DNA of 64,000 bases, taken from contig NW_013657646.1 of assembly GCF_000142905.1 (NCBI RefSeq), forward strand, positions 62,001-126,000. Direction: 5' to 3'. Below are positions 1 through 64,000 of this stretch, piece after piece. The notes under the pieces are model-generated. The model saw only the letters and a list, made by a program, of their open reading frames with translations, was not told the origin of the DNA and did no database searches. The stretch is from Thecamonas trahens ATCC 50062 (Eukaryota; Protista; Apusomonadida). Both the position numbers and the translations under genes were made by a program. Position 1 is the first letter of the stretch. Every line of letters starts with the position of its first letter.

Positions 1-1396
1 TGATGCGCAGCTCCTTGGCCTCAGCAAGCTCCTGTGGCGACGGCTGCTCCCGCGCGTACGAGGCCAGCCGGATGTTGGCCATCTTGCGCGCAGCGCGCAG
101 CTCCTGCGGTGTGTAAGGCCGCTCGATGCGCGTCAGCCGCCGCAGACCAGGCTTGCGAGGCGAGGAGCCGTTGCGGCCTCCCGCGGCGGTGTGCTGAGGA
201 CTTGCGTACACCGACAAGTCTGGCGCCACCCGCCCCGCGGTCAGAGCCCAGCCGGCTCGCGGCGCCGAGTGTGGCCGCCGCCGCTTGCTCCGCTGCTTGC
301 CCTTGGGCGTCTTTGGCGATGCCGACGAAGATCCACTCCCGATACGTGCTGCTGCTGCCCGCTCCAGCGCCCGCTGCACAATCGCCGACGTCTTGGGCTT
401 TGTGCACCGCGGCGAGAACCGGGCCTGCTGCTGCGGCGTCGACGACGCCCGTGCCGACAGCGACCCGCCGCGACTATCGGCAAGAAGATTGTCGACATGG
501 TACGGCGACCGCGGATTAGTCACTGACCCGGCCTGCTTTGTGGCCAGCATCTTGGCATGCGCATGAAACTTGCGGGTCCGCGCGTCTGTCACCAGACACT
601 GCACCGTCTGTGCCGCGTTGACCGCCGCCACCCGACGGGCCTCCTCCTCGCCATAAGGATCCAGCGCCCGCATGATCCGCACATTGGGCCTTGTCAGCGA
701 CACGGTCTTTGTTCCGGCCTCCAGCGCATGCAGCGGGACGGCGTCCGACCCAAACAGCGCCACCCGCTCTCTCGGCCCCAATCTCGCGCTTGCCATCGCC
801 TCTGTCTCCACTAGCGCCCCTGCGTCCCTACTAGCTGTCAACCGAAGCTCATCGCCATCACCATCCTCGTACGCATACTCGTACTCGCCGTCGCTCTCCC
901 CAGGACCACCCGCCGCACTGCGAGTCCTCGCCAGACGATGACGATCATACTCACCGGCATACCCCACCAGATCCTCATCATGAGCATGGCGGTAGTTCTG
1001 GTGGTAGTCATGGTCATCGTCGACCTTGGCCGTGACGTTCTCGCCATCGTTCTCGTTGCTGTCCCCTCGGTCCGGTCGAGGAGTGGTGGCATGGACGTAG
1101 TCGGGCGGCAGCATCGCGTCACCGGTCGTCTCTGCTTCCCCACCACCACCACCAGCTCCAACAGCTCCAGCAGCTCCAGCAGCTCCAACTCCAGCTTCGG
1201 CAGCAGTAGCTCCTCCACTTCCACTTCCTCCCAGCACCAGTCGTGGCACTCGTGTGACATGGCCCCACTGTTCGTCGGCCACTGGTGGCTGTCCCTCTCC
1301 CTCGGCCATGTCGCCCAGGTTAGACACAGGTCGGACTGCGGCGGCTCCTGCTGCGCCTGCTCCTGCTCCTGCTGCTCCTGCTGCTGCGCTGGCCAT
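1..1396 (-). CDS. Hypothetical protein, 3' end runs off the window (MASAAAGAAGAG...RIERPYTPQELRAARKMANIRL...)
   Basis: Hand translation: stop-free minus frame from ATG 1396 to the window edge (at least 465 codons). It is missing from the ORF track because there is no stop in the window. No family recognised. Confidence 0.6.
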   Translation of the reverse strand, partial: MASAAAGAAGAGAGAAGAAAVRPVSNLGDMAEGEGQPPVADEQWGHVTRVPRLVLGGSGSGGATAAEAGVGAAGAAGAVGAGGGGGEAETTGDAMLPPDYVHATTPRPDRGDSNENDGENVTAKVDDDHDYHQNYRHAHDEDLVGYAGEYDRHRLARTRSAAGGPGESDGEYEYAYEDGDGDELRLTASRDAGALVETEAMASARLGPRERVALFGSDAVPLHALEAGTKTVSLTRPNVRIMRALDPYGEEEARRVAAVNAAQTVQCLVTDARTRKFHAHAKMLATKQAGSVTNPRSPYHVDNLLADSRGGSLSARASSTPQQQARFSPRCTKPKTSAIVQRALERAAAARIGSGSSSASPKTPKGKQRSKRRRPHSAPRAGWALTAGRVAPDLSVYASPQHTAAGGRNGSSPRKPGLRRLTRIERPYTPQELRAARKMANIRLASYAREQPSPQELAEAKELRI

Positions 1397-1583
1397 GAGC
1401 GCCTGGCTGTAGGTGAATGTAGCAGAGAAGTAGTTGGAGACTGATGGGCGTAAGCAGAGTCTCCACGAAGAGAGGTGGTGGTGGGCGGGACACGAGGAAA
1501 GTGCTGTGTCCGCGTGCTGGAGGCAAATATCGATTGTTTGTTGTTCCCATAATCGTAGCCAACTACTACTGCCCCCAACCACC

Positions 1584-1890
1584 AACAAACAATCGTTATC
1601 CCCGAACCATCATTGGCCTCAACAAACAATCGTTATCCTCGAACCATCATTGGCCTCAACAAACAATCGTTATCCTCGAACCATCACTGGCCTCAACAAA
1701 CAATCGTTATCCTCGAACCATCATTGGCCTCAACAAACAATCGTTATCCTCGAACCATCATTGGCCTCAACAAACAATCGTTATCCTCGAACCATCACTG
1801 GCCTCAACAAACAATCGTTACCCTCGAACCATCATTGGCCTCAACAAACAATCGTTATCCTCGAACCATCATTGGCCTCAACAAACAATC
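1584..1890. repeat. 37-bp minisatellite, about 8.3 copies (AACAAACAATCGTTATCCTCGAACCATCATTGGCCTC)
   Basis: Direct head-to-tail copies with no spacers. Copies 3 and 6 share a CACTGG variant. Confidence 0.97.
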
Positions 1891-2006
1891 AATGGCGCCC
1901 ATAAACTTTGTCGCAATTCAGACTCATTCGGTTCGGATTGGCCACCGCCAACGGCCGGCAGAGACAGACTCGTCTCTGCTGCTGCGGAGGAAGGCTTACG
2001 GAGAAG

Positions 2007-3533
2007 ATGCAGACGACACGGCGACTTGGAGGCAGTCACAGCCGAGGTGGAGCTGTTGCTGTTCTTTCCTCGCGTGATTATGCACGTATCAAGCAGAACC
2101 TGGGACAGACAGAGTCTGGCAGCTCAAAGAACGGCCATGGCAGCACGCGTAGGCCGCAAGGCTCAGTCGGTCGTGGTCGTGGTCGTGGAGCTCGTCGCCA
2201 AGTGGCTGGTGGACGGAATGCAGCACGTCGGGAGGAGCTCCATAACAAGTCGGTCGCCCGTGCTGCGCGGTGGAACAACACACTCGCCGCAAAGCAGCTG
2301 GAGAAGGCCACAGAGTATCAGCGCATGCTCGAAGCCGAGGAGCAGCGTCGCCAGGAGGAGGACATCGAGGAGGCTCGCATTCAGGCTGAGAAGCGTGCGG
2401 CGGCTATTGCTACTGCAAACGAGCAGCTGTACTACGAGACGGATCGCGTCAAGGCCTTCCATGCCGGCCTCCATCAGGCTCATGTCCTCAAGGAGCGCGA
2501 GCGCCAAATCGCCCTCAACAACCGCCGCAAGGCCGCACGTGCTGCGAGGGACCGCGCTTATGCCGAAAAGGTTCTCTCAGAAGCCGACGAGTATGCCGAG
2601 CGCGAGGAGCGTGAGGCTGAGGAGCGCCGTGCCAAGCAGACCGCGCTCAAGATGGAGCAGCGGAGGCAGATGGAGACCCGCGCATCGCAGAGGGCTGCCG
2701 AGAAGACCCGCAACATGCGCGAGGGCGAGCTGCTGCGCCAGCAGGCCCGCGACCATGCCCAGGCCGAGGCTGCCAAGGCCCACGCGCGTGCCGAGCGCTC
2801 GCGCAAGCTCAAGGAGGAGGCAATCTCGACAAATTCGGCGCTGCAGCAGATCAAGGCCGAGCAGCGGGTCCGCGAGCTGCTGGAAGACGAGCAGATCCTC
2901 AAGTATGAGCGCGAGCGCGAAGCGATGCTTGCAGAGCGCAAGGCTATCGCTGCCGCCCGCAAGGCTGAGAAGGACGCCGCTCGCGAGGCCATGGCCGCCC
3001 GCCAGCTGCAGGACGCTCTTGCCCGCGAGACCCAGGAGGAGGAACGCATCCACGCTGCAGTCATGGCCGCCGACGAGCGCAACGCCGTCGAAGAGGCCCG
3101 CCGCAAGGCCAAGGCTGCCGCCGCCAAGGCCGAGATCCGCGAGCAGCATCGCGCTCAGATTGCCCGCCGCCGTGCAGACGCCCGCGCAGACGCCAAAATG
3201 TCATCCAAGCTCCTGGCGTCGGCTGCTCAGGACGCTGCCGACTACGAGGCCGAGCGCGCCGCTGAGCTCAAGGCCAAGCGCGCCGCCGCCCGTGAGCTCG
3301 CCTCGTACCACAAGGCCCAGATGGAGCTTCAGAAGAACCAGAACGCCTGGGACAAGGTCCAGGCCGCAGACTTTGTTGCCCTCGAGGCCGAGCGCGAGGC
3401 CGCCGAGGACGCACGTCTCGAGGCCTACATGCAGGCCGTCATGTCCGAGGCTGCTGCCGAGGGCGTCCCACTCTACCCCATCAAGAAGGCTTACCATGCC
3501 GCCAAAGACTTTAACCCGCTCCGCCATGCGTAG
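2007..3533 (+). CDS. CFAP210: Cilia- and flagella-associated protein 210 (CCDC173), TPH coiled-coil domain
   Basis: Motifs LHNKSVARAARWNNT and QLYYETDRVKAFHAGL..VLKERERQI match CCDC173 as I recall it. E/R/A-rich coiled coil. First in-frame ATG is at 2007. Confidence 0.75.
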   Translation: MQTTRRLGGSHSRGGAVAVLSSRDYARIKQNLGQTESGSSKNGHGSTRRPQGSVGRGRGRGARRQVAGGRNAARREELHNKSVARAARWNNTLAAKQLEKATEYQRMLEAEEQRRQEEDIEEARIQAEKRAAAIATANEQLYYETDRVKAFHAGLHQAHVLKERERQIALNNRRKAARAARDRAYAEKVLSEADEYAEREEREAEERRAKQTALKMEQRRQMETRASQRAAEKTRNMREGELLRQQARDHAQAEAAKAHARAERSRKLKEEAISTNSALQQIKAEQRVRELLEDEQILKYEREREAMLAERKAIAAARKAEKDAAREAMAARQLQDALARETQEEERIHAAVMAADERNAVEEARRKAKAAAAKAEIREQHRAQIARRRADARADAKMSSKLLASAAQDAADYEAERAAELKAKRAAARELASYHKAQMELQKNQNAWDKVQAADFVALEAEREAAEDARLEAYMQAVMSEAAAEGVPLYPIKKAYHAAKDFNPLRHA

Positions 3534-3579
3534 ATAAGCAAACAAGCAGCAATCGTCGCTCCCGGGCCGACGCCAACCA

Positions 3580-3987
3580 CTAGCGTCGGACTCGTGTCGC
3601 CTGTGCTGAACGAGGCAGTCCAGCTGCACCACCTGATGCCGATACGATACCAGCCTCATCTCCGCAGTCGCCGAGCTCAGCATCGATGGGCGGATCGTGC
3701 TTGTCATTCAGCCTTCGACGATGTCCTGTCACCGATGTCGCCGCCAGAGCACAGAGATAGATCCAACACAGTGTCATGACCACCATCAACAAGCCCAGGA
3801 TAGCATACAATGCAGGTCCATCCAGAATCTCATCCAGCAGTACAATCATCCATGGCCCAGCTGGTCCTCCCGTCACAACATCGCCGCCGTTCAAACCGCC
3901 GTCCACACCCGCACCCCTCGCACTGCCCAAGCCACCGCTCGAGCTCCTTGAACTCAAGCTCCTTCTGAAACTCGACGTTGCACTCAT
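3580..3987 (-). CDS. Small single-pass membrane protein, hypothetical
   Basis: ORF with one strong hydrophobic segment (ALYAILGLLMVVMTLCWIYLCAL). Start uncertain. Confidence 0.4.
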   Translation of the reverse strand: MSATSSFRRSLSSRSSSGGLGSARGAGVDGGLNGGDVVTGGPAGPWMIVLLDEILDGPALYAILGLLMVVMTLCWIYLCALAATSVTGHRRRLNDKHDPPIDAELGDCGDEAGIVSASGGAAGLPRSAQATRVRR

Positions 3988-4795
3988 CCGCAGTCTCACT
4001 CGCCTCACGCCCTTCTTCACCGCAGTATGTGTTTCCGTTGCAGAGTTGAGTCGTGTCGCAGCTACTACGCAGCCTCTGTCTTTCTTCTCCTCCCCCGTCC
4101 CCGTCGCCGCATCATGCCTGCTCTCGCACAACGCGCAGCGAAAGCTGCTCTCAGTCGACGGGACATCAGTCTGAAAGAGGAGGGATATCAATCTCTCGAA
4201 TGTATCACAATCGGCTGGAAGATGGAGGAGGACTTTGCCATGTGGATGGAAAAGCGGTGCTGCTTTCTGGTCTGGTCTGGGCGTCTTGGCTACGCAGCAG
4301 CTGGTGGTGTGCAGACAGCTGCAGCAGGCTGGAGATACAAACCTTGGCGATCAAATCAGATCTCAGCCGTACTTGTCCGACACAAGCTGGCTCGTCCGTA
4401 AACTTCATCCCTTCATCGATACTTTTTGTTTTCGTCTCCTCGGTGCTGCACTCAGACGCCGCCGAGAACCGCCAGCGCATGCGTGATCATCATTTTTTCT
4501 CATTTCTTGCTCGGCCTTTCCTTCCCTGTCTTTTCACACTACGGGCACTACCACCTCCATCTACCCATCCACCAGCCATAGCCACCCACTTGTATTATAA
4601 CCTCAACTTCTGTCTCTTGCTTGTCGCACCACCGGTGCTCTTATCAAAGCACCGGCGTGGTAGCATGTGTCAAACTCCAACCGTGCTCAGCACAGCAGGA
4701 AATCTGCTCAATGCCCCCGCACGTCAAAACCATCGCGCACTCACCGTCGTATACCCGGTAGGCAAGCAATCCAGATCGCATCTTCTGATAGGGTC

Positions 4796-6010
4796 ATGTT
4801 TGAGGCTCTTGTTGTTCTTGCGGCTGTGGCCACTCTGGCTTTGGCTGGGACTACCGAGATGGTTTGGCATGAGGGCTTTGCCATGAGCGGCGTCAGTGTT
4901 TATCCCATCATCGCCGCCGAGTACAACAACGGCGGCAAGCCGGGATTCCTGGCAGTCACGCCCGATCGAACGGTGGCCAACCTTGCGGATGGAAGCAAGA
5001 GCTCGATGGCAACATCGACGTTCACGTCGATCAACTACCCATATGTTCTTGCCGGGCGGAATGGGAATAACGGGTTTGTGTTCACCAACGCCTCGTTCAC
5101 GAACAAGTACGCCTGCGAACTCAACGCCTTTGTCCTCCCAGGCTCACCGGGAAATATGGTTCCATCTTGGACGTATCGCTGTCTTCCCGGGAGTCACGGG
5201 TGGGCCACATCGTCGGACGATGGCGGTCTTGTCGTCGCAAACATCTTCTCCGAGGTTGGCGTCTCGGAGCTACTTTTTTTCACCCCTGACTCGAACCAGA
5301 CCTCGGCGCGGATCTCACTCTCCAAGGAGCTTCCTCAGATGGGCAACATTCGCCGCGATCTGGTTGCCTTTAACAGTGTGAATGATGGCGTTTTCGTCTC
5401 AGATGGTTCGCTTTATGCCATTGTCTCGCCTACCACGGGGACGATCATCCAGACCGGCAAGCCTGTCAGCGGCAGCGCTGCAGTCTCTGGCGTCTGCTCT
5501 GGCGGCGCCTTTCTGGTCATCTCTGATCCTAGCGATGGCGCAAACACAGTCATGGGCTATCACGACGGCAGCTACACTCCAGTCGTTTCGCTGCCAGGGA
5601 CCAACGTCGTGGCGCAGCTCTCCGACGACTGCTCCACGCTCGCGGCCTTTGACAACGGTGGTCACAAGCTTGATGTGTACTCGCTCTCGGGTACAACCGC
5701 GGTCCAGGCTGCAACTGTCCCCATGGATGGCGACATCACATCGGTTCTCGTCGCTCCCAATGGGGCGACGGTTGTAGTCTTTTCCAGAAGCAGTGCGTAC
5801 TCTCCCAGGGCGGTGACGGCGCCGTTCTCCACCGCTGACATCGCCTCGCTCGACCCAAATCCTAGCGTGGATTTCGCCCTCCCGTCGCACGCCACAATCT
5901 TCTCGCCGCCCGATGCTGCCACCACCACTACCACCAGCTACATCTCGATGGTTTGGTTCGTCTACTCGTCCGACTCTGCGCTTGTTACGTTTTACGAGAC
6001 GCTGTCGTAG
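4796..6010 (+). CDS. Secreted beta-rich (beta-propeller-like) protein
   Basis: Signal peptide MFEALVVLAAVATLALAG and repeated SxDG/APNG blade-like turns. Confidence 0.7.
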   Translation: MFEALVVLAAVATLALAGTTEMVWHEGFAMSGVSVYPIIAAEYNNGGKPGFLAVTPDRTVANLADGSKSSMATSTFTSINYPYVLAGRNGNNGFVFTNASFTNKYACELNAFVLPGSPGNMVPSWTYRCLPGSHGWATSSDDGGLVVANIFSEVGVSELLFFTPDSNQTSARISLSKELPQMGNIRRDLVAFNSVNDGVFVSDGSLYAIVSPTTGTIIQTGKPVSGSAAVSGVCSGGAFLVISDPSDGANTVMGYHDGSYTPVVSLPGTNVVAQLSDDCSTLAAFDNGGHKLDVYSLSGTTAVQAATVPMDGDITSVLVAPNGATVVVFSRSSAYSPRAVTAPFSTADIASLDPNPSVDFALPSHATIFSPPDAATTTTTSYISMVWFVYSSDSALVTFYETLS

Positions 6011-6383
6011 TCGAGCCACTAGGAGCCAGGAGCCGCTATGACGGGCGTCTTCGACATGGCACCGGGCATCAGGCATCAGGCATCAAGCACACGCACAAAA
6101 TTGTTGCACAAGCTGTGGCGGACAGAGTCAACGTCCTGCGGCCGATGGCTTCTTTCTTCAACTGCTTTGTTTGTAAAATCTGCATGCACAAGCAAATTTC
6201 CAACATCATCCACTTTTATTCGCACCTCCAACGCATCCTCTCCTTTGACCAGGCCATCGCGACGGAGGTTGCAGCAGCCTCCGCTCCCCCTGGCACGGCC
6301 ACACGGATACGTTTAATGCCACAGGCTTTAACATCTCTCTCCTCGTATCCGACGCGACACGGGCGGCAACTGCAAGCCGCAGA

Positions 6384-7205
6384 ATGGAACAGCTTGTAGC
6401 TGGTGGGCTGGCGGGCATGGCCGAAGTCGTGCTGCTGCACCCTCTAGACGTGGCCAAGAACAGGATGATGTTCCACTTGCCGCATGCTCCAAGTCGGGCG
6501 AGCAAGACCGTGCCAAACTACGCCTCGCTCCGCGACTGTCTCCGCACCACCTGGCGCCACGAGTCGCTCCGCGGCTTGTACAAGGGCGTGACTCTCCCGC
6601 TGGCGGCCATCTTTCCGCAAAAGGGCGTCAAGTTTGTAGCTTTCTCTGCCGCATTGTCGGCCCTGCCCGACTCGTCGCTCGCCTCAACTGCGATCGCCGG
6701 CGCCATCGGTGGCCTTGCCGAGGCGCTTCTCGTCACCCCGGCCGATGTCGTCAAGCTCGCGCTTGAGGCCTCGACCGCGCCTGCAGAGTCGGCATCCGCG
6801 GCAGCGCGAGCCATTGTGCGAGAGGCTACGTCGTATCCACTTGCACGCTGGGCTCGCGGCTTGGCTCCGACAGCTGCGCGATATGCTGTCTTTGGTGCGC
6901 TTTGGTTCCCGGCGTACCAGATCGGACTCGACGCTGGCCTGCCGGTCCCAGTTGCCGGCGGCCTGGCGGGCGTGGCAGGAGTCTCAGTCGTCCTTCCGCT
7001 CGACCGCATCAAGACCTTGGTGCAGTCGAGTCACCACGCGGCAGCATCGCCGATGGCGCTTGTGCGGGCACTGGCCGCCAGTCCGCCTACCGAGCTCTAT
7101 CGTGGATACTCCCCGGCTGCGCTGCGGTGCGGCATCGGTGCCGCCATCATCTTTACAGTCCATTCGCGGGTGCTCCGGCTGATGCGTGGCGAGGCCGAAG
7201 ACTGA
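6384..7205 (+). CDS. Mitochondrial carrier (SLC25), most like the oxodicarboxylate carrier, divergent
   Basis: Three Px[DE]xxK signatures (HPLDVAK, TPADVVK, LPLDRIK) plus RGLYKG and ELYRG. Confidence 0.9.
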   Translation: MEQLVAGGLAGMAEVVLLHPLDVAKNRMMFHLPHAPSRASKTVPNYASLRDCLRTTWRHESLRGLYKGVTLPLAAIFPQKGVKFVAFSAALSALPDSSLASTAIAGAIGGLAEALLVTPADVVKLALEASTAPAESASAAARAIVREATSYPLARWARGLAPTAARYAVFGALWFPAYQIGLDAGLPVPVAGGLAGVAGVSVVLPLDRIKTLVQSSHHAAASPMALVRALAASPPTELYRGYSPAALRCGIGAAIIFTVHSRVLRLMRGEAED

Positions 7206-7210
7206 CCTCG

Positions 7211-10200
7211 CTACTCGCAATCGAGCGCCTGAATGATTTGGATTGTTGACGGGCGTGCAGACGTTTCGCGGTTCCAGCATCGCCGAATCAGGTCTGCAAG
7301 GACGTCGTTGGCCACAGCGCGGTCCACGTCTGGCCGCCAGCCCGACACAATGCGGTGCGCCACCTCGAGGGCATTGCTCCCACCAAACGCCGCTTGTCCG
7401 GTCAGGATCTCAAAGACGAGCGTGCCGACAACATACACGTCCGACGCGGCGCTCGCCTCGCCGCCACACAGAACCTCGGGCGCGGTGTAGCCGGCCGACG
7501 GCACCATGGTCATTGTGCCCATGTTGTTGCGCAGGTCGTCCATGCCAAAGTCGGTGAGCATGATCGACCGCACCCGTTGCCGGCGCACCTCCAGCAGCAC
7601 GTTGGACGGCTTGAGTGCGCCATGCGCGCTCAAGCCGCGCTCGTGGAGGGTGTGCAGGGCACCGACAAGTTCGCGGATGATTGTCCGCTTGTTGTCGTGG
7701 ATCTCGAGGTCGACGTCACAGTCGTTGTCCGCTGTATGTCCGAGCGCGTCGGCGAGCGTTCCGTCGCCGGTGCGGTGGTAGATGACACTGCACATTGGCG
7801 GAGCCATGCAGAGCCCAATCGGCCCGAGCGCCTCGCCCCGGCACTCGAGCGAGACCCGGAAGGCTGCTGCTGCAGCGCGTGCAATTCGGACCATGTCCAA
7901 CACGTTGGTCGGCTGGACCAAGAGGAGCTTGACAACAACCGGCTCGTCGCGCCAAGTCGCATGGTGGACGTTGGCGTATGAGCCCAGCATCGACCGGCCA
8001 CCTTGCGCGAGGAGGGCGCGGATGTTCTCGCGCGAAACAAGCCACTGGCAGCTCGGCTGTGGACGAGGCGGCATTGCCGGCATGACCGTCGCTACAGTCG
8101 TCCGGCTGCCAAGCGCAACCGATAACGTTGACTCGGGCAACTGGTAATCTCCGCCCTCTGGGTTTTCTGCCGATGATGACGACAAAGACGACACTTCGAG
8201 CGGCGTGACAGCCGATCGGGTGGCGCTCTTGCGGGTAGTGCTCAACAGATTGCGTTCGGTCGTGCTTGCGTCCGCGATGGTATTCAGGCCGAGCGGGACA
8301 TGGAGTGGCACGATTAAGAATAGGCCGTGGACATGCGTTCCGCCAGCACTGGACGTGGTTGCATGGGCTGATGTTGACGGCGAGCCTCCGGATGAGTGCA
8401 TACTTTTGACCATTCGCGACGGCTCGATCGGGACGAGCGAGAACTTGGCAGCAGCCAACCCGGTCAGATCCGCATGCAAATCGCCGACCACAAACATCCC
8501 GTGCGCAAACAGCCCACGACTTCCCTGCTGGCCCTCGTCGAGCCCGGCTTCTGTCAGCGCAAATCCGCCAAAGCACACCTCCCACGTCGCCGCCAGTACG
8601 TCCATCACCGGGCCGCTCAGGCTCTTTTGCCCAAACGCGTCCTTGGACGTCGCGATGTCCGCCCGCGCAGCCACCATCGCCAGCTGCGGCGCTCCCTCGC
8701 TTGTCTGCGCCACCATCAGGTTGATGAACGTCGTCAGCTGTGTGTGCTGGTGAAAGACGAGCGTGAGCGCACCGAGCTTGTGCGAGACTGTTGTCCCGCC
8801 GGCGAGTCGTGCCAGCTCGGGCACTTTGAGGTCGAGCGTGGTCAGCTGCTCGTGCTCAGCATCCGGGTCATTCACCAACCGCCTGGCATACCCGGCAAGT
8901 GTCACATGGACCGCGATGACGGTTCCGGACGGGTTGAGCGTAGTGGTCGGGAAGACGAGTGCGTCGGTCGAGTACAGCCGCCCAAGCTCGGCCTCAGCCT
9001 GGGTCAGTGACATGCGATCGGATGCCTCAACTCGCCAAAGCGCAGCCATGACGACTCGCAGCTTGGAAAGCGACGGAGGGAGGCGCTGGAGGTCGGGCCG
9101 ACGACCGTTGATGACGTCGAGCGCGACAGCGATCGGATTCTCGCCAGCAAAGACATGGGCTCGCGATGCGAGCTCCCACAAGGTGATGCCGAGCGCATAC
9201 GCATCCGAGGCGGTCGACAGCGCGGTCTCGCCCTCGTCGAGCACTTCGGGTGCCGTCCAGAATAGCGTGCCTGTCGTGGCAGTGGCAATTTGGGGTGTAG
9301 GTGCGGCGCGAGTCGATATGGAAGTTGCGGGTAGCCTCATCGATCCCATGGAGATGCTGCCATGCGACGCCGCGCCCACGCGAGCAGACATCGGCATCCG
9401 CGAGATGGACGCGCTCGCTGCAGCAACTGAGAGCGACTGGGACGGCGCGACTCGATTGCTCATCCGGCGAGACTGCTCGATTGCAGCGCTGGCGGTTGGC
9501 ACTAGCGCCGCTGTCGGCCGGACAGACGAAAGCCCAAAGTCGCAAATCTTGGGCATCCACGATGCGTCAAACAGCACGTTGAGCGACTTGAAGTCACCGT
9601 GGACCACCCCAGCGTGCGCCAGAAAGTGCAGGCCTTGTGCCATGTTGTGTGCCCATTTGAAGATCATCGACGGGTGCAGGAACAGCTCGGCATTGTGGAT
9701 CACATCGTGCATCGACCCGCGATCCATAAACTCGGTCACAATGCCCGGCGGCTCGATCGTCACACCCATGAAGATCACAATGTTGGGATGCCGGAGTCGG
9801 ACAAGCATCGTCGCCTCGTCCACAAATTTGCGCAGCGTGCCCGGCTTCAGCTCGTGGTTGTGCATCCGCTTCACCGCCACGTCGGTTGCCCGCCACCGTG
9901 CCGTGTATACCGTGCCGAATGAGCCGATGCCCACCGCCTCGCCCACTGCAATGTCGTCCTCGGCGATGACCAGGTCCGAGTCGGACGCCAGCCGGTACGT
10001 CACTGTCTTGCGGCGGTAGACGACCCAGCCCACGATAACCGCCGCGATAATGGCTGTTGCAACGAGCGGAAGCACAATCGCAAGTGCGAGCATGGTCTTG
10101 GACTCGGAGACCGAGGTCGCCACCGCCAGCGGCGGCGCGGGGCGGTGGAGCGTGAGTCGGTACTCTGCACGGACTTCGCTTGAAAGTCGTAGTCCTTCAC

Positions 10201-11832
10201 CAAGAGCGACCGCGCGGATGACGGTGTTGCCGTCAATCGCGAGCTGAACGCCATCCGAGAAGACGGCCGAGCGGCGCGAGGGGGTGGTGCCATCCGTGGT
10301 GTAAAAGATGATGGCGTCCGGGGTGAGGGTGGAGAGTGTGACGAGAAAGACCTTGGTGTAAGAGCCTGGCGGCGGGTCGGCAGTCGGCGCGGCGGTCTGG
10401 GCGAGGACAGCAGCAAGGCGTAGGGCCTCGATCTGTGGCAGGCGGGCGGTGTAGATATTGCGGGCGAGGACCGAGTCATTTTGCAACTGGACCTCGAGTA
10501 GCAGGGCGTTCCAGGCGTCAAAGACACTGGGGAAACCAGTGACGGTCATGGAGCGCTCCAAGAGAGTGCCTGACGAGAGAGTGGCGTTGTAGCCGACACG
10601 GACGCGCTCGGAAGCGATAGTGTGGGCGAGTGAGGGACGAACAGGGTAGCCGGAGATGCCGAAGAAGGAGCTGGCAACAGCCTGCTCTTCCGGTGATGCA
10701 ATGTAGTCCATAAACTCCAGGGAGTGGTGAGGGTATATAGAGTTTGCGGGCACAGCCGCGATCTGGATGATACCGAGCTCGCCGTCTGTGCGGGCAGTGG
10801 CGGGCACGGCGTGCTTCACTGGGCCGTCGTAGACCGGGAAGCGAAAGGCACCGAGGTCCGACGAGACCATGGAGCCGCGGATCTGCGGAATGATGGACGC
10901 AACCTCAAAGCCGCAGAAAAGGCCGTGTGGGGCCCGTCAAGCGACTCGGCGTAGTACAGGTCGGTGTAGCCGGTGGCGGGATCGCCGCTCATGTACAAGG
11001 CGGCGACGTCGGCGAGAACATCGAGGACGTCGAGAATGCGGGGGTCGCCAAAAGGCACAGAGCCGGACATAAACTGCGAGTAGACCTCGTTGCCATACAT
11101 GCGGATGAAGAGATAGTCAAAGTAGACTGTGGGTGGAAAGCCCATCCACCGAGGCATGGCGTGCGAAATGCACGGGCGCCCGAGCGCCGTCCAGACCTGG
11201 CACACCTCCTTGAGCTGCGACCACGTCTCTGGCGGCGAGAGGCCTGCGGCGGCCCATCGCGACTTGGAGTAGACGCAGACGTGGGTGTCGCCTGCAAGCG
11301 GGATGCCGTAGACCGACGGATGGGTCTTGGCGGTGACAGCAGTGCGAGCAGCCTCGAGCACATCGCCATCAAAGGCGGCATTGGCCCAGATCTCGTCGAG
11401 ATTGACGTACTTACCCTTGTCCATGAGGTCCAGCTCGCCGCCAGAGCCGTAGAACGGGATGATGTCCGGCGCGCCAAGGGCATCAACCCAATGAAGGTAG
11501 CCAGCCGAGTCTGGAACGCCCAGATTGTGGAAGGAGATCGACGACGTAGCATTGATCCGACTGTTCCACCGATCCACAGCAGCATTGAGAGCTCTTCCTG
11601 GGCCTGTGTTGAGGTTAAAGTAGCTGAAGCAGCGGAGATGAACCAGAGGTTCTGCCGTTGACGACGACGATGCCATTGACGGAGTTGATGTCGACCGAGT
11701 TGAGGCGTCACTTGTTCTTGCCAGACCACCACCTAGCGGAGCCCAGCCATGACCATACGAAGCACAGCATGAGACCACGAGTCCCACACTGACCACCAGC
11801 CAGAGCATCTCTAGCAAACTATGTGACGACAT
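7211..11832 (-). CDS. Receptor-like kinase: signal peptide, extracellular solute-binding domain, Fn3-associated domain, TM, TKL kinase, degenerate cyclase, pseudokinase. Frame break near 10870-10937.
   Basis: Joins ORFs 10816..11832 and 7211..10870. SBP motifs VYGIP and YSKSRWAAAGLSPPETWSQL; IFYTTDGTTPS; kinase GIGSFG, HGDFKSLN, DFG, APE; second kinase has HGALK. Confidence 0.85.
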
Positions 11833-12561
11833 AGATGCTTATTTGAAGTCGGGGTGTGGTTGCGGTGGTGGGAGGAGGAGGAGGAGGTGGCAAGGGGGGG
11901 GGGGGAAGGTGGCAACTTCTCGTGCGGTTTGCTCGGTTTTTTCCGTGCCAATCGGGAGAACAAACGTTCATTGTCAAGTAAATCATTTTGGAGACGCTCC
12001 GTTCACTGCTACACTTGCATGAATAGTCATCAAAGAGTGAACAGAAGATGAAGTTCCGTTTGGCAGACAAGAACGGTATGGTGTACAAGGGGGTAGTCGT
12101 GGGGGAGGGGAGTATGTTCCTACACCACTTATTTGTCGTGCGCGTCAAAGATGATAATTGGCTTTGGTGATGCGATTGCGTGGGAGGGGGAGGGGGAAGA
12201 AGGGGGGGGGGGGGAGGACTTTGGGGCTAATTCATTGGATATCACGACCAGAGTCAATGACATTATTCAACGTGTGCGACATGAGGACAGACATATGTTC
12301 AAAATTTGAATGGCATTTGGGCGGCAAACCGGTCAAACGGGCAAAGCCAGCCGTCAAAGTCGTTCGTTGCGAGGGGAAGGAAGAGGAGGTCATACCCATC
12401 TTCAACAGGAGCATCAGCTTCTTGTTGTTGTTGAGCGATTGGTTGAAGTAGCGGTCAAGGAGAATCAAGAGCGCCCCTCTCCCTCTCCCCCGTATACTCA
12501 TATCTTGTCGTCTTCATCGTCATCTCCCTTGCTCGCTCGGTTGCTCTCTCCCGTCTCAGCC

Positions 12562-15500
12562 ATGCGTGTCCTTGCTCGTGTCGTCCGTCCTGCCCCTGCT
12601 TCCGCCTCGCACACAGCCGTTGGTATCTCAGACTCGCGAACTGTTCTTGACAGAGCTGGCTCGAGCTGTCCAGAAAGTCCAGTACGTTTTGGAGGAAAGC
12701 TGTGGTGTGGTGTGGTGATGACGGGTGTGGTGATGACGGGTGTGGTGATGACGGGTGTGGCCATGATCGAGGCCGAGGTGCGGACCGATTCGGGCCATGC
12801 TTGATGGTAGCCGTCCATGACTCTGGCCATGATCGAGGCCGAGGTGCGGACCGATTCGGGCCATGCTTGATGGTAGCCGTCCATGACTCTGGCCATGATC
12901 GAGGCCGAGGTGCGGACCGATTCGGGACATGCTTGATGTTAGCCGTCCATGGTGTAGAGACTCACAGGGAAGAGGGCAACAGCTCGTTTGAAGTCGATCG
13001 TGTGTTTGATGAGTTCTCTACGCCGCGGGGCGTGTACAACGATGAGCTTCGACCTTACGCAGAGATGGTGGTGAGCCAACTGACCGATGCTGCCGTGGTG
13101 GTGTATGGCGGACCGGGGACTGGAAAGCGGAGTCTGCTGCTGGGCGCTCCGGGCGGCGATCCGGGCCTGGCCTCAGTTGCCCTTGCCTCGGTCTTCCAGT
13201 TCATGGATGCTGAGACCGAGGCGGGCTCGGACGATGCGTTTGTGGTCCGGCTCTCGCTCGCGCTTGTGCGCGACGAGAACGTGACCGATGCCTTGAGGCC
13301 GCCGGGCGCCGTTGCGGCTGGCGCTGCCGCCGCTGACGCTCTTGCCGCCGACGGTGACATCATCTGCTCCGAGGTCATCATCGCTTCGCCTGACGAGGGC
13401 TTTGCGCTCCTCGAGTCGCGGGCCCGGGCGGTCCACGCCATGGCCGGCGATGCCCACGTCGTGCTCAACATTGCGGTCGAGCGCATTACCCATGAGCTGG
13501 TCGAGACGCCGGCGCCGTCGCGGTTCTTCAAGAAGCCGCCGCAGCGCAAGCAGGTGCGGTACGAGGCCAAGCTGACGTTTGTGCTGGTGGCCGCGACTGG
13601 GTCACACACACCGATCACGCCCAACGCCATCTCGCTGCGGCACGACTACGCCAACTCACAGTCGCTGGCTGCACTTGACCAAGTCGTCGACGCGCTGGAG
13701 CGCGGCAACCGGCGTGATGCCGGATTTTCAAAGTCCAAGCTCACCCGCCAGCTCGAGCGTGCGCTTGTCGGCGACATTCCGGCCGTCTTTCTTGCCTGTG
13801 TTGCGCCGTATCGCCGACCGCAGCTTGACGCCATCTACACCATGCGGTGCGCCATCCGCTTCCGCGCATTTGCGCCCATCCAGCTGCCCAAGCCGCAGCT
13901 CGGCAACGTGCTCCTGGTCAAGGCCAACGCGGTTCTGTCAGCGGGCTCCGACTCAGACTATGAATCCGAACTTGACTCGCTCGAGCCGCAGCCCGGCGGA
14001 GCTGAAGTCGACAACGAGACCCGCAAGCCGTTTGTGCTCACCGTCGGCCGCGGCGATGACCCCGAGCTGGCTTCGTCGCTGTTGCGCGGCCGGCGCGCCG
14101 CAGCCGTTCCGGCCCCGGTCCCGGCCACACCCGAGGTCCGCCCCGATGCCGCTCTCGAGTCGACTGCCGGTACAGTTAGCGACCCGCTTGCCTCGCTCCG
14201 CTCCACCGCTGACGTCATGGCCATGGTCCAGTTTATGAAGGACGCCGTCGAGGCCGAGCTCGACTCGGCCGACCGGTTTGATCCGCCGCCGGCTGACGAT
14301 CCTCTCGCTGCCTTTGATCCCGAGCTGATGGCGGCACTTGCCGCCGGCGATGAGAACGTTGCGCCTGAGTCTGACAGAGCACCCAATCTTGCGCCGGAGA
14401 ACAACAAGTCGTCGTCCCGTGTTGGACGCGGCGGCCGCCGGGGCGGGCGTGGTGGGCGTGGCAGGCGTGGTGGGCGTGGCGGGCGTGGCGGGCGCGGCGA
14501 GCGCGGCGAGCGGTCGACTCCGCGCATCACCGAGCTGCAGCAGCAGGCAGCCGCAGCAGCCGAAGCCGAGCTGGCAGGCACGGGTGAACCCGACAATGGG
14601 GCTGGCACCGGCCCTGACTTTGATCTGTCCACCAACGACGTGGGCAAGCTCAAGGCGCAGCTCAAGGCTGCCAAGGAGGCGCTCGCTGGGAGCAAGTTCT
14701 TCCGAGCAGCGATGAAGAGTTCTGTGGCCAAGCTCAAGCAGCAGTTGACTGACGTCGAGACTGAGCGCGATGCGCTGGCCGAGAAGTTGCGTGGCAAGGT
14801 GGCGCGCGAGAGCAAGCTGCTATCGGGCAAGGCGACGGGCGCATCGCGGCAGGTCAAGCAGGCGAACGACAAGGCGCGGGCCGCTGAGGCCGAGGCGGCC
14901 AAGCTGAGCAAGCAGGTTCATGCGCTCAAGCAAAAGTCGCTCCTTCGCGACAGAAAGTGGAAGGAGCAGACGGCGGCCAAGATTAGCGAGCTGCATGCAG
15001 AGCACGAGGCTGCGGTGGCCAACCTCCGGTCGGCGGCCAAGACCGCCAAGGCCGTGCCAAAGCTCAAGGCGCGCAACGCCCAGCTCGAGGCTGCCCTGGC
15101 GCAAAAGACCGAGGATGTGCGTACGCTCTCAGATGAAGTCCTCCGCCTCCGGAGCGTGGCGCAGGAGCTCGGTGAGTCGGTCAAGTTTGCACAGACCGCG
15201 GGACGGCGGTCCCACGCCATGCCGGCGCGGGCAGAGGGCGAAATCGACGGCATCTCGCGCGAAGCCATTGCTGCGGCGCTGGCGACGGCCGAGCAGATGG
15301 CGGCCAAGGTCCACGTCAAGGACAAGCAAATTGCCAAGCTTCACGCTGCGCTGGCCGAGGCCCGGCGGGCCGGAGGCCTTGCGCTCTACGGGCACGGCGA
15401 GGCCGCACGGGCGGCACATCTCGAGCGGGCCGGCGAGATGGAGAGCCTTCTCAAGTCGGAGCAGGCCAAGCTCGCCGAGGCAACGCATGGCGCCGACGGC

Positions 15501-15842
15501 ACCAATCGGCGGGTCCTTGTCCAGCTCGCCGAGTCGCGGGCGGCTGTGGCCATTGCCGAGGCGACGATTGCGCAGCTGCGGTCGGCGCTCCTCGACGCCC
15601 ACGCAGAGCTCGCGCGCTTCTCAGGAGCCGCAGCTGTGCACGAGGCCAACACCTCGCTTGATGCCTCGAGCCGGGTGCTTGACAGCTCGCTGGCCATGGA
15701 CGAGGTCCGGCGGCTCCCGTCCACGGCGGCTGTGACCATCACCTACGCGTCGCCCATGAAGCGGTCAGAGGAGCTCGAGCTCGGCGATGACGTGTCGAGC
15801 CTCCTGCAGCGGGCACAGGAGGAGACGCAGCATGAGCAGTAG
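12562..15842 (+). CDS. Kinesin-like protein with degenerate motor, RGG tract and coiled-coil tail. Proposed exons 12562-12622, 12654-12681, 12968-15842.
   Basis: MRVLARVVRP, FEVDRVFD, YGGPGTGK, SLAALDQVVDAL and SKLTRQL follow kinesin motor order. GT-AG junctions restore one frame. Confidence 0.7.
12709..12951. repeat. 15-bp x3 followed by 66-bp x3 tandem repeats inside the predicted kinesin intron 2
   Basis: (GGTGTGGTGATGACG)3, then GGCCATGATCGAGGCC...CATGACTCT x3 starting at 12759. Confidence 0.93.
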
Positions 15843-15872
15843 TAGCAAAGAGAGTGAGGTGCGAGTCTGTTA

Positions 15873-17232
15873 TTACACAATGCGCTCGAGGTCGCGTGCG
15901 TAGCCGAGCATGTCGGAGATGACGCGGAGCGAGGGGACCTTGGCCTCAGCCGAGGCGGCGGCGGTCGGGGTGGTGGCGGTTCCGCCCGGGCGGAGGTGGA
16001 CGACACCGGCGTCGATGAGCCAGCCAAAGTCAGCGGCCAGCTCTGCGAGCTCTGCGTCGGACTCGCAGACAAGGAGGGTCTTGGCGCGAGCGACCGGCAT
16101 GTCGGCGTAGGCGGTGGCGACGCAGGCGGCCATCTCGGCCTTGACCGCGTCGCGGAGCTTGTTGGCAAAGTAAGCCTCGTACGACGAGGCGTCAGCGGCC
16201 AGCTGCGAAGTCATCTCGATGACGTTTGCGTAGCGACCGTCGTTGAGCAGCTGCTCGAGCTCGACCACGGCGGCGACCTGCGGGTTGGCGAGGACGGCGG
16301 CCGGGAGCGTCTCCAGCAGCATGTGAAACGGAGCCGGGTACTCCGAGTCGCGGGTAAGAACGTGCAGGAGATGAAGCGAGACCATATGGGCCTCCTTCTC
16401 TGACGGCGCCAGCACGTCACGGTAGTCGGCGTAGTACGCCGCCAGCTGCGTCATGTGCCGCTCAAACGCCTCCGTCTCACGCTGCTTCACCGCCAGCAGC
16501 ACTGCGTACTCGAGCACTGCCCGCGCCGTCTCGCCGCCATCACTTGCGCCCGGAACCAGGAAGCCCTCTTCCACCAGTGCGATCTGTGGTGTAGTGGCTG
16601 GTCAGTGAGTGGTGTGTCGGCATGTAGGGGGGAGAGTGGGAGGGGTCGGGGTTGGTCGGCAGACGACGGCAACCACAAATCCACTACATGTGCCCCTATG
16701 CTCCCCTATGTCCCCCCTGTGCACCTGTCCCCCCATATCCAGTCAATGGTGTACATGATGAACGAGGTGTTCAAGTTACGACCTTCTTCTGACGAGTGGC
16801 GGGGCGGAGGGGCGGAGGTCCTGAGGTGCATACCCCCCGTATCCATAGTCATGATGATACCAGCTTCCACACACCCCTACCAACATATAATACATGTTCA
16901 TACACAAATAACTATGTGATTGTATCTCTATACAGGTACATGGGTAGCCCTCACAGTCAGAGGCCTTCCCCTAACCCCGCCAGCGGTAGGTCGCCTTGGC
17001 CGCCGCCCGATCAGCCGCCCAAAGCGAAACGATCGCGCCGGTGGGGGGGAAGGGGGGGAAGGGGAAAAGGTCTGCTGAGGGTGGGGCTGGGGGAGGGGGG
17101 GAGGGGGGAGGAAGAGGGGACAATCACACATACCTTCAGCTCATTCAGGAGCTTGGTGCACTTGGCATAGTTCGGAGCCTTGCCCTCAAACTCGCTCTGG
17201 AAGGCCTTGAACTGGGCAGTCACCCCAGACAT
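15873..17232 (-). CDS. RPN12: 26S proteasome lid subunit RPN12 (PSMD8). Exons 17134-17232 and 15873-16583.
   Basis: LLNELK|IALVEEGFL across a GTATGT..CAG intron; ARAVLEYAV, FERHMTQL..YY, ELEQLLNDGRY; C-terminal YARDLERIV. Confidence 0.93.
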
Positions 17233-17456
17233 GTTGCGCAGTTGGGTGGCACTCGTCTGGCTCGAACGGCCTGGCACTCTGCGCTGTCATCCCCCTGCGG
17301 GCGATCGATCGCCAAGTGATCGATCGCCACCGCTCCCCCCCCCCCCCTTACTCGCTGACGTCTAAGCACATGGCTTCCATTGGATTGATCGATGTGTTGG
17401 ATGATAGCGCGGTTGCAGGTGGTGATGGGAGGAGTACTGGAGGGATAGCCAAAGGT

Positions 17457-19991
17457 TTAGATGTTGAGGAGCTCGACCGAGTAGTCCGGCACGTTGGCGA
17501 CAACCAGGCGCGACGACTTGGACGAGAGCTGGGCGAGGATGCCGTCGATAGACTGCAGCTCATCGCAGAGGACGAGCTGCGACGAGACGAGCTTGGTCAG
17601 TTCGCCGACCGAAGACCAGCACTCATCGTCGAGGACCATGTCGGCAAAGTGGGTGTCGAGGAGCATGCGCATCCAGTCGAGGATGGCCGAGAACCGCGGG
17701 ATGGGGAGGAGCGGCGAGCGGAGGGCGCGCAGGTCGTCAAACGAGCGGCGCATGTATCGCGACATCCACTTGAGGCCAGACTTGAGCAGGACAGTAAGGG
17801 CCGGGACCTCAAGGCGGCGCAGGTGCGGGCGGAGGAAGGCGCCCGAGTGCGAGTAGCCAAAGACGAGCGAGATCATGGTGTCGACTGCCGAGTCGGAGCC
17901 CATGCGCAGGTGGCGGATGTTGGCGCCGCCGGCCGGCCAGGCCCGCGAGACGGCGGCAGCGTGAGCAGCGTCGACCTCGGGAATGAGGCCGATGTCTTCG
18001 ACCAGGAGCGTGCCGGCCTCGATGGCGTCAAACAGCGCCTCGATCGACGCCCGGAACGCCTGGCCTTGCTCCGACTGGCCGACGTGGGCCTCGACGAGCA
18101 GCTCAAGGAGGGCAAACAGCTGCTCCTCGGTCAAGTCCGAGACATGGACCAGGACCGAGGCGAGAAGGCCCCACTGGGCATTGTCAATGAGGGTGGGGAT
18201 GAGCGCAGGCGTCGCTGTGGCCGACAGCACTCCGCGCATGACGAGGGCGCGGATGACGTCCCACGCCTTGGTCCGCAGCGCCGCCGCCACGGCCACGGCC
18301 ACAAACGCCGGTGAGAGGTAGACGTACGGCGGGCCGGCCTCCAGCGCCTCGGCGTACGCCTCAAAGTGGGTCCGCACCTCGGCAGCGTTCTCGGCGTCGG
18401 CCAGCGCCTTCATCAACACAGACTCCTTGGCCTCGACGGTTGCCACGTCGTCGGCCCAGCCGTCGACATCGACGCCGAGCGCAAGCAGCTGATCGGCGTC
18501 GACAACTGCAGTCGGGGCGGACGCGCCGTCGCCGTTGGCCTGCACCCCGACCGGCGCCGACAGCGCCGCGGCGAGCGTAAAGACTGGCAGCTTGGCGAGA
18601 ATGAGCACGACTTCGTGGGTGAAGACTGCCATCGCCGGATGCCGCCGCTCATGCGGCGCAGGCGTCGGGTAGACGAGCGCCTGGAAGAGACCGGACTTGC
18701 TGGGCAGGTCGTCGAGGCTCTGCAGTGTGCCGTACGCGGTGTCGTAGACCGCCAGAGCCGAGCTCTGGTTAGAGCTCGCCTTGACCGCCACCGTGTACTC
18801 GTGGACGGTCTTGGCTGCGACAACCGCGCCTGCGCCGCTGCCAAGGCCGCCGGCCAGCGGCGCGAGAGCCACCAGCTTGGTCCGCTGCTCGGCCTCGGAG
18901 TCGAGCTCGACGAAGAGCCGGACCGGGGTGAGGCCGGGTGCAACGACCAGCAGCGCCAGGGTGGCGGCCGTTGCCGCCTGCTCGTCGATCTCAATCTTAA
19001 GGGCGTCGACGTCGAGCTCGGCGTCGTCGCGGCCGGCGGCGGCGGCAGCGAGCAGCTCGGCGGCTGGCACCACGACCTTGGCCAGCTTGCGGGCAGTCAG
19101 CCGCGGCACTGCCGCCGCAGTATCCTCAACCATGCCCTCGACTTCCATGGCAGCCACGGTAGCCTCATCATCCTCGGGCACCATCATGTCGAGGACAGCG
19201 AGACCGATCTCCAGCGCCTTGCGACGGGCGGCCCAGCCGGCCACCACCGCCACGGGGCGGGCACCAGTCTCGCTCGCGCCGGCCACATCGCGGAGGAGGA
19301 CCCGCGAGTTCTTGGCCACAAGGTCCTTGGTCATGGCAGGCGCCAGGCGCTCCGCGCCCGACCGCAGCAGCGCGTCGTACGAGAGCACGCCCACGGCACG
19401 GGCCGAGTTAAAGACAACCACCGCGCCACGCGAGAGCGCCACCATCTTGCTCAGCTTGAACGACAGCCGGGCCAGGGTCGGGGCGAGCATCATGCCCTGG
19501 CCTCCCGACTCTGCATCGTCGTTGTCGCTCTCCTCCGCCATGTCATTTGCGCCCCGAGACGAGCGCGACGGCGGCGGGCCGACTGTAGAGGCATCATCCA
19601 GGCGGGCAGCAGAATGATGCAGATCCCAGACCAAAAGAGCTGCGCCCTTGTCCACCGGAGCTGCGAGAAGCGAGGGAGTGGCATCAGGCTCTGGCGAGGA
19701 GAGAGATTCGGCCGTCGTCTTCTTGCTGTTCCTCGTCGATGACGAGGCACTCGAGTTTGACACATCGTTGCTCTTCGACTCGATTGCAGAAGCAGGGACA
19801 ATGACTGCATGAGCAGAAAAGGTATGCTTTGAAGCCGCCGTCCAGTTTGCCCTCATCCGACCATCTGTCAATGAATACAGATAAACACCTTCCGCAGCAA
19901 CCGTGACTGCCGCCAGACCCAGGCAAGGCGACATGCAAGCTCCCACCACAGGCGCAGCATACGAGGCAAGCGGTGACAAAGTAGTCTCCAT
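17457..19991 (-). CDS. NOL11: Nucleolar protein 11 (NOL11/Utp8-like)
   Basis: N-terminal VTV...VYLYSLTDGRMRANW and C-terminal ILDWMRMLLDTHF...YSVELLNI resemble the NOL11 termini. Confidence 0.75.
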   Translation of the reverse strand: METTLSPLASYAAPVVGACMSPCLGLAAVTVAAEGVYLYSLTDGRMRANWTAASKHTFSAHAVIVPASAIESKSNDVSNSSASSSTRNSKKTTAESLSSPEPDATPSLLAAPVDKGAALLVWDLHHSAARLDDASTVGPPPSRSSRGANDMAEESDNDDAESGGQGMMLAPTLARLSFKLSKMVALSRGAVVVFNSARAVGVLSYDALLRSGAERLAPAMTKDLVAKNSRVLLRDVAGASETGARPVAVVAGWAARRKALEIGLAVLDMMVPEDDEATVAAMEVEGMVEDTAAAVPRLTARKLAKVVVPAAELLAAAAAGRDDAELDVDALKIEIDEQAATAATLALLVVAPGLTPVRLFVELDSEAEQRTKLVALAPLAGGLGSGAGAVVAAKTVHEYTVAVKASSNQSSALAVYDTAYGTLQSLDDLPSKSGLFQALVYPTPAPHERRHPAMAVFTHEVVLILAKLPVFTLAAALSAPVGVQANGDGASAPTAVVDADQLLALGVDVDGWADDVATVEAKESVLMKALADAENAAEVRTHFEAYAEALEAGPPYVYLSPAFVAVAVAAALRTKAWDVIRALVMRGVLSATATPALIPTLIDNAQWGLLASVLVHVSDLTEEQLFALLELLVEAHVGQSEQGQAFRASIEALFDAIEAGTLLVEDIGLIPEVDAAHAAAVSRAWPAGGANIRHLRMGSDSAVDTMISLVFGYSHSGAFLRPHLRRLEVPALTVLLKSGLKWMSRYMRRSFDDLRALRSPLLPIPRFSAILDWMRMLLDTHFADMVLDDECWSSVGELTKLVSSQLVLCDELQSIDGILAQLSSKSSRLVVANVPDYSVELLNI

Positions 19992-20138
19992 GTTGTACTC
20001 TATCCTCGTCCTTACAACTAGATAGCTGTGGGTACTCTCTCTTGCTACAGCCACTCGCTGCTTCTCCGTATGATCCCTGGAGAGAGGCGTAGCTTGGCTC
20101 AACTCCGAGATGGATGGCTGGATGGTCTTCTTGACGAA

Positions 20139-20360
20139 CGCCGACCGCCGACCGCCGACCGCCGACCGCCGACTGCTCGCCGACGACTTGCCGACCATTA
20201 CTTGCCGACTGCTCGCCGACGACTTGCCGATCGCTCACCGCCAACCGCCGACCGCTCGCCGGCCATTACTTGCCGACTGCTCGCCGACGACTTGCCGATC
20301 GCTCGCCGACCACTACCTACCGACCTCTACTTGCTGACCACTCGCCGACGATCGCTCGTC
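20139..20360. repeat. Compound minisatellite with a GCCGAC core (7-bp and about 36-bp units)
   Basis: About five CGCCGAC copies, then repeats of TTGCCGACTGCTCGCCGACGACTTGCCGA. Confidence 0.88.
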
Positions 20361-20454
20361 GATGACCGCTTGCCCACTGCCAGCCTCCAGCTGATCACGA
20401 CTTGGGATGGTGGTGTGGGGATGGGATTGCTATTGGGTGACGTAATGTCGTTTA

Positions 20455-23400
20455 TCAGCCGGACGGGTGGGGGTGTAGGGTCACTTGGATCGGGCCGCCG
20501 AGAAGGCGCGGAATTCGCTTCGATGGATCAAGCTGCTGGCGTCTGTCGCGCGGAGAGATGACGCAAAAGCAGAGGAGGAGACTGAGCGAGACGAAGAGGC
20601 CTGCGGTGATGGTGATAAAGACGGTGGTGGGCGAGTGTGAGAATGCGATCACACAATAGACAATTACCATGGCGAGCTGGATGACAAACGGGATGATCAG
20701 AGCGACACGGCCAGGCTGGCCATCCAGCACGTCACGGACTCGATACGAGACGTCGTCAAGATGGTCGCACACCGCCATGACAATTTGCGCAAAGAACTGC
20801 ACGATCATGACCGAGAGCGCGATGACCAGAAAGATGAGGCCAGGAAGCGATGATGATTTGCTGCCTGACCAGATGCGGACCGAGAGGTTGCTGTCAAGCG
20901 AAAAGGCGAGGAAGAGGGCAACCCAGAGAACGTTGACGGCTACAAAGGCGCCGACAAAGTTGAGCCTCAGCTTCCGGGTCTCATCCTGCAGCTCACGCTC
21001 GGATCGCGCGCGGTGCGCGCTCAGCAACCGCTGCTCACCGGGGCCGCGCCGTGCGTCAAGCATTGGGTCGTAGAGCGCACCCAGGTAGACCGCGTCGTGC
21101 GCGTCCAGGCGATCTTCGGTATCATCCAGAGGATCGCCAAAGTTGGGCACAACATCGGCGTGGATGGCTCCAGCATTATCCGCATTGCTGATTCCAATGG
21201 TGATCGTCATGTGGTGCGCCCACAGCAAGTCCAAGCCCGCCGAAAGCGCGTAGAGGCCAAGCATCCGCGTGTCGCCGTTGGCGTCACCGGGCTTGACCTT
21301 GCCGAGGTCCACAAGATCCTGCGGTGGGACGGCCGAGACCACCACATCGACGATATACTGCTGCGGCTGTCGGCCGTTGATCAGCTGCGGGAGCAGCAGT
21401 GGCTGGCTCTGGAACGTCTGCTGCCCGGCCTCGCCGGCCCATCGGACCTCGAACGGCTCACTGGTGATGGTTCCATTCACAAAGGTTGTCACAAAGGCGT
21501 GCGATGAGGCTCCGAGCTCGTTCCTATTGCGAAGAGCAATGGTTGCGTGGCTCGGCCGCGCTGGCGTAGCGGGCCAGGAGACAAATTGATGAAGGGCGAG
21601 GTCTTGGAGGGCGAGGTCTTGAAGGGCGGTGAACTCGCTCTGGATCACGGCATTCCTTCCGACGGCGTTGCCACCCTCGAAAGCGAGAAGGGCGAGGCAA
21701 AGTGCAGCAGCTGGTTGCTGCTGCACGAGAATCAGACGCAGCGATTGAGAGGAGCGAGGCTCGTCGCCCACTGCCGCCACCTCTACAATGAGATCGATCC
21801 GCACCACAGAGCTCTGAGCGAAGACATCAGAATCGGTGGCAACAGTGACGAGCCCATTGTCGCACTCAACGCGCGTCCCAAGTGGTGCGTTGCAAGCGGC
21901 CTTGGCCACACTGACCACACTCGGCGCGACCAGCTCCAGCACCACGTCATTGACGTCGAGATCGGGCATGTACTCGACACACCACGCGAGAGTGCTCATC
22001 TCGAACCTGAGCTCGTGACCGGTGCCGTCGGCAAAGCGAGCTGTGGCGGCGCAGAGCTCGACCGGCACGGCCGAAGCCGGAGCCATATCAGGCGGGGCGG
22101 TAAGAAGCAAAGGCTCATCGGTCGCGCAACACAAGAGCGCCCGCCAGACGCGAGCAACAAGACGGAGCAAATTGATGGAGTACTCACGTATCGTTTTGGG
22201 CTTGCTCGCAGAGGCGGTGGAGGTGCTGTCGCGGGTGCCCCAGGAAAAGTCGTCGAGGTTGTTGATGGCGAACATGTTGACAAATAGGAAAGCCATGGGG
22301 ACCATAAACAGGTACAGCAGACCAAAGACCGTAGGCCACGACGAGCGAAAGTGAATGATGCCGACAATGAGAAACATGCCTGCGGTGGTGTAGACAAAGA
22401 TCGAGGTCGGCGAGGTCGGAGCAGTGACCATCTCGAGAATGGAGCCGGCGACGGCGGCGGCCATCAGCGCGCCGCTCAGCGCCGAGAGGTACTTGGCCCA
22501 CGCAATCTGAGTGTCAGACTTGCAGGTCATGCATATCAGAGCGTAGAGAGTAGGGATGGCGATGGAGCTGAGTGCCGCCACGTGAAGCGGAAGGCCAAGT
22601 CCATAGGAGAGGCCGCTGGCGAGGAGGACGACAACGGTGGCCGGCGCAACATACGAGATGTAGAGGACGATGATGACGTAGATGAGAAAGGCAAGCGAGG
22701 TCGAGGTCCGCGATGAATGCCACTTGGAGACAAGCTCGTGGACGTTGACGAGTGTCGATGGGTTCCAGCGCTTGCGCTGCTTGCAGAATTCCTCAAACGA
22801 TTCGGGCGCAAAGGTCTGGGCCACAGCCGACGCGCGGTAGGAGAGCCGCCAGCCGGCTAGGATGAGAAGGGTACAGAGCCACCGATCCTCGCCCATGTCC
22901 ATCATTAGCTTATCGCGTGGCCTGCTGGCGCGCTGCGAGTAGAGCGCAGCGAGCGAGGTGGCCGCGTCCGTCTCGTCAAGCACCGAGTACAGCGCCGAGA
23001 CGCGGTACATCGAGAAGCAGCCTGGGCAGCAGAGAACGGTGCCGAACAGGTTCTCGGCAGCCTTACCGAACCAGTGCGATACGAGGTACTCGAATCGCTG
23101 GAACATGGCCATGATGCCCTCGCCCAACGGCTGGATTCGTCCGCAGACCGCACCAAGATCGGCCTCGTTGACAGCGGCCTCCAGGAGGACAACGACGTCA
23201 TCGGCGCCAAACTTGGTGTCGCCATCGGTGAGGAAGAGAAAAACGTTCGCCAGGTCGATGTGACCGCCGCCAGTGATGATCGAGTCCAGATGAGCGAGCC
23301 GCTTGCGGATGATGTTGAGGTAGAGGACTTGTGACATGCGTTTGCCCTGCTTCACTCGGGTCGGGTCCTTGAAGTGAACAAAGAGCGAGGCCGAGCCGAC

Positions 23401-25244
23401 CTTCCACTGCTGGACCGCGCCGTAGCTGGTCGTTTTGAAGCCAGAGACGGGAACGGCGAGCGGCGAGATGACATCGATGAGCTGGTAGGCGAAAGAAGAG
23501 AATGAGCCCTTGCGGATGCCGTCGTCCAGAACAAGGTGGCTCTCGATGTTGGAGGCAAAGGCGCGGCCTGCGTTTGCATCCCTGTCGTCGAATCGCCGGA
23601 GCGTCGATGAGATCGAGATCAGTAGTTGGGTCATCTCCTCGCGCGTCTCGTGCCAGAGAGTGGAGACGGTGATGACGACCTTGGGGTGCGTGTTGTGGGA
23701 GAAGCCGCGGAACGAGCTCTCAATAGGAGAGTACCCTTCGGTCAAGGTAACATTCGGGGTTACGACAGTTGCCGGCGCTGGAGGGTGCTTGCGCGCGTTG
23801 GAGAGAAGAAAAGCACCGGGGAAGACGCCGGGATAGGTGGGCAAGAACCAGTCGGAACCGGTGGCGCTGGCGGAGAGGTTGCGCGAGAGGAGGCCTGGCG
23901 AGAGCGAAAGGGTGGCGGAGAGACATGATGCCATGCATCCGAGTACGATGGAAATGACGACAGAGGCGCGGGCGCCGTCCGAGACGAGCTCGTCGCCCCA
24001 GCCGCACTCACCAGTCCAGGTGTAGTCGCAGTATGTCGAGTGAGTGACAGCGAAAAGGACAGGCGAGAAAAGAACCAGAGCCGCGGCGGTGGTGAGTTGG
24101 AGGCCGGCGACGGATCCGGCCCAGAATCCAAAGTTGACGATGGCGATGGCGACGGCCTCGAAGACAATGTTGATCCAGAAACGGTTGGAGCTGATGGAGA
24201 AGAAGGCGCGGAACATGTCAGCCGAGTGAAAGCCGTACAGGTAGTGGCCTACGAGCCAGGCCATGAGGAGGAAGAAGATGACCTGCAGCAGCGAGAGGAT
24301 GCCGACGACAACCCGGCGGCGCTCGGAGAGGAGGGGCTCGAGGCGGCTGTGACCAGCGCCGAGTTGACGAGCGTGTCGGCAGACATGAGGACGATACCAA
24401 AGACGAGCGCAGCAGACGAGGCGTGGACATGCTTGGCCGATGCGAGAATAGCACCAATGGTGTAAGTGGTAAAGGCGAGAAAGCTGAGGACAAGGGTGGT
24501 CCTGAGGCGCATGTCGATCGGTACCGCGCCGGCGTGTCCGCGAGCGCGAACAAAGACGACGGCGATAAGGGCGACAAAGGTTACCAGCGAGCCGGCCAGA
24601 TGCGGGGCCGAGAGCGTAAGCGCATACGCCGCCCACGGGTTCTCCATGCTCGGAAGGACAATCAAGCACATGAGGGCGAGGCCAATCGGCTGGCCAATGG
24701 TGAAGAAGAGGAAGAAGAGGGTCATGACGATGCGGTTCGGCTCGGCAGCTGACGTGGGCGTGGCGGCAGGCGAAGCCGCGGCGACAGGCGCCGACGCGCC
24801 AGCACCAGCGACCCGGTCTTCGTTTGACGGAGGATTCTCTGGCCTCTGAGGCGCAAAGAGCGTGGCATGAGCCACGACGCTTGGCTTGTGGTTGTGGCCG
24901 TGGGAGAAGTCGTAGCGGCTGGCGCTCCATGCATCGCCGAACGATCCGGTTTTTGGGGCGGTGCCGGTCGCGACGTTGGGGATGGCGATGACGGGCGAGA
25001 GACCGCTTTTGGCCCACCAGATGCGAGCCGAGATGGTAGCAGCAACAGAAAGAACGACGTTGGGAATGGCAGGGAGAACGAGCATGAGCGTGAGAGCGGC
25101 ATACGCATTGACGTCATGCTCTGCCGCAACGCGGACCGTGGTCGCGACGTACAGCAGCTGCGTGAGCGCGAGCGCCTCGCATGCGGCAACAGTCAAGCCC
25201 TGAACACTGGCAAAGCTCCAGACATAAGTTGTCGAGAGCCACAT
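20455..25244 (-). CDS. Chitin synthase (GT2), animal-like architecture. Frame break or small intron near 24345-24390.
   Basis: Motifs TLWHET, KQGKRMSQ, DGD, CGRIQP, QRFEY, CCPGCFSMYR, GEDRWL, QRKRW, SWGTR. The N-terminal TM bundle lies in ORF 24249..25244. Confidence 0.92.
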
Positions 25245-25830
25245 GTGGTAGATCAGCTGGTGCTGAACTTGTGGCGTGGAGGACGCTGTGCAGGAGTGAG
25301 GAAATGGTGTTGCTTTTTGTCAACGCATCCGAGTGCGACACTTTTTGACAAGTGAGCCGTCCAACCGGAAAGTGTGTCATCCGCGACCCGCCGCGACACA
25401 CGTGTTCTGCCTGCGAGAGATGAAATGAGTTGACAAGGACGTGAGTGGAAACACATAGGTTGTGGTGTGCTTGTGTGAGGCACGAGCGGGCAGGTAGAGT
25501 TTGAAGGCATCATTATTTCTTGCTGCTGCTTGCAGCGGATCCTGTCAACGCAAGCTTCTGAAGCCAATACAACGCAAACACAACCACATAGGCTGCAACA
25601 GAGACCCTCAGACAAAGAACATGCTATATTTCTACCATGTAGTGGTATGCTACCCACGTCAACCCTCTTCTTCGAACATACGGCTGATGCGTGGTGAAGA
25701 ACAACAAGCCGAAAAACGGCAAGCGCAGAAAAAAACCCCTCCCGCCTCCCTCCCCCCCCCCCTCCTCCCTCACCATTCCCTCCTCCCCTACTTGGACAGG
25801 ACGAAACACACTCGTCGACGTGTTGAAGCC

Positions 25831-26484
25831 ATGGACTCGTCCGAGCTACAGCAGTTGCCACGTGTGACAGATGAACAGTATTCCAACATGCGGCAGGTAT
25901 GTATCAGTGTAGCATTATGTGTGTGTGTGTATGTGAAGGGTGGGTTCGGGTGAGGTACCACTGGCGTGTGTGTGCTGTGTGTGTGTGTGTGTGTGTGCTG
26001 TGTGTGTGTGTGTGTGTGTGCTAGAGGGTGTGTGGGCGGGGGTATGTGGGTAGATTCAGAATTTGGTCCTCCTCCTCCTCCCCCTCCCCCTCCCCCTCCC
26101 TCCCTCCCTCCCTCCCTCCCTTGCCCTTGTACGGACGGCCCTACCTATATATGCATGTAGGAAATGGGTATGGTTCAAGGATTAAGTCATGGAGTGGTGG
26201 CTGCTGGTGGTGAGGAAGGTGTGGTGGTGGGTCTGCGGGGGGGCGGGCGGAGCGGAGGGAGTGGTCGTCAAGATCAACCTGGTGGGGATAGCGGGGGCGT
26301 GAGGGCGGGAGGGTGGGAGGGCGGGAGGGGGGGGCGGGGAGGGGGAGGGAGGGGGGATGGGGATAGCGAGGAGGGATAGCACAGGGAGGGGCGATGGGGT
26401 ATGTTGTGGGACGGTTGCTCACTATGTTCTGGTTGGTTTTGTGTGGGTTGTGGGCTGGTGGCTGTGTCTGTGGTCTGGTGGGTG

Positions 26485-26519
<35 letters not shown>

Positions 26520-29500
26520 GTGTGTACTACGGGTATATGCTCGGATATCATGCTCTCTCTCTATGTCTGTCTCTTTGGATGGAGTGTAGATGCTGCAACA
26601 CATGGAGCTGTATGGCATTCCCAAAGAAGACTCGCGGCGGCAGACGCTAGAGGCGCTTCTGGCGCAGCAAAAGTCGCTGCGTGCGAGCAAGGTCGAAGTG
26701 TGGCAGCCGACTGCGGCGGCGCGGCTGCAGCAGCAGGCTGTGGCGTATCGGCATCTTGTTCGCGGAGCATCTGTGCCGCGCGAGGTGCTGATGGAGCTAC
26801 GGGCGCACGCGGAAGAGGCCGAGGCCGACGGGATGGGAGGCTTGCTGCCCGGGTCGTGGCCCAAATTCCGCGAGCCGGACGCCAACAAGCGCGAGTCGAT
26901 GCTCCGCAAGCGGCTGCGTGGGCGGCTGGACGAGCTGCAGAGCTTCCCGCTGGAGGCGTCGCTGGACGAGACGACGGTGCGCAAGCTGCAGGTTGAGACT
27001 GCGCAGCTTATGGCGTTCCACGTTCAGCAGAACACGCGGCAGACGCTTGCGCGGCAGCAGCAGCGGGCAGCGCGGATTGCGTCTGCACGGGCGCACCGTT
27101 ACGAGCTTGCGCGGCCGACGCTCATTGAGGCTGTGCCGGGCTCGACGGCCATTTCGGAGCGGACGCTCAGCTCTGCGCTCGACATGATTGCGGAGCAGAA
27201 GCAGAAGGCGCTGCTGGAAGCTGTGGCCGAGCGGCGGAAGGAGATGGTGGAGGCGGGCAAGCTGCGGACGACGGCGCGGCGGCTGCTGTGCGCGGCGGTG
27301 CTCGAGTACCACCAGGCCAAGAAGAAGGCGGCCGAGCTGGAGCAGGAGCGGGCCGAGCGGGAGCGGATCCGGCTGCTGAAGGAGAACAATGAAGAGGCGT
27401 ACCGCCAGCTGGTGGAGGAGACCAAGAACGAGCGGCTCAAGTCGCTGCTTGACCAGACCGACGACTACCTCGCGCAGATTGGGCAGGTGCTCTCACGCGA
27501 GAAGCGGCGTGTGGAGGCCGAGGCGGCGGCGGCAGCGGCGGCCGGCGAGCTTGCGCTCGGGACGGCACCACTCCCAGAGACCTCGGAAGGCGCTGTGGCG
27601 GCGACGGATGAGGAGGCAGCTGCGGCTGCGGAAGACCTGACGACGGCGCGGGCGGGGATCAACTACTACGAGAACATCCACTCGGTGAAGGAGGTTGTGA
27701 CGCGGCAGAGTCCGTCGCTTGTGGGCGGGACGCTCAAGGGCTACCAGATTGCCGGACTCGAGTGGCTGGTCTCGCTGTACAACAACGGGCTCAACGGGAT
27801 TCTTGCCGACGAGATGGGACTGGGCAAGACGATCCAGACGCTCGCGTTGGTGACGTACCTGATGGATGTCAAGAAGCTGCCCGGCCCGTTCCTCATTGTG
27901 GTCCCGCTCTCGACGGTCTCCAACTGGGTTAACGAGATGAACAAGTGGTGTCCCTCGCTCAAGTTTGTGGCGTACAAAGGCCGGAAGCAGACGCGGCGGG
28001 CGGCGTACAACAAGATGGTGGCTGAGGGCTTCCACGTCTGCCTCACGACGTACACGTTTGTGGTCAAGGATGCGTCGAGCCTGGCCAAGTTTGGGTGGAA
28101 GTACATCATCATCGACGAGGGCCACCGAGTCAAGTCGAAGAAGGCCAAGCTGACGATGACGCTGACGGAGGACTACCGGACGGAGCGGCGGCTCATTCTG
28201 ACGGGCACGCCGCTGCAGAATAACTTGCAGGAGCTCTGGTCGCTCCTCAACTTTCTGCTCCCGCACGTGTTTGGCTCGTCGGGCACGTTTGAGCAGTGGT
28301 TCAACGCGCCGTTTGAAAAGACCGGCGAGTCGCTCGAGCTCAACGAAGAGGAGACGCTGCTCATCATCAACCGCCTGCACAAGGTGCTGCGGCCGTTCCT
28401 GCTTCGGCGGCTGAAGAAGGAGGTGGCGAAGCAGCTGCCGGACAAGGTGGAGACGGTGCTCAAGTGCGACATGTCGTCGGTGCAAAAGGCGCTGTACAAG
28501 CGGCTCTCGAACCGCGAGGTGGTCAATGCCGGCGGGCCCAAGGCGCTCAACAACGTGCTGATGGAGCTGCGCAAGGTGTGCAACCACCCGTACCTGTTCC
28601 CGGACGCGGACCCCAAAGTGACGGACCTCAACATTGTGCGGTCGTGCGGCAAGTTTGCGCTGCTGGACAACCTGCTCCGCAAGCTGCGGGTGCTCGGCAA
28701 CCGAGTCCTGCTCTTCTCGCAGATGACGGCGCTGCTGACGGTGCTGGAGGACTTTCTCATTTTCCGCGGCTACACCTACATCCGACTCGACGGCTCGACG
28801 CGCAACGTCGACCGCGGCGAGCTGCTGCGCAAGTTCAACGCGCCGGACTCGCCGTACTTTGTTTTTCTCCTCTCGACCCGCGCCGGCGGGCTCGGGCTCA
28901 ACCTCCAGTCGGCCGACACGGTCATTCTCTTTGACTCTGACTGGAACCCGCACGCCGATCTGCAGGCGCAGGACCGTGCGCATCGAATCGGGCAGAAGAC
29001 GCAGGTCCGGATCTTCCGGCTCATCACGCAGAACAGTGTGGAGGAGCACATTCTGGCTCGGGCGCTCGAAAAGCTCGAGATGGACGCCATGGTCATCGGC
29101 GCCGGCAAGTTTAACCAAAAGTCGTCGGCCGAGGAGCGGCGCGAGATGCTCAAGCAGATCATCTCGCAGGACATCTCCGAGCGTGCGCCGGACGACCTGC
29201 CGTCGGCGTCGGAGCTCAACGAGCTCATTGCGCGGACGCCTGTTCAGTACGAGCTCTTTGAGCGGATGGACAAGGAGGCGGAACTGGCGCGTCTGGCGGC
29301 GGCGCGGCGCGACCGCAACGCGCTGGAGGGCAAGCCGCCGCTCATGACCAAGACCGAGCTCCCCGAGTGGCTGACCGAGCAGACGCTGCATGCCGAACGC
29401 GAGGCGACGCGGCGGGTCATGGCCCAGGAAATGGGCAAGGGCAAGCGGTCGCGCGGTGCCGACGTCATCTACAACGACGGCATCACCGACGACCAGTTTG

Positions 29501-29733
29501 CCGAGATGCTCGACTCGGGCATGACCGAGGAGGAGATCCAGGACTACATCCTCAGCAAACGGTCAAAGCGGAAGCGGAAGCGGACGACCCGTGGCCGGCA
29601 CGCCGCCGAGGCCGGCTCGGATGACGACGAGTCGGGCGGAGCAGGCTCCGAGTTTGACCCCGAGTCGTCGTCTGGTGGCGACGGCCGCCGCCGGCCGCGG
29701 CGGTCGACGGCCACCGGCCGGCGGAAGAGCGCT

Positions 29734-29777
<44 letters not shown>

Positions 29778-30309
29778 ACGCGGACGTGGACGTGGGCGCG
29801 GGCGCGGGCGGAGTAGCTCGTCGCGGGCAAGCTCGGCGTCGCGGCCGTCGAAGCGGCAGAAGACCTTGGGCAGGAAGAAGCGTGGCGGCGAGTCTGACGA
29901 TGACGACGGTGGTGAGTCTTCGGGTGCAGGGCCGATTGCGCAGTGGCGGGCCAAGGCGCAGGCGATGATCGAGGAGCTTCGCCAGGTGACGGTCGAGGAG
30001 GGCGAGGGTGACGAGGCGTTCTCCCGGACACTCTCGGACCCGTTCGAGGTCCTCCCGTCCAAGGCCCTCTACGCCGATTACTACCGGTTCATCAAGCGGC
30101 CGCGCAGTCTCCAGCAGATCATGGCCAAGCTCGAGACGTCGCGATTCAAGACGTGGCGCGCGTTTGTCGCCGACGTCCGGCTCATCTTTACCAATGCCAT
30201 GGCCTACAATCGTGAGGACTCGAACATCTACCAGGATGCCGTCCGGCTCCTCTCAGCCTTTGAAGACATTGTCGAGCGCGACGGCGTGCCTGTCGCAAGC
30301 TCGACGTGA
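25831..30309 (+). CDS. SNF2: SWI/SNF ATPase SNF2/BRM (SMARCA2/4-like). Exons 25831-25896 and 26590-30309.
   Basis: QLQ, HSA, GILADEMGLGKT, DEGH, STRAGGLGLN, QAQDRAHRIGQ, SnAC, RG repeat, bromodomain. Phase-0 GTATGT..TAG intron. Confidence 0.95.
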
Positions 30310-30926
30310 AGAGCACGGGATGGATGGTAAACTTTGCTTTGGTCTTGTGGCGTCGCAGCTGTTTTATTGTTCGATGCTTGCTTACGGGGCGAGGATCGAG
30401 TCCTACGGATAGGGGGGGGGGGAGCGAGTGAGTGAGTGAGTGTGGTGGTGGTGGTGGGGGGGGGTTATGTGGCATCTAGGATAAGCAGATGAGGCTGATG
30501 CTCTAGGCGGAGCGGGGCAGGGTAGACCAAGGTAGGAGAAAAGCCGCGACTGAAGCGACAGCAGTGAGCAGTCCACAGCCAAAGGCAGAGCCAGCAGCAG
30601 CCTGCAGTCCCAAGCACCCAGTCCCAAGACCGAGGCAGTTCCGTCAGCAGCGGCTAGCATCAAACGTCCATCACACCAGCCAAGATCTCGAGCCCAAGCC
30701 ATCATTCAGCCTAACCAAGCCACCATCCTTGCCCAAGCCATGGCGGCAACACACAGTGTGCAACCAAATCCATCCAAAGCCAGCAGCACAGTAATCCACC
30801 ATCGACGACCAAGTCACCACACTTCCCCGAATCCATGGCCACAGCAGCCACCAAGCGACGAGGCAATTGGTGGCGGTGGGGAGGGGGGGGATAGGGGGGG
30901 GGGGGGGGAGGGAGGTGTTCGTGTGC

Positions 30927-31685
30927 NNNNNNNNNNNNNNNNNNNNNNNNNNNNNNNNNNNNNNNNNNNNNNNNNNNNNNNNNNNNNNNNNNNNNNNNNN
31001 NNNNNNNNNNNNNNNNNNNNNNNNNNNNNNNNNNNNNNNNNNNNNNNNNNNNNNNNNNNNNNNNNNNNNNNNNNNNNNNNNNNNNNNNNNNNNNNNNNNN
31101 NNNNNNNNNNNNNNNNNNNNNNNNNNNNNNNNNNNNNNNNNNNNNNNNNNNNNNNNNNNNNNNNNNNNNNNNNNNNNNNNNNNNNNNNNNNNNNNNNNNN
31201 NNNNNNNNNNNNNNNNNNNNNNNNNNNNNNNNNNNNNNNNNNNNNNNNNNNNNNNNNNNNNNNNNNNNNNNNNNNNNNNNNNNNNNNNNNNNNNNNNNNN
31301 NNNNNNNNNNNNNNNNNNNNNNNNNNNNNNNNNNNNNNNNNNNNNNNNNNNNNNNNNNNNNNNNNNNNNNNNNNNNNNNNNNNNNNNNNNNNNNNNNNNN
31401 NNNNNNNNNNNNNNNNNNNNNNNNNNNNNNNNNNNNNNNNNNNNNNNNNNNNNNNNNNNNNNNNNNNNNNNNNNNNNNNNNNNNNNNNNNNNNNNNNNNN
31501 NNNNNNNNNNNNNNNNNNNNNNNNNNNNNNNNNNNNNNNNNNNNNNNNNNNNNNNNNNNNNNNNNNNNNNNNNNNNNNNNNNNNNNNNNNNNNNNNNNNN
31601 NNNNNNNNNNNNNNNNNNNNNNNNNNNNNNNNNNNNNNNNNNNNNNNNNNNNNNNNNNNNNNNNNNNNNNNNNNNNNNNNNNNNN
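30927..31685. other. Assembly gap (N run)
   Basis: Run of Ns flanked by poly-G and poly-C tracts. Confidence 1.
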
Positions 31686-32211
31686 CGTCCACTCCCCCAC
31701 TCGTCCCACTCCCCCGACTCGTCCCACCTCCCCCCCATCGTCCCACTTTCCCCCCCTCCCTCTTCCCCCCCGATCGTCTGCAACATCAAGCATATCTCGA
31801 CCATTCGAGCCCCTGTGCCACAGTACTGAGCGCACGATAGCCATGAGTGACCGAGTCCGGACTCGAGCCCCCATCGAGCGTCGCCCAGTTTGCGACGAGC
31901 GGACGCTGATCACGGAGCAGCTCGAGGTGGGCATACTCGACGCCACGGGTGTGGAGGAAGAGGTTGGACATTAGGCGAGGCAAACATGCCTGGGCACCCG
32001 AAGAAGAAGGCTTTCTCCACCTTGGGTTCTCCACAGACCTCTCCTGTGCGGGTACGTGACGTACCAGGCCCATGACTGTTCCCCCGTCTGCCTGGCGCCA
32101 AACAGACTCACCTTGGAACACGTTGCGTTTATCGATGACTTTATCAATGGCGGCGATCGGGGGGGGGGGGGGGGACCATCTCTGGCGATCATTGCTGGCG
32201 AACACTACTGA

Positions 32212-32575
32212 ACCATGTACGGCAACGATCAACGGCAACCATGTACGGCAACCATGTACGGCGACCATGTACGGCAACCATGTACGGCAACCATGTACGG
32301 CGACCATGTACGGCAACCATGTACGGCGACCATGTACGGCAACGATCAACGGCAACCATGTACGGCGACCATGTACGGCGACCATGTACGGCAACCATGT
32401 ACGGCAACGATCAACGGCAACCATGTACGGCGACCATGTACGGCGACCATGTACGGCGACCATGTACGGCAACCATGTACGGCGACCATGTACGGCAACG
32501 ATCAACGGCAACCATGTACGACAACCATGTGCGGCAACGATCAACGGCAACCATGTACGGCAACCGCCGACGGCA
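32212..32575. repeat. 13-bp minisatellite, 28 units (ACCATGTACGGCA/G and ACGATCAACGGCA variants)
   Basis: Exact 13-bp phase over 364 bp. Confidence 0.97.
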
Positions 32576-32679
32576 ACATTCTGCTGATCACATCGGACGT
32601 ACTCATTATTCCGCCACCGACCACAACTGCTCAGAACACAACCTTGACAGACTCATCGCTCGCACGCGGGCCGCGACGG

Positions 32680-33447
32680 ATGGCTGCCCCGCTTCCGGCT
32701 CCGGTCACTCACTCAGCGCCGTTGTCGTTCTCGGGCACTTCGTCGTACGCGGCGTCATACGCTCCACGCCGTGGCTTGGATGTGCATCGTCTGCCGCCGC
32801 CACACGCCCAACGACGCTCGCGCCCGCGTCCGTCGCTCGCCCTCATGCGGCTGCACGCCGGCGCAGGCCGAAGCCTCAATGAGATTGAGGCTGCTGCCCT
32901 CGCTGACGCTGATGAAGAGAGAAGGCTCCGCCGCGCCGCCGAAGAGCGCGCCCGTGCCGCACATCATCCGGCGGCAGCATGGGCCCACGCGCCTGTCCCA
33001 CGCCCGCGGGTCGTCCACTCGACGCTCGCCGACACCCACGCCCGGCTCTTCCCGCCGGCTAGGCCGTCGCTCCCGCGTCGCGCGCTCTCCCGCGCCTCGG
33101 CCTCCTATCCGCATCCGCGTCCGTACCCGTCTCCGAGCCAGCAGCTCCGTGCTGCATCGTCACTTGGTCTCCGCCATGAGCTCCCACCGCCTCCGCCGGC
33201 ACCCCGCCATCGTGTTTCCATCCCGGAGAAGCGGCAGGCGACGCTTGACGACGTGCCCGAGTGGGAGCGAGCCCGACCGGTTTTCTCCTCCAAGCGGCGG
33301 TATGCGCCGCTCCAAGGCTTTGACGGCGATCCGCGGTACTACGACATGTATCTCCCTGCGTCGTCGGCCAACGACGCCCCGCGCGCTGCCGCTGGCGGCC
33401 TCGGAATCGCCAGCTCGGTCTCATACGACATTCTCGCCCCGCGATAG
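32680..33447 (+). CDS. Hypothetical Pro/Arg/Ala-rich protein
   Basis: 255-aa ORF from the first ATG after the repeat. The N-terminal part of the track ORF is translated repeat. Confidence 0.6.
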   Translation: MAAPLPAPVTHSAPLSFSGTSSYAASYAPRRGLDVHRLPPPHAQRRSRPRPSLALMRLHAGAGRSLNEIEAAALADADEERRLRRAAEERARAAHHPAAAWAHAPVPRPRVVHSTLADTHARLFPPARPSLPRRALSRASASYPHPRPYPSPSQQLRAASSLGLRHELPPPPPAPRHRVSIPEKRQATLDDVPEWERARPVFSSKRRYAPLQGFDGDPRYYDMYLPASSANDAPRAAAGGLGIASSVSYDILAPR

Positions 33448-33464
33448 CGGCGATGTGGCTGCAT

Positions 33465-35063
33465 TTACCTTGTTGCCGAGTCAAGCAGGCACGCCGCCGC
33501 GTCGAGCATGGCCTTGAGCGGCGCCGCGTAGTTGTCAGACGTGATGGCCTTGGACGCGCGGATCATGTCGCCGGCGTGGGCAGACAAGATCTTTTTCTCC
33601 TCCTCCGAGAACCGCGAGCTCGGCGCGTCCTGCAGCGCCTTGACCGCCATCAGCATCTTCTTCAGCTGCGGGACGAGCTGCTCTGACGCCGGCAGGGCGC
33701 CAGCCGCAACCTTTGACGCCAGCCATGCATGACCCTCGCGGATGTCGGCCACGTAGTCGCCGCCGGGCTTGGGCGCCGCTGGCGCCTTCCGTCGCGGCTT
33801 GGCAACCCGCCCCCCCTCAGGTGCCGACTCGCCCCGGGCCGGCGGCTTGCCCGGCTGCTTGGCCGTCGGCGGCGGCGGACGCGGCTTGCTTGGCCGTGGC
33901 GCGACGTGCGGCTTTCCCGGTCGTGGCTTGGTTGTCGGCGGCTTGCGTCGCATCGGCGACGCATCGCCGGGCTTGGTCGGCAGCCGGGGCGGCTTGCCCG
34001 TCTTTGGCGATGACTCTGGCGACGGCAGCGGCTTGGCCGGCAGCCGCGGCGGCTTGGCCGACTTGGGCGACGGGGCCGGAGACGGCAGTGGCTTGGACGG
34101 CAGCGGCTTGGCCCGCGACGACGGCGCCTCGTCAAACGGATTGAGCTCGGCAGGCAAGTTCGCGGTAGCCTCGCTACCGCCCGGAGTGTCAAACGGGTTG
34201 CCGGCACTGGCCGGCTGCGGTGGAAGCGGCGGGAGCGGCGACCGGCCCATGTCTGGAAAATCGGCCTCGCCGCCCGACGGCTGATGCGGCGTGTCTGGTT
34301 GGATCGTTGAGGCCGGTGACCGCGGCGGCACTGCCGGCGCTGGTTCCGCCGCCGTCGCCGGCGCCACGTCGGGCGTCAACTTCTTAAAGTCGGTCGGGCC
34401 CGAGATGACCGAGCCCGAGGTGGCGACGCCCTGGGTCTTGGCCACCGCCAGGGTCGACGGCGAGTTTGCAGTGGCGAGCGAGGACATCCACTGCCATTTG
34501 AACTCGGGACTCGCAGCTTGAAAGTAGATGGTCGGTGGCGGGACGTCTGCATCTGAGCAGAGCTTGAACATGACGTCGTCCTTGGACGATCCACCGAGAG
34601 CCTTGCGTTCGCGCAAGCCGATGTGATCGACATAGTAGCGGGCCAAGTCAAGCGAAGTAACCAGGCGCTCCTTGCCCATGGTTGCGTAGTAGTTGAGAGC
34701 GCCCGAGCCATACGAGCCACCAAGCTCCAGGACAAACCAGTACTCGGTAAAGGCAAACTGATTCTCATCCCGAACAGACAGCGGGCCCTCCATGAGGGTC
34801 CTGCGAGGCAGATCCCATTCCGGGGCGCAAGCGAGACCAGCCTTGACCAGTACCTGATCCAGAACCAAACCCATATGTATGGTATCAAGAGTACCTTGAG
34901 GAAGACCAAGATCAAGTTCAACACGACGAGCGAGTTCACGACGAGGTGGAGAGACATGAAGCGAGGTCTGTCCGTCACTGGCCAGAACGTTGGAAATGCT
35001 GCGACGGAGCAGGTACATGACCACATTCTCCGGGTTGTCGGGAATGCTGTTCTCCTCCGACAT
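33465..35063 (-). CDS. PH-domain protein with Pro-rich (SH3-binding-type) region and helical C-terminus
   Basis: LMEGPL...EYWFVL...LNYY...IYFQAASPEFKWQWMSSL; PPRLPxKP repeats; NPF motifs. Confidence 0.8.
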   Translation of the reverse strand: MSEENSIPDNPENVVMYLLRRSISNVLASDGQTSLHVSPPRRELARRVELDLGLPQGTLDTIHMGLVLDQVLVKAGLACAPEWDLPRRTLMEGPLSVRDENQFAFTEYWFVLELGGSYGSGALNYYATMGKERLVTSLDLARYYVDHIGLRERKALGGSSKDDVMFKLCSDADVPPPTIYFQAASPEFKWQWMSSLATANSPSTLAVAKTQGVATSGSVISGPTDFKKLTPDVAPATAAEPAPAVPPRSPASTIQPDTPHQPSGGEADFPDMGRSPLPPLPPQPASAGNPFDTPGGSEATANLPAELNPFDEAPSSRAKPLPSKPLPSPAPSPKSAKPPRLPAKPLPSPESSPKTGKPPRLPTKPGDASPMRRKPPTTKPRPGKPHVAPRPSKPRPPPPTAKQPGKPPARGESAPEGGRVAKPRRKAPAAPKPGGDYVADIREGHAWLASKVAAGALPASEQLVPQLKKMLMAVKALQDAPSSRFSEEEKKILSAHAGDMIRASKAITSDNYAAPLKAMLDAAACLLDSATR

Positions 35064-35895
35064 ATCTTGCTTCCTTGGCTTCTGTCTTGCTCCTTCCGCT
35101 CTCTTGCTTCCAACTCGGTCCTTCACAATAGTAAAATGCCTTCCTTCCCCTTGGCTACCTCAACAAAGCTTCCCGACTGCTCCCACCTACTTCCTCCCAA
35201 GCTGCCGCTCCGAGCGAGAGACACGTGGTTGCTCCCGCTCGCACCGTTCGAATTTCGTTGCTCAAAAAGCCTTTCATTCCAGCCGACCGCGAAAAAAAAA
35301 ATAATGGTCGTTGCCTCGTTTCGGGTTGGTTGGCCACCCTCCGCTCATTTGGTTCCTATATTTTTTCTCGTCGCACATGCAGCTCAGGCTTGGTGGACTG
35401 ACGTTCAGAAGTGTTTATGGGTGCGGTAGTCATGGGAGGGATATGTGTGTGAAGGGTATAAATAAAGGATGTAGCGCAGCTGGTTGGTGTGGGATGCGGT
35501 GCTATAGGGAGGCGAGGAGGAGGGAGTGCATAGGCGGGGCATTGGCTTGCCGAGGGAAAATTTAGCCGCTACCGTCGCGAGGGTGTTCGGCAACAACGAG
35601 CTCACCAGGGCGAATAGCGGTAGGCAGTTAAATCCGCAAGTCTTGCGCGTCTTTGCTAGGGTGTTGCCACTCCCTAAAGTGCTCTCATCTCTTTGTTGTG
35701 CTTATCATACAGACGTGACAGAAAGAAGACCCTGTTCGGCGTTTCTCAAACTACCTTTCAATTTTTCCCCCGCCCCCTCCCCTGCCATTGTCCCACGCCC
35801 GGGTTGTGGGCGGGATGAGTCGAGCTCTCCCAAATCGAGCTCGACTCACGCCCCTGCTGCGAGAGACGGCAGCACCACTCACCGTCGTCCTTGGC

Positions 35896-38034
35896 ATGCA
35901 GGTCGACTACCTTGTACTTGGTGGAACAGTGGTGGACGGGCTCGGTGGGGAGCCTGTGGTGGCTGACGTGGCCATTGCTCGCGGGCGGGTCGTCGGCGTC
36001 GGACCGGCGCTCTCCACAGCGTACACTGTCGCCGATCCGTCCACCGATCTCATCGATGCATCGGGTCTGCTTGTCCTCCCTGGCCTCATTGACACCCACG
36101 CCCACGACGACTCGGTCCTCCTCCACCCGCATCCGCCAGCTCCTCGTGCCGCAGCTGCGCCTGTCCCTAGTCCAGCGGCCGATGATGGCGGCATCGATGC
36201 ACATCATCCTCTGCTCCCAAAGGTGGCTCAGGGCGTGACGACGGTCATCATCGGCAACTGTGGCATCTCGCTAGCTCCGCTCAACGCAGCAGCGTCGTGC
36301 ACATGTGGTGCTGCGGATGGCGAGGTGTACAGCTGCACCTGCTCGCCGCTGCCGTCGCCGATGTACATCCTCGGCCCGCGAGCACGCTACTCGTTCGACT
36401 CGATGGATGCGTACATTGCTGCGCTAGACGCTGCCGAGCTACCAGTCAACGTCGGAGTGTTGGTGGGTCACGCTTCGCTCCGTGCCCGCGCCATGGGCGA
36501 AGACGCGCTGGTCACCCGACCCGCCAACGCTGATGAGATGGCGGCTATGCAGAGCAGCCTAGCTGAAATGGGCGCAGCGGGCCAGGTCCTCGGCCTCTCC
36601 ACCGGTTTGTACTACGCCATCGGTGCACCGGCACCGACCGAAGAAGTGGTGGCGCTTGCTGCGACCCTGGCCAATGCCTCGAATGGGGCTGCGGTCTACA
36701 CCACACACCTCCGCGACGAGACGTCGGGCGTCGAGACTGCGCTCGACGAGGCCATTGCCATTGCCGATGCGGCCGGTGCCCACCTCGTTGTGTCGCACGT
36801 CAAAGCTGCAGGCTCGGACAACTGGGGCAAAGGACCGGCACTGGTGGAGAAGCTGACCAACGCAGCAGCGGCAGCGCAAGCTGCCGGGCGCAACGTTGCC
36901 TTTGACGTCTACCCCTACACCGCGAGCTCAACTCATCTCTCGGCACCGCACATCCGGCGGTCATCGTCGTCACTTTTGGCCTGGTCGGCGGTCGCACCGC
37001 ACTTGGCTGGCGCTGAGATCCTCGATGCGGCGGCGCAGCTTGGTCCCGAAGGAGCGCCGCCGCCGACGCCCGAGCAGGCAGTCGCTGCGCTCGAGCCCGG
37101 CGGTGGCATCTACTTTCAGATCGACGACGGTGACCTGGAGACGCTCCTGGCGTGTCCGCTGGCCATGGTCGGCTCGGACGGACTGCCTCTCGACTCGCGG
37201 CCGCATCCGCGGCTGTACGGCACCTTTACGAGGGTGCTCGCCAAGTACGCGGCGGCCGACGACGGGCTGCTCCCGCTGGCCGAGGCAGTCCGGCGGATGA
37301 CCTCGCTACCGGCACAGACCTTCGGCCTCGTCGACCGCGGCTCGCTTACAGTCGGCGCGTTTGCCGACCTCGTCGTTGTTGACCGTACAGCGCTTACTGA
37401 GAGGGCGACGTATGAGGAGCCACGGGCGACGCCAGCAGGCGTGCACTACGTCTTTGTCAACGGCGAGCCGGTGGTGCGCGCAGGCGGTGCGCCGCCCGCG
37501 CGCATCTTGGCCCATCCGGGCATGGTCCTCAAGCGACCGGCAGCGGTCCATGTGGCACGGATGAAGGAGGCACTGCGGGTGGCGGCCGAGGCGCCGCTCG
37601 TGAGCGAGACGCCGGTCGGCGCGGCATGGTTCGACGACCGTACCGGCGCGTTGGTCGCCACCGGGCACAACCGGACGGTGGCGTCGCGCAATGCGACTCT
37701 TCACGCCGAACTTGTGGCTCTCGGCGAGCTCGAGGCCGAGCTTGGATCGGCCGAGGCACTTGCGGCGCTAGCGCCGCACCTGCACCTTTACGTCACGCTC
37801 GAGCCGTGCGGCATGTGCTTCTCGGCGCTGCGCGAGCTCGGCGTAGGCGCCATCCACTACGGCGCAGCCAACCCGCGGTTCGGCGGCGGGACGGTGCTCA
37901 ACCTCAACGCCGAAGCCGCCGCCATTCCCTGCGTCGGCGGCGTCTGCCGCGACGACGCTGTCGAGCTTCTCAAGTCGTTTTACGCGACCCAGAACCCCGC
38001 GACGGCCGGCATTCACGAGACGACACAGGCATAG
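35896..38034 (+). CDS. Fusion of N-acyl-D-amino-acid deacylase (amidohydrolase) and ADAT2/Tad2-like tRNA adenosine deaminase
   Basis: PGLIDTHAHDD, GNCG, HLRDE, SHVK, GSDG, PHPRLYGTF, then RNATLHAE, VTLEPCGMC, YGAANPRFGG, LLKSFYATQNP in one stop-free frame. Confidence 0.9.
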   Translation: MQVDYLVLGGTVVDGLGGEPVVADVAIARGRVVGVGPALSTAYTVADPSTDLIDASGLLVLPGLIDTHAHDDSVLLHPHPPAPRAAAAPVPSPAADDGGIDAHHPLLPKVAQGVTTVIIGNCGISLAPLNAAASCTCGAADGEVYSCTCSPLPSPMYILGPRARYSFDSMDAYIAALDAAELPVNVGVLVGHASLRARAMGEDALVTRPANADEMAAMQSSLAEMGAAGQVLGLSTGLYYAIGAPAPTEEVVALAATLANASNGAAVYTTHLRDETSGVETALDEAIAIADAAGAHLVVSHVKAAGSDNWGKGPALVEKLTNAAAAAQAAGRNVAFDVYPYTASSTHLSAPHIRRSSSSLLAWSAVAPHLAGAEILDAAAQLGPEGAPPPTPEQAVAALEPGGGIYFQIDDGDLETLLACPLAMVGSDGLPLDSRPHPRLYGTFTRVLAKYAAADDGLLPLAEAVRRMTSLPAQTFGLVDRGSLTVGAFADLVVVDRTALTERATYEEPRATPAGVHYVFVNGEPVVRAGGAPPARILAHPGMVLKRPAAVHVARMKEALRVAAEAPLVSETPVGAAWFDDRTGALVATGHNRTVASRNATLHAELVALGELEAELGSAEALAALAPHLHLYVTLEPCGMCFSALRELGVGAIHYGAANPRFGGGTVLNLNAEAAAIPCVGGVCRDDAVELLKSFYATQNPATAGIHETTQA

Positions 38035-40004
38035 CCAACGTCGGCATAGTCCGCCCCGTCATCGTCATCATCATCGTCATCACTTCCGCCGGCGGTGTTG
38101 AGACCGTTGTCGCCGGCAGCACTGCTGCCCACGGGGGAGGTGTCGGCGGCGGGGATGGCGAGAAGCGACTCGGCTGACAGTGCGAGGGTGATCTCGTCGC
38201 GGACCGAGGCGAGTGTTGCGTGGTCCTTGAACACCATGCGGCAGGCAAAGCCGGTGCCGAGTGGCCCAGCGTCGAGGGTGTCTGTCCACGACGCGACCGG
38301 CTCATCCGGGACGGAGACGCCGGCGAGGACGGCCGAGGCGGTGCGGGAGCGGCGGCGGGCGGAGCGGTCGCCGGCAAGGGCCGGGCTGACGACGTCGTAG
38401 TGGGCGTGGGTGGTAAAGACGTCAAGCACGTAGAGCTTAGCTGCAGCAGCAGATGCGTCTGACGACGAGGCAGCCGGAGGCTCGGCTTCGCCATCGGCGA
38501 CAATCTCCGAGGCGTCGGCGTCGCCGTCGACGCCCAGCAAGCGGCGGGTATCGACGACGCGGACCGAGCGCAGCGGAAGGCGGCGCGGGCCGCGGGCAAA
38601 CACCGCGTGGGCCTTGTACCGCTCGACCTTTTTGAGGCGCTTGGTAGTGTGCTTGGTGACCACCAGCATGTCGTCGAGGACGTACAGCTTGCGGTCCGGC
38701 TTGGAGATGGACGAGTCGAGCCACGGCGGCGAGACGACAAAGATGTTGCGGAGGACGGAGCGAAAGGCATCGGTCCAGGCCTGAGCGTCAGACGGCGAGT
38801 TGGCGACAAGTGTGAGGCCGCGGGAGAGGGTGGCGAGGTGCAGGGTGTTGGCGGCCGGGAGTGAGAGGGCGACGACGTCTGTGAGGACAACGACACCTTC
38901 GGCAGGTGCGGTCGCGGTCTCGGCCTCGGACTTCCAGAAGACCAGCTGGCCGTTGGCGTGAAGCCGGAACCAGCGCTCGTTGTAGGTACGTGCGCTAGGA
39001 GTCGTGGCCATGCCGAGCATGCCCTCAAGGACGACAGCACGGCCGGCGGCGAGGGACTTTGACGACCTCGTGTCGCGGCGGCGGGCGATCTCGGCCGAAC
39101 GGACGGCGTCCCAGGTGGCCAGTGCACCCGGAGCCACCGGCGGCGGCGGAATGTGGACCACCACGGCGACATCGTCGACGGTCAGTCGCGCCCGATGGGT
39201 TGACGCACTCAGCGACGCGGCAAGATTGGGCGGGAGGTCGACAAAGGTGGCCGCCAGCTGCGCAAACTTCTCGCGCGCATCTTGTATGTGGCGGGCTTCG
39301 TTGAGCGAGGCGGCAAAAGCCTCGACGGCGGCGTTGGCAGCCGCAAGTGGGCGGGCGTCAGCGTGGCTGGCGGGCGTCCGCTTGACCAGGTCCTTGAGCA
39401 GAAGCAGATACCGTGGAATGCGCTGGATGGGGGTAAGGAGGAGGGCCGACAAGTCGTAGGCCATGGCGTTGATCATGGGCGCATCGGACCCAGCAGCAGC
39501 AGTGAGAGCTGCAACTTCGTCGGCGACAGCGGCCTTGACAAAGGCCTTGAACTTGGACCCTGTCTTCTTTGCGGCCATGAGATGCTTCAACCGGGCCTGA
39601 GCCGCTTCGTTGCGCGTGATGACACGAGTGTACGGGGCGAGCATGGGATTGAGAAAGCGAGGCGAGAAGATGGGCCCCAGTTTTGTGCGATCCGAGAAGC
39701 GAGTAAGGCGAGATTTGAGATGAGAGCGAAGACTTGCATGCAGGGCGATGAGATCCTCCACATCATCAAAGAACAGATCAACATCATCCATAGTCATGCC
39801 CAGCTCTGCCAGGGCCTTCTTCTCCAAGCCACGAAACGGTTTGCCAAAGACTCTCAACATAGTCTCCAACCCCTTAATATACGTCTCTTCCGTCGCCAGC
39901 ATCTCCACAGCAATCTGTTCCCGTGCCGCCGTCGACGGGCAATCACGAGTTGAGCTCGGAGGCGGCGGAGGGCGCTCTTCCCCGGACGACGACGAGTTTC
40001 CCAT
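38013..40004 (-). CDS. Dbl-family RhoGEF (DH plus PH domains)
   Basis: EMLATEETYIKGL and LLTPIQRIPRYLLLLKDL followed by PH domains. Starts MGNSSS and ends CVVS. Confidence 0.9.
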   Translation of the reverse strand: MGNSSSSGEERPPPPPSSTRDCPSTAAREQIAVEMLATEETYIKGLETMLRVFGKPFRGLEKKALAELGMTMDDVDLFFDDVEDLIALHASLRSHLKSRLTRFSDRTKLGPIFSPRFLNPMLAPYTRVITRNEAAQARLKHLMAAKKTGSKFKAFVKAAVADEVAALTAAAGSDAPMINAMAYDLSALLLTPIQRIPRYLLLLKDLVKRTPASHADARPLAAANAAVEAFAASLNEARHIQDAREKFAQLAATFVDLPPNLAASLSASTHRARLTVDDVAVVVHIPPPPVAPGALATWDAVRSAEIARRRDTRSSKSLAAGRAVVLEGMLGMATTPSARTYNERWFRLHANGQLVFWKSEAETATAPAEGVVVLTDVVALSLPAANTLHLATLSRGLTLVANSPSDAQAWTDAFRSVLRNIFVVSPPWLDSSISKPDRKLYVLDDMLVVTKHTTKRLKKVERYKAHAVFARGPRRLPLRSVRVVDTRRLLGVDGDADASEIVADGEAEPPAASSSDASAAAAKLYVLDVFTTHAHYDVVSPALAGDRSARRRSRTASAVLAGVSVPDEPVASWTDTLDAGPLGTGFACRMVFKDHATLASVRDEITLALSAESLLAIPAADTSPVGSSAAGDNGLNTAGGSDDDDDDDDGADYADVGYACVVS

Positions 40005-40365
40005 GGCCAGAGGTAGACGGCGAGCGAAGTGGTGAACAAGGTGAGTGAATGAGTGCGCGCGTGTGTGTGTGGGGAGATGGAGTGTATGGGTGTGTGTGGG
40101 AGAGGTGGTATGTGTGTGAGTGTGTGTATGTGTTGTGGGGGTTGGGGGGGAGAAGGTGGTGCCTGTTGCGTCTGTCAATGTCATGATTTTGACGGGCGGA
40201 GAGCAGAGGGCGACATTCCTCAGGATCGCTTTTTCTTATGCCGACGGGAGGTCATCCTCCCCTGGCAGCATCGGGATGCACTCTGCTCGCGGTTTGCGGC
40301 ACGTGTGGTGCATGTTACTTATCATTGCTGTGTGGTGGCTCTGGCGGGGGCGCACCTCCATTGAT

Positions 40366-41718
40366 CTACTTGCGCGGGTAGAGGGACTTGAAGGCGACAA
40401 AGCCGGCGGCAACGATGGCGGCGACAGTGGCGGCAGTGGCGACGAGGCAGAGCTCCGATGAGAGCCAGCCGGCAGAGGCCGCGGCCTCGGGCGTGATCGG
40501 GCCACCGATCTGTGGGCGGAGTGGGAAGGGGAGGATGAGTAGGGGGCGGGCCGTAGGGGGGAGGGTAGCACAGCGGGTAGCGATCCGTTTATGGAGGGAG
40601 CCATGTCGCCGCCAACGGAACGCACCGTGGATGTACGCGGAGAGAGCAGCCGTCGGAAGGAAGGCAGACCGGCTGCAATGGGCAGAGGCGTCCAAGCAAA
40701 CAAGAGGACAACGTTTGCGCGAGGCCAGCCGTGGACATAGACCGCGCAGCACGGCGCGAGTACACCTGCATAGCAGTGACAAGGCAGGCATGCAAAGGCA
40801 TTGCGCAGACGAGTCCAAGGCGAGTACGCCGCAATCCAGAGCAGGCGATGCAGCTTCGAACAACCGACGCAGGGGAGAGCAGGGGGGGGGAGGAAGGAGA
40901 ACAGGGGCAGGGGAATAGAGGACAGGGTGTAGAACGAGGATACAGCCATCTTCCGAAGCTTAGAGGATGGTGCACCACGAGTCACCAGCACCCGCACCAC
41001 CAGCCGGCCGCTCACGCACCTCTGCGGGGTCGACGTCACCAACGAGGTAGTCCTTGAGCATGGCCACAGCCTCAGACGAGTGACCGACATCCTCAAAGCC
41101 ATCGGTACCATCCTCACCTATATACACGATACATGTAGTAATGTGAGTGTGAATCATCAACTATCATGCCCACCATACTATTGGTTGAGTGAGGCTGGGC
41201 GGCAGGCAGGCATGTGCCAACGAGTACGTAGCCAACCAAGGACATTGGACACGTCACACACCATTCCTTCGCACCCTCTCCGTTCCCCTCCCCCCACCCA
41301 CCCCCCTGTCCCCACCCACCCCCCGCAGGGTTGGCAAGGACGACAGCCATGACTGACAACAACCCCAATCCACCAGAATATGAAACAAGGATTATTGTAT
41401 CACGTAGAGTGGTTGGATGGGCTTGTAGCATCTTGCTGTCTTCATACTAGCCGTGTGAAGGGGATGGGGGAGGTGGGGGGGGGAAGGCGCTCGCGGGCGA
41501 CGGGTCATCCCATCTTTGAAGGCAAGGGGGAAGGGGGGGGGGGGGGGGAGGGGGATGGGCAAGGGGTACGTACCAGCAACGTCAAGGAGGACCTCAGCAC
41601 CACCGGGGTGGTCGTCAATAAAGGCAGTCACATCGTAGACCTTGTTGTCGATCACAATCCAGCAATCCTCAGCCGTGTTGTGCTCGGCAACCTCAGCAAG
41701 CTCGAAAGTCTTCGACAT
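40366..41718 (-). CDS. CYB5: Cytochrome b5. Exons 41574-41718, 41020-41117, 40366-40509 (TM tail). Alternative stop at 40960 if intron 2 is retained.
   Basis: [23 protein letters not shown]. Phase-compatible GT-AG junctions. Confidence 0.92.
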
Positions 41719-42033
41719 GATGCTCAGTCGAGAAAGGAGTTGGGTGGCGGGCAAATGGTCGGGGTCGGCCGGAGGAATGGCTTGCCGCGGTGAGTCGGGC
41801 GATGGCCGACTTGGTCAGAGGTGCTGCGGGCAAGAGGAGAAACATCGACCAGTGGAACGCGGGCAAGTTGGTGAAGCGGCCGCGAGATCGAGCCGTACCG
41901 GTCTTGCTGTTGTGTCTGATTGGCGAGACGGATGGCTTGCGGCGTTGAGGCGGGCGATGGCTATCTCGGCCGATGCCGATGTAGACTCAACTGGAACAAA
42001 AGGACCCCCGGTGAAGGGGGCTCATACTCGTGC

Positions 42034-42246
42034 TGCCCGTTGCTGGATGGGCTGCCCGCTGGTGGATCGGTGACCCGTTGCTGGATGGGCTGCCCGCTGC
42101 TGGATGGGCTGCCCGTTGCTGGATGGACTGCCCGCTGGTGGATCGGTTGCCCGTTGCTGGATGGGCTGCCCGCTGCTGGATGGGCTGCCCGTTGCTGGAT
42201 CGGCTGCCCGCTCGTGGATGGGCTGCCTGCTGCTGGATCGGTTGCC
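42034..42246. repeat. 19-bp minisatellite, about 11 copies (TGCCCGYTGCTGGATGGGC)
   Basis: Tandem copies. Units 1-4 recur as units 5-8. Confidence 0.95.
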
Positions 42247-42332
42247 AGAGATTACACTCTCCCCGACCAAGTACTGGCGCGACGAGTTTGGCCGAACCGA
42301 GAGCCAAGCGTGAGCGACCACTGCTCGCCACC

Positions 42333-43913
42333 ATGGCCACACCAGAGACACGAAAGCTGTTCAAACAGCTGCAAGGCATCAACAACAACAACGTAAGTCT
42401 ACCCAGAGCCACAGCAGAACATGCTCTACCTGCACATCCTCTTTCCCCCCGAGTGCAGTTGGCCATATCGACAAAAGGGTGGATGTGCGTACCGGCGTGT
42501 GCCGCAGGTCACAGAAGGTCTACACCTCCCCCTCCCNNNNNNNNNNNNNNNNNNNNNNNNNNNNNNNNNNNNNNNNNNNNNNNNNNNNNNNNNNNNNNNN
42601 NNNNNNNNNNNNNNNNNNNNNNNNNNNNNNNNNNNNNNNNNNNNNNNNNNNNNNNNNNNNNNNNNNNNNNNNNNNNNNNNNNNNNNNNNNNNNNNNNNNN
42701 NNNNNNNNNNNNNNNNNNNNNNNNNNNNNNNNNNNNNNNNNNNNNNNNNNNNNNNNNNNNNNNNNNNNNNNNNNNNNNNNNNNNNNNNNNNNNNNNNNNN
42801 NNNNNNNNNNNNNNNNNNNNCATCACCGCCCGTAGAATGCGCTGCGACAGGTTCGCCAGACTCAGATCGGATGCTCGCGCCTGTCGACGCGCGTGGGGTG
42901 TCCAAGAGCAAGAGCAAGAGCAAGAGCAAGAGAGTGCTTGTGAGCACGCGCGCGCGCGTGTGTGTGTGTGTGCTCATGTACTGGAAGCGTGCGACGGCAT
43001 ATCACTCACCTGATGACCCGTTGATGTTGGTCGTTGATGTTGGTTGTTGATGTTGGCCGGGACAGAGTTCTGCGCATCGTTCCAGGGCATGGAGGGCGTG
43101 TCGCTCGAGGCCAAGTACGCATCGTGGGGCGCGTCGTTGTATCGTGACAAAATCCGGACACTTGCGGATGGCGCTGGCTCGTGGTCGCTGGCCGAGGCTC
43201 AGTTGCGGATTCCCGAGCCCGCACCGCTGCCATCGCCGTCGATGGGCTCGTCGCTCGACTCGCCGGCCGGCGAGGCTGCAGCCCGGCCGGCCATGCAGGG
43301 CTTTGGTTCGGACGGGCGCACACATAATCCCGACGAGGGCAACGGATCCGGTGGCTCGTTCTTCTCGTCGATCGCCTCGGGCTGGTCGTCGTTTGCCGCC
43401 AAGGCTACGGTGGCGGCCAAGTCGGCGTCCAAGGTCATTGCCGAAAAGTCGACTGTTGCCGCCACCAAGGTCAAGTCGTCGTCGCAAAAGGGATGGTCCT
43501 CGGTCCGGGCCTTTATCGATGCCCGCTCGCAGGGCGAGGGCGGCGAGCCGGGCGCGGCTAACCCCGAACTGTACGAGGTCGATCCGTCCGATCAGGGCGT
43601 TTCGGCCCCGGAGCCGTCGACTTCCTCCGCCCCGCCGACGGTTACCGAGGTCGAGATCGCTGAGCAGGATGCTCGGCTTGCTGCACTCGGCCTAGGCGGC
43701 CCGCCGCCGTCGTCAGAGCCGGCCTCCACTAGCGATCCCACCACAGACTTTTTCTCCAACCTTGCTGCAAGCCCTGCGCCTGCCGCAACGACGACGACAA
43801 CCACCACAACCACGGCGACAGCCTCCTCTTTGGGCTCTCCCACTGCCAACACCCCGACTGCTGTCGCTGTCGCCGACGATGGTGATGTTGACGACTGGAA
43901 TACAGCCTGGTGA
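42333..43913 (+). CDS. ARFGAP1: ARF GTPase-activating protein ArfGAP1/Gcs1. Exon 42333-42392, zinc-finger exon(s) presumably in the gap, last exon 43066-43913.
   Basis: MATPETRKLFKQLQGINNNN|GTAAGT; KYAS..ASLYRDKIRTLA; MQGFGS; ALPS-like FFSSIASGWSSF. Confidence 0.8.
42537..42820. other. Assembly gap (N run)
   Basis: Run of Ns. Confidence 1.
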
Positions 43914-44305
43914 TCCCCCTCTTTCCTCTTTGCCCACCCCCGCCTCCACACAAAACTCATCACCCACCATCATAGCAAGCAAGCAACAAGCAAGCAACAA
44001 ACCAGCTATTCCCTGCCCAAGTTGCTCATTCCTCCACCATTGCTTTGTCACTCAACTGCTGCCTGCCACTCTTTTAGTCAGTGCCGTCGTCGGTCTGGAC
44101 AGGTCGGGCGCCAAACCAGTGACCGCCAACCGACCAACTCCCCTGACCCTCCCCCTCCCCTCCTCCCCCCCCCCCTCAACACCACCACAGTCCGTACAAC
44201 ACCACACCCAACTACCTCCCTCCTCCCCAACCCCTCCACCCCACCCCCCTCCACCCCCTCCACCCCCACCTCCCACTACATTGACCAAATAGCTAGACCT
44301 ACACA

Positions 44306-47300
44306 ATGTCTTCTGCAGGGAGCACACGGAGGGTCTCCTCCGCCTCCTCCTCCTCATCATCTACATCCTCCTCGGCAAGCAAGTCTTCTGCTTCGGTTGC
44401 TTCCGCTACCAGTCATGATCGTCCATCCTCAGCAGCATCGTCCACAAGCGCTGCATCTGCCTCTAACCCGGGCTCGGCTGGCTCGGCTCATAGCTGGCTG
44501 GCTCGGCTGGCTCGGCTCATGGCGCGGCGAGGGTTGCGGCATCGGCCTCGACCACATCTGCCGCATTTACGGCATCTGCCACATCCACGGCATCTGCATC
44601 GATACCCACAGAGAGCGCTGGGCGTGGCTTACAGGGCAGACAGGTTGCGAGCAACGTGTCTTCGTCGCAGCTATCGGCTGGCGAAGGTGACGTTGATGGC
44701 GGAGAGGAGAGGCCGAGTGGACCGAGCAGTGAGCCGAACGCTAACGCGCTGGCCATGGCGTTCACCTATGGGTTCAACAAGAACATCCTGCAGGGTGTGC
44801 AGGCGCTTCGGACCCGCAAGCGCAACGTACGCTGAGAGAGCAAGAGAGGGGGAGCGAGCGAGAGAGGGAGGGAGGGAGCGAGAGTGTGGGAGCGAGAGTG
44901 CGTTGGCTAGGGCAAAGCGACTCACCTTACATGATGGTACTGGCACGATGCCACTGGCATAATGGTACGACGGTTTGGTGTGTGCGATGGCAACAGGCGA
45001 TGTTCTACGTCTCGGGCCACACCGGAGTCATCCACGACCTCGACACCAACCAGCAGCAGCTGCTTCAGGGCCACTGCAACCCAATCACGGCGGCGTGCGT
45101 GTCTAAGGACGCCAAGTGGATCGTGACGTCCGACACAGGGCTCGATTCGATGGTGATTGTTTGGGAGGCCGCAAGCGGGACGCCGGTCAAGACCATCTTC
45201 CAGTCGCAGATGGATGCGCTGACTGGGTTTGCCAACTCGGGCGTGGTTGCGCTCGGACTCTCGCACGGTGCACGGTTCCTAGCGACGCTGTCGTCGACGT
45301 CGCCGCAGATGCTGGCGCTTTGGGACTGGGCGGCACTGCCGGGGCCGGACGAGGTGGGCGCGGACGACGCGGTGCCGTTTGCGCCACTGGTCTTTGCGCA
45401 TGTGCCGACCACCGACCTCCAGCTCTCGGTGGCGTTCAACGAGTACGTCAAGGGCCATGAAGGGACGAGCCTGGTCACCAACGGTGACTCGCGGGTGGTG
45501 TTCTGGCACTGGTCGCCGGACGAGCGAGTGTCGACGACCGCCGGCGAAGACGGCGGTGACGACGGCGACAGTGGCGGCGGCCTTGTCTCGCAGCACAAGC
45601 TCCACTTTTACGCCCCGCCCATTGTGGCGTCCGAGTTTAAGCACGCCATGGGCGCGTTTACACTCTCGATCTTCCTCCCACATGGCGAGCAGGCGCTGAC
45701 GGCGACGGTCGACGGCGACGTCATCCTCTGGGACCGCGGCCTCCCCGAGGAGGGCCTCAAGCCGACAGACAAGAAGGCGGTCAAGGCATTGCAGCTGCAC
45801 TCTGACGTCGCCATCAACGTCATCATTGCCACCAAGGATCACATCGTTACCGGCGGCGAGGACGGCATGGTCCGGTTCTACGACTACTCGTTCCACCTTG
45901 TGGCCTGGTTCGAGGAGCTGCACGCCGGGCCGGTGACCTCGCTCTCGTTCATGCCTGAACTCGCGCCGCTGGGCGAGGGCGGCGACGAGGGCGCCGGGTG
46001 GCGGCCGGGCTCGGTGCCGGCACCGCCGCGGCGGGCGCTTGTCGGCGCCCACAAGAGCGTGGGCGAGGCACTTGACGAGGAGCTCAAGGCCGCTGACTTT
46101 CTGGTTGGCACCGCCGACGGCTTGGTTCTCCAGGTCCACGCGTCCAAGTTTGGCCAGCTCGGCGTGATGCCCGAGGACCAGTCGACGGTCCTCATTGAGG
46201 CACACAACGACGCGGTGCTTGCGCTGGCGACGAGCCCCGCGGCGCCGCTGCTGGCCATCACTGGTGCCTCGTCGCTGCTGCAGGTCTTTGACTACGAGGC
46301 CAAAGCGCTGGTCGTCTCGCGGGTCATCGACGAGGACCCCAACTGGGTGGCCAAGATGGAGGCTGCCGAAGCCGAGGCCGGGCCTGGCGGCGATCTTGGT
46401 GAGATTGAGGGTGCTGAGCCGCCCGGCGCGCATCTTCAGGCGGTGGTGTACGACCCGACCGGCCTGTTTCTGGTTGTCGGCTCGGCGACCGGGGCGGTCA
46501 ACGTGCTCGACGGGGCGACGCTTGCGCTCACACCCAAGGGCCACTTTACCACCTCCAAGGGCGCGGTTCTCCACCTCGCCTTCTCCGAGTGCTCCACATA
46601 TCTGGCGGCCGCCGACGCCGACAACTGCGTTGCGATTTTCCGCGCGACGGAAGCAACCCAGGCGACCCTCTCCAAGGCCAAAACCAACTCCAAGGTTTAT
46701 GCAGCGGCGGTGGCGGCAGCGGCGGCCTCAGCGGCGAGCGAGGCGGCGGACCTTGTGGCGTCGACAACGGCTGTCGGTGGTAGTGGCAGCGGCGGGATTT
46801 TTGTCTCGTCGTCGGCAGGCGTGCTTGCGGCGGCAGCGGGCATCGAGCGGCCAGAGCTGCCGCCGGTCTCGGAAGTCGAGGCGGCGTACGAGTATGTGGG
46901 CCGGTTCCGGTCACACTATGCGCAGATTGTGGGCCTCGCGTTTGGGGTGGGCAAGGACGACGCGCCGCGGCTCATTTCACTCGGTGCAGATCGGCACCTT
47001 GTCGAGTACGACCTGGCCAACTCGAGCGTGACCGGCGGCGTGGCGATTCTGGCGGCGACCAAGATCGAGGAGACGGCGGTGCCGACGGCGCTCTGGTGGC
47101 ACCACAACAACTCGTATGTGGTTGCAGACTCAGAGTACAAGTTCAAGGTGCTGACGAGCGAGCGCCAGCCTGCAGTGCGATCGACGTACCTGGCGCCGAC
47201 GTACGGGCTGCCTGTCAACGCGCTCGCGCCGCTGCCGTCGCGGTCGGGGCTTCCGCGGTACGCGGCGTACGCGACGCCGGAAAAGGTCATCGGCCTGCTC

Positions 47301-48050
47301 AAGTTGCCGCTGGACGGCAACCCGAACAAGGCGATGGGTCTCATTGCGCAGCCCGGCGCGGTGACAGCACTGGCAGTGTCGTCAGACGGCAAGTATGTGT
47401 TCTCTGCCGGCGGCGACGACCTGGCGGTCAACCAATGGGGCGTGCACACCGAGGCGCTCGACGTGCAGGCAGCGCTCGGCGGCGAGGGTGTGGACCCATA
47501 TGCAGCTCTAATCGAGGGCGGAAAGGACGGCCCGTTCTACGAGGACATCAAGGACTACTTTTACTATGCCCAGATCCTGACGCAGGGTGAGAACACCACC
47601 GAGGAGCGCGACGTCGACAACCATGTCCACGTCGACCGTTTGCCAGACATCATGCGGGCACTCGGCTTTTATCCAACCGAGCACCAGGTCGACAACATGA
47701 TCAACCAGGTCAAGTACTCGCAGTGGGACGTGACGCAGCGAATCCGGACGCACCTTGACTTTGAGGAGCTCATCATGATCTACGTCAACCATCGGCCGGT
47801 CTTCAACGTCGGTCATGCGCAGATTGCTGCCGCGTTTGACGCGCTCGGCGCGGAGCAGGTGACCGGCCTCCTCCAGCGCGAGCGGCTGTTCACCTTTTTG
47901 CAATCGCGCGGCGAGGCCATGAACGAGCAGGAGCTCCTCGAGTGCCTGGCTGCGCTTGTGGCCGATCGCGACATCGAGGAGGTTCTTGGCGCCAACATGA
48001 CTGCTGCTGACTTTGCCGAGAGCGTCCTCGGCTTTGATCCTCCTCTTTGA
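44306..48050 (+). CDS. CFAP251: CFAP251/WDR66 (WD40 repeats plus C-terminal EF-hand-like region). Exon 1 ends 44826, exon 2 is 44997-48050. Start is 44306 with a frameshift, or 44755.
   Basis: AMAFTYGFNKN; LLQGHCNPI; LPLDGNPNKAMGLIAQPG; DYFYYAQI; MRALGFYPTE; YVNHRP. Confidence 0.9.
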
Positions 48051-48235
48051 GTACACACACACGCACACACACACACACACAAACTTAGCTGGGAAAGCTC
48101 TGCCGCGTCTGCTTGCCCCGACCGCCCGTCTCTCCTGCCGAGTCTTGCCCAACGCCAGTGAGCCCCGAACCGGCCACAGCTCACTCTTTCGACGAGCCCG
48201 TGCTCAGCGACAGAGAGCGAGTCAAGGTGGAGGCC

Positions 48236-51102
48236 ATGCCCAACGTGCTTGACCTGCACAACGCAGACTCTGAATCCATTCCCAGCACACCGTCCAACAG
48301 CAGTTCCAGAAGTCATGACGGAGAGTATGGTCATGGTGGTGGCCAAGCTGGACGAGCTGGGCAAGCTGGGCAAGCTGGGCAAGCTGGGCAAGCTGGACAA
48401 CCTGGTCTCCTCCGACATGCCTCTGATACAGGCAACGTCCGGCTCTCCTTCCCACAAGGAGGGCAAGCACGGATGACCACGGCATCATCGCTCAAGGACG
48501 TTCGCTCTGTTCTCAAGAACAAGCAATGGCTTGATGATCATGATCGTTTGAGAGCTGAGAAGGGTACGCATGTCATGGTGCAATGGCACGAGTCACGTGA
48601 GCCCGTGCCCCAGGTCGAGGGGGGGGGGGGGGTAGGGAGAGAGAGAGAGGAAGGGGGATGGAGTACATGTGACTTATGTGTGTGTATATATGTGTGTGTA
48701 TATGTGTGTGCGTGTGTGTGCGTGTGTGTGTATGTGTGTGTATGTGCGTGTGTGGGTCGTGGTTGGCGCGCGGGTGGCGCGCGGGGTGGCGGCGGTGGCG
48801 GGAACCTGGACGGCGATGGCTCTATCTGTCTATCTCTCCCTCTCTTTCTTGACTATGGTCTGATACCGGAACGTTATATCTATCAACAGCCCGGCTTGAC
48901 TCGCGGCTTCACGAGGCGCTGTTGGTCGACTCGAAAGAGGAGGCTCTGGCTCGGGCAGCACACTACATTGATGTGGCGCTGACCGAGCGCAAGGTGCAGC
49001 TCGGCGGTCTCACGCGGTTCCAGCGCAATTTGTACCTGCTCCGCAAGAACTGGATGTACCTGTGGTTCATCCGGCTCAATATCCTTCTCCAGCTCGGCCT
49101 CGTGCTCATCGAGCCGGCGTCGCGGCGGACGGCGGAGGACAACCACAAGCAGTTTCTTGCCGAGGTCATCATCGGCTCGTTTTCGGTCTTTATCCAGCTT
49201 CTGGATGTGTGGATCCGGGCGTATCCGTTTGGCCTCTCGCACTTTAAGGAGCCGTGGAATTCGGTCAATGCAGCTGTGGTCTGCATCAATGGCCTGGACA
49301 TCATTTTCCGGCTCTCGCGGGTCAGCTCGTTCCGGTTTTCGCGGGCGGCACGACCGCTTCTACTCATCGCGCAGTCGCGGCGCCTGCGGCAGACGTTCTC
49401 GCTTATCGTCAAGTCGATGCCGGCGGTGCTCGGCGTCGGGCTCATTTTCTTTGTCATTACCGCTTGTTACGCGCACCTCGGCGTTATGCTCTTTCAGGGC
49501 CAGTACAGCTACCGCGAGGATGAGATCCCGGCCGGCGACTTTAACACGTGGTCGGCGGCCATGCTCTCGCTCTTTTTCCTCATCACCACCGAGAATTACC
49601 CGATGATTATGTACCCGGCGTTTGACGTCTCGCAGTACGCGTCGGCGTACTTTATGTCGTTCATCTGCGTCCATTTCGTGCTCATGGCACTCCTTCTGGC
49701 CGTCGTTTTTGACGCCTACTCGGAGGAGCACCGCAGCCACATTGTGTCGTCGCTGGTCAAGGAGAAGCGCAACCTCATGCTCGCCTTTCACTGCATTGAC
49801 CGCGACAACTCAGGCTTTGTCGATGTCTCCGAGTGGGAGGACTTGCTGAGAGTCATCCGGCCCGACCTCGACCCGGAGCAGTCGCGGCTCATGTTTGCGC
49901 TGCTCGACACCGACGGCGACGGCGAGCTCAACGTCGACGAGTTCACCATGCTCGCCGACATGCTGACGTGGAAGTTTGAGCGCCTGCCGGAGCGCGACCT
50001 GTGGCAGCGGATGTGGGACAAGGTGGCGTCGGTCATCGGCGTCCCGCTTGCCCTTCTCTACCTCGTCGCCATCGGCAAGCCCCTGGAGTACGTGTACAAG
50101 GCCGCCATCATAGTCAATGCCATCCTGCATCTTGTTTACGTCGAGGACACACTGCCCAACTTTGTCGCCTACCTGCTCCTCATCTTTGTCATCTTCTTTA
50201 CTCTTGTTCTCGCCATCAAGCTCTGCGGACTCGGATACTCGACGTTCAAGTCGTCGGCGTTCAACCTGTGGGACACGTTTGTCATCGGCACGACCTGGAT
50301 CTTGTACATCTGCTACAAGGCCGGCTGGGTCCCGCACTTTTACAATGTCACGTGCTTCCTCCTTCTCTCGCTGTGGAACGTCCGCCAGCGGCACAACGGG
50401 CTCATCGCCAAGATGCTCGGCATCGACGAGCGGTTTGACTCGTTCCTGGCCTCGGTCAAGCAGTCTGGCTCGATCATCTTCTCGCTCCTTGTCGTCGTCT
50501 GCCTCCTCCTCTACTCGTACGCCATCATCGGTATGGAGCTCTTTGCCGGGCGGTTCGACAAGCCGGCTAACCCGCCGTACGACAACGAGGAGGCCAACTT
50601 TAACGACTTTGGGCGGGCCCTGCTCACATGCTTCCAGGTCCTTGCCACCAACAACTTTAACGAGATCGCCCGCTACGCTGCCTACTCGACGGGAAACCCG
50701 TACACTTCGTGGTACTTTATCTCGCTCTGGACGCTTGTCACCACCCTCCTGGTCGATCTCCTCGTCTCGCTCCTCATTGAGGCCTTTACCCGGACTGTCG
50801 ACAACCCCGAGATGAACTCGCAGAGCTTCCTCCTTGGAGACGAGACTGGCTCGATCAAGGTCCGCCGTCGGCGCCGCTGGTCACGCGAACTCATCAAGCG
50901 CGACTTTTCCGAGGGCGATCGCGAGCAGCTCCTTGTCCAGGCTCGCGACGCGCTGGTGGTTAAGCTCACCCACTTTCACCAGCGCTCCATGCACACCATG
51001 CACACCCGCAACGCGGCGTACACCACCCTCCGCTCGCCTGTCGACGACATTGGCGGGACACACGTCAACGATGCCACCGAGTACTCGCCTCTTCTAGCCT
51101 AA
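48236..51102 (+). CDS. Two-pore channel (TPC) with EF-hand linker. Exons 48236-48563 and 48890-51102.
   Basis: Two 6-TM repeats; pores LITTENYP and LATNNF; EF loops DRDNSGFVDVSE and DTDGDGELNVDE; phase-1 GTACGC..CAG intron. Confidence 0.9.
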
Positions 51103-51233
51103 AAGAAGGCAAGTCGCACCTGTCGCGCCATTGATCATGCCAGTCCGGCCTTGGAGCTCGTGTGCCGCGAGAAGCAGCAGTCGGTCGAGCGGCCGGTGAG
51201 TGTCAACACCCGACTCGACTCGACGCGGCGGGC

Positions 51234-52529
51234 ATGGCAAAAGCAACAGGCTACAGCGAGATACAGTGGCATCACGGACGCCCGAGCGAGGGAGGAAAGT
51301 ATGCCGGACTAGCTGCACGCGGGGTGTGTACGGCAACTGTGGGAAAGTATGTATGCGTGTTTGGCGGCTTCTTTCAGACCGCGCCGGCCGAGCAAGAGTG
51401 GGACGGCGATGAGGCGGCCCGCGACACGATGGTGGTGATAGACGGGTGGGCGGTGAAGGAAGGCTTTGATGACAGAGTCTCTGCTGGCAGCGACAGCGGT
51501 AGCGACAACGATAGTGGCAGAGAGGATGGTATCGCGGGTGGGGTTGGATCGACGGGCGAGCAAAGGCCGCGACCTTGCGGGCGTGGTCATGGCCACATGG
51601 CGAGCTTGGGCGATGACAAGGTGCTGCTGTTTGGGGGAACATACTTTGATGACGATGCCGATGACGATGTGTACCTTAATGATACATGGCTGTTTGATGT
51701 CGGCAAGCGCAAGTGGCAAGAGCTGGCGCGGTACGGCGCTGAGCCGCATCAGCGGGCCGAAGGAGTGATGGTGGCGGTGCCGGGTACGCACACTGATGTG
51801 TTGGCGGCGGTGCTGGCATTGATGGATCCGGATACTTTGGCCAAACTGGAAAGTGTCGGACTTGAGGTTCGTGCACGCGATGGATGCGCTGTGCTGTTTG
51901 GCGGGACATGCTGGCCGGACGAGATCGACTCGCGGTTCTACCGCGACGTTCGGGTTGCGGTCCTTGTGGGACGTGCTGACGGCGGGTGTGCGACCGGTGT
52001 GGCTTGGATCAAAATCAATGCCGGTGGGATCCGGCCGCCAACGCTGCGCGGGGCAACTGGAGTGTTTGACGCAGCGAGCGAGGCGCTCGTCATCATCGGC
52101 GGACGGCATCAGTCGCCGTTCGACGACGTCTTTTACTACGGCGACGTGTACTCATTGGATCTGCTGAGCATGACGTGGGAACAGCTTTCTGTAACTGGCG
52201 ATGGCTTCCGCCCGCGTTTTGACCTCGGTGCGGCGTACGTGGGACCGCTGGAGCGCACGATCGTGTTTGGTGGCAACGTTGTGGACGACTACCTCGACGA
52301 CGGCCCACACAACGACGTGTACGAGCTCAACACCAACGTGTCGCCGGCGATGTGGCGGGCGGTGGGCCGAGGCAGCTCTCGCGCACCAGGAAGACGGTTC
52401 CAGCACGCGGTGGCAACCGTGAGCTGCGGCGAGTTTGTACGGGTCTTTGTGGTTGGCGGCTTCACCAACACTGGCGTCCGGGACGAGTACTACCCCGATC
52501 TCTCGTGGTTCGACCTTCCGCTGTTGTAG
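51234..52529 (+). CDS. Kelch-repeat protein
   Basis: Six FGG/IGG/VGG motifs with YLNDTWLFD and W-containing blades. Confidence 0.85.
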   Translation: MAKATGYSEIQWHHGRPSEGGKYAGLAARGVCTATVGKYVCVFGGFFQTAPAEQEWDGDEAARDTMVVIDGWAVKEGFDDRVSAGSDSGSDNDSGREDGIAGGVGSTGEQRPRPCGRGHGHMASLGDDKVLLFGGTYFDDDADDDVYLNDTWLFDVGKRKWQELARYGAEPHQRAEGVMVAVPGTHTDVLAAVLALMDPDTLAKLESVGLEVRARDGCAVLFGGTCWPDEIDSRFYRDVRVAVLVGRADGGCATGVAWIKINAGGIRPPTLRGATGVFDAASEALVIIGGRHQSPFDDVFYYGDVYSLDLLSMTWEQLSVTGDGFRPRFDLGAAYVGPLERTIVFGGNVVDDYLDDGPHNDVYELNTNVSPAMWRAVGRGSSRAPGRRFQHAVATVSCGEFVRVFVVGGFTNTGVRDEYYPDLSWFDLPLL

Positions 52530-52792
52530 TGAGAATGGCGGGGGCGGTTAGCAGCTGTCCGCAGCGACGATGCTGGTCGTTGGACCGGGTGGCGTAGTTG
52601 GCTTCTGGGGTTAGGCGCGGTCGGCCTCTTCCCACATGCCCATGGCACTGCCCTCGGTCTTGTCCCTAGTGATGACCAAGAGCTGGCACCGGTCCGACAT
52701 GCAACATACGTCCGATATGTGTCGTGGTGCATGACGAGGCCTATGCTGCTTGCGCCTTTGCTTGGGTCGTACGCGAAGGCCGTTTCTTGGCC

Positions 52793-52901
52793 GCCGATGC
52801 CCAAGCCGATGGCTATCCCGATGCCCGGGTCGAGAACTATCCCGATGCCCAGGCTAGTGTTTAGCCCGATGCCTAGCCCGTTGTCCAGGCCGATGTCTAG
52901 C
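52793..52901. repeat. Degenerate 12-bp tandem repeat (CCGATGCCYARG-like)
   Basis: CCGATG recurs at 12/24-bp spacing. Confidence 0.65.
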
Positions 52902-53061
52902 TTCTCCAAATCACCAGCCTCCCCCCCCTCGCCCGTTCCCCTCCCCGGCCGCGAGCCCTCATCCACGTTCAGTAATCTCGGTCTGTCGATTTGTTCGACA
53001 GCACCTGTCGCCCCCCCTCCCGACACCACGCACCACTACCCAGCACCCGTACAGCCGAGCC

Positions 53062-54678
53062 ATGTTCCGCACATGCATCAACATCGGCCTCCGGCAGCAT
53101 GCAGGCATTGTCCAACGTAGCGTGTCTTCGCTGAGCAAGCTTGTTGACTTGGACGTCCGTCATCCGCACTCGCGTGACCGCAAGACCAAGGTCATCTGCA
53201 CCGTTGGTCCGGCCACCTGGGATGCCTCGGGCATCTCCTCCCTGCTGGATGCTGGGATGAACGTGATGCGGCTCAACTTTTCGCACGGCAGCTACGAGGA
53301 CAAGGCAAAGGCCATTGCTACTTTGCGTGCCGAGCTGGATCGCAATGCTCGGAGTGACGTCGACTTTGACGACGGCTCGTGCGAGGATCTCTGCGCCATT
53401 GCTGCCGACACCAAGGGTCCCGAGATCCGAACGGGCGCTGTGGCCGACGGCGCAAAGGCGGTCGAGCTTGTTGGCGGCTCCACCGTCGAGATCACCACCG
53501 ATCCGCAGTTTGCTACCTCGTGTACGGCAAGCAGGCTCTTTCTCGACTACCCAGACTTTGCCAACGAGGTGAGCGAGGGCCAGACCGTGTTTGTCGACGA
53601 CGGGCTCATCGAGCTGACGGTGACCGGCCTGCACCCAGGTGAGGGCGCGGTCGATGCTAAAGTGGTCAACGGCGGCATGCTTGGCTCAGGCAAGGGGATC
53701 AACTTGCCGGGCGCCTCGCTATCACTGCCGGCGGTGTCGGAGCGCGATGCGGCGGACCTGGCGTTTGCTGTGGAGCAGGACATGGACATTGTCTTTGGCT
53801 CGTTCATTCGCTCGGCAGCCGACATTGCGGACATCCGTACGGCGCTCGGCCCTGCCGGCGCGCACATCATGGTCATGGCCAAGATCGAGAACTGGGAGGG
53901 CGTGCTCAACTTTGACGAGATCCTGGCAGCTTCGGACGGGATCATGGTGGCACGTGGCGATCTCGGCATCGAGGTTCCGGCGTCCAAGGTGTTTCTCGCG
54001 CAAAAGTCGATGCTGGCCAAGTGCGTACTCGCCGGCAAGCCGGCAATTGTGGCGACTCAGATGCTCGAGTCGATGGTGAAGAACCCGCGCCCGACGCGGG
54101 CCGAGGTGTCGGACGTCGGCAACGCCGTCGTCGACGGCGCGGACGCCGTCATGCTCTCGGGCGAGACTGCAGTTGGTGCCTATCCGCAGGCTGCGGTCCA
54201 GATCATGGGCAAGGTATGCCAGGAGGCCGAGGCGGTCATCGACCACGGCGAGCTCGGCGCAAGCATCCGCGGACGCCACGCCGCGTACGAAGACGTGCTG
54301 GTGAGCGTCGGTGATCACCACAAGGACGCGACCCGCGATGCCATCGCGTCGGCCGCCACCGACGCTGCAGCCCGCATCCAGTCCCCGGTCATTGTCGTTC
54401 TCTCGGCGTCGGGCGGAACCGCCCGCGACGTCGCTCGCTTTCGGCCCGAGGTTCCGATTGTGGCGGTGACCGACGACGCGCGGGTCGCGCGCCAGCTCAA
54501 CGTCTCCAAAGGCGTGTTTCCGGTAGTTGTTGCGCCGGCGCCGTTGGACGCGATGCGCGCATCGGGCGTCGCGTTCGGCAAGTCGCTCGGCCTTGTCGCG
54601 CCCGGCGACGAGGTCGTGGTCGTCGCAGCCGTCGGCGACGACGCCGACCCGACGGTCGGCATCCATGTAGCGCACTGA
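53062..54678 (+). CDS. PYK: Pyruvate kinase with N-terminal extension
   Basis: RKTKVICTVGP, RLNFSHG, DTKGPEIRTG, AKIEN, DGIMVARGDLG, ATQMLESM, MLSGETA. Confidence 0.97.
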   Translation: MFRTCINIGLRQHAGIVQRSVSSLSKLVDLDVRHPHSRDRKTKVICTVGPATWDASGISSLLDAGMNVMRLNFSHGSYEDKAKAIATLRAELDRNARSDVDFDDGSCEDLCAIAADTKGPEIRTGAVADGAKAVELVGGSTVEITTDPQFATSCTASRLFLDYPDFANEVSEGQTVFVDDGLIELTVTGLHPGEGAVDAKVVNGGMLGSGKGINLPGASLSLPAVSERDAADLAFAVEQDMDIVFGSFIRSAADIADIRTALGPAGAHIMVMAKIENWEGVLNFDEILAASDGIMVARGDLGIEVPASKVFLAQKSMLAKCVLAGKPAIVATQMLESMVKNPRPTRAEVSDVGNAVVDGADAVMLSGETAVGAYPQAAVQIMGKVCQEAEAVIDHGELGASIRGRHAAYEDVLVSVGDHHKDATRDAIASAATDAAARIQSPVIVVLSASGGTARDVARFRPEVPIVAVTDDARVARQLNVSKGVFPVVVAPAPLDAMRASGVAFGKSLGLVAPGDEVVVVAAVGDDADPTVGIHVAH

Positions 54679-54692
54679 GGGGCAACTATGTT

Positions 54693-56249
54693 TTACTCGC
54701 GCAGAACCACGTCGCCGTCCTCGTCCGAGTACTCCTCGTCGTCGGCGGCTCCGTCGTCCTCGTCGTCCGACGTCGAGCGGGCGACGTCGAGCTCGTCATC
54801 GGTATCGGCATCAACCAGGTTGAGCAGGTCGCCGTCGACTAGCTTCTGCACAATGTTGACAGCGATAAAGCCAAAGAAGTAGCGCTTGGACGAGATGACC
54901 TGGTAGCCGGTAAACTCGAGCATGACAGCGAGCTCCGTCTCGGTCGGGTACGCATCGAGCGAGCGGGCGATGTAGCCGTAGACATCCGGCGAGCCATGAA
55001 CCAGGACGCCCCAGAGGCCGCCCCAGAGCAGGAGGAGGTAGTAGTAGGCCCAGGCGAGCGGAGCAAAGTCGGGCTTGCAAAAGTCGAGCCACGCCGCCAC
55101 GCCGCCGACGCGCAGCACACGGTTGGTCTCCTCCAGCGCCTCCATGATAGACGGTGCGTTGCGGAGTGCGTACGAGCCGGTCACGAGATCGACTGCGCCG
55201 TCCTCAAACGGCATGTGGCACATGTCCGACTGCACAAAGTACACGTTGTCGAGATCCTCACCGTCGGCGCGCTCGGCCGCCAGATCGAGCATACGGCCCG
55301 AGAGGTCAGTCCCCACCACGTCGGCGCCCGGAAACGCCTTGGCCAGCGCAAACGTCACGTCGCCGGTCCCGCACGCAACGTCGACGACGCGGAGAACCTC
55401 GTCGCCCTCGTCGCGCTCCGCGAGCTCTGCGACTGCCGCTGACACATCGGAAATGAGCGCCTTCTTCCACGAGGCGTCCTGCCCAAACGACAGCGCCTTG
55501 GTGATAAAGTCGTACGCCGGTGCCACGACCTGAAACAGTGCTTCGTTGTACGTGAGCTTGGCAGTTGCCTCGTCCAGGTACGCCTCGGCCGAGCCCATCT
55601 CGGCAAGCTTCTGGACGGCCGTGATCTCATCGTCGTCGACGTGGAGCCGCAGGCGGAGCACAATCATGGCAGCACCGAGGAGAACAAGGATAGCAAATGC
55701 ATCGCGGTTCGACGCGTCGAGCGAAACCGAGCTCACCGCGTCGGCGCCGCAGCCGCAGCCGAGCAGCCAGAGCTGGGCCAGAGCCAGCCAGGCCATGTGA
55801 GCCCAGGCGCCGGCAGGCGAGCGGCCTGCAAAGGCAGCAATGGCAGCGCCGAGAACGTGCGGGGCCCAGACAAGGGTGGTGCTACCCGCAGCCACGGCCA
55901 TGACATCGCGAGCAGCAGTGGCCAGGGCCAGCGGGATCTGAGCCAGCAGGGCAGCAGGCTTGGCCGAGGTGGTGATGGCGGCGAGCGGAGCGCCAGCCAC
56001 AGCAAAGACAAATGCCCAGATAGCCAGCAGAGAAGCGAGAGAGTAGCCAGGATCAGCACGGAGAGCCAGAGCCAGGTTGGGAACGGTGGTCAGCTCCACA
56101 GCATGAGCATGGATGGCGGTGACGGCAGCCGTAGTGGCGAGGGCAAGCAGCGGGAGGACAGAGCCTGCCGAGGTCGGGCCGGACCGAGGGAGCGTCAGGT
56201 ACGCCAGGGATGCGCCTGTAGCGCACGCGAGTGTAGGGATCCACTCCAT
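54693..56249 (-). CDS. Multi-TM domain fused to a UbiE/MenG-like SAM C-methyltransferase
   Basis: YDFITKALSFGQD, DVACGTGD, MPFEDGAVDLVTGSYALRN, RVLRVGG. About 200 hydrophobic N-terminal residues. Confidence 0.85.
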   Translation of the reverse strand: MEWIPTLACATGASLAYLTLPRSGPTSAGSVLPLLALATTAAVTAIHAHAVELTTVPNLALALRADPGYSLASLLAIWAFVFAVAGAPLAAITTSAKPAALLAQIPLALATAARDVMAVAAGSTTLVWAPHVLGAAIAAFAGRSPAGAWAHMAWLALAQLWLLGCGCGADAVSSVSLDASNRDAFAILVLLGAAMIVLRLRLHVDDDEITAVQKLAEMGSAEAYLDEATAKLTYNEALFQVVAPAYDFITKALSFGQDASWKKALISDVSAAVAELAERDEGDEVLRVVDVACGTGDVTFALAKAFPGADVVGTDLSGRMLDLAAERADGEDLDNVYFVQSDMCHMPFEDGAVDLVTGSYALRNAPSIMEALEETNRVLRVGGVAAWLDFCKPDFAPLAWAYYYLLLLWGGLWGVLVHGSPDVYGYIARSLDAYPTETELAVMLEFTGYQVISSKRYFFGFIAVNIVQKLVDGDLLNLVDADTDDELDVARSTSDDEDDGAADDEEYSDEDGDVVLRE

Positions 56250-56659
56250 GTTGCTCGGCGACAGAGGGGTGGCGGAGAGCGGGGGTGAGGTGGGAGGGTT
56301 GGCAGGGCTGGGGGGGGGGTGGCTGGCTCTGTGCGTTGCGGGATGGGGGGAGTGGTATCTGGGGCGGCGGTTGGACGGTGCGAACAAGAATCTTTTTTAG
56401 TGTGTGTGTTGGGTGGGGGGTGGTGGGGGGGTGCGCTTGACGAGGCGATGCGGACGACGCTGAGACGCTGAGTATACGACAGCGTGTAAGCGACGACAAC
56501 AAGGCCGCACCTGTACTACCTTGACTCACTGCCGCGACTGTGGCTCGATCCCATCGAGTGTAGCACACATCATCCCCACCGCGCTAATCTGACAACCAGT
56601 ACGCAACCGAGTAAAGGGTGACGGCGACGTGTTTACGCCACCGTGCCCAGGGTAGGCGG

Positions 56660-57739
56660 CTACTGCTGTGGCGCCGGGAGTTCAGGGACGCGCGCATTGT
56701 GGTCAGCGGCCCACTGGGTGAGGTCTGTGGCGCACTCGGGGCAGGCGAGACAGTCTGAGTTGATCTTGGAGTACATGTCGAGGAGGGTGTCGATGAGCTC
56801 GTCGCGCGAGATGTCGTCGCGCGGGTCCTTGCGCTTGCGGCGGCGCGGCGGCGGAGCAGCAGTTTCGGCGGCGTCGGTGACGGCAGGAGCATCAGCCTCG
56901 ACCGGGGTGTCGTCTGGGAAGAGGGCACCCGAGTCGACGTCGTCTTGGAGAGCAAGGTAGGCCTGGCGGATGAGCTCGACCTGCATGCGGACCGACTTGT
57001 CATCGGGCTTGTCGACAACCATGTCGTCGGCGTCAAGAACCTGCGGCACGTCGAGCCAGTCTTCGGCAGCATCGAGGGCGGCAGACCAGGCGCTCACGGG
57101 ATCGTCGAGGGCAGCCGACTCGTAGTCGAGGATCTTGGGCGAGAGCGAGTCGAGGAGAGCAGAGACAAGCTTGCCGTCCTGCCAATGGGTGGAGAAGTTG
57201 TCGACCGGCACGCCCGGGTAGCGTTCGTTGTCCTGAACCCGCGACTGGACCCACTTGAGGAGATCGTCAGCCGAGGCCTTGCCGCCCGACTTGTCGCCCT
57301 GGCCACCGACCCAGGTGACGAACAGCTGCCAGATGAAGCCCATGACGAGGACGGTATCCTTATCAACAAAGTTCTCCGGCGCCACATCGGGCTTGAAGCC
57401 GTGCTTGACGAGCAGGCCCAGGGCCAACGAGCAGTTTTCGATCTTCTGGATCCGCATGCGGGGCTTCTTGACATGCTTGGGAGCCTTGTCCTGGCTCACC
57501 ACCTCGGCCAGCGGCAGCAGATAAAGTCCATCCTCAAAGGCCTCATCCACCTCACCTGGCAGCTTCAGTCCCCGCTCTGCGATCTGCGAGTCAACCCATG
57601 CACGGAATGCCTATATGTGCGGATGACGGTGATGAGTGTGTGTGTATGGGGAAGGGGTTGAGGGGGGGGGGGGGGGGGGAGGGGGGCGTACCTTCTTCTG
57701 CTGGAGAACCCAGTGGGGGGTGGTCTCAGAGGAGGACAT
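56660..57739 (-). CDS. Tandem calponin-homology (actinin/filamin-type actin-binding) protein. Exons 57692-57739 and 56660-57610.
   Basis: WVLQQKK|AFRAWV; FEDGLYL; QKIENC; GFIWQL; LLKWVQ; NFSTHWQDG; PDDKSV. Confidence 0.88.
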
Positions 57740-58068
57740 GGGTGAGGGGAAGGAGGAAGGGGAATAGAGATAGAGAGAGAGTGTGTGTGGTGGTAGTGGT
57801 GGTAGTGGTGGTAGTGGTGGGGAGATAGAAGAGAGAGGAGAGGAGAGGTGATGTGTATGTATGTATGTATGTGTGTGTGTATGTGTGTGTGTGTGTGTGC
57901 GTGTGTTCGGTCCGCGGTGCGGGTGACGGCCACTTGATCAGCCCTTCCTCCCCCTTCCTCCCCCTTCCTCCCCCTTTCCCCCCCTTTCCCCCCCCCCCCC
58001 CCTCCCCCGTCCCCCTCCTCACCCACACACTCTCTCTCTCCTTTGGCCAACTATCCCCCGCCACCTCC

Positions 58069-60093
58069 ATGCTACCACCCTCCCTACATCGGCGTATATT
58101 GCTGGTGACATGCGCGGCATTGGTAGCGGCTACTGCACTCTGGTTCGCCCTCTATCCGCTCACCCGGCCTCGTCCTCGTGCCTCTGCCAGCCAGCATCGC
58201 ATTCGTCGTCCATCGCCCGCTGATGGTGCTGATGGGGATATTGCTGCTGCTGGTAGTGGCCTTGTCTGTCCTCATGGTCATGTAGTGTGGAGATCTTCGC
58301 ATGACCTCAGTCGAGCTTACTGTGTCTGTGCTACCCGATTGCCTAATGCCACCGCTCCTACCTACTCGCGTTCCTGCGCAGAGGCCTTTCTGCCAGAGTG
58401 CCTCCTTGCTGCTCCAGGAAGCATTGACTCGCCAACGAGCGCAGGACTCAATCGCAGTCGCTTTCATCCGCATCACGGATGGTATGTGCCTTGCTCTGAC
58501 GTAGTGGTCCTTAGAAAGGGCGCGCCGCTGCCGTGCGCCTGCTTCCGCGCGTGTACTGCCTGGCTGGAGCAGCACCACCCGGGGATCGCGGCCGACTACG
58601 ACATGTACTGGCCGGGCGTCCGTCCACGATCTTGCCTCGCTCTGAAGGCGAAGCATGTTACCGACGGACGCCTGCTGGTTGCACCAGAGACGGTGCCGCA
58701 AATGGCTGTGGATGGGATGTGGCCCCAGGTCGATGCCACCGGCCGCGCCGACTGGCCGCTGGCACCAGCACCGCCCGGGACAGTCGTTCCGCTCATCGCA
58801 CTGAGCGAGTGCGTGGACGAGTGCTCAGGGCACGGGCTATGTGTGAAAGGCCCGGAATGCAGCTGCTTTAGCGGCTGGACCGGCGAGACGTGCGATGTTG
58901 CGCATGTCGCCATCGACTGCCTCAACGGGTGCCACGGACCGGCCGGTGGCGAGTGCATCGCTGGTCGCTGTGTCTGCCGGCCCGGTCGCTGGGGCGATGA
59001 CTGCGGCCGGGGCAGAGAGGTAAGCGTAGACAGTTGTCGAGCCAAGGTGTTCGTTGCAAGTCTCCCTGGCGCGTACGCCATCTCATGGCGGATGGGCTCG
59101 TTTGGCCGGGCGCTCGACTTTGGCCGGCCGACGCCGGCCGCCGTCTATGAGCAGGCCCTCGCCGAGACCCAGTGTCTGGTCGACGACGCGGAAAATGCTG
59201 ACGTGGTGCTCATTCCCAGCGCCGGCGACCGCTGGTACCGTCGCGACGATGTGCTCGATTTCGTCGCAACCGCTTATCCGCGCGCAATAGCGCGGTGCGA
59301 GGCAGGCGATGCCGCGCTCGTCTGGCTGCCGATGGTCGACGACGCCGGAGCGGCCGTCTACTTTGGCCGCGAGGCCGGCGCAAGCGGGCGCATTCCGGCA
59401 GCGGCCAAGGTCTCGGTCTTTCTCGTCAACTCGGGTCTCGAGGCTGGTAGCTACTCGCCCTTTAGCCAGGGCGCGTTCCGGCCCGGTCGCGACATTGTCA
59501 TCCCGCCGTATCCCAAGACCGAGTTTGCCGGCATCGTTCCACTGCCGTCAACGCCGGTCTCGCCCAAGATCTTCTTTTCTGGCTCGATCACGTCGACCGC
59601 TACGTGGCCGATTGCGCGCGGCAATGGGCGTGCGGCTGCGCTCGCCGCTGTCGAGCGGGCGGGCGCCGACCCCGCCGACTACGCCGTTCACCGCAAGTTT
59701 GTGGAGGGCTTTGACAAGAAGATGCGAGAGGCGCGGACGTGTCTCGCGCCGCCAGGCAAGAGCGGTGGATGGGGAATCCGGCTGGCAATGGCGATGGCTG
59801 TCGGCTGCGTCCCTGTCATTGTCGACGACTCGCGGCGGCACATGTTTGACGAGATCTGGGACTACAGCGGCTTTGCTGTGCACCTTACGCCAGCTGCGGC
59901 CATTGACGAGCTCATCGCCACGGTCGACGCCCTGAGTGACAGCGACGTAGCGAGGATGCGGGAAGAGGTTGCTTGTGCGCGGGCTGTTGTCACGTACGAG
60001 GCGTCGGTGTGGGCGCGGGTGAAGGAGGTGTTGGTGGCGCGGGAGAAGAGGGCAAGTCCGAAGCTTCCGTGCCAGCTGCTGCCTGCGAGTTGA
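58069..60093 (+). CDS. Type II membrane glycosyltransferase: EGF-like repeats plus exostosin (GT47) domain
   Basis: N-terminal TM; CSGHGLC...CSCFSGWTGETC; DIVIPP, IFFSGS, CLAPPG, GCVPVIV. Confidence 0.85.
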   Translation: MLPPSLHRRILLVTCAALVAATALWFALYPLTRPRPRASASQHRIRRPSPADGADGDIAAAGSGLVCPHGHVVWRSSHDLSRAYCVCATRLPNATAPTYSRSCAEAFLPECLLAAPGSIDSPTSAGLNRSRFHPHHGWYVPCSDVVVLRKGAPLPCACFRACTAWLEQHHPGIAADYDMYWPGVRPRSCLALKAKHVTDGRLLVAPETVPQMAVDGMWPQVDATGRADWPLAPAPPGTVVPLIALSECVDECSGHGLCVKGPECSCFSGWTGETCDVAHVAIDCLNGCHGPAGGECIAGRCVCRPGRWGDDCGRGREVSVDSCRAKVFVASLPGAYAISWRMGSFGRALDFGRPTPAAVYEQALAETQCLVDDAENADVVLIPSAGDRWYRRDDVLDFVATAYPRAIARCEAGDAALVWLPMVDDAGAAVYFGREAGASGRIPAAAKVSVFLVNSGLEAGSYSPFSQGAFRPGRDIVIPPYPKTEFAGIVPLPSTPVSPKIFFSGSITSTATWPIARGNGRAAALAAVERAGADPADYAVHRKFVEGFDKKMREARTCLAPPGKSGGWGIRLAMAMAVGCVPVIVDDSRRHMFDEIWDYSGFAVHLTPAAAIDELIATVDALSDSDVARMREEVACARAVVTYEASVWARVKEVLVAREKRASPKLPCQLLPAS

Positions 60094-61429
60094 TGATGGC
60101 GATGCCGAGGAGCCGGGCGAGATCGGGATCGACAGAGGCGTCCATGTCGACTGCAGCCATCGCAGCGCGTGCCCGAGGCGACGGCTTCACGTCTGGATAG
60201 TACTGGGTTGACGCACGATCGACGGTGTTGGCGTGGATGGTCGGGTGGTGCTTGTTGGCGGTACCAAGCGACTCGGGCTTGAGATCGTGGGCCAGAAAGG
60301 CGGCAAGGGCGCGGCGCTCCTCCTGGGTGTAGGAAGCCGCCTGGACGCCACACGCGAGGCGGGCGGTGAGGACGCCCTTGGCCGGGAGCTTCGGATTGTC
60401 CACCGACGGCGCCACCCAGAGGTCGCGATGGTCGCGGTCGGCAAAGACATGCTCCCCGTGGACGACGCCCTGGACAAAGAGGACGAGCGAGCGCTCCGGT
60501 CCAGCGATCATGTGCCGGGCGATGAGGGCGCGGGCGGAGGAGGCCTTGGACTTGAGGATCGACGGGACCGAGAAAGCTTTGCCTGGCGCGACGAGGCGGT
60601 GCGAGCCGGGAACAAAGCCGAGGTGGATGTTGCCGGGGTCGGCGGCGTAAAAGATAGCTTGGACCCGCCGGACACCGGTGGTGTACATGTCAGTGTGGTC
60701 GACTGTGCACTTGGCGACGGTCTTGCGATCGACGCCAGATTCGCGACAGCGGACCATGCCCGAGTCAAGCGAGACCATGTCGCCACCAGTCATCGCCATG
60801 ACAGCCGCGTGGAGACCGGGCTCGGCATAGAGGCGAGCAAAGGCGAGGCGGTAGGCGGCAGAGTGGTGGAGCTCGACGCCATGAATCCACTCGCCGGGCG
60901 CAGAGGCAACCAGCCTGTGCTTCGGCTTGGGCCGGGCGGTCCGCAAGTACGAAAACGACGCTATGCAGTGACCCTCGGCAGCGCGACGGGTTTTGACCTG
61001 ATTGCGGAGCGCGATGCAGGCGGCATCAACCTTGGCCTCGCCTTTGGCCGCGGCGTCGACAGCGGCCAGATTTCCGGACAGCGTCTCTTGCAGCTCGAGG
61101 TAGCCTTCGGTGTGGCCGAACATGGCATCAAAGGCGTGCGCAAGGCCGGCAAGAACCGCGCCCTGGGTCTCGCGCGAGATGTCGGTGATGACGACCACGC
61201 CTGCCGTTTCCAGGGATCGCGTGGCAGCGGTGATGCTGTCGTCGTCGAGCTCATCTGCGCGGACAACCACCAGCGCCTCGTTCGCCTCCTCCAGCACGCT
61301 TGCCCACGCCTCCAGGTCCGGCTGGTCACTGCTGGCGCTGCCGAGCGGACGTGACTTGACGTTGCGCGCCGTGTCGTCCGCCGGGTCTCCCGGCGCCTTG
61401 CGCTTCTTGCCCGCACCCGAGCCTGACAT
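59990..61429 (-). CDS. Putative PhyH-like Fe(II)/2-oxoglutarate dioxygenase with N-terminal NLS
   Basis: HTD, VQAI, FVPGSH and LVLF...VVHG appear in jelly-roll order. KKRK near the N-terminus. Confidence 0.6.
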   Translation of the reverse strand: MSGSGAGKKRKAPGDPADDTARNVKSRPLGSASSDQPDLEAWASVLEEANEALVVVRADELDDDSITAATRSLETAGVVVITDISRETQGAVLAGLAHAFDAMFGHTEGYLELQETLSGNLAAVDAAAKGEAKVDAACIALRNQVKTRRAAEGHCIASFSYLRTARPKPKHRLVASAPGEWIHGVELHHSAAYRLAFARLYAEPGLHAAVMAMTGGDMVSLDSGMVRCRESGVDRKTVAKCTVDHTDMYTTGVRRVQAIFYAADPGNIHLGFVPGSHRLVAPGKAFSVPSILKSKASSARALIARHMIAGPERSLVLFVQGVVHGEHVFADRDHRDLWVAPSVDNPKLPAKGVLTARLACGVQAASYTQEERRALAAFLAHDLKPESLGTANKHHPTIHANTVDRASTQYYPDVKPSPRARAAMAAVDMDASVDPDLARLLGIAIINSQAAAGTEASDLPSSPAPPTPPSPAPTPTPRT

Positions 61430-62096
61430 AGGATAAAGGTGGATGCCGGTGGCTGTGGGCAGGCTTGTTGGTGGGTGGGTGCTGTCGACGAGTTGAGTGT
61501 GTCTGTATCTGCCCAAGTCGCACTGTCTTCCCCAAGTCGCACTAGCACGGCGGTATCGCTTTCACAGTGGCAGCGGACAATTGTGACGTTTCGCTGGCGA
61601 ACGCCACGACAAGAGTCACTGCATGCAAGTCAACAGTTGCTATCGATACGGACTACTACAGCAACAGTCTACATCACCTCCACGTCCAGTAGGCTTGCAG
61701 TCCAGGTGCCACGGGAGGTACAAGCCAAGAGCGTGGCCCATACCATACTTTAAGCCAGATCTCTATGCACGGGCTCTTTCTCCGCCGACCACCTACCCCC
61801 CCCCCCCCCCCCCCGCGACTACATATATACATACCACTAGGAGGTTGTGGCAGGCCCTGTTTCATCATTTACAATCAGTGGTTCGGAGACTTCATTCCTT
61901 GCGCACATGCAAGTGCCACATTCCCGTGGCTTTGCATGTGATCTCCTCATTCGAAGCACCGAGTCCAGTCCGCGTGTGCTAGTTGCGAGATAAAGATGAG
62001 CGACTTTTGCCAGCCTGAGCACCAACCTCTCTCCACTCATCCCTCTGTCGTTCTCCCGAGAACTGCTAGTCAGAGACACACACGACACATAACACA

Positions 62097-63069
62097 ATGG
62101 GTGCGTATGGTGGTTGCCACAGGAAGAGTGAGAGTGGACATCCCCGCATCCTCGCAGTCGATCCGCCCTTCCCCCTCCCTCCCAACACTGGTCTTGCTCC
62201 GTCCACGGGACAGACGCCCAGTTGCCCAACCCCGGCGGCTACGCGCTCTGCGATGGCTGTTATCACATACATCAGCCCAAGACGTAGCAATTGTCCTTCA
62301 TGTGTACTGCTTTCTCAAAGACTTGCTACACATAGGCAAAGGCGATGACCATAGGGGATGCGATGGCGAGACATATCCATGTGTCGAGTCAGTGTTGCCT
62401 CCAAAATGTGTCCACGTGGGCCGGACATGCCACTCACCCATTTCTTTGGCTCGGCACCGTACAGAAAGCGCAAGCCGGAATTCTCCCACTTGGATGGCCT
62501 CGTTGGCCGCAGGCATCCTTCTGCCTGTCATCGGCATCTGCATTTGGGCATGCTTCTCCACCGGGTGGCTCTCGCTCTCGGTCCAGCCCTCCATCGCCGT
62601 CTACAACTTTTCGATCGGACTGCGCGAGTTCTGCATCCAGATCTTTTCCGACGGCGGCGAAACGAACTCGTGCACCAAGTACACCTCTGACGACAAGCCG
62701 TACTATCACGGCGGCCGTGTGACGCTCGCCCTGTGCATTGTCGGCGCAGTAGGCGCGGGGCTGTCGTTTGTCCCGGGCCTGCTGTTCTCGATGAGATGGG
62801 CCGGGCGTGCGGCGCTGGCCGCTGCTGCGGTTGGGGCTGCCATTGCTGCCGCCGGTACCACTGGCGCGTGGGCTGCGTACTACCACCTCGTCATCAACTC
62901 GTCCGAGTTGGATGGCGTCGACTCGTCTGATCTGCCTTCCAACTACAGGCCGAAAATCGATTACATGTTTGGCCTGGTGGCGTTTGCCTCTGCCTCCTCG
63001 ACCGTGGCGTTCTTCGCCACGCTCGCTGGCCTCGTCAAGCGCGATAACAGCTACACCTCGATCAATTAG
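62097..63069 (+). CDS. Claudin/PMP22-like tetraspan membrane protein. Proposed exons 62097-62100 and 62465-63069.
   Basis: Four TMs and a W..GLREFC..C first-loop signature. ATGG|GTGCGT donor and phase-1 TACAG acceptor. Confidence 0.65.
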
Positions 63070-63104
63070 CTCGCTTTTACCCGTGAGCAAGCATTTGCCA
63101 GTGC

Positions 63105-64000
63105 TTAAATGCCGACCACATCGATGTCCTCATCTTCGTCATCCTCGTCCTCATCGGCAAACTCGATGCTCGTGCTGACCGGAGGCGGCGGCGCCGTCCG
63201 CGCCACGCCCACCTTGAACTTCTTGAGCGGCGGGCCGGTCGAGACCAGCGGCGATCCGAGCGACGGTGGCTGCCCGACTTGGGCGACCTGTAGCAGTGCT
63301 TCTGACTCGCGCGGGCGCTTGCGTGATACGTCTTGGGCGTCCGCGAGGCGCGAGACGGCGGCTGGTGCGGGTGCGGGTGCAGACACCGGCGCCGGAACAG
63401 CGGCGGCAACGGGTGCGGGCGCAGGCGCAGGTGCAGGTGCAGGCGCAGGTGCAGGCGCAGGTGCGGGGACCACAGGCGGCTCGGCAAGTGGCATCGGCAC
63501 TGGATGTGGGGGCGCGAGGTCGAGGCTGAGCGGCATGGCCATTGGCGCGAGTCTGGGCGCCGACGTCGAAACGACGTCGACGACTGAGATCTCCTCGTCT
63601 TCGTCGTCGTCATCGTCGTCGTCAGCGTCGCCGTCATCGTCGTCGCCGCCGCCATCGCTACCACTTCCGACGCGACATCTGTGGTGACTGGGGTGGCTCA
63701 CGCGGGAAACAGCGGTGCCAGCGACAGGAGTCCCAACAGCAAGCGCTGGGCGGAGATGCAGATCTCCAATCTGCCGGCTTGCGCCGTCGTGTGGCGCGAT
63801 GCTAGCAACGGCAATGGGGCGATTAGAGACCGGTGCAAGAGGGCGGGCGGGCGGGGACGGCTGGCGAGGCAGCTCTGGCGAGACTGGTCGCGGAGGCGGT
63901 GGGTCGGCAGCGGCAACTGGAGGCGGCGGATGAAGCGGAGACTTTGGTGCCGGCGGTGGCGGCTCGATCTTGCGGGCAAGCGCGGCCTTGACTGTGGCGG
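63105..64000 (-). CDS. 3' part of a Pro/acidic low-complexity, probably nuclear protein
   Basis: Frame is stop-free to the window end. KRPRE, PLKKFK, and C-terminal EDIDVVGI. Confidence 0.65.
   Translation of the reverse strand, partial: ATVKAALARKIEPPPPAPKSPLHPPPPVAAADPPPPRPVSPELPRQPSPPARPLAPVSNRPIAVASIAPHDGASRQIGDLHLRPALAVGTPVAGTAVSRVSHPSHHRCRVGSGSDGGGDDDDGDADDDDDDDEDEEISVVDVVSTSAPRLAPMAMPLSLDLAPPHPVPMPLAEPPVVPAPAPAPAPAPAPAPAPAPVAAAVPAPVSAPAPAPAAVSRLADAQDVSRKRPRESEALLQVAQVGQPPSLGSPLVSTGPPLKKFKVGVARTAPPPPVSTSIEFADEDEDDEDEDIDVVGI

Follow-up and report, generated by a model that had tools for sequence, protein, structure and literature searches.

The locus at positions 35896-38034 of a 64,000-nucleotide stretch of the Thecamonas trahens ATCC 50062 genome (contig NW_013657646.1, positions 62,001 to 126,000; hereafter, the window) raises the question of whether a D-aminoacylase and a tRNA A34 deaminase of the ADAT2/Tad2 type are genuinely joined in one protein. 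If they are, it must also be asked whether this is the only ADAT2 of the organism, whether relatives share the fusion, and whether the two activities have anything to do with each other. Eukaryotes cannot do without the ADAT2/ADAT3 enzyme, and in recent structural studies the basic C-terminal tail of ADAT2, the KR motif, is regarded as an indispensable tRNA-binding element. A free-living eukaryote whose apparently single ADAT2 lacks this motif and carries a foreign enzyme of 547 residues at its N terminus is therefore a natural experiment.

The reading frame and its deacylase half

The fusion is encoded on the + strand, as are all features described below, by an open reading frame (ORF) of 712 codons plus a stop (35896-38034). 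The open frame itself spans 35788 to 38034, with the ATG at 35896 and the stop codon at 38032-38034. The junction between the two domains is read through without a stop, a frameshift, or an N, in agreement with the original prediction of a single stop-free ORF. Pfam recognizes Amidohydro_3 at residues 111-527 (90.6 bits; cut-off, 29.7) and dCMP_cyt_deam_1 (PF00383) at residues 555-656 (57.3 bits; cut-off, 25). The public NCBI/UniProt model of the gene, which is named just “N-acyl-D-amino-acid deacylase,” has 717 amino acids, and its sole difference from the window ORF is an extra upstream exon of 7 codons (35304-35324) spliced to position 35902. The gene lies in a 390-kb eukaryotic contig, with eukaryotic genes on both sides and matching G+C content.

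The deacylase domain (residues 1-547; 35896..37536) ends in the strand PGMVLKR (residues 541-547), and the deaminase domain occupies residues 554-712 (37555..38031). Between the strand and the first deaminase helix, which begins at residue 550 in the AlphaFold2 (AF2) model, lies the linker PAAVHV (residues 548-553; 37537..37554). The linker had been predicted to be short, which it is, although at about 6 residues rather than the 8 or so that had been proposed. An in-frame ATG that had been put forward as an internal start (Met556; 37561..37563) is present in the sequence.

Structure searches agree with Pfam on the deacylase half. With phmmer against PDB sequences, the domain scored 285 to 292 bits against 1m7j, 9g5m, and 9kb1, and the AF2 model (mean pLDDT, 89.4) was aligned by Foldseek to 1m7j, 1rjq, 9kb1, and 3gip with TM scores (target) of 0.94 to 0.96 and rmsd values of 2.0 to 3.4. 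The metal and catalytic site, which had been predicted to be complete, is so in the alignment with the Alcaligenes D-aminoacylase 1m7j, whose ligands we take to be His67, His69, Cys96, His220, His250, and Asp366. Aligned with these are H68 and H70 of the HxH motif (36097..36105), Cys122 in GNCG (36259..36261), His271 in THLRDE (36706..36708), His301 in SHVK (36796..36798), and the catalytic/metal residue Asp428 in GSDG (37177..37179). All six are invariant in a bacterial homologue and in a metagenomic relative of the fusion, described below.

The original prediction had named the domain a D-aminoacylase. The domain shares the Amidohydro_3 fold and all six of these residues with the N-acyl-D-amino-acid deacylase of Alcaligenes faecalis DA1 (1M7J), and it shows 36% identity by structural alignment and 272 to 292 bits by sequence to this enzyme and its relatives, namely, N-acyl-D-glutamate deacylase (3GIP), Klebsiella D-acylase (9G5M), and the carbohydrate deacetylase PpOngB (9KB1). 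The deacylase family label stands, with a D-amino acid as a candidate substrate only, since the domain is equally similar to the carbohydrate deacetylase OngB. The scores were 285 to 292 bits for D-aminoacylases and 281 to 285 bits for the GlcNAc1A deacetylase PpOngB, so that the fusion is equally close to amino-acid and sugar-acid deacetylases. Judged by these sequence comparisons, the domain is a member of the broad N-acyl-D-amino-acid deacylase family, outside the bacterial subfamily model PRK09061 of NCBIfam, against which it scored 139.9 bits (cut-off, 340).

The domain further differs from the 1M7J group in its eukaryotic host, in the deaminase domain at its C terminus, and in two insertions of its own. 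One is a low-complexity P/A-rich loop without counterpart in the bacterial homologues (residues 77-103; 36124..36204), within which residues 80-96 have a pLDDT below 50 in the AF2 model. The other is a CxC-x9-CxC loop (C135, C137, C147, and C149; 36298..36342) that adjoins the active-site Cys; it is common to both known fusions and missing in 50 bacterial homologues. The domain is also strongly acidic (net charge, -28; pI 4.8), more so than most bacterial homologues. All of its named relatives are bacterial (Pseudomonadota; 38 to 44% BLAST identity), and in the tree the two fusion deacylase domains form one long branch outside the bacterial relatives, with no donor singled out.

The deaminase half and its missing basic tail

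TadA is the ancestor of both ADAT2 and ADAT3; it is a homodimer and is specific for tRNA-Arg. The deaminase domain had been predicted to be of the ADAT2 rather than the TadA type, and several lines of evidence bear this out. Among solved structures searched with phmmer, yeast Tad2 scored 88.7 bits, mouse ADAT2 84.2, and human ADAT2 83.5, whereas the best TadA-type chain reached 52 bits, named TadA chains 37 to 44 bits, and ADAT3 39.6 bits. A profile that we built from 34 stand-alone ADAT2 sequences scored 161.8 bits on the fusion. In the tree, TadA was split from ADAT2 plus the fusions with an SH-aLRT value of 99, and the fusion deaminase pair sat on a long stem of 1.65 changes per site. A TadA origin was rejected on the phmmer scores and the tree split, although the catalytic chemistry and fold are common to the domain and bacterial TadA (1Z3A and 2B3J).

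At the residue level, the fusion has the CDA fold, HAE, and PCxxC in common with ADAT2/Tad2p from yeast (7BV5), mouse (7NZ7), human (3DH1), and Trypanosoma brucei (8AW3), as well as the ADAT2/Tad2p motifs NATxHAE, NxRFGG, and FYxxxNP. The predicted catalytic motifs are intact by alignment, with zinc ligand His603 and catalytic Glu605 in HAE (37702..37710) and zinc ligands Cys638 and Cys641 in PCGMC (37804..37818). Including these two motifs, 27 of the 31 near-invariant ADAT2 columns (conserved in at least 90% of sequences) are kept. Eukaryotic ADAT2 has a specific R/Y gate, formed by R130 and Y171 in mouse and R159 and Y205 in T. brucei (PMC9643335). The fusion retains it as Arg661 in NPRFGG (37876..37878), which aligns with mouse R130, and Tyr696 in FYATQNP (37981..37983), which aligns with mouse Y171. 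On this evidence we identify the C-terminal domain as the T. trahens ADAT2 (Tad2) catalytic subunit by descent, with every core residue. It differs from other ADAT2/Tad2p proteins in its long branch and in lying C-terminal to a 547-residue deacylase rather than standing alone.

It also differs in its tail. The KR motif (NAPxxKRK), which follows FYxxxNP-xAP, was looked for in both fusions and is absent from both, and the match of the ADAT2 profile to the T. trahens protein ends at profile position 164 of 178. The tail in question, ATAGIHETTQA (37999..38031), has no Lys or Arg in its 11 residues, and that of the metagenomic relative has 1 in 26, whereas the motif occurs in almost every one of 148 representatives of the ADAT2 type, with 3 to 10 tail Lys/Arg residues. 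In T. brucei, the motif is essential and serves in tRNA binding (PMC9643335). We also considered the N-terminal domain as an electrostatic stand-in for the tail; this idea is not supported, because a domain with such a negative net charge is not an evident replacement. That the KR motif has been lost was not remarked upon in the original prediction.

Rarity of the architecture and a second fusion

The architecture had been thought to be new, and we found it to be essentially unknown. A full-length search of 5.8 billion proteins returned the T. trahens entry and one metagenomic sequence (P0002) as the sole fusions, and a HMMER search with the deaminase domain among 1.84 billion cluster representatives gave a single match below 1e-30, which was P0002 again. 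JGI metagenomes scanned for fusions yielded bacterial deacylase ends and nothing else, and the ESM Atlas held no large cluster with the deacylase-plus-ADAT2 architecture. In the literature, we found no paper on Thecamonas together with ADAT2, none mentioning a deacylase-ADAT2 protein, and nothing relevant on D-aminoacylase-deaminase fusions.

The second sequence shows that a relative shares the fusion. P0002 is a single ORF on an independent 3.3-kb contig (L014) and is 56% identical to the T. trahens protein overall and 62% identical in the deaminase. Its linker, PSSTQV, has the same length as PAAVHV, Met556 is conserved, and the downstream gene on its contig is weakly similar to the downstream gene in T. 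trahens.

ADAT2 is normally small and stands alone, as the original prediction had assumed: 144 of the 150 best relatives among the 1.84 billion representatives are 122 to 333 residues long. The databases hold other predicted ADAT2 fusions, with an alpha/beta-hydrolase (BD-FAE; P0340), an EgtD/EgtB-like protein (P0281), or VPS9 (P0327). As in the T. trahens protein, ADAT2 is C-terminal in a longer ORF in all three, and the partner in P0340 is also a hydrolase. They differ from the deacylase fusions in that their N-domains are unrelated and their KR tails are kept; some are possibly merged gene models. By these comparisons, the fusion is a rare, conserved variant of a well-known enzyme, ADAT2.

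Probable editing partner and function

Six-frame searches of the T. trahens assembly with PF00383 and PF14437, with the deaminase domain, and with the ADAT2 profile all gave subsets of the same five CDA-fold loci, among which the fusion is the only gene of the ADAT2 type; the searches covered 131 contigs with gaps and N runs, in which a heavily intron-split or in-gap copy could escape. The runner-up for the ADAT2 profile (63 bits) was an FCY1-like cytosine deaminase, and the remaining loci were RibD-like, dCMP-deaminase-like, and ADAT3. At E ≤ 10, the profile detected no other ADAT2-like fragment in the genome, whereas an ADAT3 fragment of 30 residues was detectable. The ADAT3 gene (locus G000:C6; annotated protein AMSG_01640) encodes a C-terminal part whose best matches are mouse, T. 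brucei, and yeast ADAT3 (47.6 to 42 bits versus 23 for TadA) and an N-terminal part with no detectable match among solved structures. We also detected 22 tRNA genes with A34, spread over seven families (Ile, Ala, Thr, Val, Arg, Leu, and Ser), and there was no G34 counterpart of these families among 63 scored matches.

We consider it probable, from the sequences compared here, that the locus is a real and conserved two-enzyme gene of apusomonads that combines an acquired bacterial deacylase with the host ADAT2, with both activities likely retained. We postulate that a bacterial-type Amidohydro_3 gene was acquired and placed directly upstream of the host ADAT2 gene, and that loss of its stop codon then joined the two through the short linker. 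The deaminase would most likely use the core of its CDA fold to pair with ADAT3, the product of a separate gene, and the predicted heterodimer would turn A34 into I34 in at least seven tRNA families with A34 genes. Because the basic tail is gone, most of the grip on the tRNA would have to come from the N-terminal domain of ADAT3, from the R/Y gate, and from further surfaces. Because the metal site and fold of the deacylase are complete, this half most likely still cleaves the N-acyl derivative of a D-amino acid or of a related sugar acid, and would do so independently; the fusion itself would ensure only co-expression and a 1:1 stoichiometry.

If the fusion and ADAT3 do edit tRNA, the KR motif would be dispensable in some contexts, and the anticodon arm would be held otherwise. 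The gene would also illustrate clearly how a gene of bacterial type became fixed in a eukaryotic genome through fusion with an essential gene, which may explain why the foreign gene was retained. If the two halves are independent, the fusion is a curiosity of domain architecture. The absence of the KR motif from both fusions and the acidity of the N-domain are points against this two-enzyme reading, and the long deaminase stem could mean altered function.

An alternative hypothesis, unlikely in our judgment, is that the deacylase domain was recruited into the tRNA enzyme, where it would replace the KR tail in positioning tRNA or ADAT3 or would make I34 formation dependent on an N-acyl/D-amino-acid metabolite; an acyl group attached to tRNA is even conceivable as its substrate. 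The original prediction had suggested that the fusion links inosine editing to D-amino-acid clean-up; our results give no support to such a link. The two known fusions have both lost the KR motif and gained the N-domain, and the whole-chain pTM (0.89 for the AF2 model and 0.84 for that of the relative in the ESM Atlas) exceeds what two freely linked domains would be expected to give, which indirectly suggests a fixed interface in the models. The location of the fusion-only cysteine insertion beside the active-site Cys and the long deaminase stem also fit such a coupling. However, the charge and pI of the N-domain are unfavorable for RNA binding, its small-molecule active site is complete and conserved as in an ordinary hydrolase, and two fusion sequences are too few for an analysis of co-variation. 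The ADAT2 fusions with unrelated N-domains keep their KR tails, moreover, which argues for opportunistic fusions. Coupling would provide a natural case of an ADAT2 that works without a motif thought to be indispensable. The fullest version, in which apusomonad ADAT2 was rebuilt by trading its KR clamp for a Cys4-loop deacylase that positions tRNA or ADAT3 or gates I34 by an N-acyl/D-amino-acid metabolite, is rather unlikely.

It is also rather unlikely that the fusion ORF is real but that ADAT2 function resides in a free protein some 157 residues long, produced by internal initiation at the ATG at 37561 or from an internal transcript, with the long form acting as a deacylase only. This ATG is in frame and shared with the relative, and some stand-alone ADAT2 proteins start exactly here (residue 1 of P0288, P0307, and P0355 aligns with query residue 8), so the product would be a complete core. 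Yet this Met is a near-invariant internal residue of helix 1 across ADAT2 (33 of 34 sequences), and its conservation therefore needs no start codon to explain it. There is no intergenic space; with a linker of about 6 codons, a promoter would fall within the deacylase coding sequence, and it is implausible that ribosomes would scan leakily over about 1.66 kb of coding sequence. Lineages that are 56% identical have kept both the frame and the linker length, and the free form would lack the KR tail as well.

Less probable is a deaminase that has diverged as a paralogue, without A34 editing and with another RNA, DNA, or free-base target, the true ADAT2 being unassembled or unrecognizably split. 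The lost KR motif, the long branch, and an assembly of 131 contigs with N runs would be compatible with this. Against it, the ADAT2 core invariants and the eukaryote-specific gate are kept (27 of 31 columns), the search sensitive enough to find a 30-residue piece of ADAT3 found no second ADAT2-like fragment, ADAT3 and a full set of A34 tRNAs require a partner, and the metagenomic relative is in the same state.

While the deacylase half looks bacterial, we rejected an assembly or annotation artifact or bacterial contamination that merged two unrelated genes as extremely improbable, given a junction that is continuous and free of N, a 390-kb eukaryotic contig of matching G+C around the gene, insertions specific to the two fusions and missing in bacteria, and the identical junction on a metagenome contig that was assembled independently and belongs to another organism.

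A deacylase and a deaminase in one reading frame

The fusion gene lies on a 390-kb contig of the apusomonad Thecamonas trahens ATCC 50062, which includes the window. Its frame is open from 35788 to 38034 on the forward strand, with the ATG of the fusion ORF at 35896, and the sequence read directly from 37480 to 38100 has no stop, frameshift, or N across the fusion junction. Pfam placed Amidohydro_3 at residues 111 to 527 (90.6 bits versus a cutoff of 29.7) and dCMP_cyt_deam_1 at residues 555 to 656 (57.3 bits versus a cutoff of 25), confirming the original prediction of a single stop-free ORF encoding both domains. Both domains are catalytically complete. The translation is 100% identical over its full length to the public protein P0001 (NCBI/UniProt, 717 aa), which is named “N-acyl-D-amino-acid deacylase,” nothing more. 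The sole difference between the NCBI model and the plain ORF is a 7-codon first exon (35304 to 35324) spliced to 35902 across a 577-nt intron ending at 35901; a metagenome relative, P0002, starts two residues ahead of VDYL, as does the plain ORF. An in-frame ATG at 35815, within the NCBI intron, could add an R/L/A/T-rich, presequence-like extension of 27 residues that is not conserved in P0002. Runs of N mark assembly gaps in the window at 30927 to 31685 and 42537 to 42820, and a dip in G+C to 0.38 at 30001 to 32000 is only apparent because of the former.

The fusion is conserved in a second lineage. P0002 (705 aa) has the same architecture in one ORF, on an ENA metagenome contig of 3.3 kb with eukaryote-like composition; its identity to the Thecamonas fusion is 56% overall (BLASTP), 58% across the aligned C-terminal third, and 62% within the deaminase. 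The two proteins have in common the linker length, two insertions described below, and the lack of a basic C-terminal tail. No further deacylase-ADAT2 proteins were found in 5.8 billion proteins, 1.84 billion representatives, JGI metagenome contigs, or large ESM Atlas clusters, and we found no mention of the fusion in the literature, in keeping with the expectation that the architecture was previously unknown. Other ADAT2 fusions among predicted proteins of the representative library join the domain to a BD-FAE alpha/beta hydrolase (P0340, 683 aa, encoded by one ORF on metagenome contigs from JGI), EgtD/EgtB-like sequence (P0281, 1,265 aa), or VPS9 (P0327, 1,198 aa). Some of these may be merged gene models; unlike both deacylase fusions, all three retain the basic tail.

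An ADAT2 orthologue with an atypical tail

Among PDB chains, the deaminase half scored highest by phmmer with yeast Tad2 (88.7 bits), mouse ADAT2 (84.2), and human ADAT2 (83.5), versus 52 for the best TadA, 43.7 for Escherichia coli TadA, and 39.6 for ADAT3. An exhaustive HMMER search against 1.84 billion representatives placed stand-alone proteins of 122 to 333 residues closest to it; the named ones are ADAT2 from eukaryotes (entries from JGI, as “tRNA-specific adenosine deaminase 2,” and from Amorphochlora, Ceratiomyxa, and MMETSP). A quick tree built from both fusion domains, 34 stand-alone ADAT2-type proteins, and 24 bacterial TadA proteins separated TadA from ADAT2 plus the fusions (SH-aLRT, 99); the stem leading to the fusion pair was long (1.65 changes per site). 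Of the 31 columns conserved in ≥90% of the stand-alone ADAT2 proteins, 27 are kept in Thecamonas and 28 in the relative, one of the missed columns being merely the start Met. The R/Y gate, a eukaryote-specific feature of ADAT2 (PMC9643335), is present, with R661 and Y696 aligning with mouse R130 and Y171. The motifs NATxHAE, NxRFGG, and FYxxxNP match the consensus of the 34 ADAT2 proteins, and the assignment to ADAT2 rather than TadA made from these motifs is borne out by the scores, tree, conserved columns, and gate.

What the original prediction overlooked is the missing KR motif. Almost all ADAT2-type proteins carry an xAPxxKRK-like stretch after FYxxxNP, with 3 to 10 Lys/Arg within the next 30 residues; the Thecamonas fusion ends in ATAGIHETTQA, with no Lys/Arg, and the 26-residue tail of P0002 has one. 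The two tails are alike (PAxxxΦH[E/Q]) and are therefore coding sequence rather than the product of a missed intron, and there is no room downstream for a longer tail, since a convergent RhoGEF ORF ends at 38013, within the last codons of the fusion gene. Because this defining feature of ADAT2 is absent, we regard the domain as orthologous to ADAT2 by descent but atypical in its tail, not as a standard member; on sequence grounds, it is an orthologue in a new, conserved architecture from which the KR motif has been lost. If active, such a KR-less fusion would be notable for specialists in tRNA modification. The coding sequences of the RhoGEF-like ORF (38013 to 40184, reverse strand) and the fusion gene overlap by 22 nt where they end (38013 to 38034), so their 3' UTRs must overlap as well. 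A convergent ORF downstream of P0002 on its contig is weakly similar to the C terminus of the Thecamonas RhoGEF.

The deacylase half and how the fusion might work

The N-terminal 548 residues matched solved structures at 292 to 285 bits (the Klebsiella D-acylase 9G5M, the Alcaligenes D-aminoacylase 1M7J/1RJP, and the carbohydrate deacetylase PpOngB, 9KB1) and the N-acyl-D-glutamate deacylase 3GIP at 272 bits. The metal ligands seen in the original prediction proved intact: H68, H70, C122, H271, H301, and D428 align, in a computed residue-by-residue alignment, with the metal and catalytic residues of 1M7J, and all six are invariant in P0002 and in one bacterial homologue. An AlphaFold2 model of the whole fusion had a mean pLDDT of 89.4, and its N-domain gave target-normalised TM scores of 0.94 to 0.96 with 1M7J and 9KB1. 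Two insertions are present in both fusions and absent from 50 bacterial homologues. One is a poorly modelled P/A-rich loop (residues 77 to 103). The other, a CxC-x9-CxC loop (C135, C137, C147, and C149; residues 135 to 149; 36298 to 36342, forward strand), directly follows ligand Cys122, reads CTC..CSC in the relative, and may form a small Cys4 metal or disulfide loop.

All named relatives of this half are bacterial (Pseudomonadota), at ~38 to 44% identity. In a quick tree, both fusions shared a single long branch that fell outside all bacteria sampled; no donor can therefore be named, and a bacterial origin is what we infer. Bacterial contamination was ruled out, given that the flanks are eukaryotic, the G+C matches, and the two halves are fused. 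In the ESM Atlas, 54 bacterial proteins (from Verrucomicrobiota and other groups) form a cluster in which Peptidase_S13, a D-Ala-D-Ala carboxypeptidase, is joined to this same Amidohydro_3 deacylase fold, which suggests that the family is tied in bacteria to D-amino-acid or cell-wall turnover.

We think it probable that the C-terminal domain is a working ADAT2 that would heterodimerise with ADAT3 and make I34, that the deacylase would stay an independent zinc hydrolase, and that an acquired gene of bacterial type upstream of ADAT2 lost its stop, giving rise to the fusion. The ADAT3 N-domain, the gate, and further surfaces would take over tRNA binding from the KR tail. Functional coupling of the two halves seems unlikely: the predicted whole-chain pTM values (0.89 for the fusion with AlphaFold2 and 0.84 for the ESM Atlas model of the relative) would be consistent with a fixed interface, but the N-domain is strongly acidic (net charge, −28; pI 4.8), which speaks against a role as an RNA clamp. 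Release of free ADAT2 from the in-frame ATG at 37561 strikes us as improbable; its Met is a near-invariant residue of an ADAT2 helix, so that its conservation is uninformative about an internal start.

ADAT2, ADAT3, and tRNA genes in the genome

Whole-assembly searches with PF00383, PF14437, the fusion deaminase domain, and an ADAT2 profile (the last at E values up to 10) all returned subsets of one set of five CDA-fold loci: an FCY1-like cytosine deaminase (contig C28), a RibD-like ORF (C55), a dCMP-deaminase-like ORF (C17), an ADAT3-like locus annotated as AMSG_01640 (C6), and the fusion gene. The ADAT2 profile scored 161.8 bits on the fusion versus 63 on the next locus, and no second ADAT2-type locus was found in six frames of the 131 contigs, an assembly with gaps in which heavily split genes can escape. 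The fusion is thus the only candidate catalytic subunit found there, the point raised by the original prediction, and we regard as quite improbable that it is a repurposed paralogue whose true ADAT2 is missing from the assembly. That the fusion is an artefact is extremely improbable.

At the C6 locus, an H-L-V pseudo-catalytic motif is accompanied by a YLCTG...PCSMC...LNHSY part, and the latter best matched mouse, Trypanosoma brucei, and yeast ADAT3 (47.6 to 42 bits, versus 23 for TadA). The 63 tRNA matches that were scored include A34 genes from seven families, namely, tRNA-Ile(AAT) (3 genes), tRNA-Ala(AGC) (5), tRNA-Thr(AGT) (3), tRNA-Val(AAC) (3), tRNA-Arg(ACG) (4), tRNA-Leu(AAG) (3), and tRNA-Ser(AGA) (1); no G34 counterpart was seen among them. 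The organism thus possesses both the ADAT3 partner and the set of A34 tRNAs typical of eukaryotes.

Within the ADAT3 locus (L005; G000:C6:454019-457108), the frame shifts at ~1370 to 1743, between the H-L-V and YLCTG..PCSMC parts, which may reflect an assembly indel; the AMSG_01640 model (P0408) spans the change with an ~35-nt intron that deletes the conserved YLCTG motif. The ADAT3 N terminus begins MSAAGKRQRR, a basic patch. Several tRNA genes lie in tightly spaced tandem arrays (L031/L035, G000:C39:230645-234761; L049, G000:C32:287000-288200; L063, G000:C18:409000-410500): five tRNA-Ala(AGC) genes ~250 to 290 nt apart, three tRNA-Arg(ACG) genes spaced by ~160 nt, and a Ser array of mixed anticodons (AGA, TGA, CGA, and CGA).
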